A DNA stretch of 64,000 nucleotides from NCBI GenBank assembly GCA_012295275.1, contig CM022667.1, positions 4,154,001-4,218,000 of the forward strand, in the 5' to 3' direction. A program made the position numbers and the translations under genes. Shown here in pieces: positions 1 to 64,000 of the stretch. The notes under the pieces are model-generated. The model made no database searches and had not been told where the DNA came from. It saw only the letters and a list, made by a program, of their open reading frames with translations. Source of the stretch: Chrysomallon squamiferum. Taxonomy: Eukaryota > Animalia > Mollusca. Each line of letters begins with the position of its first letter. Position 1 is the first letter of the stretch.

Positions 1-495
1 TTAAAATATGCACACAACTAATAAAAATACATCATTAAAACAACCCTAAAAAAAATATAAATCCCCCCCCCCATAAAACCAGAAATTAAAATAATCCTAA
101 AATAAGTCATATCTCAATCCATGGCAACTTGCTATGTGTATGTGTGTGATTTGATTTTTACGAGGCACAGATTAAAGAATGAAGCATTCAGATTGATGAA
201 ATTAAATTTATTTTTACCATGTATGTAAATCTATATTTAAAATAAAGAATCACATGACAGCATGACATCAATTCTCAGTTTGGATACAAATATAGGCGAG
301 TTCACACATATCACAGACAATCAATACTCATTTTCCTGTGACGTCAAAGTATTAAAACCTAGGAGATATATATATATATATATGTATGTGGATGTCTATC
401 TTTTCCTGTGCCAAAGTCTTTCTGCTGTTTCATTGCACCTCTGTATTTTTTGCATTCTCTCCTTAACTCCATCTGTTTTACTACAACCTCTCTCT

Positions 496-546
<51 letters not shown>

Positions 547-567
547 AGACACACACATACTTCTTAC

Positions 568-717
568 CTTGTTAACAATCTGCTGCTGTTTCATGTGTTT
601 CTGCTGCAAGCTAGCAACTTCTCGCCATAAAGCTTCATTTTCCCTGAAAACCAAATTAAATGTAATTTTTGTTCAATTACTCCATAATGCTAAAACCACT
701 AACATCTCAATCCATGA

Positions 718-756
<39 letters not shown>

Positions 757-3700
757 TATGTATGTGTGTGTCTGTGTATGTGTGTCTGTCAATAGTTGTC
801 ATTAACATCAGCTGGAAGGTTTCTGGACTCATATAAAAAGTAATGTGAAATTGTTTCATCCATTAATGAAGAAACTGAAACACCATCATTATTATTATTA
901 TTATACACCAAGTCCTTCTTCATGTGCAATAAAATAACAATATTTGCTACAAAATGTCACTTACGATGAAATGAAAAATATTCTGAAGATACTGTGGTTT
1001 GACCAAGAATAAAAGATTTTATTTTTACATGGTCAAATCTACATGTCCTAGTTCATCACTCCCAGAACATTATTAAAATAAATTATTTGAAACAAATGTC
1101 ATTACCTGATAGTTTTTATAGGCTAAACAATTTCACCTTAAACCCAGAACTGTCATTTTTTGATAGTGTATCATATCACTAAAAACAAGCTAGTATTTTA
1201 CTTTTCCGTTGTGTTAAAGTAGATAATAATAAAAATATTGCACATTTGATTTTCAGCATAAAATGCACTTATATTATTTTTACCTACTTACAAATATCTA
1301 TTCTTGTTGTTATTGTTCTAAAAAATTGGGGGGTGTGCGAGAGGGGTTCAGATGGACTAAAGTGTACTGCAAAGAAGAAAACCTATTTAAATGCCTGGGG
1401 AAAAAAAAAAAAAAAAAAAAAAAAAAAACTTTCAGAATTAAATATTTGTCAAAAGCAAATCTTTAAAACGATTTTACCTTTTCAGCATATCAAGTTTGTT
1501 TGTCAATCCGTCCTGCCGACCTTTCAAACAACGGACATCAGTGAGAACTTTTGACACATCTTCCTGTTTCAGTTTCACCGACTCCATCTTTACACTGTTA
1601 GACACCTGTAACAGCAGAAATAAAATAAAATAAAACATTTAAACAAGTACACTCAAAAATATTTGAGAATATATTAAATCAATGTCCAAGTTACTCAGTG
1701 TCGCATGTGTCATTTTAAATGTCATCGTGTGTCACTGCTGACGTATGTCACAATTTTTCTACCACTGTTATAGAAGATCAGTTCACATTTCCTGTGACAT
1801 CAGTGTTGCCAAAAGCAGCGCAATATTAACACTTTAAAAAGAAGTCAATGGATGATGACATTCTGTTATCTCTGTGGTTATATTACAACACAAGTATTTT
1901 TTTCTATAGCAACATTACAACTTTCAAAATATTCTCATTCTTTCTTTTTCGCTACACATTTTTCTCTTTCTTTCCATCTCTGTGAATATCTTTTGATTTA
2001 AATTCCAGGTGAACTGGAAAAGTGGCCCTCTAGTCTGAATCAACGCCATTTCTGAAAGAATTTTAACAACCAATTTAAAATGAAATGATTACCTTCCGTT
2101 TGATGTGCTCCAAAAGGTGTTCCTGACCTTGCTGGAAGAAAGGGTGGTGAAACTCAAGGTCATCCCTGTCTACTTTCAGAGCTCCCTGGTCCACATTTAC
2201 AACTTTACGAAACCCATCTGCAGAAAAAAAAAAAATTATATTTAAAAAAAAAAAAAGCACTTAACATTTCCGAATTCTTCTGAAAAAAATGTGTACAGTT
2301 CTATTTTACTATCACAAAAGCGAATTTTCTTCAGGATACTTGAAATAAATTAGATTCTGATTTAACATCAAAAATTAATTATCATTGCAGATAATTCAAA
2401 TAAAACGTCAGTACAACATACACATATTGAGCTGTCGGATGAAGCTTGCAATGTTGTTGTGCTTAAAGTATCTGGGCAGCACTTCCCGTGAGAACCGATT
2501 CTGGTCATGTATATGGAAACTCGTGCCATTCTGAAAAAAAATAATAATAATAATAATAAAATGAAAATATTTTTTTTTAAATGAAAAAATAATAAAAAAA
2601 ATTAAAAAATTAAATACAAAAAGAAAAATTTCATTAGTACTTTGATTTAGTTTCTTTATATATAATCTGAGGTGATGATGAATACACTGTCATGTTATGA
2701 TTATACTTAATTATTAACTGTTCGGGCTACTGTAAAAACAATGTATCTTCTCACATTAAAATATGTCAAATATTTAAACATACTACTACAGCATTTTATA
2801 CAAATACAACTCTGCATGCAGATAAAATATCTCTGCACAAATTATCCCTTTTTTTAAAAACACAATTTATGTGGTAACAGATTTTTTTTTCACATTAAAG
2901 CTGCAATAGTTTCATTACAAAGAGAAATTATAAGTAATTTCATCTATTTTTAACACCAGTGTCATATTGGGAACGTTTTATTTAATGTTGTTTAATAAAT
3001 GAGTTAGTTATAAGTTATTACATATCTAAAAACTTATTGGCTAAGCAATGCTTAACATAATCCTAACTACATTTTTGCTCAGTTTTTTAATCACATTTAA
3101 AAAAAAGTTAAAAAAAAAAAAAAAAAAAACTATAAGAAAAAAGTAAAATAAAATAATAATATATTACAAATCTGTATTACATATTTTCTCAAGTTTTGGT
3201 AATATTGTTTAATAAGTGGCTGTAACTAAAAATCTGATCTTGAAATGAAAATAAGAATAATTATATTAATATTCACTCTTCTAACAGGATCGTCAGTGCA
3301 AATAAAAATCGTTTATAGATAAACAACTAAAATGGTTTTGATTCAGCTGATTATCAAAATCTCATTCGAAGCATAGTCACTTAGTGCTTTTGCTAAGCCT
3401 AAACATAAAACAACATGGCGGCTTACGCAACAGACAGAACACACTCTTTGCAAAAACAATCTTTCTGAAGATTATAGCAGAAGTCATTTATCAAGTATCG
3501 ACTTCAGCCATGATAAAATGTCCCCGATTATGAGAATGTTTGATCTAGTGCATCTACTCATGACATGATATATAAAACGTATTTAACAGCAGCTGAAAAC
3601 GACAAAAAAATGAATTTACAGAACCACGAAAACTAGTTACTTTTGCATATAAAATGAAATGTTACTCAATTCCGATTTACCTGACCCCAGTATATCAAAT

Positions 3701-3800
3701 CATCCGTTGAGTGGTCTTCAACTAGCGTCCATAACTTTATCAAAAACGCTGGAACATTTCCAGCGTTTGGTTCGGCATCAAAAACGGTACCTGCATACAT
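568..3800 (-). CDS. HSF1: Heat shock transcription factor (HSF1 orthologue), 5' part; gene continues beyond the left edge
   Basis: GT-AG exons 3800-3681, 2530-2422, 2217-2093, 1605-1478 and 643-568 splice in frame. They encode [29 protein letters not shown]...[21 protein letters not shown]...[21 protein letters not shown] (HSF DNA-binding domain), then the HR-A/B heptad repeat (...[27 protein letters not shown]). Confidence 0.97.
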
Positions 3801-3852
3801 TTCAATGACCGATGTGAAAATGCAGATATGTCACATTTATTACTTTCTAACC

Positions 3853-3880
3853 TGCGCATGCGTTCCAGAAACACTTCCCA
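3853..3880. promoter_or_regulatory. Proximal promoter motifs upstream of HSF1 (NRF1-like TGCGCATGCG, two-unit HSE-like TTCcaGAA, ETS-like ACTTCC)
   Basis: A GC-rich motif cluster about 55-80 nt upstream of the HSF1 ATG in otherwise very AT-rich DNA. These are motif matches only. Confidence 0.45.
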
Positions 3881-3885
3881 CGGAG

Positions 3886-4280
3886 ATAAAAAAAAAAAAA
3901 AAAAAAAAGGATGCAAAGCATTTCCGACAAACTTCGGACAAAATGAGAGTAAAGAGTATCCGAGTACAATTAATTAACGATTTAAATTCTTATTCTTATT
4001 TTAGTCTCAGCAACACACTGATTACATGACTGATCTTATATCTTTGTTCTAGATGTGATTTAGAAAATGATAAAAAAAAAAAAAAAAAAAAAAAACGGAT
4101 TCAAAGCATTTCCGACAAACTCCGGACAAAATGAGAGTAAAGAGTATCCGAGTACAATTAAATGTGGAAATAAATGACAGATCCTTAACGATTTAAATTC
4201 TTATTTTTATTTTAGTCTCAGCAACACACTGATTACATGACTGATCTTATATCTTTGATCTAGATGTGATTTAGAAAATG

Positions 4281-4312
<32 letters not shown>
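3886..4312. repeat. Tandem duplication of about 165-190 bp, each copy bounded by poly-A tracts, in the HSF1/ALPK1 intergenic region
   Basis: ggat(g/t)caaagcatttccgacaaact...gatgtgatttagaaaatgat occurs at about 3909-4071 and about 4097-4282. The second copy has about 23 extra bp. Confidence 0.9.
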
Positions 4313-4314
<2 letters not shown>

Positions 4315-4822
4315 AAACTCCCCAAAAACCTGCTTTTTCCGGTTGCAGTTTTAAGTTAGAATCATTCACTGTTTTCTTAATTTAAACCATGTTAAAGTGA
4401 TCATACATTACTGAAAACAGCTGACTTATACATCATTAAAAAAATAAAAATAAAAAAATAAAATAAATATTATAATAAATTTATAAATAAGTATGTGTGC
4501 AAGAGTTCGAAATAAGTTTGACTGATGTAATATTAAACATGAATGATGAATATAGATATCTGTGTATTTTAATATAATCTTGGCTAGAAATAGCAAATCT
4601 TGGCTTGAAATAGCCCTAGGAAAAGAATAATTTCCAAGAAAAGTTCGTTGACATAGCTACATCTTTATAGACATCACCTGTATATGTGTGTGAGTCTAAG
4701 ATTACAATTTTTATGTAAATTTCCAGTTAGCAGAATTTATAATGAATGAATCGTTTTTAATGTGTTAATGTTTGTAAGTACATATTTTTTAAAACTTATT
4801 TAATTATTATTTCGGCATTTTA

Positions 4823-4855
<33 letters not shown>

Positions 4856-4939
4856 TAATAATAATAATAAAAAAAAAAAGAAGAAGACTTTTTAATCACG
4901 AATCGATTTTTCTTTTCTGCCAAATACGAATTTCAAATA

Positions 4940-5240
4940 CGCCAACGGAAGTCGCTTGATGTAGATTTCCGAAGCACAAAAATAGAGTTGTGATCACACG
5001 GAGGTTTGACGATGCGGAAAAGATCATCTGCTCTTTTGCGTATCTGAAGATTATTTTTGTAACATTATTAAAATAAAATAATTAAAACTGTGCAAACAAA
5101 TAATTCAGTATTTGATTAATTTATTTATTTTAAATTTTATTTTTTAAATTATTGAATGAAAAAGAAAATGATTCAATGTTTTTGGGGAATTCAAGTTATC
5201 CGAAACACGGAAGTAAAAGGAGGATTGTTTCACGGTAAGA
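4940..5240 (+). promoter_or_regulatory. Probable ALPK1 promoter and non-coding first exon (donor cacg|gtaaga at 5234/5235)
   Basis: Two ETS motifs (CGGAAGT at about 4947 and 5208) and a kB-like GGGGAATTCA at 5184-5193. A consensus donor lies upstream of the acceptor at 5876 that precedes the ATG. Confidence 0.45.
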
Positions 5241-5939
5241 AAATTATAAAATCGTGTTTATTATTAATTATTTTTAATATTCAGATAATTAAACGTATAT
5301 ATTTTGTTTTGTTTTTAGTTTTTAAATAATGTAATGATTCCATCGTTAAAATAATTAACTAAAGAATCTTCACAAGTGTATCATTTTAGTTAAAGATTAA
5401 TAAATGTATTTTCAACTGAGAAATACGTGACCAGTTGTCGCTTTGTTCCTGTCAGAATGAAATGTTAAAGCGATGTTTTATTTCTATTTTGTTTCAGTTT
5501 CTTATTATCTCTGTCTGCAGCAGCCAATACCAATGTTAGCTGTAAGTAATAATGTGCGTGTTGTGTTTATACTAATACGATCTGTATCTGTTTTCGTGGT
5601 GCATACGCTTTTGCGTTTTGTGTCTGGTTTTATATATATAATTGTGTGTATCACTGTATGTGTGTGTGTGTTTTCTGTATATTACGTCTTTTTGAAATGA
5701 TAAGTTAAAAGGCAATTATACATTAGTTCAACATAACGGTGAAAAAATTACTGTAATCACTGAATCTGTTTTTAGATTGTACTTCACAAATGTCGTAATA
5801 TATATATATATATATATTTACATACACACATAAACTCACATTATATAATAGTTCTATTATTATGATTTCTTATTAGGTACTAAAACTCCTAAATACCTAA
5901 TTCCTGAAGAATATATCAGAAAAAGGACAACACACAGAA

Positions 5940-7017
5940 ATGTCTGTTAAACCAACAGAAATCCTCCAGATCCTTAATCTGAAACCGATAGAAGAAGCAG
6001 GTTTGATGAAATTTAGTTTTTACTGAAGATTAATTATGAAGAATACTGCTTAGTATATTATTTTAAAAATTAACATACACACACATATATATAATTTTTT
6101 TATTTCATTTTGTTTTAAATGGTTTTATATATATATAAATATATATATGACAGGTATATTTTTAAATTTATTTTTATTGCAAACTCTCGGGATGATTGTT
6201 TAAGTTGTAGCTTGTTCAAAAAGATTAATTAATAATAAATCATCAGATTAAATAGCAATGTGTACTTTTTAGTATTTAAAATTAGACTTTTAGATATTAA
6301 TTTTTCAGGATAATAATAGGATTTTATATACATATATTTATTTATTTATTATAAATTTTAAATCTAAATAAGTACAAAAAATAATATTAATACTATTTTA
6401 GCATTTTATTTTTGTAATAATTAAATTTGCAATATCAGATTCATGAAAATATTTCTAATATAAATTCTATTAACAATATATTAAAAAAAGCAATTATAAT
6501 TCAATTTTCAGAAATTCTCTCAACACTTTTTGATAGAAAAGAACAAAACAATGAAGGTGGAGAGAGCAGGTTGAAACAGTGGATGTCACTTTTTGAAGAA
6601 AACATTGCAGAGCTTATAACACAGGCGGAAAACCAAGCGTGGCCATTTTTACCACCTCATGTCACACCAGAAATGTTGGCATCACCAAACAACAAAGTTT
6701 CAACTTACAACAACATTGAACTTCTTTATGTAAATATATATTCAGACACACACACACACACACACACACATGTATATATATATAAATGTATATAAAATAC
6801 ACACACACAAACACACATACACACACACACACATGTATATATATATAAAATACACACACAAACACACATACACACACACACATGTATATATATATAAAAT
6901 ACACACACAAACACATACACACACACACATGTATATATATATAAAATACACACACACACACACATGTATATATATATATATAAAATACACACACACACAT
7001 GTATATATATATATAAA

Positions 7018-7072
<55 letters not shown>

Positions 7073-10014
7073 TATACATACACAAACAAACATCATTTTT
7101 AAAAATGATGATGTTGATAATTTCATTTATGATGGTGATGTTGATGCCAAATTATTTTACTTTTGATGAATGTTATATGTTTGATTCTGTACTTGTTTTT
7201 GCTGTTGTTGCAGTAAACTTTCTGTTCCAACTTTTATTTTATTTTATTATGTAGAGATTATACATATATATATATATATATATATATTGTGTGTGTGTGT
7301 GTGTGTGTTTGTATATTTTATATATATATATATATATATAATAAAATAAAATCAGTTTTATACATTTATATATTTATTTTAATTACAGTTACCATTAGTG
7401 TTTGTTTTTTAAAAGATTATTTTATAACATTATAAATTAATTTCATTTTCTTCATTTCTCTTTTTTATTTCTTCTCTTTCTCTCTCTCTCACAATATTTT
7501 TTTGTTTTTTTTATTATAGTACTGTTTACATGAGGCTGTTCAAAATAAAAATTACAAGATGGCCGCCGCTATTGCATTTGTTGTTGATCGAGCAGCATAC
7601 AGATTCGGTTCTTCAAGGTCGTTGTTAAGGGTCATTGACCTTATTTTGAATGAAGCCCCTCACACCCCTGTTGCCCCTCAGGTTGTCCTGCGCAAGGCTA
7701 GGATAATGAAGGACACTGGCGATTTGCATGGAGCAGTGAAGGTTCTAGATGCAGTAGTTTCTAAAGGTGAATATTCGATGTTTTTAGAAATACATTTCTC
7801 ACAAACTTCAGTTTATGTCCAATCCTTTCAAACAGCCTACTCTGTTGTTGTTCTTTTTTTTTTTTTTTAACTTGTGAAATGAAAGTGTTTCACAACCTTG
7901 TCTAAAACTTGAATTTTATGTTTAGTACCGACAGTTGTTATTTCAGGTGCATGCACTAGTTATTCGAAATCGTAAACATAATTTTTTTTTATTTTTTATC
8001 TTGATGGCAGTGGTGTTGTTGAGAAAAACACAACATAATATTTTAGAAGCAGATGTTTGCAGTGCAATCACAAACACACAAGTTATTATTTTAGATGTTT
8101 GTAGTACAATACAAACACACAAGTTATTATTTTAGATGTCTGTTGTGCAATCACAGACACACAAGTTATTATTTTAGATTTCTGTATGCAATCAGAAACA
8201 CACAAGTTATTATTTTAGATGTTTGTAGTGCAATCATGAACATAAATTATTATTTTTTTTATCTTGATGGCAGTGGTGTTGTTGAGAAAAACACAACATA
8301 ATATTTTAGAAGCAGATGTTTGCAGTGCAGTCACAAACACACAAGTTATTATTTTAGATGTTTGTAGTACAATACAAGCACACAAGTTATTATTTTAGAT
8401 GTTTGTAGTACAATACAAGCACACAAGTTATTATTTTAGATGTTTGTAGTACAATACAAACACACAAGTTATTATTTTAGATGTTTGTAGTACAATACAA
8501 GGACACAAGTTATTATTTTAGATGTTTGTAGTACAATACAAGCACAAAAGTTATTATTATAGATGTTTGTTGTGCAATCACAAACACACAAGTTATTATT
8601 TTAGATGTTTGTAGTGCAATCACAAACACACAAGTTATTATTTTAGATGTTTGTTGTGCAATCACAAACACACAAGTTATTATTTTAGATGTTTGTAGTG
8701 CAATCACAAACACACAAGTTATTATTTCAGAGAGACAGTGGGATTATAAGACTGAAGACCAGTACACCAATGTCAAGGCTGTTTGTGTTCAGGTCAAAGG
8801 TCAGATACTGCATAATCTTGGTGAGTAAATATGTCATTACAAAGTTTCATTCATTCTCATTCATTTTTTTTATTTCTTATCATTACTTTTTTTTTTTTTC
8901 TATTATTTATTATTACTATCTTTCATTATATTTTATTCTTTCTTTCTTTTATTCTCATGCTTTCATTAATTTTCATGCTTTCATGAATTTTCATTCCGTT
9001 TTACATTTATGCTCAGTCTTTACTTTTATTTATTCTGGTCTTTTTTTTTTGTTTTTTTTGTATCATTCTCTTGTGTGTTCATCACCAAACCTACAGGTCT
9101 GTGGAAGGAAGCCATCGAACCTCTTGTCCAGTCCATCGAATCATTCAAGTATCTCCATGACAACAAAGGAACCTCTTCCTCTCTTGGCCTTCTCTGTTGT
9201 TGTTTCAAAAAACTATCACAGCATGAATTCAAAGAAGTAAAACAGAAATTTCCACATCTGTTTCAGTCACAACATCCCTGCTACGAAGCCTACAGACAAG
9301 GGACAGAGGCAGTCAGTTACATTCGAGATCTGGGACAAACACTGTACCTCTGTAAACATCAGGTAACCGAGACCCTGTTTTACTGTATTTATTTTTTATT
9401 TTTTTGTAATTATTATTATTATTATTTTTTTTATCTCTAGTAATACTGTTTTGTTTACAAAGATTATTAATGGTGTTGTAAACATCAGACTGTGTGAAAC
9501 CTTTTTTAATATTATTTTAGAGAGGTTTTTGGTGTTTTTTTTTGTAAGACACTGCCCATCAAGATTTAATTTGATTGTTTTTATTACTTTTGTACAAGTG
9601 TAACTTTTCGTGTTGCTGCTTCTGTTACTGTTTGTTGTGGATTTTGATCTTATTTAATGTTGTTCACATGTTTCATTTTTCATATTGTTATTGACATTAT
9701 GTTATTCTTGTTATTGTTATTGTTCGTGTTATTGCATTTTCGTTATTTTGATAGTGAAATTATTTATTATTTTTGTTCGATTTTGTTTCTTATTTATTTA
9801 TTTATTTATTTAATTATTTGCTTACTTCTGTTTACTAGTTGTTTCATTAGTTATTATTTAAATATCATTTTTAAAATATTTAGATTTATTTATTTATTTG
9901 TTTATTTATAAAAATAAATTATTTTAAATTATTTGATATATTTATTGAATTTTTTCATTGCACATATAAACACACACACACTCACACACACATACATCTA
10001 CACACACACATACA

Positions 10015-10052
<38 letters not shown>

Positions 10053-13000
10053 CTTCATTTTTATTTGTTCAAACATTCATTCGTTTGTTCATTTATATTT
10101 GCTTTTAGCTGTTGGCAGAAGAGTCGTTATTGATATTTGCCATGCAGGCACCTGGTACACAGTACCAGTGTTTTGAGACCATTGTTCATGGAGTCAGAGG
10201 AAGTCTCGCTGGTCATCAGACTGTGAACTTCCTGAAAAGTGCTGAAACTTTTATAGAATTTATCAGAGGCCTGTTTGTAATTAGTCTAACACTGTGGTTC
10301 TCACCGAAAGAGCAGGACAGAGCATTGTCCAAGTATTTAGAGCAGTTATGCTTGGAGCTTTATCATCATCTAGCACAGCATACAGAAGACAGGGTAGAAC
10401 ACACAAAAGAGTCAGTGAAAATAATGAATACTGGACTCGGTCTACTGGGATTACCTCCCTTACTAGGAAGTGAAGAGTTTGATATAGAGTTGTCTCTCCT
10501 GAAGGCTGCGGTGCAGTCAGAAGATCTGGAACGAAAAATAAAAAAAGATGAAAATTCTAACAACCAAAATGAGTCCAAAGGAAACTTAGCCGAGCCTGAA
10601 CACAAAGAGAAATGTGAAATGAAGTTAGGAGCTGTTAAGTCTGAAGAAGCAGTGAAAATTGGTAACCCTGCAACTCACAGAGAAACAACAGCAAGCCATA
10701 ATATGAAAATGCCTTCAACATTCCCATTAACAACACCTGAAATCAAATACAGATTTCCTAGAAAGTCACAGCAGAAGTTTGTTGGTGTTCCAGTCACCCA
10801 TGAAGAATTGCTGTCATTTTGTTCCACTACAACCAGTGAAGAAAATGAGTCAGATCCTCAGGCTGAGGAAGCAGTTGAAGTGGTCAATCTTTCTGTGACC
10901 CACATTTCTCAGACTCCCCAGACAATGAGAGATGACTGCTCATCCATGATGGACAAATCCAAGATCCTTCAAAGTAACTTGAACACAAGCAGTTCTGGGT
11001 CTGGGAAAGAAGAGGCCTGTGGACAAAACAGTGCCGAGGCCTCTAAGAAAGGCTCCAGTTCTGGAACACACATCATTGAAGAAGAAAGTAGCTTTGAGAA
11101 AATGTCAACTGCAGAAATCAAAGGCTCTTCCTCAAAGAGTAACACAGATGAACAAGTTTCTGCTTCTTCACCTGACACCAGTTCAGGAAGATCAGCATCA
11201 CTGGTCAGTGTGGATAAAGCCAAAGTGAGCAGTTTGGAAACAAGTGACAGTAGTGACATGTCTCCTCTGGTTGACTTGTCCTGTTCCACAGTCGACTCTC
11301 AGACTCTGGACAGTCTGAGTATTGGGGAAAGTGTTGATTCAGGAAGTGATCTTGAAGACTATTTGAAAAAGTGGAGACCACCAACATCAGATGGAGATGA
11401 TGTAACAAAAGTGTACAGTAAGTAAACGAAATCATCATTGTTTGTTGAATAGTTTTGTATGTGTTTGTTGTTACAGTACTTGATTGTTCTGGTTCCTATT
11501 CTGTGACTTTAGGTTACATTTTTTTTATTTATTTTTTATTCCTAGCTTTTTTTTTTCTGTCATTATTATCATTATTCTACTCTGCCGCCTCGTCATCATC
11601 ATCATCATCATCATTATATAAAATATTGTTATTACTGTTTTAATTGCCATTAGTCACTTTATTTATGCATTAAAAACATTTTAACTACATTTAAACATCT
11701 CATCTTCGTAATAAATATTCAAAACTGAAAAATATTTACTGTATTTTTTTCTTCTTTTTTTAAGGAGGTGTACTGATGTCATACCACCCAAACACTGGAG
11801 ACTGGACTCAGCAGAGCACTCTGGTGTACAGAGGCTCTGAGCTTGACATTCCTGACAAAAAAAAGGGAAACTGTAGAGATGTCTTCCATATTCAGTTTCT
11901 GCACCAAGATGAACCTTTAGGAAAGTAATTACATTTTTATATACTGTTACTACTGTTGTTATTGTTGTTATTATTATTATTTTAACTGTTGTTGTTGTTG
12001 TCCTTATTATTACTTTTATCTTTATTGTTATTGTTATGATAAAAGTGTTAACGTTATTTTTCATGTTGTTGTCATTATGATTTTATCATTACTACTACTT
12101 GCACTATTACAGTTATTGTTTTCTTGAATTTTCAGGAATTATACATATTTTCTGATAATGCATTCTGTCCTGTTATTTCAATATATATATAATGGGATGT
12201 TTCAGGTATGTGTGTAAGCGATACAGAAAGCAACGGGAACCTGAAAGGTATATCCTGGATGTTCAATGTCAAATGAGAGCTGGTTATTATGTTACAAAGT
12301 TCAATCAAGGCTTACAAAACTATAAAAAGGACATACAAGTAAATAGTATTTATTTTTATTTACGATAACCATACTAATACACATTTAAATTAATTTTATT
12401 TTACCAGTTTTAATATTGATTTATTTCATTGATTATAATTTTTATTTTTATTTTTCCAATTTATTTTAATCATTGTAATTTCTCATTTACTTATATCATC
12501 CTTGTTTTTATTACCTTTTAAAATTTATTCTGATTATAATCAATATCTGATTCTTTTGTAAAAAGAAAATAATTAATAAGAACATATTATTATTTTTATA
12601 ATTGATTTTAAAATGATTCTGAAAATGTTATTATTCATTCTATTTAATTTTGATAAACTATTATAATTTACTACTTTTATTTCTAAATGACTGTTACTTC
12701 AAAAACCAAGTCTAAATATCTAATTCAGTGGTTCTCAAACTTTTTGAAGTTGGGGCACACTTGAAGCCTTACTAAAAATTGATGGCACACTACACACAAA
12801 ATGCTAAGAACATTTTAATGCTGAGGTGTGGATATAATGTACTATAAATACATTTTTTATCATCACAAATATCTACCTACATCTTGAATTTTGTGGGGCG
12901 CACTTTTGCATGTCTCTGAGTACTCGTAATTTAGTATCTGTTTCTATATAATTTAATAATCGATTCTTTATAATTTAACTAGATGAATTTATGTAAATTT

Positions 13001-13960
13001 TTGATTCAACAAAATTTAATAACCAATTCTTTATCACTTAATACAGTAGATGAGATTATGTAATTTAATTCTCTGTAACCGATTATTCTTTTTATTTAAT
13101 ACTGTAGAAAAGTCTGTAATTTAGTAAGGTTCTGAGATTCTTTATAATTTAATAAGATTCTGTATATTTTGTAACTTAATGAAATTTTTTAACATATTAC
13201 ACACACTTTAATATTAAATGTAAATTTTTTTTTTTTTTTAATTTATTTTATTAACTTGTAATTCAGTTTAGTTAATAATTTAGCTGCACAAGCTTCTTAT
13301 ATTCAATAGTAGTTATTAGTACTACTACTAACAACATCCATTATTACTACTACTACTATTACTTTTTATTATTACTATAATTACTGCTACCATTATTACT
13401 TACCACTACCACTACCACTGCTCCTACTCCTACTGCTACCACTACCACTACTACTCCTACTACTCCTACTGCTACTGCTACTACTACCACTACCACTACC
13501 ACCACTACTACTACTGCTACTGCTACTGCTACTACAGATTTTATTAATTATTATTATCTTAAAGGTCCAGTATTTGCCTGCGGCCCATTTACAAATCCTA
13601 ACACCAGATGGTGAGATTAAAGACTGGGTCAATGTTGAGCCTTTTCTCAGTGGCTCATTTGAGAAGCTCACGAACAACCTTGACCAGTTCAGTATCAAAG
13701 GGAGAGAACTTGCTACAGCTCTCTCACACTTTTCTTACTGCGAGTCTAAAGGAGAGTTGATGATTGTTGATCTGCAAGGCTGGCTCCCCTCGGACGATAG
13801 TGGAATCATCTACTTGACTGATCCCCTGTTCAACACACAGGGCCCAGAGCGGTATGGTCCATATGATCAGCAGGAAAAGGGGATGGCAGCTTTCTGGTCA
13901 CAAGTGCATCCAGAATGCAATGACATATGCAGACATCTTCATTTGTGTCGGCCAGAATAA
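5940..13960 (+). CDS. ALPK1: Alpha-protein kinase 1 orthologue (N-terminal ADP-heptose-sensing helical domain, Ser/Glu-rich linker, C-terminal alpha-kinase), about 959 aa
   Basis: Exons 5940-6000, 6512-6729, 7520-7766, 8731-8820, 9097-9362, 10109-11417, 11765-11924, 12206-12338 and 13565-13960 total 2880 nt in frame. NTD motifs WPFLP, AAAIAFVVDR, TPVAPQVVLRKAR, VCVQVKGQILHNLGLW and DNKGTSSSLG match vertebrate ALPK1. Kinase motifs include LHQDEPLGKYVCK, VEPFLSGSFEKLTNN, HFSY, VDLQGW, IYLTDP and HPECNDIC. Confidence 0.95.
6746..7085. repeat. Compound (CA)n/(TA)n micro/minisatellite just after an ALPK1 donor
   Basis: Repeated blocks of cacacacatgtatatatatataaaatacacacac. These are the source of the spurious VCVC/HTHT ORFs. 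Confidence 0.9.
7975..8730. repeat. 41-42-bp minisatellite (with a higher-order duplication) ending exactly at an ALPK1 splice acceptor
   Basis: Unit gatgtttgtagtgcaatcacaaacacacaagttattatttta, over a dozen copies. The last copy reads ...ttattatttcag|AGAGACAG, which is the real acceptor. Confidence 0.92.
12726..12920. mobile_element. hAT/Charlie-like non-autonomous element fragment in an ALPK1 intron
   Basis: Begins CAGTGGTTCTCAAACTTTTT, a typical hAT-Charlie terminus. No clear opposite TIR. Confidence 0.45.
13315..13537. repeat. (CTA/CTG/CCA)n trinucleotide microsatellite
   Basis: Direct reading of the sequence. It lies just before the last ALPK1 exon. Confidence 0.9.
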
Positions 13961-14233
13961 TGAAAATGATCAGAGCAATAGGGTTCAGTTTTTTTTTAAA
14001 TATTTGTTTTATGGACCCAACTGCTAAAATGAAATTTGTATTTAGACTATAATAGATATCTTTTGAATCAATAATCAGCAGTATCTTCTTTTTGGTCGTT
14101 ATATCATGTACCATTTCTTATTTAGCATATAGAATAATTTGTATGCCATGCTTTTACCTCGGCCCACATAATCAAACTGAAACTATATAAAATTATGTCT
14201 TGTATACAAACATTCATGTGTATGTGTACGTAC

Positions 14234-14235
<2 letters not shown>

Positions 14236-14277
<42 letters not shown>

Positions 14278-14285
14278 AGAGAGAG

Positions 14286-14371
<86 letters not shown>

Positions 14372-14570
14372 AATGAGAGAGAGAGAGAATGAGAGAGAGA
14401 GAGAATGAGAGAAAAAGAATGAGAGAGAATGAGAGAAAGAAAGAATGAGAGAGAGAAAGAATGAGAGAGAGAGAGAAAGAAAGAATGAGAGAAAGAATGA
14501 AAGAGAATGAGAGAAAGAAAGAATGAGAGAGAAAGAAAGAAAGAAAGAAAGAGAGAAAGAGAATGAGAAT
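14236..14570. repeat. (GA)n/GAAT compound microsatellite
   Basis: Direct reading of the sequence. Confidence 0.95.
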
Positions 14571-14913
14571 AAAACAAAAACAAGAATAAATGTTTAAATT
14601 TTTGTTTTATTTTCATGTTTAATTCACCAGACTGCAAAAACATCTACTTTTATTTCTATGTGGCTGTGTGGAAGCGGCCCCAAAACCACATTATATATGA
14701 AGATCTCTCAAATCCAGTAAAACAATGCTGACAAGAGTTCTGGTGAACAATTCAAACTTAAAAAGAATCAACACAGTCTCTTGGGCACTCAGTCTTTGCA
14801 GCACATTTGCAATAACTATGACCATCATCTATTACTGTGATTTCTCCTCTATCCACTTATACCATTAAGTTTTCTGTGCTAAGAAGAAGAAAGTTCAGCT
14901 AGGCAAAAATTAA

Positions 14914-14950
<37 letters not shown>

Positions 14951-17802
14951 TAATAAATATGTTTAAAAATTAATAAATGACACAATGTAAGCAAATGTTA
15001 ATGAATAATAACTAGTTGGAACAAAGCTCACAAACAAGTTTTTCTTTTGTTATTTTTTTTTTTTAAATGTTCAACACTGCATAACTTATGACCTATGCAA
15101 GGGTTTTATTAATGGAAATGTAGAACAAGCTGATAGGGTATGTTTGTTTAATAACACAAAATAAAAATAATAATAAATAATAATAATAAAAAATTCTTTT
15201 GGGGGTTACTTATTTTAAGTTTCCATAAAACTATTAAGTATGAAGAACTGGGAAGAACTGAACTCCCTGCAGTCTTTAAGCTATACAGAATCAGACTGAA
15301 ATTTGTGAAGCATGCAACACAAAAGATGTTTTTCTGTAAAAAGGAGATTAACAAATTAAAAGAATTTCATAAACTGTCTCAGTTTCTATTTGAATAATAA
15401 TAAACAAAAATATTAGTTTTTGAAGCTCTCCAAGTCATCCCCACAATGCAAGAGAAAAAAAAAAATTAAAAAATAAAAACCACCATTCCTTCCCTAATAT
15501 GTAGTTTATTTCTGTATTTATCTTAGAAATTTGAGAGAAAGTTACAAGCAAACAGTATTATTTTTATTATTATTTAATTTATATCCCATATGAGAAAAAA
15601 AAAAAAAAAATTATTTTTGTTTTAAGGTAACATTATAAAATAAATAAAATAAGATAAAAAAAAAAAAATAACAAATGCTCTTGGTTTATTCCAACAAAAA
15701 GAACCACTTAATACTATAAAAATGAACTGTCTGAATGATTTCACTAAAGTATTACTTTTTTTTTTTTTTTTTTTTTTTAAAGTAAGTTTGCCAACAACAG
15801 TTTGTTACAACACCAAGTGGATAGAAACAGAACATCAATTTTAGAAAACTTAACAAAAATTTGTAAGCCGATTTGGGATCTTAACATACACACACGCACA
15901 TCCACACACACACACACACATACATATACAAATGTGCACACGCCATCATACCCTATGATTTACTGTATTTCACAAAACTAATGACATCATAAGAATCTAT
16001 CTTACACTACACACACAAAGATGCATTTTTCTGTACAAAGTCTGCAAGATGAGGAGTTAAAATAAATATTTCAGCCATTTAAATAAAAACTTCAGCTGAT
16101 TTCCACAAAACAAATTATTATAATGAAGGCAGACCAGATAACTCTGTATATTTAAAATAATCTCTTAAAAAATAAATAAATAAATAAAAAAATATCTAGC
16201 TTGTTATTTATATGCAATAATGAAGATAAAGTATCTCAATAATGACCTGCATGAGTTTAAAATGCATTCGACAGATTATCTTTTCAAAAATGGCAACAAA
16301 GGTAAGTATATAAATAAGCAGCCAACAATCGTATTTTAAACTAATCCTTTTTTCTTTTGTTTTCTATACAAAAATATTAATACTCTATGAATACTAGCTG
16401 ATGGAAGAAATGCTATTGAAAATTTTTAGTCAGATAATTAGAAATAACAGCAAAATTATAATTTTGACTAACAATACCTTAAGTCAAACTGGCAGCAGAA
16501 TCTATACTGTAGTTGTAGTAGTAACAATTTAAATCTATTTAAAAATCAAAAACCTCTGAACAATTTTCCTTTCCTACTGTCCTTTATAAATCTAAACTGA
16601 TGAAATTGGAAGTTTTATAGCATTTTTTTTGTTTGTGTTTTAAATCACCAACATGTACATTTTTAAGTCAAATGTTTTTAAATTTTACCATCAATATCCG
16701 ACTCTTTTTCTACACTTTTCAAAATGTCTGTTTTATATCTGCTCACTGTAAAAACGTTTTTTCTGCAGCTCTTATTCATGTGGGACCCTGCAATTTAAAT
16801 TTCCCACCAAGAACTGGCCATTAGTGATTTCAAACATTTTTGCACTGCCTGCTGGAAGCTATTAACATGTCCTTAAAAATGGCTACTTAATTTTTTGAAA
16901 AATATACAAAAATCAGAAGTGTAATCTGTTTTGTGTATCAAAGTTCAATAACAGACATTACCAGTTGTAAAGGAAATGAAGTGGCTGCAGAAACTGTCAG
17001 TAATATTAAATAACATTTTTATATATATATATATAATGCCCCATACACAATAATCTGGTGCTCTGCACAATTAACATGTTAAATACACCATCATCGTTCC
17101 AGTTTCAAAGAAATCTGTGTACACAACCTGTTTAAGATTTAATTTTTAAAAATAGCCATATTCTTATTAATTTGATCAGAATGGAGTTAAGAAGCATGTT
17201 GCGTTAGAAGAGATTGGCTAACTCACATAGCATGCAATACCTAAATATAACTGTAAGTGTTAATTACATTAAGCACACACAAGGTTTGCAAAAGACAATA
17301 ATAAAATAAAATTTAAAAAAAAATCAAAATAATAATAAAAAAAAAAATCACAGGTAGCATATTTATTTTAAAATCTGGATAACTGTTAACATGTACACGT
17401 GAAATAACTGAACAGTTTTTGTCAAGTACCTAGAGCAGAGTGACCTCTGTTCACTATTGCACCATATGACATTTTCAACTGCTTGCCCAACAGATTTTCA
17501 TTTGTTACAAGTGCTGCGACAAAAACAGTAATCAGACATGTCCTAACGGAACAAAAACCAAAAAAATATAAATAAATAAATAAATAAATAAATATTTAAA
17601 AAATAAAAAATCTCTCCACAGTTCCACATCTTGAACAATAATCATCATGTTCACTTTGGCTGAACTTTGGTCAAAATGCTTATTTTACTGCAACCACAAA
17701 CACCCCACCCACAACCAAAATATGTACGATATCTGCATCTAAATTATTATGTGACAAAACCAATATACCTAATTCTTTGTTGCAAGTATAAAAAAAAACA
17801 CA

Positions 17803-17834
<32 letters not shown>

Positions 17835-18478
17835 TCACACATTTTCCTAAAACATTTTTAATCTTTAGTTCATTTTCTTGTCCAGTGTCCATATTAAAGA
17901 AAAATTAAAACATTTTTATTGTCAATACAATAATTTTTCCTAACTTGGGGGAGGGGTTTGTTTTTTTATTCATTTCTTCAGAAAATACACTTATTGTGCA
18001 AAGGAAAACAACATACAATTTAAATATAAACTACTGTTTGTGTGTTTTTTTTGTAAATTTCTTTTTTGTCCACTGAACAGTAAGTTAAGTACAGATTTAG
18101 CTGTTGTTACGGCAGCATAACAGACATTTAAAACACTTCCTAGCTTCATCGTAACAAACACATGACGAAGAACAAAAGTAATATTCAGTGCACATAGAAT
18201 ATTTCATTTTTCATGCACATTTTTCTTCTTCTTCTTCTTCTTCTTCAATTTTATATATATATATATATATATATATTTTTTATCATTTTTGATCTGTCGC
18301 CATGAAAACTTTATTTTTTATTATTTTATTTTATTTATTTTTTTTGGTAAAAATTTCTTCACTGACAAAGACTAGGTCCCATGCAAGTTAATACAGTGCC
18401 AGTAGTCAATGTGAGCTCGTATGCACAGAGAGGAGGTGAGGTGACGTGGACCCAAGTGGCTGCACCAGTGGGATATAC

Positions 18479-27905
<9,427 letters not shown>

Positions 27906-28329
27906 TTTAATAAAAGTATGTATGTCACAGGTCGGATGACCGCTTTTTGTGACAAAGGACAAAAGGATAGGAATCAAACGAAAAAAATTTCTTTTCGTTT
28001 TAGTGTATAGAGGAATCTGAAAAAGAATTAAGGCAGTTTCAGTTACTAATGGCGTAATATATTTTCAACCAGTAAAACCCCAAACTACCGGAAAAATCTC
28101 AATTTTATTTACCCTTGTAACCAGACACAACATGCCAAGTTAGCTTCGAACCCCCTAATGCGGTTACCTTTTCAACTGAAAATCGCTACGGTAGCGAACA
28201 TATGAAGCTATTGATCCTCTTTATCATATCACATTTGATTTCTATCATTACGGTATCACAACAATTAATACAAAGTTTGTTTTGGAGGCTCTGGATGTTA
28301 AAATACGTTATCACATCTCACAGGAATTT

Positions 28330-28482
28330 TTTGACAAAATGGCGACAGTCGTGGTGCCGCGAAGCCAAAACGAGACCATCTCATTTTCCGGTTTCTTAGA
28401 AAGAGTTACTTCCCTTGTATAAGATAAGTTGAGCAGGAGGTTTAAAGGCCACTTGTGTTTGTTAATAAAATGCATGCGCATA
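28330..28482. promoter_or_regulatory. Probable CK2alpha promoter (YY1 CAAAATGGCG, ETS TTCCGG, NRF1-like TGCATGCGCA)
   Basis: A motif cluster in a locally CpG-richer segment about 430-580 nt upstream of the CK2alpha ATG. Confidence 0.45.
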
Positions 28483-28806
28483 TTTGAGTCGCTAAAGCAC
28501 TCAGTTCATTCAAAGATTTATCTCTAAAAATATAGTAGAATAGAAACTTTATAATGTAGATTTAATAATTATTATCATCATGATGATCATCATCACTATC
28601 ATTACTATCATTCTTAAAACTATTTAAGAACTAGATTTTAAATTTTAATTTACATAAATTATATAACACTGTATTACAATATAGAAAAGTTCAATATTTA
28701 TAAATATAATATGGGATAGATGAATAAAACTGGATAGACAGAATGTCTAATTTTAAATATATACCAAACAATATATGTATGAAACCAGTCGTTCCTCAAG
28801 GAAAAG

Positions 28807-28812
<6 letters not shown>

Positions 28813-28902
<90 letters not shown>
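28813..28902. repeat. (GA)n microsatellite
   Basis: Direct reading of the sequence. Confidence 0.95.
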
Positions 28903-28905
<3 letters not shown>

Positions 28906-29578
28906 GAAGACGTAGAACAAAATAATAATAATAGTAATAGTAATAATAAAGAACTATTTAAACTTTGTGGAGCTTGTCTATACTTAAAATACATTTAAAT
29001 TAATTATTGGATCTTACATAATTGAAATATTTTCATCAAAAAACTAGTATTCAGATTTAGTCGATTGATAAATAAACTAATATTCCGAAAAATAAAACAA
29101 TTTGAAAACTCGTTTGATGAACGTTTTGTCATTGTTTCTTTATTCCATAATAATAATAATAAGCAGAAGAAGAAGAAGAAGAAGAAGAAGAAGAAGAAGA
29201 AGAAAGAAAGAAAGAAAGCATGAAAGAAAAAATAGCCGAAACATATAAGCACCATAAACATTAAAAAATAAACTAAACTAAAGAAAGAACAAATATTGCG
29301 TAAGTAAATAATAAATAAACAAATGTGAAAAAGAAACAAATAGTAATAATAATAATTAAAAATACTTAATAAATCAGTAAGTTGTTCTTGTTCACATGTG
29401 TGTGCGTGCGTGCGTGCGTGCGTGCGTTAAGAGTCGTCCCGCGTCGTATCTTTCAAATAATTATACGAAAATAAAACCTCACCTTCTCCCATTTCACTGA
29501 AAACTGAGTTTAGTGTAATTGAAAACGGTGATATTTCCATTTTTTATCATACAAACAAGCGGTTTACAAAGTACGGCC

Positions 29579-30651
29579 CACTTAATTTTGGAAGTTTTGA
29601 TTAAAAGGGGCGTGGTCGTCAATATTTAAATGATTGTTACTCTGCAAGCCAATTGGTCAATGTATCTGAAATGGTTATTCATTATTTTATCATTATTATT
29701 TTTAATTTTTTTAACTTAAGGATAATTTGAAAAATCATGACCTTTGGATCATTATTTTGTCCTGATGGTCACATGACCTTTAGATAACATTTAATTAAGA
29801 ATTTAGCCCAACGTAATTTCTACTCATATTAAATATACATATATAAAATAATAAATAAAAAATTGGAGAAATAATATTCCTTGTTAGACTGTAAAATGAA
29901 GTCAAAGTAGGTTTATATGAGAAAAAAAACGTAATAACTGCATAAATTGTACATTATACATATGTGTCAGATATAATGTAGAAAATGAAGTCTTAACTCC
30001 ATGAAACCAATTGATGTTCAGATTTTTAACTAATTCGAGTGACATCGCATCAAACAACTTGGTACCAAATATTCAGAAATCTGGAATTGGTTGAGATATT
30101 AGTATTTGATCGTTATCATACTACAAAACTAGCTTTTGTTACAAGTTCTTTCACACTGAATCCATTGCCATCACAGCCACGTTTTCCAAGTAAGCAGAAG
30201 AAATACCATTCCGCCGATAGTACGAAATATTTCTCCGGATGACTGCGAATTGATGAAACTGTTCTTATTTCCGTACTGTATTGCATAGCTATCGGTGAAG
30301 CAGTGCATTTTCTTCATTCCTGGAAATTCTGTCAGGTATTCTGTGACAGTCTTCAGAAAGGAAAAACAGTTTCTATTGAATATACTATTTGAAATCACTA
30401 ACAGCGCAAATAGAATACTACAAATGGATGTAAGATCGTCTGCTTATTTTCACAATGGAAACCTTGGATTTCATTCCTTACTTTGTACGAGTATTTTTTT
30501 TTTTTATCAAAGTCTCTCTGAATTTTGACTTTTTCCATTATCTTTCAAGAAAAACATATTTCAGCTACAATGACTAATCATTTGTTGAGTAAAACAGTAT
30601 TTTCAGTTGTGACGGCCACACCCTTTTAATCATAACTGCCAAAATCGAGTG
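29579..30651 (-). mobile_element. Decayed DNA transposon with long imperfect TIRs and a frameshifted transposase fragment (Sola2-like)
   Basis: 29579-29622 (cacttaattttggaagttttgattaaaaggggcgtggtcgtca) is the imperfect reverse complement of 30610-30651, and the similarity extends about 100 bp inward. The minus strand at about 30120-30310 reads FTDSYAIQYGNKNSFIN / SAEWYFFCLLGKRGCDGNGFSVKELVTKAS. This resembles the FSDG..QYKN...AEWHFFATSHGK..CDG.GG.VKR transposase core. The superfamily assignment is from memory. Confidence 0.7.
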
Positions 30652-31074
30652 CCTGATATTAGTAGCAAAACATTAGAGAATAAGGATATTCGTAATTACT
30701 ACAAGCATTAAATTAATAAATAAAAATAATATAAGAAATTGAAAAATAAATAAATAAATAAATAAAAGGTTTTGTAAAATTGCTTTCAAGCAGAAACTTG
30801 TTACTAAGCGAATGGAATTAGCTAATGTATATTTATACTGCCATTTCGTTCTTCACCGATATTTTTACGTTTCGTTAGCACCCGATTTTCTCTGTTATTT
30901 ATTTCGTTAATGTCTTTGTAAACATTCTTATTCACATTTCCGATAAATACTTGCAGACGAGTTCCTCAACACTCCTCTCCATTACGTTACGTTACTCTCA
31001 CTTCTCTTTTGTTCGAATAATCATAATTACTTTTTGACAGTATTTCGGTTAACAAATACGTTATAAAACAAGCT

Positions 31075-31105
<31 letters not shown>

Positions 31106-31139
31106 TAGAAATCACGTATATCTTGTAACCGATTACAAA

Positions 31140-31330
31140 TATACTCGTGTAAAACATCACACAGTAGAATATCCGTTTTCAGTCTTTCGCTTAGCAAGCA
31201 CATTACAAAATTGTTTTATTTATTTATTTTATTAACTCCACCCTAACGCTATGAATATTAATTAATTAATTAATTAATTAATTAACTGAAACTAATGCTG
31301 TAAATACACATACCATTAAAGTATACAACT
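31140..31330. repeat. Dispersed diverged repeat; second copy at about 35817-36000 in a morgue intron
   Basis: Shared blocks atactc(g/a)..taaacatca..cagta and ttatttatttattttattaa(c/t)tccac..taa..ctatgaatatt...aactg.a.ctaatgctg.aaat. Confidence 0.6.
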
Positions 31331-33058
31331 TCATTAAAATGCTAGAACGGCATAATAAAGCGAAAATGCTTCTTATTATCAGAGCGAACAAAAAAAAAAA
31401 ATTAAGGATAAAATTGCTTGTTAAGCATATAATTTCAGTTCGTAATTAATTCGTGCTTATTAAAAGTATATGTTTTTACTGAAGTATTAATATTAAGATA
31501 TCTGAAGCGACAGTGCACTCTATTTCCATTTAATTTTGACATCTACTTAATTTGAAAGCGCGCACACACACACACACATATATAAACTGTCAATATTTTC
31601 AATATCACAGACTAGATTAGGTTTCAGTTATTTGTCACAGTATGTGTCAGAGGGAATGCCTTCAAAAGAAATCAAACTGTTTATAGAACCCTGTAACTGT
31701 TTTTTTTCTTCATATCTTGGTCAGTACAAAATTTAGTGATGAGCAAGAATAATCAAAATGGCTTTGAAGTAGGAATTTATTTTTATTTATTTCTTAGTTT
31801 ATTTATTTATACATTAATTTACTTGTTTGTTTTTTTTTTTGGTTAATTTTCTTTCTGCACAATTTCAATATACAACAAAATTAAAAACATTGAAATTTAT
31901 CGGAAAGCTTTATTAAGTCATTGTGAGCAATTTGTTTATTTAAAAAAAAAAAAAAAAAATATACTTTCACAAACGATGTGTACTTGTTTGTGCATGTATC
32001 TGTATGTCTGTGAAAGTGCGTTTATATATATATATATATTCACACACACAGACACACACACACACACAAACATACATACATATATATATAAAAGAAAATG
32101 AAAACAAGTTTGTGAAAAGTTAACAAATATCAGAAATAAATTTTATTGTTATATTTTGTGACATATGTTTTCTTTTTCCAATGACATTCAGTTCTGTCAT
32201 ATTAGTATCAAACTAATCTGTGTTGTTCTGGAAATAATTTTAATAATTCTTTAAATTCAGACATCCATTGTTGATGCTTAAGTATCAATTGAAATCACAC
32301 ACGCACACATTTTCTCCTGAAACTTGTTTTTGTATAAACATTTCAATATTATAATATACACTATTCACACATATCTTTTCAGACAGCTTCACATTTAAAT
32401 ACTTCAAATCTGCTGATCTTTTCTCACTCATAAAAATATTCTTTTACACTTTGTCTCATACTTACTTCATACTAAATACAAAATTGTGCAGAACATTGTA
32501 TATTTTAAACATTTAGAATTCACCAGCCACATTTCACATTTTGCTAACAACTGCATAGAACATTTTTCATTTGAAACACAGAATTATCTTATATAAACAT
32601 TATATACATACATACATACATACATACATACATACATACATACACACATATATATATATATGTATATTTTTTAAACATTTGAAATGTGTCAGCCATATTT
32701 CTTTCATTATTAATCAAATTTATCACTTGCTGTTCAATGGAACGTATGATTAGTTCAATCTCTTTTCTTAACAGCCATTTTATTTCACTTATCATTTTGT
32801 AGTTTGTGAGATTCAAATCCACCATCCAGTTTGTTTAGAGTCTGTATCTCTTTACATTTAAACCATTCATCATATTCTTCAACTTTTGTTAACAACAAAG
32901 TTCAAACCCGTCATCTTAGAATTATTTTCCTTTCAATAACAAATACCAAATCTGTTGTTGAATCATTTATCTGTTGTTACTAACAAATTTCAAATCTGCC
33001 AGTCGAATTCGTTTCCACTGTAATAATGTTCCTGTTCATACAGTATTAATAATTTTTC

Positions 33059-33485
33059 TTATACGCCATCAAGGCTGATGTTCATGGGAATGAGGTAATC
33101 TAGCATTGCGTATTTCCACGTCCACAGCCTGGCGATTCGTTCAAACTCTGGGAAGTTTCTCTTGTAAAGTTTTCCGATGCAAGGCTCCATGCACACCGCA
33201 CAGTATGGATCAGTGAGCAGCGACTGGATGCTGACCAGAACTTTTGATATCGTCAACGCAAGACTCCAGTTGTGATGTATGGAGTCCAGCCCTACGTCAC
33301 CATGGCGACTGATGTTAGGGTGAAATATTTTTGTGATGAATCGGACTTTGGGTGGTCGCATGGGATAGCTAGAATGCAAAGAATCCATACAAACATACAG
33401 GCAGAATGAGAACAATTTCAAATTATATACACAGATATGCACATTGAATAATCCACACAATATTACATCTGATGTGCTTTGCTCT

Positions 33486-33533
<48 letters not shown>

Positions 33534-35303
33534 GAATTAATTAAAATGCACACGTTCATACAGCTATTAATCAGAATTACATATCTATTAATTAGTTCAC
33601 CTTTATAAAATTATGTGCAGATCAGAAAAAACTGTTAATTTACCTTTGTGGAATCTGCAGGTAGAGGAGAAATATTCCTCCTTCGTACGGACTTCCCTGA
33701 GGTCCTGTTATCGAGGCCTGCCAGTGACAGCAGTGCCGGTCTAGGGGTGTGGCTTGGATTCCTTCAGGAGGGTCAGATTTCAGCGTCTTTAGTTCACTAC
33801 GGAGTCTTCGGTGACGCCAGGAATTTTCTTCAATCGGAGGTGTGCTCTAGAACAAGACATTTCCACGTTTGTTTGTGTTGGAAACACTGATACAGATTTT
33901 GTATAGCAGCAACAGACTGAAATACTCCAACTGCCTGTTTTACTACACACTAATGTCAGTTTTAGTATTTTCTTTATAAAACTCGTTCAAAGAAATTATT
34001 AATACTAGCCTGAATTTTTTGGTGATGCCATTTGAATGACTGTATGTAGATTACTGACTTGAAGGTTAATGAATAATTATAAATTTAAAAATCTCTTCTT
34101 TCTTTTGTTCTTTTTTTTTCTTCTACATTAACAAATAAAAAGTAAAGAAGTGAAGTACAGATCAATGTTTGAGAAATGACAGGAATACAGTGATCTGAGG
34201 AAAATTGGCTTATTCCTTTTACAAGCCAAAACCACAGTTAATTCATAAAAAGGTAGCTGTACTTTGTCTTGTGTGAAAAAAGAACTCTTGCTGCTAACTG
34301 ATAATAACAGTTCATGCAATAACAGCAACAGGTGTCGTTTAATAAAAATTGAATAATTTCGTACTCAAAAACAATACAAATGAACAACTAATAACTGGCA
34401 TGGTAATATTAACAGTGTACTGAATTATTATTTATATCATTAAAGTTAATTAGAAAGCTATGAACAAAAGCTGTAAATTATATTAAAAAATAATAAAAAA
34501 TTAAACATACTACTGCAATGTTAACATGTTGAACAGTTAAAATAACAGATATTTTCTGTTTAAACTTCACTGTTCAGGAAACTGTCAAAATGAAAAAGTC
34601 TGAAAGTTATTAATAAAGACAGAAAGCTAGTACCTGCAGCACCATACTTTCAAGGCAATATCGACACGGAGAACTCTCCACTCTGAATAAAAACATAAAA
34701 ATTTACGTTAAAACGTTTTTAATAACATACACTACAGACATTTATTATCCTACCACTAAGACCTACACTGAACATAACATAATAAATAAATAAAATCTTT
34801 GTGAATGTTGACATTATATGTAATTTATATGAGTGGTAAATTATTTAACTCAGTATATGAATGAACTTAAAGTTAAACTCAGTGGCCTTTGTGGAAAAAT
34901 TGTCTTATTTAGTGTACATATCACACACACACACACACACATACATCCACCCATAGTTATATATTAAATCAGTTTAATTGCCCAGGTTGCTTACAGTTTG
35001 GTGTACAAGGTTTTCCAACATTTTACTTGGTACTGGGGTTGAAACAAAGGCCACCGCAAACGAATAAAGTTATTCCACTTTGATTCATTCGTCTCTCCAT
35101 CCAGGATTTGTCTCCAGCGTGTACAGACATTGCCAGCTGTCCACAGTGATATGTCATCAAGATGTTTGAAAACCACCAGTAAAACTGAAACAAATTTTTT
35201 TTAAAAATGTAATAGGACTGTTTTGTTCTCCGAATCTTAGACACATACTCTGTGTGTCTAAGATTTGGAGAACAAAATCTGTAACAGAACATACTCTGTG
35301 TGT

Positions 35304-35361
<58 letters not shown>

Positions 35362-36947
35362 TATTAAAAACACACCTCAAAACTAGATTACTCTCTGTCT
35401 GAGCACAGCATTTAACAGACAAGAAGTTTAAAAAAGAAGTTGGTGTATTTTTACCTTCAGGGGGTAATGAATCTACAAGTCCATCAGGAACATGATCAGT
35501 TTCCCTGGCAACTGTTAACATGTGCAGTCTCTCTGTGAGTTTGTCCATCTTGTGGACCATTGAACATTTTGTTGCTTTGGATGCTTGATCTTCGTGAGTG
35601 GAGTAAAAGTCAACCTCAGCTCCTGGCTCCTCAGTTCCGGAGTCCTCAGAATCAGCTTTCTGTAACAGAACAAAAAAACAAAAACAAAATACCACACGTG
35701 TCAACAATTCCAGAAGCAAACACTGAACTACTATATTAACTTATTTTATATACAATGAATTAATTAATTAATTTATTTATTAGCTGTTTTTTTCTTGTGG
35801 TTAACTGATTTCAAATATACTCACGTAAACATCACCAGTACGTGCACAGGAAAAAATCTAATGGTGTTCCTCTTTTCACAGTGTTTCAGTTAACAATTAT
35901 TTATTTATTTATTTTATTAATTCCACTTAATACTATGAATATTTATTTACTTAATTATTAACTGTACCTAATGCTGCAAATGCAAATAACTTTGAAGGAA
36001 AGAAATACATTAAAATCATATATATTTTCCAAAGGATTAATCTGCACTGTATCTTAATGTTATGGAAATGTTATAATATTTGAATTAAAAAAATCATCAA
36101 TACTTTTTTGAATGAGAGAATAAAAATAAACAAAATATTCCATTCTTCAGACCATCTTGTTTGACAGGGAAATAATATTTGATGTTTTGCTTATGCGGTT
36201 AAAGGAGGTCATTGTGTATATGTTTGTTTGTGTGTGTGTGCGTGCGTGTGTGACAGTAATGTAAATCTGAATTACACTTTAAATGTTTTTGACTTACCTC
36301 AGTGTAAACATCAGCTTCTCCATCCTCTTTGTCTACATCCATGGAAAAGAGAAAAAGGTGGCATGTATTGCAGACAGGTTCACCAAAATTTGCACCGTAG
36401 AACCCAGAACACATCATACAACAGTCAAACTGAAAAGAAAGACATTCTTTTTCAATTAATCTATTCAGTTAGTTACTCTTTTTTCCCTCTCCCTCCTTGA
36501 GTAGTTAGTTTTTGTTCTAATAACAGTATTTTGTGACAGGTAAAACAAATAAGGATATAAAATTATAATTTGAATATAATATGTTAATTTATATTAATTT
36601 TAGAAATGCTATCTTTTCTGCTCCTGCAAATCGTTATTCAGTTTCTAAAGCCTGGACAGTAAACTAAGACATTTGTTACACTATTACTGGTGTTACTGTT
36701 ATTCTAACTTATTCAATTATTGTTAATATTTATATTACCCAAATTTAAATGTCTTGACTTCTGTCGTTCACAAGCAACAGAGTTCAGATGTCCAGCTCTT
36801 TTTAACAAAATGCAAACAAAAAAAAATAATTTAGTATTTAAATTCAAATAAAACAAATAAATGGTAAATCTAAAATACTACCTGTTTCTGAAGAAATTGT
36901 TTTATTTCATCGTAGATATTATTATCTGGCTTATTTCCGGAAGCCAT
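33059..36947 (-). CDS. morgue: Morgue: C4 zinc finger + F-box + ubiquitin-conjugating E2 variant (active Cys->Gly), about 384 aa
   Basis: Exons 36947-36882, 36429-36298, 35659-35455, 35184-34995, 34682-34634, 33846-33644 and 33368-33059 total 1155 nt in frame. The zinc finger is CMMCSGFYGANFGEPVCNTCH and the F-box is SLPPEVLLVVFKHLDDISLWTAGNVCTRWRQIL. The UBC fold reads RRLRSEL...GPQGSPYEGG...[28 protein letters not shown], with G at the catalytic Cys position. Confidence 0.93.
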
Positions 36948-37280
36948 TCTTATTGTTTTGTTGTAATTTCCTACTGTAAGAAAAACATCAGATTTTCCCC
37001 TCACATGTTCGCCTGAAAAAAGCCTTCACCGGAATAGTAGTAGTAGTAGTAGAAGAAGAAGAAGAAGAAAAAATTTGTAAAGAGAAAAATTAAATATTGT
37101 TCAGAGTGAGACTATAGTTAAATATACATGTATTCTTCCTCCGTTGGATATTAGAATAAATGCATTATTTCATACATATAATGATATATAACTATTATAT
37201 ACACACACAGTGACACACCTATATCATGTATATGCACACAGACCCTAAACTGGCTTAATTTTACATTTTCGTCGTCGTCG

Positions 37281-37311
<31 letters not shown>

Positions 37312-37420
37312 TATTATTATTATTATTATTATTGCATGATATGTAAATACTTGGGACAATGGCAGAAATATTAATATCTTCTCATTTGTTCTTCATTTTT
37401 TCTTCTAATTAAGTATAAAA

Positions 37421-37486
<66 letters not shown>

Positions 37487-37732
37487 CACTAACCACTAAG
37501 GGAAAGTGCATTAATCTTTCTTTAAATGATGCTTCGAAAGAGCAGAGAGAAAAATACTATCGGACAAAACGATATGGTTTCTGTTTGTTGTGGTACCGGT
37601 GGACCCAGGAGAAAGCGATTAACACGAAATATAGAATGTTTGATTAAGATATGTGACTACAACATATGCTCAACGAAGCTATTCGTTAAATGATTCAACC
37701 TGTAATATCTCTGTAATCATCTGAAAAAGGAT
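36948..37732. promoter_or_regulatory. Short divergent (bidirectional) promoter region between morgue and INTS8
   Basis: The two start codons face away from each other, about 785 bp apart. There is an ETS-like CCGGAA near 37030. Confidence 0.55.
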
Positions 37733-39582
37733 ATGACAGACGTACAAGTTCCTCGGTGCGGAGTTGGACCAGGTCCCGTAACTCTTCCAGCAATTGCTTG
37801 GTATGAATTTATTCTAAACGACAAATTATTGGAGGAACATCTTAATAAAGATAATCCAGGTGAGGCAAAATATAATTAAGCATGTACTGCAGATCTGTAA
37901 TTTTGATTAATACAATTATTTTGAGTTGTTAAGGACATTGGTACTGAATGATCACCAGACTGAGTGGCAGAGCCAGAGGTACACTAACAAGTAACATTAC
38001 CAGTGACTACAGTAATACTAATACTAGTAATAATAATACTAATAGTAATAATACTATACATTTTTATAATAATATAAATTATAATACTAGACTACTTGTA
38101 CTATTCGTACCGTATTTGTCGTGTTCACTATCCTGATAGTTCCCCTACCATGCTAAAGAGGGATTTGTTTGATGTAGTTATGTGGAAAAGTGTGGCTTAA
38201 TTAGTTAATATCGTGGTGGACAATTTACAAACCATTTTTTATTTCTTAAATTATATTAAAAGAAAATTAATAGATAATCTTGAATTTTACTCATTTTACT
38301 CAGTATTTTGCTCCAATTTTTATTTATTCAAAAAAAAAAAAAAAATAATAAATCTTATTATTTATTTATATATTAAAAATATTATTATTTTTATATATAT
38401 TTTTTCTGAAGATATAAAAAAGACATATAAAATTGTTTAACTTTAAGCTTTATTTAAATTAACTAATCAACCAATTGTTTCTTTCTTTTCCATACTATCA
38501 AAACTGCACTTTGTTTGCCTGAGATCATTGAAAATGTACCTTTTTATGAGAAAGCCTAAAAAAAATTTTAAAACATTTATCAAACGTAATAATCCATGTA
38601 AAAAACCACAGAGGTTTCTGCTTGCTTACTTTCATTTAAAAACTTGGATTTGCTGATGGCCATAACAAATTTTGACAAGTGAGTATATAATTTTAGATAA
38701 CTTTTTTTTACATCATAGAAAATACAGAGAAAATATCTGCTAGAAAGTGATATAGCTCAACCGCAAACAAATTTATTATTACTGAGTTGATGAGTGGTTT
38801 TGTTTGATTATAGGTGCTTCCATGTTTTGATGATGTCATGGAAATGGCACCTGGTTATTGAATGAGAGGTGACATCACAATTAAGGGGGAAAGAAAAAAA
38901 AAAAGAGATGAAAAAAATGAATTGTCACTTATCATTTTGTATCCATACTCTGCATGGATCATTGTTGGATATTGCTTTGTCCGGAAAATGAATATCAGAC
39001 AGTTGAATAAAAAAAAAAAAGCCTGTTTTGAGGATTTTAATTTAATTTTGAATCTATTTATATATATATTCTATTTTAAATTGTCTTACAGATCCAAGTC
39101 CAGTGGATTTAATAATCCAGTTTCTGCAGCAGGCAGATGTAGAATTGACTAATGCTGCTCTCAACAAAGAACAACAACAACAACAAAGGGCAGTAACGCC
39201 ACAGCCTCTAATCTCTGACACCAAGATTGATGCTAATGGTAAAAAATCTTTAATTTTAACCACAAAATTATAAACATTATAAAATAGGTAAATATTACAT
39301 TGAAAATTAACTGTAAAAAAAAAAAAAAAAAAAAAAAATTACTTTTATGGTTTAAAATTTAATTTATAATAGAATAAACCAAAGATAATTCTATTGTATA
39401 TAAATATAAATTATAAATTGGAGGTTATCAGTTTAATATTATAACAAATAATAAAACACTTTACTCAGATTTGTAAATTAATTTTTGACTCTATTAGATT
39501 GTTAAATGATGTTTGTACAGTTTGGCAAGTGTCAGACTATATATTAAAAAGTATGAATGTTCCTGATTTTTTTATTAACAGT

Positions 39583-39614
<32 letters not shown>

Positions 39615-42600
39615 TAAGGAAAGATTTTAGAAGAAAATAAGAAGGTGAAAGCTCTTAGACTGTTGGCTATGAAGGTTGCTGCTCATTTAAAATGGAATAT
39701 GAATCTGTTAGAAAAAGGGTGAGTTTTTATACTTTAACTGAAATTAATAGAATCAAGAAATTAATTTTAATCTTAGTTATTTTTTTGTGGTGTACAAAAA
39801 AACCTCAAAAGAATATTTAATTATGTCCCCAGTTAAGATTTAACTGAGTTTTACAGATTAGACAAGAATTTATTTTCCTTTCAAGTAATATTTTATTTTT
39901 AGTTATGCACAGAGTAATATCTTACCATGGTTATGCAATAAAATAATTAAATGTTTTGTGCTGATATACTGATACAGTCATATTTTGTTTCAGTTATGTT
40001 TGTTTATTTTAGTTACATACTGAATAGTATTTCCTTTCAGTTATATGTAAAGTAATATCTCAGTTAAATATAGTATTATTTTTCTTACATTTAGTGTGAT
40101 ATTTTAAATAAAACTTTAATGTTTTTGTTTTGTCTTGAGTAATATTTTAACTATATTTAAGGGTAATATTTTTATTACATCTGGAATAATATTTTTAGTT
40201 TGCAGTAATGTTATATTTTTGTTACATCTGGAGTAATATTCTTATTTTGATGTAATATACTATTTTTGTTACATCTGGAGTATTATTTTTATTTTGATGT
40301 AATATAATATTTTGGAGTAATATTTGCTGTGTTTGATTAGAAATTTTCAGAGCAGTCGACAAAATGGCATACACAGACACATTGTGTAAGATCCTTAAGA
40401 ACACAGTGAAATTCTCACAAAACCTTTTCTTGTTTATTACTCTTGTTTTATGTGACAAACAATAACAACAAAAACAAACAAACAAATAAACAAACAATAA
40501 CAACAAACAAACAAACAAAAGAAACCACTGTTGTATATAAAAGGTTTTGGGTTTTTTCCTTATGTATGCACAGGTTTATTTTTTAAAAGTTCAAAACCAC
40601 CACCACCATTGTTTTAAGAAAGAAAAAAGAATAACCAAAGCAGTAATAGAACTATATTACTAACTAATTACATGTTTTTGAATGTTTCATTTCAGTTAAT
40701 TAATATGTTTCTTTTTTTCACTTACATTTTAAGTATAATAAATTTGTACTGGATTTTATCAAATTTACCAGATGCACAAAATCTAATAACCCTGCATGAT
40801 TTCTCAACAATTTGTAAATTCATGCCTAAAATACATAATGTATAAAACATTCTAAACATGCATGATTGAGATATTAAATACAAACTTTTTTTCATGACTG
40901 AATTAATAAAACAATTTATGACTTATAAGATATTAGATACAAACTTTATTTCATGACTGAGATATTAAATACAAACATATTTTATAACTAAATTACTAAA
41001 ACAAACTTCATTTATGACTTATAAGATATTAGATACAAACTTTATTTCATGACTGAGATATTAAATACAAACATATTTTATAACTAAATTACTAAAACAA
41101 ACTTCATTTATGACTTATAAGATATTAGATACAAACTTTATTTCATGACTGAGGCATTTAATAAAATTTTTATTTCATGACTGATGTTAAATACAAACTT
41201 TATTTCATAATTCTTTATTTAAAAACAAACTTTATTTCATGAGTGTTTATTTAAATATTTGTTGATTCTGAAATTTTTTAACAACTATTAAATACAAACT
41301 TTATTACATGTGCTGGGCATTTTAAATACAAAACTTAATTTGAATATAAACTTTATTTTGTGAGTGAGATCAAATGCAAACTTTATTTGTAATATTAACA
41401 TATTATTATTCATTAAATTCAAACTTTATTTCATCACAGGTATATAAAAACACAAACTGTGTCTTAAACTATTTCATGAATGAGGTTAAATACAAACTTT
41501 ATTAAACATCTGTGAGTCACAAACTTTATTTCATGACTAAAATATTAAAAAACAAACTTTATTTCATGACTGTGATGTATGAACTACATACTTTTATTTA
41601 TAATTTGTTAATAAATGAGTATGAAATGTTAAACACTAGCTACTTCATGAATGAGGTGTTACATAAACACTTTATTACATGTCTGTGAGATATAAATTTT
41701 TATTTCATGACTAAAATATTAAACTACAAACTTTATTTCATGACTGTGATATATTAATTACATACTATAATTTATTAATAAATGAGTATGAGGTGTTAAA
41801 TGCCAGCTATTTCATGAATGAGGTGTCACATAAACTCTTTATTACATGTCTTTGTTTCACTGAAACATCAGGGTGCCTCTTCCCGTGTCTCAGACGCTGT
41901 TAGTCGAATTACTCCGCATGTCAATGGGAGACTCCATTGTTCGAGCCAAGGACCCTGAGCTTGATATATCCACACTGTCAGACAAAGCCGCATTTGCCGT
42001 TCATCTTTATCACAGATGGTGAGTTTTAGTCTCCTGTATGTAACTCATAATTTCCCATTCTGACCAGTGCCTCCTATCTGATCAGTCAAAGTTACCGATG
42101 TTCACTCCTGTTTATGGGATGGCGATTTTAAAAGACGTCTTGTTGCTAGAAAAAAGTTGCTTGTAAAGTGTCAGCTGCAACTGCAGGTTTCTTCTCTTGT
42201 ATTAATGTCATTATTAGAAATAAATTATAAACCAGTAACAGATAATATTTAAAGAAACTTGTCATGATTTTAAATATTTATTCATTCTTTAAAAATGTGT
42301 TTGCGTTTATATGATTCAAATTAACAAATAAAAATAATCTTTAATGAAATCTCAATATATTAAAAAGTGAAAAAAAGCAAGAAAAAAACATGTATAATTT
42401 GTACATTACTAGTTTTGTCTATTTTATTTTGTTATTTTCAAGATGTAAAATATCTCTGTATTTTATGTAATGTTCAGCATTAATTGAAATACTTCTGTAA
42501 TAGCTAACACTCCAGAAACAAATAAAACTACAACTTAGAAGTACAACACATGCTTATACTTAATATTTTAAATTATTTCAATAATTAATTTTTCTTTACA

Positions 42601-44271
42601 TTTCAGATTATTGATCTTGTTAATAATATTCATTGGTTTAAAGTACATCTCTGGTTAGATTTACAGATGAAAATATATCTTAATATAAATAACATTATGT
42701 TGTTTTATATGTTACTGGTGCACAGTCATTTCTGATAATAAAGTAGGACAATAACATAATTAATATTTAAGTACAGCTATTTATATATATACACACACAT
42801 AATATATATGAATGAAAGTAATAGTTCCTCTCAGGTTTGATTTCCCATATAATTGATTTGTTTTCCCATGTGATTAATGTAATTTCCCACATGACTGAAG
42901 TAATTTCCCATTTCAGGTGTTTACATTCCGTTGTCAAGGACAGTTTTCCAAGTCGACCACCAAGACAAGTTTTCTTTCCAATGTAAGTGTTTTTTTAAAT
43001 TAATTATTAATAATAAACATCATTAATACTTAGTTCTTTCACTCTCTGTCTTAATGTTTTGTTTTATGCTGACAAATTAGATATTTATTCAGATTACAGA
43101 GATGTGGAAAAAAAAAAAAGAAAAAAAAAACAATTTTTCAAAGTGGTTACTTTAGTTTTGGCACACTTTTTAGTTTACATGATTTTATTTTATTTTAATT
43201 TAATTTTTTTTTACAGTTTTTATTTTTTATTTTGTTATTTTTTTTAAATTTAATTATTTATTTTTTTAAATTTAATTATTTATTATTTTAAATTTAATTA
43301 TTTATTATTTTTAATTTAATTTATTATTTTAATTTAATTTAATATTTTAAATTTAATTTATCATTATTTTAAAATTAATTTATAACAATTTTGTATTTCT
43401 TTTTAATTATTGTTATTTTTTTTTTGTTACAAATACTGATGACCAACCTTTGTTAACTATAAGTAAAAGTAAAAAAGCACACAAACTGTTCATTTCAGAC
43501 CAGGTCAGGTTGACCCTGCAATGGCTATGGTTGCAGCTACAGAAGCTATTTGCAATGGGGTAAAGTATATTTTAAAAAATATTGTAGAAAACACAATAAA
43601 AATATTTGTGTTTTTTTGTCTCCACGTTTTCCCTCCTCTCATTTAGTCATCAGTTTCAGCTTGTCCTCTTTCCCTTGCTTATTGCCTCTATATATAACTT
43701 GTTTTCTTCATTTTCTCAATATATCACTCCTTATACTTCCTCCTCTTCTGTTTCACACACACATGCACACATACACACAGACATACATACAGTGATAAAC
43801 ATACATACCCACACACACACCAAACACATACCAATAATCACAGACAATATATATACACACAAAATACACACACCTACACACACCTGCGTAACAGACTACA
43901 TGTACACACAAAGGCATAGATATATATACACATACATGCACTGATATACACACATACATACACACCCACCCCCCAAATATACAAACACACAAATACATGC
44001 AAGCCCATTCATTTCTATCATTATAATTTTGTTGTTGTTGTTGTTTCAGTTAAGAGATGAACTGTCCGCATCCATCACAATATTAAAACATTTCATTGAC
44101 ACGAGGAGTCAGCTACACATGCCCACATCCCAGTGTTTTTCTGTTCCCAGTGAAAACTCAGCCATTCAGTATAACTGGGAGAACTCAGTCAGTGTGCCTA
44201 GAGATGAAGTCATTGCTCAAGTAATGTTGTTGTTATTGATGAATATATTCACAGAGAGAGAGAGAGAGAGA

Positions 44272-44348
<77 letters not shown>

Positions 44349-47300
44349 TGACATCAAAAGTGATATATGTTGCCGTAATTATTAAAGAAAAAGATTGACA
44401 GATTATTGATTTAAAAAAACCAAACAATTTTCTAATATTTCTGAACTGTGTGATTATTTTCTTAATTTTATTTGCATTAATATTCATTATGCACATTTTT
44501 TCTCTTAACAGATAACGTATGATCTTGGTTGTATTTTCTTTCACAAATCTGATTACAAACAAGCATATGAATTCTTCAAGAGATCAAAAGAAGTCCTTGA
44601 TCAGGTATCGATTACATTTTTGTCATCAAATGAATATAATACATCAGTAATTATTATAAATACAATGTGAGAAAAATGTTTTTGGTAGACACTCTGGTGT
44701 ACTGCTGTTTAACATATACAAAACTGTAATGTTTTAGCTGGACAAACCAGTGTACTGCTGTTTAACAAATACAAAACTGTTTTAGTTGGACAAACCGGTG
44801 TACTGCTGTTTAACATATACTGTAATGTTTTAGTTGGACAAACCGGTATACTGCTGTTTAACATATACTGTAATGTTTTAGTTGGACAAACCGGTGTACT
44901 GCTGTTTAACATATACAAAACAGTTTTAGTTGGACAAACCGGTGTACTGCTGTTTAACATATACTGTAATGTTTTTGTTTTAACATACAAAACTGACAAA
45001 CCAGTACTGCTGTTTAACATATACTGTAATGTTTTAGTTGGACAAACTGTACTGCTGTTTAACATATACTGTAAACTGTTTTTAGTTGGACAAACCGTAA
45101 TGTTTTTAACATATACTGTAATGTTTTAGTTGGACAAACCGGTGTACTGCTGTTTAACATATACTGAAACTGTTTTAGTTGGACAAACCGGTGTACTGCT
45201 GTTTAACAAACTGTAATGTTTTAGCTGGACAAACCAGTGTACTGCTGTTTAACAAATACAAAACTGTTTTAGTTGGACAAACCGGTGTACTGCTGTTTTA
45301 GTTGGACAAACCGGTGTTTAAAACATATACTGTGTTTAATGTTTTTTAGTTGGACAAACCGGTACTGCTGTTTAACATATACTGTAATGTACTGCTGTTT
45401 AACATATACTGTAATGTTTTAGTTGGACAAACCAGTGTACTGCTGTTTAACATATACAAAACTGTTTTAGTTGGACAAACCGTACTGTGTTTTACATGCA
45501 AACCGGTGTTTTTTAACATTTAACATATACTGTAATGTTTTAGTTGGACAAACCGGTGTACTGCTGTTTAACATATACTGTAATGTTTTAGTTAGACAAA
45601 CCGGTGTACTGCTGTTTAACATATACAAAACTGTTTTAGTTGGACAAACCGGTGTACTGCTGTTTAACATATACTGTAATGTTTTAGTTGGACAAACCGT
45701 TTAACATATACAAAACTGTTTTAGTTGGACAAACCGCTGTTTAACATATACTGTAATGTTTTAGTTGGACAAACCGGTGTACTTTTTACAAAACTGTTTT
45801 AGTTGGACAAACCGGTGTACTGCTGTTTAACATATACTGTAATGTTTTAGTTGGACAAACCGGTGTACTGCTGTTTAACATATACTGTAATGTTTTAGTT
45901 GGACAAACTGGTGTACTTCTGTTTAACATATACAAAACTGTTTTAGTTGGACAAACCGGTGTACTGCTGTTTAACATATACAAAAATGTTTTTTTTGTTA
46001 GACAAACCGTGTGTTTTTGTTGGACTGCTGTTTAACATATACTGTAATGTTTTAGTTGGACAAACCGGTGTACTGCTGTTTAATATATACAAAACTGTTT
46101 TAGTTAGACAAACCTGTGTACTGCTGTTTAACATATACTGTAATGTTTTAGTTGGAGAAATCGGTGTACTGCTGTTTAACATATACTGTAATGTTTTTGT
46201 TGGACAAACCGGTGTACTTCTGTTTAACATATACTGTAATGTTTTAGTTGGACAAACCGGTGTACTGCTGTTTAACATATACTGTACTGTTTTAGTTGGA
46301 CAAACCGGTGTACTGCTGTTTAACATATACTGTAATGTTTTAGTTGGACAAACCGGTGTACTGCTGTTTAACATATACATAACTGTTTTAGTTGGACAAA
46401 CCGGTGTACTGCTGTTTAACATATACAAAACTGTTTTAGTTGGACAAACCGGTGTACTGCTGTTTAACATATACAAAACAGTTTTAGTTGGACAAACCGG
46501 TGTACTGCTGTTTAACATATACAAAACTGTTTTAGTTGGACAAACCGGTGTACTGCTGTTTAACATATACTGTAATGTTTTAGTTGGACAAACCGGTGTA
46601 CTGCTGTTTAACATATACTGTACTGTTTTAGTTGGACAAACCGGTGTACTGCTGTGTGAATGCGGCCAGGCTGAAGGGGTACATTGTGAGCTGCACAAGT
46701 CTGTTGGGAGTTGTACAGCAAGCGACACTCAGTCTGTACGAACGTGCGGAAATGTCAAGAAGAAATCATTTTCAAGTGAGTTTTGGTGACGTTAGATGTT
46801 TAGATTTTAGTGAAATTTCTGCATCATGTTAACAGTGGATCTGAGATAAGATTCGAAAATGGTGTAAATTTGGCTTCTAAAATGTTTTATTTTGATAAAT
46901 TGTTAATAACTTTTTATTCATTGACTTGTACGTGTGTGTATGTGTGTCTGTGTGTGTGTGTGTTTATGTTATAAATATTTTTATTTTGATAAATTGTTGA
47001 TAACAGTTAATTTATTGATTTGTATGTGTTTGTGTGTGTGTGTGTGTGTGTATGTTTGTGTGTATTTATGTTATAAATATTTTTATTTGGATAAATTGTT
47101 AATAACGGTTAATTCATTGACTGGACATATGTCTTTGTATATATTTATGTTATTAATATTTATTTTGTTTTTATTTAGGGTCTTGTAGACGTTTTTCTGG
47201 AGGATAATCTCAAACATGAACTGAGCATGGTGTACAGACTGAATGTAGAAAATGAACTGTCACACAGTGCCAGAAGGTATCAACTGTCAAAAAGTGTCAG

Positions 47301-47881
47301 AAGGTTTATTTACCTGTTTTTAAAATAAACAGAAATCAATTGATTATTTTTCCATTTGATCTAAAATTAATATAAATGGGATCCCAACCAACTCTAAATA
47401 TTAGCCCAATTGGATCAGTTTTGTAATTTTTATTTTGACCTAAAATTTAACCACCAACCTTAGAACCCTTATCAGTTGAGGCCAATGTTTTTGTTGAAAA
47501 GGCAACATGACAAGAATTCCAAATATGTATGTTCAGTTTATATATATATTATTCCTTTGATTATGTTGTTATGATTAATATACAAATATTACTGGGTAAA
47601 AAAGAAAAATGTCTTTTTCTTTTTTTTTTTCCTAGTTTATCTCGAGTGTACACTGAGGTTGTGATCTGTAATGTGGTTCGAGGTGTGCTGGAGGGAAAGG
47701 CTCTTGTTTCTCCCATTCTAGACATACTCGAGAAAGCTGACTCGGATGTTGTGTTATTTATTGTCAGGGTAAGTCTTTCTTTTTTCACACAAAGACTCAA
47801 ACACAGATACACACGTGTGCAAGTGTGTGCTGTGTACATTTATTTATTTAATTTATTGTTCATTAATAACTGACTTGGTTT

Positions 47882-47917
<36 letters not shown>

Positions 47918-48089
47918 TTAACTGTTTATTAACTTACTGACTGACTTGTTTGTTTTCAGGTTATATCTGATGTCATGAAAGGTGCGTCTTTTAATCAGAG
48001 GCCAAATCTGAAGTGTTTCATTTGGTGAGTAAATGTTTAACATGTTTAAAAAATATAGTTATTAATAGTATGATTACCACTACTACTGA

Positions 48090-48127
<38 letters not shown>

Positions 48128-48659
48128 TTACTACTACTACTACTACTACTACTATTATTATTATTATCATCATCACTACTTGCTACTACTACTGCTGCTA
48201 CTACTAATATTACTGCTACTAATATTACTGCTACTATTATTACTATTACTATTATTACTACTACTACTACTACTACTAGTACTAGTATTATTTATTTTAT
48301 TTATTTATTTATTTATTTTTTTTCTTATTTATTTATTTATTTATTTCTTAATTAAAGGCACCTGGTGGAACTGTCACCTACAGAAAGTGGTTTAACGAAT
48401 GCTGTACTGAAAAGTGATCTTGCTGCTCACTTTGACCAGGATGAGAGAAGTGAGATGGTTTTGGGGGACGAAGGAGATGAAATGTACCTGGAGGATTTTG
48501 AAATGGACGATACTACCTGTACCACAATGACCTCAATGTCATCTCAAAGAGGTAAGTGGGTTTTTTCCCATTCTAACCACAGATTTCCATTTTGTTAATC
48601 ACAGTCTGTGCTTATAACTGCCAATATTATTATTATTATTGTTATTGTTATTGTTATTG

Positions 48660-48697
<38 letters not shown>

Positions 48698-49664
48698 AGT
48701 TTTAAAAAAAGAGAAGGAAAAGAAATTTTTGAAATGTCTATGTAAATAATATTTCTTACTACTCCTTTATTTATTTGAAGGGAAAAAGCAGATACTCAAA
48801 TATATTTGTTTTCAAAATAATCTTCCTTAACAATAACTTCACCTGTGATGTTACAACAGTTCTCTTTGTTGCTCTGGTTTCAGAAATGACATACAACATC
48901 AACGACATTGAGGGACGTCTGTTAACTGTGTACGATCCTGATCTGATTAAAGATCTCGTGTTGGAACTGTGTACAAAGCAGAACTGGAAACTGGCTCAGT
49001 TTGTTAACTTGAATGACAAGGTGTGTTCATTTTCACTCACAATCACATCCATACACACATACATACACATGTATTGAAGTATCATGAGCAAAAATAAAAT
49101 ATAAATATGAAGGTTTCCATAGGTATATATATATACATACATCTATGGGTGAAAATTATTGTGATGAAACAAAATAAATGTAGAAATACAGTAGTATTTG
49201 CAGATAGATTCATACAGGTAGAGGTGAAATTTATAGTGTCAAAAATATAATAGTAATTCACTGGTATCTGTATGTTTGTAAAAGTAAAAAAAAAAGAAGA
49301 AAAAATACATCAGTATCCTTAACGTAAAATCATTTTTTTTCTGTTTATATAACTTGAAAACTCTGTAGCATGAAAGTTTAATAACCCAAATAAAAATGAG
49401 TTAGTTCCCTGACAGAGTAATAAAAAGCTTTTATGGTTGGTATTGAAATTAATTTTTTTTTAATATTTTAAATATATTTAAAATATAATTTGTTTTGTTG
49501 TATTTTTCCCAGTGGAAAGTCCCTCGTGAGATTCGACACATAATTGATGGGATGTCAAACGCAGGAAAACAGCAGTGTTACATCTACGTTTTGCTTGGCA
49601 AAGCAAGACACTGCATGGATCTGAGAGTGAGTAACAGAATTATTTCATGTTTAAAAAATGTCTT

Positions 49665-49755
<91 letters not shown>

Positions 49756-50457
49756 CTTACACACCACTTTACTTAAAGTGTATATATAAATAAATACTGT
49801 TTGTTATTGTTATTGTTATTGTTATTGTTATTGTTGTTATTGTTATTATTATTATTATTACTATTATTATTATTATAATACCTATTTTTACACATGATTT
49901 TTTGGGGTACATTTTGTACATTTTTATTTTTATTTTTTATTTATTATAACAAATTTTTCTACTTCTCAATATTTTTAGTTTTAAATTTATTTATGTTTTT
50001 ACTGGTTTTGCGTACACATTATTTTCAGATATTTGAGCGTGCTCGGCAGCTGCTAGGAGTTGTAGACAACACGCTAGAGAATTTTTCCTACGTTCTGTCA
50101 AAGCATGTGCGTTGGCAGTCTCTGCTTTGCGATCTTCTGCAGTATTACCTGAACCAGTCATTCGGCGAGGGGTCGATGCTGCAAGATCTGGTGAAGAAAA
50201 CCAAAACCTGCCTCACTACAATCAGACTAGGGCAAGGTAATTTATCTGTTACAGAGATTTAATTTTTAATTTTTAATTTTTAATTTTATTTTTATTTTTA
50301 TTTTATTTTATTTTATTTATTTATTTATTTTTTTATTTATTATTATTTTTTTTATTTTATATTTATTTATTTCTTTGGTGATTTTGCAGGAGTTTGTTTT
50401 TTTCTTTGTGTTTATTTTATTCTAGTTTGCTGATTTTAGTTTTGTAATGTATTTTTG

Positions 50458-50494
<37 letters not shown>

Positions 50495-50835
50495 TAAAAT
50501 TTTGTTATTTATTTAATTATATATTTAATTTAGTTATTTTAGTTTTATTTTATTTATTTGAATATTTTTTAAATACACATTTATATATTTATTTTTTTAA
50601 ATTTATTTTTGCTTTATTTATTTATTTATGCTTATTACTTTAATTCTATTTTTATTAAATTCAATTTATTTACATATATTTATTTATATACTATTTATAT
50701 TTTTAAGTTTTATTTATTTAGTTATTTTACTGTTTGTTTATTTATTTACTTATTTATATTTTTATATTTTATTTACTTATTCACTTGTTTATAAATTTAT
50801 TTACTTATTTACTTATTTATTTATATTTTTATATT

Positions 50836-50870
<35 letters not shown>

Positions 50871-53800
50871 TATATTTGTTTGTTTGTTTACTCAGACATA
50901 CAGCCAAGTGATGAAGTGTTAGAACAGTGTACTGCATTTCTACTGAACATTCAGGACTGGGACTATCTCACTAATCTAGAAAACACAGCTAATGGCTACA
51001 TAGAGGTTTGTTCTGACTTGTTTCTCTTCAAAGTAAGAAACAAAACAAAAACAAGTTAATTCTACTAAAAATTCAGGACTAGGACTATCTCACTAATCTA
51101 GAAAACACAGCTAACAGCTACATAGAGTTTTGTTCTAACTGGTTTCTCTTCAAAGTAATGTTGTTGTATTTCCCATTCCTAAGTGGGCTCTAGTTTGTAA
51201 CCAGACATTACAGATTCTAGTTGTGTATTCATCTATATTTTTGTGTCAGCTCTTTTTCTCTCTGTATAAAAGCATTCAAATTAAAATTTATATTATTCCC
51301 AGTTTTGATTAAAACAAATTATTTTTGGTTACAGGTCAGTCGACTGATGGCTTGTGCTTGCCGGGAACTCCCAAACTCAAAAACTGTTCGCAAATTATCC
51401 CGAGATATGTGGGATGCAGGTTATTGCCATTTATCATAAAAAATTAACTGTCTGTAAAGTTTTAATTATTATTTTTTTTATTACCTGGTAACAACAGAAA
51501 ACAGGTTTGTCTTATTATTAGAACATTCCACTCAGACCTGACAGGTCACAGGATCAAATGGTTGGTGGGTTCTGTGTTGTATTTTCCACTTCAGTGTGGA
51601 TTCAAGTTGTTATTTAGTTGTATACATGACTAAGTATGAAAGATCAATCCTTGTGTCCAAACCCTGTAAGCTCTTTATCATTCCAACCATAGCTCCAATT
51701 TATGATTGATTTATGTTTTTATTTTTTTCTGTTGATTCAGTTAATTATTTTGCTGTTTAGTTATTTATGTTTGTTTAGTCGCATTTCTCTTGTTCAGTAT
51801 TTCATTTTTAATGAATTTATTGTTTGTTTTATTTTTAATTACTTTATTTATATTTTGTTTAGTTTATTAAAATTTCTTTAATTAAACTATTTAAATGATA
51901 TGTGTATTTCTGTGTGTGTGTGTGTATTGTATGCTTATTTATGTATTTACTTACTTGTTTATGTATTTCACTTTTAACAAATGTGTGTGTGTGTGTATTG
52001 TTTGCTTATTTATGTATTTACTTGTTTATGTATTTCACTTTTAAATGATTTATTTTTCAGTTGTGAAGATATTTCAGAGCAAGCCCAGCACTCGCGGTAC
52101 ATCCACTGGACGAGACAGTGCAATACATCGAGACCAGCAGAACGGAATTCTCTCTCGAGACTCCTTTCTCAGCTACCTGCATCGAATCAAGGTTTACACA
52201 AAATTTCTGTTATTAAAATCAAATTTATAAGTACATATGTGTGAGTAGGTAGGTTTTTAAAATCAATTTCTTGAGATTGCATAGACGTAATGATAAAACA
52301 GGATCGTATGAAAGTAAGGTTGTTTTTTGTTTTTGTTTTCATGTAGTTAGATATCAGATAGTGTAGAAATATTTTTTGAATTACTGTTAATTTTTAACAG
52401 ATAATAATAAATAAAATATATTACTTTTTATTTTTAAATTGCTTTTTTGGACATGTATATTAATTTAAATCTTTTATTTTATTTTATTTTTTTATTATAT
52501 TTTTTATTTTAATTTTTTTTATTTATTTATATATTTGGTTTTTTTAATTGGATTATTATCCAAACAAAAGAAATATGTTTATTTATTTAAATATTTAATT
52601 AATTCTTCTATTTGTTTACTTTATTAATGATATTTAAGAGTTTGTAGTTAAATGAAATAAATTTGAAATCAGGTATGTATTCAGGTGCATACACAGACAT
52701 ACCTTTATTTATTTTTATAATTGTTTAATTTTTTTTTTTTTTAATTTACTGGTTGTTTTCTTTTGTTTTTTTTGTAGGAGCCAACCATACTATCTTTGAT
52801 GATTTCTCTTTTAACCAAGTTGTTCACAATGCTGAAGGTATAGAAATTATTTGTTTTCTTCTTTCTTGTTTATTATTTAATTTACATATCTGATTTTCTT
52901 TCCATTTTTGAAATTTTATTATTTTGTTAATATGTCTGTAAATGTTCAGGTATGTTCATGTGTCTGACACTATGTTTATAACTAGTTCCTTCCATGCAGT
53001 TACAATCTGTACCTGTCCTTATTTACTAACACAATAACAACAACAACAACAACATCAAATAGATTAAAATAATAGAAAATAAATAAATAAAGAAAGAAAG
53101 AAAGAAAGAAAGAAAGAACAAACAAACCAACAAATGAACGAATGAATGAATTAATTAAAAAAGAAATACAGAAAGAAACAAAGAAAGAAAGAATAAGGAA
53201 AGAAAGAATGAAATAAAAGAAATAAGACAAATAAATAACATGTTACTGTCTGGCTGCACTATGCTACTTCACAAACACAACAGAAAATGAAGGCTAATAT
53301 TTCATAAACATAAATACTTTGTAAATGTCAAAACACACACTGGCTTAACAATACAATACAGTAGATTAAAAATAAAGCTCTTTGAATGCAAAAAGTTGAA
53401 TCACATCCAATTAATTCTGTTCTGAGTTAAGTTCAGTATGAATGTTAGCCAGAAATAGGGGCCTATCTGTAACCATACATTACTTTTGTGTACGTTTGTG
53501 TTTATGTGTGACATGGGTGAGTGTTGCTACATGAAGTGTGAAAATATGTTAAACAGCTGATATTTGGATCAGGAATGCTAAACAGAGATGTCAGCACAGT
53601 TTTTAAAAAGTAAATTTTTGTAAATATTTTGTTTTCCCTTCACAGGATGAAATCACCAGTGAGATATCCACTGATTACCTTGGACTGTGGCCAACTGTTG
53701 TGAACAAGTAATTTCTTATTTTTTCACTTCTGTTCTTGTTTCTCTCTCTCTCTTTTTTTTCTTCTTTCTTTCTTGCTTAAACTTAAAAAAATATATTATG

Positions 53801-55198
53801 AATAAAGAAATTTGATAAATTAATATTTTCAGAAAATGTACTAAAAAAACAAATATATAAATAAAAATTAAAAAATGCAAATTCTGGTTTTACTGAGTCA
53901 AATGAATTTTTTGCTCTCTATCTGTGTCTCTCTACATGTCTACATATTTTATGTTTCAGTATTAATTCTATAAGTGAGCAGTGTGTGTGTACTTGTCTAC
54001 ATGTCTGCATACTTTATGTTTCAGTATTAATTCTATAAGTGAGCAGTGTGTGTATGTGTGCTTGTCTACATGTCTGCATACTTTATGTTTCAGTATTAAT
54101 TCTATAAGTGAGCAGTGTGTGTATGTGTGCTTGTCTACATGTCTGCATACTTTATGTTTCAGTATTAATTCTATAAGTGAGCAGTGTGTGTATGTGTGCT
54201 TGTCTACATGTCTGCATACTTTATGTTTCAGTATTAATTCTATAAGTAAGCAGTGTGTGTGTATATGTGTGCTTGTCTACATGTCTACATACTTTATGTT
54301 TCAGTATTAATTCTATAAGTGTGAGCAGTGTGGCTGTATGTGTGCTTGTCTACATGTCTGCATATTTTATGTTTCAGTATTAATTCTATAAGTGTGAGCA
54401 GTGTGGAAGATGCTCTCACAGATCTGATGGATCACGCACTCACAGTGTGTCCTACACACACATCCTGGCTGCGCACACAGGCTGACATCTACTTTGGTAA
54501 ATACTTTTTGTCTCAACTGTTCAGTCTTTCACATTCTAACTAGAGCTCCATGACTGTAAAACATTTGATTTTCTTTTTTTTGTAAATGATATATATTTTT
54601 TATATATGTAAAACAGGAATGTATATGATGTTGTCCACATTTAAAAAGACTGATAAAAATTATTAATATTTCTGTATTTAAAATTTTGATGTTTCTTCTT
54701 TAACCAGTCTGGTTTTGATTTTTTCAATGTATTTATGTGGAGAAAAACTATAGTTAATATTGTCTGCATTCAAAGTCTGTCTTTTCTTCCATTTAAATAC
54801 TATATCTTTTAGCCAAAATGATTTTGATATTTACAGAGTATTTCTGTTTATCAAAGATAATTATTTATTTGTTTCTATTAAATATTTTAATTCCAGCCAA
54901 CTGTCAGTATTCAGCAGCTATGAAGTATTACCTGGAAGCTGGAGTTGTCTGTACTGATTTCTTCACAAGACCATTTAACAAAACAGTATTCGATGACCAG
55001 GTAAACAATACCAACTTCATTCTCCCCGTTTCATAATGATAACAGATTTTTTTTAAATGGAGATTTTAAACCCATTTACAAAACAGTATTTGATGAGCAG
55101 GTAAAAAAACTGTTGTGTTTATTTTCCCTGTTTATTAATGATGTTAAATTGTGTTTTTTTAAATGGAGATTAAAAGACAAAGATTAATTTGAGTAAAA

Positions 55199-55233
<35 letters not shown>

Positions 55234-55871
55234 TGGTTTAAAAGACAGTTTCTCTGAATATAAAAAAAAGAGAAAAAAGAAAGTGACACAAAAAGATAAA
55301 TATTAGTTTCAGAATAATCTAAAAAAAAAAAAAAAAAATAATCATAATAAAAAAAAAAAGAAATGCCAGTAAGAATAATACATTAATCTCTGAATATTCA
55401 AAGTAAATTTCTTTAAGTTCATAAACATAATCCAGAAATATTTGAAAATTGAATTTTTTAATTACTGGCATTACAAGAAACTTGTTTATTTTTAGCATGT
55501 TACAAATTCTGCTGAAAGCTTCAAAAGCCTAATTTGGCACTTTTATGCATTAACAACATATCTGTATAATTAGGAAAAAGTTGTTGGTAATTGTTACAGA
55601 TTTTCTGGAATGTTTTTCTTACAAGCAAATCCAGGGGATTTTGAATAAAAAATAATTAATTTTTGTGATTTCTATTGTAATATTTGTATGTATACATATA
55701 TATTTAAATCTATTTTTATTCAGGTCTATAGGAAAATGATAAAATGTTGTTCCTACCTGCAGTGTCACACACAGGTAAAATAAAAAAAATAAAAAAAAAA
55801 AATCAAGCCCTCATTTGTTTTCTTGTAAAAAAAGATATTATTATTTTTCTTTTTCTCATTTTATTTATTTA

Positions 55872-55913
<42 letters not shown>

Positions 55914-57531
55914 GAATACACCAATTGCAAAGGTATTATTTTGAAAAAAAAAAAAAAAAAATATTAGTTTTTAATTTTATAAATATAATTATTATCATTA
56001 TATTATATTACTTTTACAGTTCTTTGCAATCTTGTTCTTGTAAAAATCATTGCTGCTACTGTTGCTATTATTATTATTGTTATATCATTATTATTAATAA
56101 TTTTATTATTATTATTACTGTTATTACCATCATCATCATCATCATTTTATTATCATCATATTCACCTTCATATTCCTTTACTCCACCTGCCACTTGCAGT
56201 TTTACTAACTGTTGAAATTGTTACCATCGCTTACTGTTCTTGTTTTCTTGTCTGTCACCAGGTGGCACTGCTCTGCCAGTTTCTGGATGAAGTTGACTAT
56301 TCAACGGCGTTCAAAGCTCTGCAAGAACGCAACACCTACGATGCTATGGACGCCTACTACAGCTGCATCTGGGATGTCAGCATGCTGGAATATCTGATTC
56401 GTATCCTAATACTTTACTAACTTTTCATCTTCCAACCAGAGCTCATTATCTTTTCATCTCTGCACAATATAATTCTTTCTTCTTCAATTTTTTTTTTGTT
56501 TTTGTTTTTTTTTGTTGTTTTTTTTGAATTCAAAGTAAAGATGTCTTGTCTTAATATTTACAATCAGATAATTTTTACAATCAGAATAGTTTTTTAAAAT
56601 GTACTTTTTTTATTATTATTATTTTGTTCCAGTTAAAAGTTTTATATTTCATTTTTACTATTTTTATATATTTATTGTTATGATTATTTAAATTCTTTTT
56701 AAAAATTGATATTTATGTTTGTGAGATCTGTTAAGTAAACATACGATATCTCAAACTTTTTTGGTTACAACCAGAACGATTTATATTTTTATTATTATTC
56801 ATTTATTTTTTTTATTTTTTTATTTTTTTATATATATATTTTGGCTTATACTGTGGATATTGAAAAATATTATTTGATTAATATGTAAAAAAAATAAAAT
56901 AAAAAAAATAATAATTTTATAAAACTACAAGATAATCAAAAGTAAATTATTCCTCAACAAAAACTAGATCTTCATACAAAACGAGGGGAATCTGAAAAAC
57001 GGCAGTCAGCAGTGAGTTTATCATGTTTACTATTAATTAGAAAATGTACATTAACATGAAATTTAAATTTTTCTGCTCATTTGTTTCTCTCTTTCTCTAT
57101 ATGTATACATGTGTATGTATGTCTGTATGTATATAGAAGTAATATTATATTAATTATTACTATTATAATAATAAGAAACAATAGTCAAATTACAAGAGAA
57201 TTTATATAATTAATAACAATGATGATAATAAATACTCAATGTGTACCTGTGTGTTATTGTGCATGTGTCTACACACACACACACAGATACACATTATTGA
57301 GTAGTATTATAATTATTGTTGTCGTTATTATGTAAATTATTACACACACACACATGACTTTTCCAGTTATTTACCTGTTTATATATTTATTTAATTTTAC
57401 TTATTTTGACAGCTGCGAGCTCTCAGCCAAGTGGACATCAACAGCAACAACCCTGAAGAGGTGCAGCGTCGTGCCGTGTGTCTGAGGAAAAACAAATTTC
57501 TACTGCTCTGGCCAAGCAGTATTTGACATGA
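37733..57531 (+). CDS. INTS8: Integrator complex subunit 8 (27 coding exons; apparent 1-nt frameshift in the last exon)
   Basis: Exons: 37733-37859, 39092-39238, 39619-39718, 41872-42018, 42917-42982, 43499-43559, 44050-44220, 44512-44604, 46632-46775, 47179-47276, 47636-47768, 47960-48024, 48358-48551, 48884-49020, 49513-49626, 50029-50236, 50896-51005, 51335-51419, 52061-52191, 52778-52837, 53646-53707, 54378-54496, 54897-55000, 55724-55774, 56262-56400, 56968-57011, 57413-57531. Motifs matching INTS8 are WYEFIL (human WFEFLL, PP2A-binding), DPSPVDLIIQFL, LLAMKVAAHLKW, ITYDLG, RLKGY, VALLCQFL, DAMDAYY.CIWDV.MLEYL, KRGE and NSNNPEEV. Confidence 0.96.
40860..41860. repeat. Degenerate about 31-bp minisatellite (aaatacaaactttatttcatgactgagatatt) running up to an INTS8 acceptor
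   Basis: A recurrent caaactttatttcatgact core with higher-order duplications. It ends just before the acceptor at 41871. Confidence 0.8.
44676..46654 (+). repeat. 48-bp minisatellite (roughly 40 copies) made of an INTS8 intron 3' end + acceptor + first 23 exon bases
   Basis: Unit tttaacatatactgtaatgttttag|ttggacaaaccggtgtactgctg. The last copy is the true acceptor (46631/46632) and continues into the exon LDKPVYCCVNAARLKGY. Confidence 0.95.
49668..49752. repeat. (GA)n microsatellite
   Basis: Direct reading of the sequence. Confidence 0.95.
53925..54402 (+). repeat. 69-73-bp minisatellite (7 copies) containing an INTS8 acceptor and the exon start
   Basis: tttatgtttcag|tattaattctataagt occurs with its AG ending at 53959, 54024, 54093, 54162, 54231, 54304 and 54377. 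The last is the in-frame acceptor. Confidence 0.95.
56401..56967 (+). other. U12-type (minor spliceosome) GT-AG intron in INTS8
   Basis: 5' splice site GTATCCT, branch-site-like TTCCTCAAC at 56950-56958 about 10 nt before the AG, and no polypyrimidine tract. The flanking exons join in frame (EYLI-H-LHTKRGE). Confidence 0.8.
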
Positions 57532-58207
57532 CAACAGCAAAATAAACTGACGATTTATTGACATTACTTAACACATCTCACAACTTGCTGGTAATAAATA
57601 TTACATTTAGAGTGACTCTGTGGTGGCGCTAGATAAATAACATACATAAACGGTTAAACAGCAACCTTATTGTTAACTTTATTGTTAACAAAGATTGCTT
57701 TTTGAGTAACCGTGCCAGCTGTTTGAATGTGTAGAATATGTGTTAGTGTTCCTTTTTTTTTTTTTACTTTTGTTTACTATTTCTGCAGTTGTAATGATTA
57801 TGAGATTGTCCAAATTCTGCATTTATGCTTAAAATTTAAAAAATTGTCAGATTTTCCAAAGCAGTCTAGTTTCACTTTTTACTTTATCCAGAGTTTTGTG
57901 ATTGTGTGAAGTTTAAGATGTTTAGTTTAACTCTAATGTCACTGTTTAGTCAAAAGAATGTGATTGTTTAGTGAATGCTTTCCTCCTGGACCCTCTAGAA
58001 GCACCAGAAGCACCACCACCACCACCACCACCAGTAATAACAAAACTATTGTTTACATATACTCTCACTTATATATAAAAGAGTAAAACAACAGAGACAA
58101 AAACAGGATAGAATATTTCATCTGAAAACAGTATTACAGCATAAAAACATTCATTTCATTCAAAACAAAATCAGGAAGACTACAGCATACTTATATACAG
58201 CAAGATC

Positions 58208-58254
<47 letters not shown>

Positions 58255-60605
58255 TGTTCATGTGTATACTGAATGCTGATATCATTAAATTTAAACTTGT
58301 TATTCATTATCTTTTTTTTTTTCATTTGGACATTTTTCTTTCTTCTTCGTCTTATTATTTTAAATTGTACACTGTGTATTGAGGTGAGGTGAATAAGTTT
58401 TTGTTCACTGAAATGTTAAGCTGGGATGACCAAAATAACCATTCTACACAAAATTAGTGTTTGAAAAATGAAGTTAATGGCAAATGTTTGTTTCTGTCAA
58501 ACAGAAATTAAAATAAAAACAACACCTGGAAAAATTGTGATTTTTTCATTCTTTTTTTATTAACTGGTTGAATATTTGATTATAGCTTTTAAAATTATTG
58601 TTTATCTCATTTGTATAGTATATTAAGCTGATAGAAAAACAAATACAAAACAATGTACAAACATGCTAGTTTTTGACCTCTAATAACATGATAGAACCTT
58701 ACTTACCTAACAGTTTTATTTTATTTTATGTTTTCATTTTCATTTCTAATTTTTATTTCTTTGTTTCTTTATTTTCAAATTACAACTTGTTTTCTGAGTG
58801 ATTTTTTTTTAGATCATGTGAAATCCCACTAATTTTTTATTTATATATTTTTTTATCTAATTATTATTATTATTTTTAATTTTTTTACAGAATTAATTAT
58901 TAATGCTGTGTTTGTTGAAAAAAAAAAAAAAAAAAAAAGAAATCTGGTTAACAGGTCAAAGGACAAAAAAAATTTTAAAATTTTATTTTTTGTAATGAGA
59001 ATGTAAAGAAGTTTTTGTATTTTCTTAATATTCTACAATTTGCAAAAGTCAAAATGGAAATCCTTTATCTGCATTTGGGGTTTTTATTTATTTAAGAAGT
59101 AACTGAATGATGTGTAACATTTTACAATAAAAAGTTGTAAGATATAAAATACATCATTTTTTTGTTTTGGATTATACATACATACATACACACACATACA
59201 TACATACATACATACATACATGTATATACTTATACCAATTCATTAGTGATTTTATAAAGAAATTTAAATAGCATTATTTATTTACTGCCATATTTTTATT
59301 CTGTTTTAAGTATCACATAATAAATACTCAATGGATTAAAGCCTGTTATATCTTTTTTTTTTTTTTTTTTCCATTGTTTTCCAGACTGTTTCAAAATGAG
59401 GTACCATTGGCAGACGTCAGTGCTTAAAGTAAATAAGATTCAAACTTGGAGTGGTTTAAATATAGACTGTTTCTCAATATATATATAGATCGAAAATCAT
59501 TGGTTAATTTGTAAAGTTTGTAGCTTTTTGGAACAGTCCGTTATGCTGACAGTATCTTGAAAGGTACGATTTAAGATAATTTTATATTTCAAGAATAAAA
59601 CCCTAATAACAACAAAAACAACAACAACAACAACAAGTAAAGCATAAAATAATAAAATAAAATTTAAATAGCAATAAAAAGTGAAATATGAATGATTAAA
59701 AAATAAAGAATAATAAATACTGATAAGTGAATATAAAGAAACATGAAGATAGATAAAAATTCTGAAGAATAAAACAGAAAAACAAAAAATAAATACAATG
59801 CAAACAAAATAGAACACAAGAATGATAATTTGAAAAAATAATAAATATAAGTAAGTCATTAAGAAGAAGAAAAAAGACTCAGGAATTTAATCATGGAAAG
59901 TTGAAAAAAATGAATACAATTAAAAATAAATTTAATAACACGGAAAGGAGAAAAAGAAATGAAAATCTAATAATTAAATCATTTAAACAAAAGAAAATAT
60001 AAAGAAAAAGAATAGAAAAATAACATGGAAATAAAAAGATAAAAAAATAATACAAAACTAACTAAATAAATAAGATAGAAAAGATAAACAAAATAATAAT
60101 ATCTAAATAACAGTTATAATCATTTAAAAAAAAAAAGTAAGACAAATCATGAATATGAAGAAATAAGAAGAAACAAGAAAGATAAGTTGAAATGATAACA
60201 GTAAATGTAAGAGAAATGATGAATAAATGGAAACAAAAATATGAAGAATAAGAAGAAACAAAGCAGAAAAAAGAAAAAAAGTTCAGTTTTTACTGATAAT
60301 AATACAAGTATTAATTATTCATATCAGTATACCTTATTACATTATATGCCTATAATAATAATAATCCAAATAATAATAATATAAAAAAACAAAATTATGG
60401 TAACTCGTTATAGCCTCGTTTTAGTCTCGTTCAACTCGGACTATTACCTGTGTAAATAGTAACCCGAAAAACAAATAGCGAAAGTTGCGAAATATCAATG
60501 TAATAAGACACACAGATATGGAAAATTAATACTTGGTTAAAAGGAATCAAACAATCACGACTGCATCGTCTTTCACTTTGTAATTTGAGAAGTACTGATT
60601 TCGAT

Positions 60606-60831
60606 ATGGCCGAAGAAAACAAAGAACAAAACGAAACGAAACCCCAAAGACCGCCTATAGCTAAACATGATTCTTCTGTACTCGACATGGCGTTTGTTAT
60701 GGATTGTACAGGTAAATATATTTTATATTATGTTAAATGATTTTGTAATCTAAAATAGATTTTAATCACATTTAACAACCTATGTTAGAAGTGTTTCTTC
60801 ATCATCATTTTGTTCTTCTTTGTAAGTTTGT

Positions 60832-60865
<34 letters not shown>

Positions 60866-61881
60866 GTTGTTGTTATTATTATTATTATTATTATTTCTAG
60901 GGAGTATGTCTAATTACATAAGAACAGCGAGAAACAACATTAACAAAATCGTGGAGACTATATTTGCTACGGAGAAGAGTGACGTACATTTGGCCCTGGT
61001 TGAATACCGTGACCATCCACCTCAGGACGATACCTTTGTCACGAAATCCCACGACTTCACCAGCAAAATTTCTGAAATGAAACAGTGGCTGGAGAACTGC
61101 TCTGCTAAGGGTGGTGGCGATAAACCTGAAGCTGTAGCAGACGGCCTTCACGATCTTCTTAAACTGAACTGGCGTCCTGCAGCAACAAAAATAGCAATTT
61201 TAATATCGGATGCACCACCTCACGGTCTGGAAAAACGTGGTGACAAGTTTCCAGATGGCTGTCCCGCAGGGCTGGATCCTCTGCAGATAGCACGAGATCT
61301 TGCTAAGAAAGAGATAACTCTGTACGTTGTTGGATGCGAACCGTCACTAAAACCATACAAAGAGTTTTTCATGGGTTTGGCGTATATTACCGGGGGTCAG
61401 TACGTTCCGCTGGCCGGGTATCGAGCGTTGACGCAGATTATTATTGGAGGGGCCCAGGAAGAGTTGTCCCTGGAGCAGCTGATGGACGAGGTCAACAGGG
61501 AGGTGCAGGAAGAAATCGGAGAAGAAGAGGCTTACGATGCTGATCATGTGGCCGTCAGGGTTCATTCCAAACTGGCAAGCAAAGGTTTTAAGACCAAGAA
61601 ACTGACTATGAACTCGGTTGGTGTGTGTAAGGTCAGCGAGAAAGCGAAAGCTTATTCAAAAATGGATGCAATGTTTCAGGCTTCAGAAGCTGCAAAAGAT
61701 TCGACGCCTGACGAAGATTCGCCACTTGAGTATGATGGCGAGGTCTTGGGTGCAAAAGGTAGAACAGTCGAAGACGAAGACGTGTACGAATGTGTGGAAT
61801 CGTCTCTAGATCTGGAACAAGTGCAGAGAATGGTTAACAAATCAGTTGCCAGAATACTTCCAGGTATTTATAATTTTGTGT

Positions 61882-61912
<31 letters not shown>

Positions 61913-62126
61913 TGTTTTTTTGTTTGTTATTTAGAGGGAATATACCTTACATTGTTTTAAATAAATAAATAAATATATATATTATTGAAAATTGTTGATG
62001 TTAGCAGTAGTAGTAGTAGTATTTATAATATTTGTTTTAGCAGTAATGTTATTGTTGTCATTATTAATGTTCAGATTAATTAATTAATTTCTTTAATTTT
62101 TCAAGTGCTTCTATTTATATTTAGTT

Positions 62127-62164
<38 letters not shown>

Positions 62165-62431
62165 GCTACTAGTAAGATTAGTAGAATTTTAAGTTTTATT
62201 CAACAGTCTATAGAGAAGACAAATACACATGCACATATGCACAGAAAGACAAGACATGTCACTGTTGAAAGTTTCAGACCAAAACAAATAACCAATATTA
62301 TGACCCATCTTGTTTGTAGCTCATTTTTTTATATTTACAGATACTGTAAGAACCGTACGTTAGATTTCATTGGTGTGTATGTATGTATGTATCTACTTAT
62401 GTCGTTGTTATTGTTGTTGTAGTAGTAATAG

Positions 62432-62469
<38 letters not shown>

Positions 62470-62490
62470 TCAGGGGCAAAACCTAAATAA
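60606..62490 (+). CDS. Stand-alone von Willebrand factor A domain protein of the VwkA/alpha-kinase-associated type, about 361 aa
   Basis: Exons 60606-60711, 60901-61863 and 62474-62490 splice in frame. The protein has the MIDAS motif LDMAFVMDCTGSM and the motifs YRDHPPQD, DFT, AKGGGDKPEAVADGL, LNWR and LISDAPPHG. No signal peptide, TM segment or kinase domain is visible. Confidence 0.88.
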
Positions 62491-63488
62491 TAAGAATATT
62501 CGTCATTCGAGTGGAATCACATTGTCTGTACTGGGATCGCTACAACAAACTAGAGAGTAAACCTTTTATTTAATTTTCAATATACACGTTTTTTTGTTGT
62601 TTTTTTAAATTTTATTTTTTTTAATTTTTTTTTCTTAAAAATATATTACGAATATCATATTTAAAAAATAGATTTTATGTTGGTAATTACAATATTTGTT
62701 TAAAAATATACGTAGTTAAATATAATTGAATGTTATGTATTTGTAACTAATCTGTTTTTTAAACTGATGTCTATTCATCATCTTTTAAAAAAAAAGTATT
62801 TTATATTTCAATACTGCTTAACATTATCTTTATATAAGTTACTTAAAATTAATAATAAACTCATTTTAATCCTTTTTCATTGTCATTAATTAGTTGTTCA
62901 AATGTATATTTAATTAGTATCTACTGTCATATCTACTGTCAATACATTTCACACACACACACACACAAATTTAAATTATTATGTTTTTTCTGACTGTTTA
63001 TTTGTTGTTTATTATTAGAAGACACTCTCTTTGATAGTGTTTTAAAAAGTAGCCTATGAAACATTGTTTTTCTATTAACTAGAGTAATTTTTTGTCTGAA
63101 ATTTTACAAATGATGAACTTTAAACCACTGATATGTCAAAGGTGTCAGTATGTTGATGATAGGTTGACAGGAACAGTTAACCCACAATAGTAAACAAATA
63201 TGTAATTCATAATGATAATTAATTGTTAATCTAAAACTCTGTGTGCAGGAATAAAGAAACAAAGAAAGAAAGAAACAAAGAAACAAACAAACAAACAAAC
63301 AAATAAACAAAAAACAGCAGCATTTAAAAAATATATATTTTAAAAAATTATACAGAAGACAAAACTTTTATTATTATTATTATTAAAATTTTTGAACATG
63401 CAGCATAATTCATAGTTAATATTCTGTCATGATGTTTGGAGAATGAGGTTGAACATTTTCTATAGACTATTAAAAAATTATAATAATA

Positions 63489-63519
<31 letters not shown>

Positions 63520-63578
63520 AACAACTTGACAACAAATCAATTAATTCATTTTGTTACATGACAAGAAAATATTCTCTA

Positions 63579-63900
63579 TAATAATTACAGTGCATACAGT
63601 AACATAATTAATGTTTAGTGTTATTCTCTCAGTAATAATTACAGTGCATACAGTAACATAATTAATGTTTAGCATTATTCTTTCTGTAATAATTAGATTG
63701 CATACAGTAACATAATTAATGTTTAGCGTTATTCTCTCTGTAATAATTACATTGCATACAGTAACATAATTAACGTTTAGCGTTATTCTCTCTGTAATAA
63801 TTACAGTGCATACAGTAACATAATTAATGTTTAGCATTATTCTTTCTGTAATAATTACAGTGCATACAGTAACATAATTAACGTTTAGCATTATTCTTTC
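63579..63900. repeat. 54-bp tandem repeat (about 6 copies)
   Basis: Unit ataattacagtgcatacagtaacataattaatgtttagcattattctttctgta. Confidence 0.92.
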
Positions 63901-64000
63901 TTAACATTGTGGTTGTGTTTGAACTGATGTCTCATTTTGCATGAGCGATAGATCTGCTGGCAGAAGCAGACATTGAACCAAAACAGCAGCATGTATGGAA
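63891..64000 (-). CDS. Probable terminal coding exon of an unidentified gene entering from the right edge
   Basis: A GC-richer segment whose minus frame reads ...PYMLLFWFNVCFCQQIYRSCKMRHQFKHNHNVKKE* (TAA at 63893-63891), a hydrophobic stretch followed by a basic tail. It is too short to identify. Confidence 0.35.
   Translation of the reverse strand, partial: PYMLLFWFNVCFCQQIYRSCKMRHQFKHNHNVKKE

What the first reader, a model, noticed from the sequence alone, without database searches (positions are those of the whole stretch)
44676..46654. About 40 tandem copies of a complete splice acceptor in INTS8, each ending in an in-frame stop
Seen: the 48-bp unit is 25 nt of intron end (branch-like tttaac ... 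ttttag) plus the first 23 nt of the exon, and it fills almost the entire 2-kb intron. The exonic half encodes LDKPVYC, which by manual alignment sits in conserved INTS8 sequence before RLKGY, so the junction was amplified rather than a repeat being exonised. The unit is a multiple of 3, and reading from an intact upstream acceptor gives TTG GAC AAA CCG GTG TAC TGC TGT TTA ACA TAT ACT GTA ATG TTT TAG, so the next acceptor's TAG is a stop. Only the last of the near-identical sites is productive. Inference: either the spliceosome has an unusually strict way to pick the exon-proximal site, or the array is a copy-number-tunable NMD sink or stepwise-splicing substrate in an essential gene. I know of no named system matching this.
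Basis: partly seen in the sequence, partly recalled or inferred. Interest (0 to 1): 0.8.

Follow-up and report, generated by a model that had tools for sequence, protein, structure and literature searches.

The report
Snail INTS8 splice-acceptor "mirage" minisatellite
A 48-base piece spanning an intron end and the start of the next exon of a snail's INTS8 gene is repeated about 40 times inside that intron, and the one spliced transcript seen uses only the last copy, so it is likely a harmless example of a repeat type already described in lancelets and humans.

Summary
The array is real. DNA from four runs in three studies joins its 5' edge to INTS8, and three runs join its 3' edge. It fills intron 8 of a 27-exon, intact INTS8 gene of a gastropod-like animal (83% identical to Gigantopelta aegis INTS8). 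Of 38 upstream copies, 36 keep AG and all 36 are non-productive, but only 23 stop at the next TAG. The single RNA contig joins the donor to the last acceptor. The claim that no named system matches is wrong: this is an amphioxus-type "mirage" (PMC3087553) and the acceptor-side mirror of the human F7 VNTR (PMC1557585). Premature stops are the default outcome (79% of simulated junction repeats), no ratchet GT forms, and junction copies in this gene are not enriched (3 of 52 versus 5.5%). This scan has logged the same kind in at least 9 genomes and once elsewhere in this one. Whether upstream sites leak into NMD is untested. Interest 0.2.

The parts
44512..44604 (+). INTS8 exon 8, upstream of the array; donor GT begins at 44605 (7.4 bits in a small within-gene matrix)
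   Evidence: the RNA contig's loose end equals 44573-44602
44605..44675 (+). Non-repetitive 5' part of intron 8 (71 nt)
   Evidence: bridged to the first unit by DNA contigs of X1, X2, X4, X5
44676..46655 (+). 48-bp acceptor-junction minisatellite, about 40-43 units; 38 recognisable upstream exon-start copies, 36 with AG; two main unit types; most diverged unit at the 5' edge; indel-rich centre
   Evidence: unit present at high depth in DNA of three studies
46607..46631 (+). Authentic branch-like motif, short pyrimidine tract and TAG acceptor; weak (3.5 bits against -0.5 to 11.4 for the gene's other acceptors)
   Evidence: used in the RNA contig
46632..46775 (+). INTS8 exon 9 (144 nt, phase 0), followed by a strong donor (9.6 bits)
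47179..47276 (+). INTS8 exon 10, joined to exon 9 in the RNA contig
37733..57530 (+). Whole INTS8 gene model: 27 exons, 1007 aa, no internal stop, 839 of 1011 columns identical to P0001
   Evidence: P0001 matches Pfam TPR_INTS8 at 1e-183
53931..54405 (+). Second acceptor-junction array in the same gene: 69 bp x 6.8, six upstream acceptor copies, all non-productive; true exon 22 starts at 54378
   Evidence: no RNA or DNA reads laid here
50938..51158 (+). Donor-junction duplication at exon 17 (122 bp x 1.8); the second copy has lost the GT

Best explanation
This is a splice-junction minisatellite (a "mirage") grown out of the INTS8 intron 8/exon 9 boundary, and it is likely neutral: the spliced transcript seen uses the last acceptor, probably because of exon definition. 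Shown: the unit's origin in the junction, its place in the intron, an intact reading frame, and one RNA join from the donor to the last acceptor. Inferred: (1) a slippage or unequal-crossover duplication across the junction left the coding exon intact, since extra copies fall in the intron, and then expanded by ordinary minisatellite turnover; (2) every copy is a weak acceptor, and only the last is followed by the full 144-nt exon and is nearest its strong donor, so U1/SR-protein help across the exon would favour it; (3) rare use of other copies would give premature stops and be cleared by NMD, which is a by-product and not a design.
For: Array confirmed in place in DNA of three studies. One unbranched 275-nt RNA contig links exon 8, exon 9 from 46632 and exon 10; the ambiguous stretch is 26 nt, shorter than a 31-letter word, so the join rests on real words. 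All copies are weak; the true one scores higher than 34 of 36 upstream ones and ties or trails the other two. The downstream donor is strong (9.6 bits). Internal exons of the gene are at most 208 nt, so all copies but the nearest would make outsized exons of 240 nt or more. Non-productive upstream sites are the default (9,895 of 12,558 simulated units). Junction self-copies are not enriched (3 of 52 against 99 of 1,788 intronic positions, P = 0.56; three other settings P = 0.38-0.82). Published mirages do not disturb regular splicing (PMC3087553, PMC3902484 passages).
Against: The RNA evidence is one contig at depth 4.8 in one run; the other RNA run laid nothing. Steady-state RNA cannot separate strict choice from NMD clean-up. 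Three intact copies lie 133, 181 and 229 nt from the donor, inside the <250-nt range where intron definition favours the upstream 3' site, and PMC9225289 (section 9) reports only that the upstream preference is reduced, not reversed, under exon definition. The next-to-last acceptor would give a normal-sized 192-nt exon. Folding predicts the true acceptor is less accessible than the upstream ones (unpaired 0.15-0.21 against 0.36-0.69 for most). A TAG acceptor that is itself the in-frame stop arises in only 2.9% of simulated units. The enrichment test covers one gene only, and the acceptor matrix comes from 24 sites.
Confidence: 0.78

Rival explanations
1. Hidden leak without a function: intron definition often picks the donor-proximal copies or the next-to-last copy, NMD removes those transcripts, and the array is a tolerated cost rather than silent.
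For: Intact copies at 133, 181 and 229 nt from the donor. In human 6-16 and CBS the nearest pseudo-sites are used (PMC1557585 introduction). The three copies within 200 nt of the donor score lowest (-1.2, 0.2, -2.4 against 3.6), which could reflect selection against them.
Against: No branch in the RNA contig, though at low depth. The edge copies of minisatellites diverge anyway (PMC3087553 passage). Low scores also occur in the second unit type throughout the array.
Confidence: 0.11
2. Regulated or copy-number-tunable NMD sink: the array is kept because it diverts a variable share of INTS8 pre-mRNA into decay, so array length or splicing-factor levels set Integrator dosage.
For: 36 of 38 copies keep AG. 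The specific case of the acceptor TAG being the in-frame stop is uncommon by chance (2.9%). Unit-to-unique depth ratios differ between samples (35, 22, 28).
Against: Retention of AG is expected of a young homogenised array. A second array in the same gene gives stops by other routes. No enrichment at junctions. No upstream join seen. The depth ratios are rough.
Confidence: 0.06
3. Stepwise (recursive) splicing or micro-exon use: the intron is removed in steps through the copies, or 12-nt in-frame micro-exons are spliced in through a donor-like site 12 nt into each unit.
For: A donor-like site at unit offset 12 scores 6.3 bits, inside the gene's donor range of 3.1-12.9, and is in frame. This is the layout of the intron-gain model in PMC3087553 Figure 7.
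Against: Splicing to a copy leaves AG followed by TT, so no ratchet donor is regenerated. The RNA contig has no micro-exon. The same site lies in the true exon and is not used in that contig.
Confidence: 0.03
4. The array is an assembly artefact.
For: The centre is indel-rich while the last 12 units are indel-free; the assembly has about 18 exact copies of the core words while read depth suggests 22-35. The detail of the middle is probably wrong.
Against: Short-read DNA of three studies holds the unit at tens of times single-copy depth and links both edges to INTS8.
Confidence: 0.02

Closest known systems
Amphioxus 'mirage' minisatellites (BflGb6, BflGb9, Adh3, troponin C, PGBD5; PMC3087553 and PMC3902484, passages read; the original Adh3 paper was not read)
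   Same: Tandem repeat spanning an intron-exon boundary. BflGb6 is the same type: intron 3' end plus exon 5' part. Unit size is within the reported 10-160 bp; most but not all copies keep the splice signal; regular splicing is seen.
   Different: Gastropod host; about 40 copies against 3-6 in BflGb6; a single-copy housekeeping gene. Length instability is shown in amphioxus and only hinted at here.
Human donor-spanning VNTRs: F7 intron 7 (37 bp x 5-9), 6-16 (25 pseudo-sites), CBS intron 13, LMNB2, PDGF (PMC1557585; abstract, introduction and discussion read)
   Same: One monomer holds the true junction, identical pseudo-sites fill the intron, and the exon-proximal site dominates; the pseudo-sites are functional but out-competed in F7.
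   Different: Those reiterate the 5' splice site downstream; this reiterates branch point plus 3' splice site upstream, where cross-intron proximity works against the true site.
Cross-exon proximity rule of exon definition (PMC9225289; abstract, passages and section 9 read)
   Same: Offers a standard reason why the site nearest across the exon is chosen when flanking introns are long.
   Different: Human data on pairs of sites; for 3' sites the effect is a reduced upstream preference, not a strict rule. Not tested in molluscs.
Recursive splicing ratchet points (recalled, no paper read)
   Same: Extra 3' splice sites inside an intron.
   Different: They need AG directly followed by GT and occur in very long introns; here AG is followed by TT in a 2-kb intron.

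Membership tests
Mirage minisatellite | Tandem duplication whose unit spans an intron-exon boundary of the host gene | tested here: met
Mirage minisatellite | Minisatellite-sized unit (10-160 bp in the published cases) | tested here: met
   48 bp; range from PMC3087553
Mirage minisatellite | Many but not all copies keep the AG/GT signal | tested here: met
   36 of 38 keep AG
Mirage minisatellite | Regular splicing of the mRNA persists | tested here: met
   One RNA contig, depth 4.8, in 1 of 2 RNA runs laid; intact 1007-aa frame. Weak support only.
Mirage minisatellite | Length instability between haplotypes | tested here: inconclusive
   Core-to-unique depth ratio 35 (X1), 22 (X2), 28 (X4); X5 not comparable; low depth and haplotype collapse allow a twofold error
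Mirage minisatellite | Somatic instability (reported for Adh3) | not testable with these tools
   Needs long reads from several tissues of one animal
F7-type junction VNTR | Reiterates the donor (5') splice site | tested here: not met
   The acceptor is reiterated; works like the mirror image
F7-type junction VNTR | Pseudo-sites are functional when the true site is lost | not testable with these tools
   Needs minigenes
Recursive splicing (ratchet point) | 3' splice site directly followed by a 5' splice site (AG then GT); feature recalled | tested here: not met
   AG is followed by TT or CT in the unit copies
Regulated AS-NMD switch (poison exon type) | Measurable, regulated use of the unproductive site, rising when NMD is blocked; feature recalled | not testable with these tools
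   Only assembled contigs of untreated RNA were available

The most novel reading that the evidence does not exclude
The array is a working dosage dial: its donor-proximal copies, 133-229 nt from the donor, compete by intron definition with the true acceptor, send part of INTS8 pre-mRNA to NMD, and array length or unit type sets Integrator level from one snail to the next.
Probability: 0.06. Interest if true: 0.7.

Novelty: new member of a known kind. Interest (0 to 1): 0.2.

Why it matters
As a neutral mirage it matters little: it extends a repeat type described in lancelets and a few human genes to a gastropod, and warns annotators of false exon fragments. Its modest use is as a natural substrate for 3' splice-site choice. 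About 36 near-identical branch-point/AG modules span both the intron-definition range (133-229 nt from the donor) and the exon-definition range (192-288 nt from the next donor), the acceptor-side counterpart of the F7 model. If leak to upstream sites scaled with copy number, it would be a heritable dial on an essential transcription and snRNA-processing complex (role of Integrator recalled), but nothing here shows that.

Tried and rejected
No whole genome is held, so the genome-wide enrichment test could not be run; only the 52 junctions of INTS8 were tested. PDB sequence search with exon 9: 0 hits. Pfam on four single exons gave only sub-threshold TPR hits for exon 8. First exon model had two wrong boundaries and broke frame; corrected. 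RNA run X8 laid 0 contigs, which proves nothing. In one search no DNA contig was laid on the unique exon, but one search showed such contigs exist in X1, X2 and X4. RNA structure as the masking mechanism: rejected, the true acceptor is predicted to be less open. A distinctly stronger true acceptor: only marginal, 3.5 against 2.8 bits for the commonest unit type, and 2 of 36 upstream copies score as high. A dispersed repeat or transposon origin: no copy of the unit elsewhere in the window on either strand, none in metagenome contigs; the rest of the genome was not searchable. Orthologous intron in relatives: one locus returned (L001), which has no tblastn hit to P0001 and is taken as chance. 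X4 and X5 show little depth over one unit type; not used, since contigs can be left out. Literature: searches listed 3 papers each, none, two; none of the listed titles or abstract starts describes a mollusc mirage, but the library lacks most subscription journals. Reed and Maniatis 1986 on duplicated 3' splice sites is recalled only; one search did not list it. No supplements were read.

Full report
Observation. Tandem Repeats Finder reports a 48-bp array of 40.3 copies at 44696-46655 with 79% matches and 8% indels; tiling by alignment gives about 43 units. Searching for the exon-start motif with up to two mismatches finds 38 copies upstream of the true one; 36 follow an AG and 33 also have a branch-like TTTAAC or TTTAAT at the usual distance. 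Reading in the INTS8 frame from each AG copy, 23 of 36 stop at the next unit's TAG, 35 of 36 stop before the true acceptor, and the one at 45947 runs out of frame beyond the exon's donor. So all are non-productive, but the neat 'next TAG' rule holds for about two thirds as assembled.

Host gene. Exon 9 (46632-46775) found 1 protein among 12 candidates, Gigantopelta aegis INTS8-like, P0001, which matches Pfam TPR_INTS8. tblastn of P0001 maps the gene to 37733-57502. A 27-exon model gives 1007 aa with no internal stop and 839 identities in 1011 columns. Introns are 191-2153 nt (median 491) and internal exons 44-208 nt. The organism is therefore likely a gastropod; I infer this from the homologue only. 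The array fills all but 71 nt plus one intron end of a 2027-nt phase-0 intron.

Is it real? Twelve runs were listed. On the 5' edge, contigs of 4 of 4 runs laid (X1, X2, X4, X5; three studies) run from the unique intron through exon 8 into the first unit. Contigs of X1, X2 and X4 join a unit to the unique part of exon 9. The runs fall into different haplotypes in the unique intron, and all carry the array's edge. The 41-nt core has 35, 22 and 28 times the depth of the unique contig in X1, X2 and X4; X5's contigs are cut differently and were not compared. These ratios are rough, with a possible twofold error, but they rule out an artefact. The assembly holds only about 18 exact copies of those words, and its centre has 35 indel events in 26 units against none in the last 12 and 2 in the first 5. 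The middle is probably poorly polished, so the true array may be more regular than assembled.

Which acceptor is used? Of two RNA runs laid, X8 gave nothing and X9 gave one 275-nt contig at depth 4.8. Its loose ends match exon 8 and exon 10, and it carries the whole of exon 9 from the last acceptor. Only 26 nt are ambiguous between copies, fewer than a 31-letter word, so the join is supported directly. There is no micro-exon and no branch. This is thin: contigs drop rare forms, and steady-state RNA cannot tell strict choice from NMD clean-up.

Is the stop codon a design? I simulated 12,558 junction-spanning units at 23 other acceptors of the gene (first exon, both arrays and the U12-like acceptor left out). 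In 79% all ten upstream acceptors are non-productive; among units of 3n length 46% hold an in-frame stop. The particular case where the acceptor TAG is itself the stop occurs in 2.9%, which is uncommon but follows from a phase-0 TAG acceptor and a 3n unit, and only one junction had to have it. The second array in this gene (53931-54405, 69 bp, six upstream acceptors) is also wholly non-productive, by other stops.

Are junctions favoured? Three of 52 INTS8 junctions have a copy of their 22-mer in the adjacent intron (acceptors 46632 and 54378, donor 51005). Random intronic 22-mers do so in 99 of 1,788 trials (P = 0.56), with the three junction arrays excluded from the null; three other settings give P = 0.38-0.82. 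Tandem duplication is simply common in these introns. This is one gene; no genome was available.

Mechanism. With a matrix from 24 other acceptors, the true site scores 3.5 bits, near the low end of the gene's range; the commonest upstream type scores 2.8, the second type about -1.4, and 2 of 36 score as high as the true site. The donor after exon 9 is strong (9.6 bits). A weak acceptor with a strong downstream donor is the setting in which exon definition should dominate (established knowledge), and PMC9225289 reports that sites closest across the exon are favoured when introns are long. Only the last copy has the full exon behind it; all but the next-to-last would make exons longer than any in the gene. 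Against this: section 9 of that paper shows only a reduced upstream preference for 3' sites, three intact copies lie under 250 nt from the upstream donor, and folding predicts the true acceptor to be less open than the copies. The three copies within 200 nt of the donor score low, which fits either selection or ordinary edge decay. Recursive splicing lacks its signal, since AG is followed by TT. An in-frame donor-like site 12 nt into the unit (6.3 bits) is not used in the contig seen.

Comparison with what is known. A paper search found the F7 study: minisatellites whose first monomer spans an exon-intron boundary occur in human F7, 6-16, CBS, LMNB2 and PDGF; only the exon-proximal donor, or it and the next one or two, are used. 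The name 'mirage' came from earlier notes of this scan, and I checked it in the papers. PMC3087553 describes tandem duplications of the intron 3' end plus exon start in amphioxus BflGb6 (6 and 3 units in two haplotypes), many but not all keeping AG/GT, with regular splicing; PMC3902484 lists Adh, troponin C and PGBD5. I read passages of these two, not the whole texts. The scan's notes list 11 such findings in at least 9 genomes, some with hundreds of copies, and one in this genome; those are unchecked and count as leads only. My searches for a mollusc case in print listed none, within a library that lacks most subscription journals.

Verdict. A real, well-formed new member of a known kind, most likely neutral (0.78). 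A hidden non-adaptive leak (0.11) and a tunable NMD sink (0.06) remain open because NMD-blocked RNA was not available. Interest 0.2.

Noticed in passing
window 53931-54405 (+): Second acceptor-junction array in INTS8: seven acceptor copies at 65-73 nt spacing. Only the last two carry the 2 nt that the true exon start has; the copies score as high as a typical acceptor of the gene (6.9-7.5 bits), unlike the weak 48-bp ones.
   Followed up: partly
window 50938-51158 (+): Duplication of the end of exon 17 with its donor; the copy has lost the GT and gained a stop.
   Followed up: partly
window 8051-8731 (+): 41-bp x 16 array ending at a putative acceptor (8731) of a likely alpha-kinase gene; 13 upstream units end in AG but hold little or no exon sequence. 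The exon call rests on an open frame and flanking AG/GT only.
   Followed up: partly
window 56401-56967 (+): INTS8 intron 25 begins GTATCCTA and has TTCCTCAAC shortly before its AG, resembling a U12-type (minor) intron; consensus recalled.
   Followed up: no
window 23868-24179: 63-bp x 5 array with 100% identical copies, in an intron of a minus-strand protein kinase gene that looks like CK2 alpha (name recalled from the translation; Pfam Pkinase); it does not appear to span a junction.
   Followed up: no
window 400-36500: Neighbouring genes by Pfam: HSF DNA-binding domain (- strand, about 2400-2700), alpha-kinase (+, about 13600-13950), protein kinase (-, about 27100), ubiquitin-conjugating enzyme (-, about 33100-33400).
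   Followed up: no
window 44396-44665: The unique intron sequence around exon 8 differs between samples by several substitutions and small indels (X1 and X2 against X4 and X5), and all carry the array's 5' edge.
   Followed up: partly
window 24333-24527 and other long A runs: Very long imperfect A runs (195 bases, 78% matches) suggest unpolished long-read error in low-complexity parts of this assembly.
   Followed up: no
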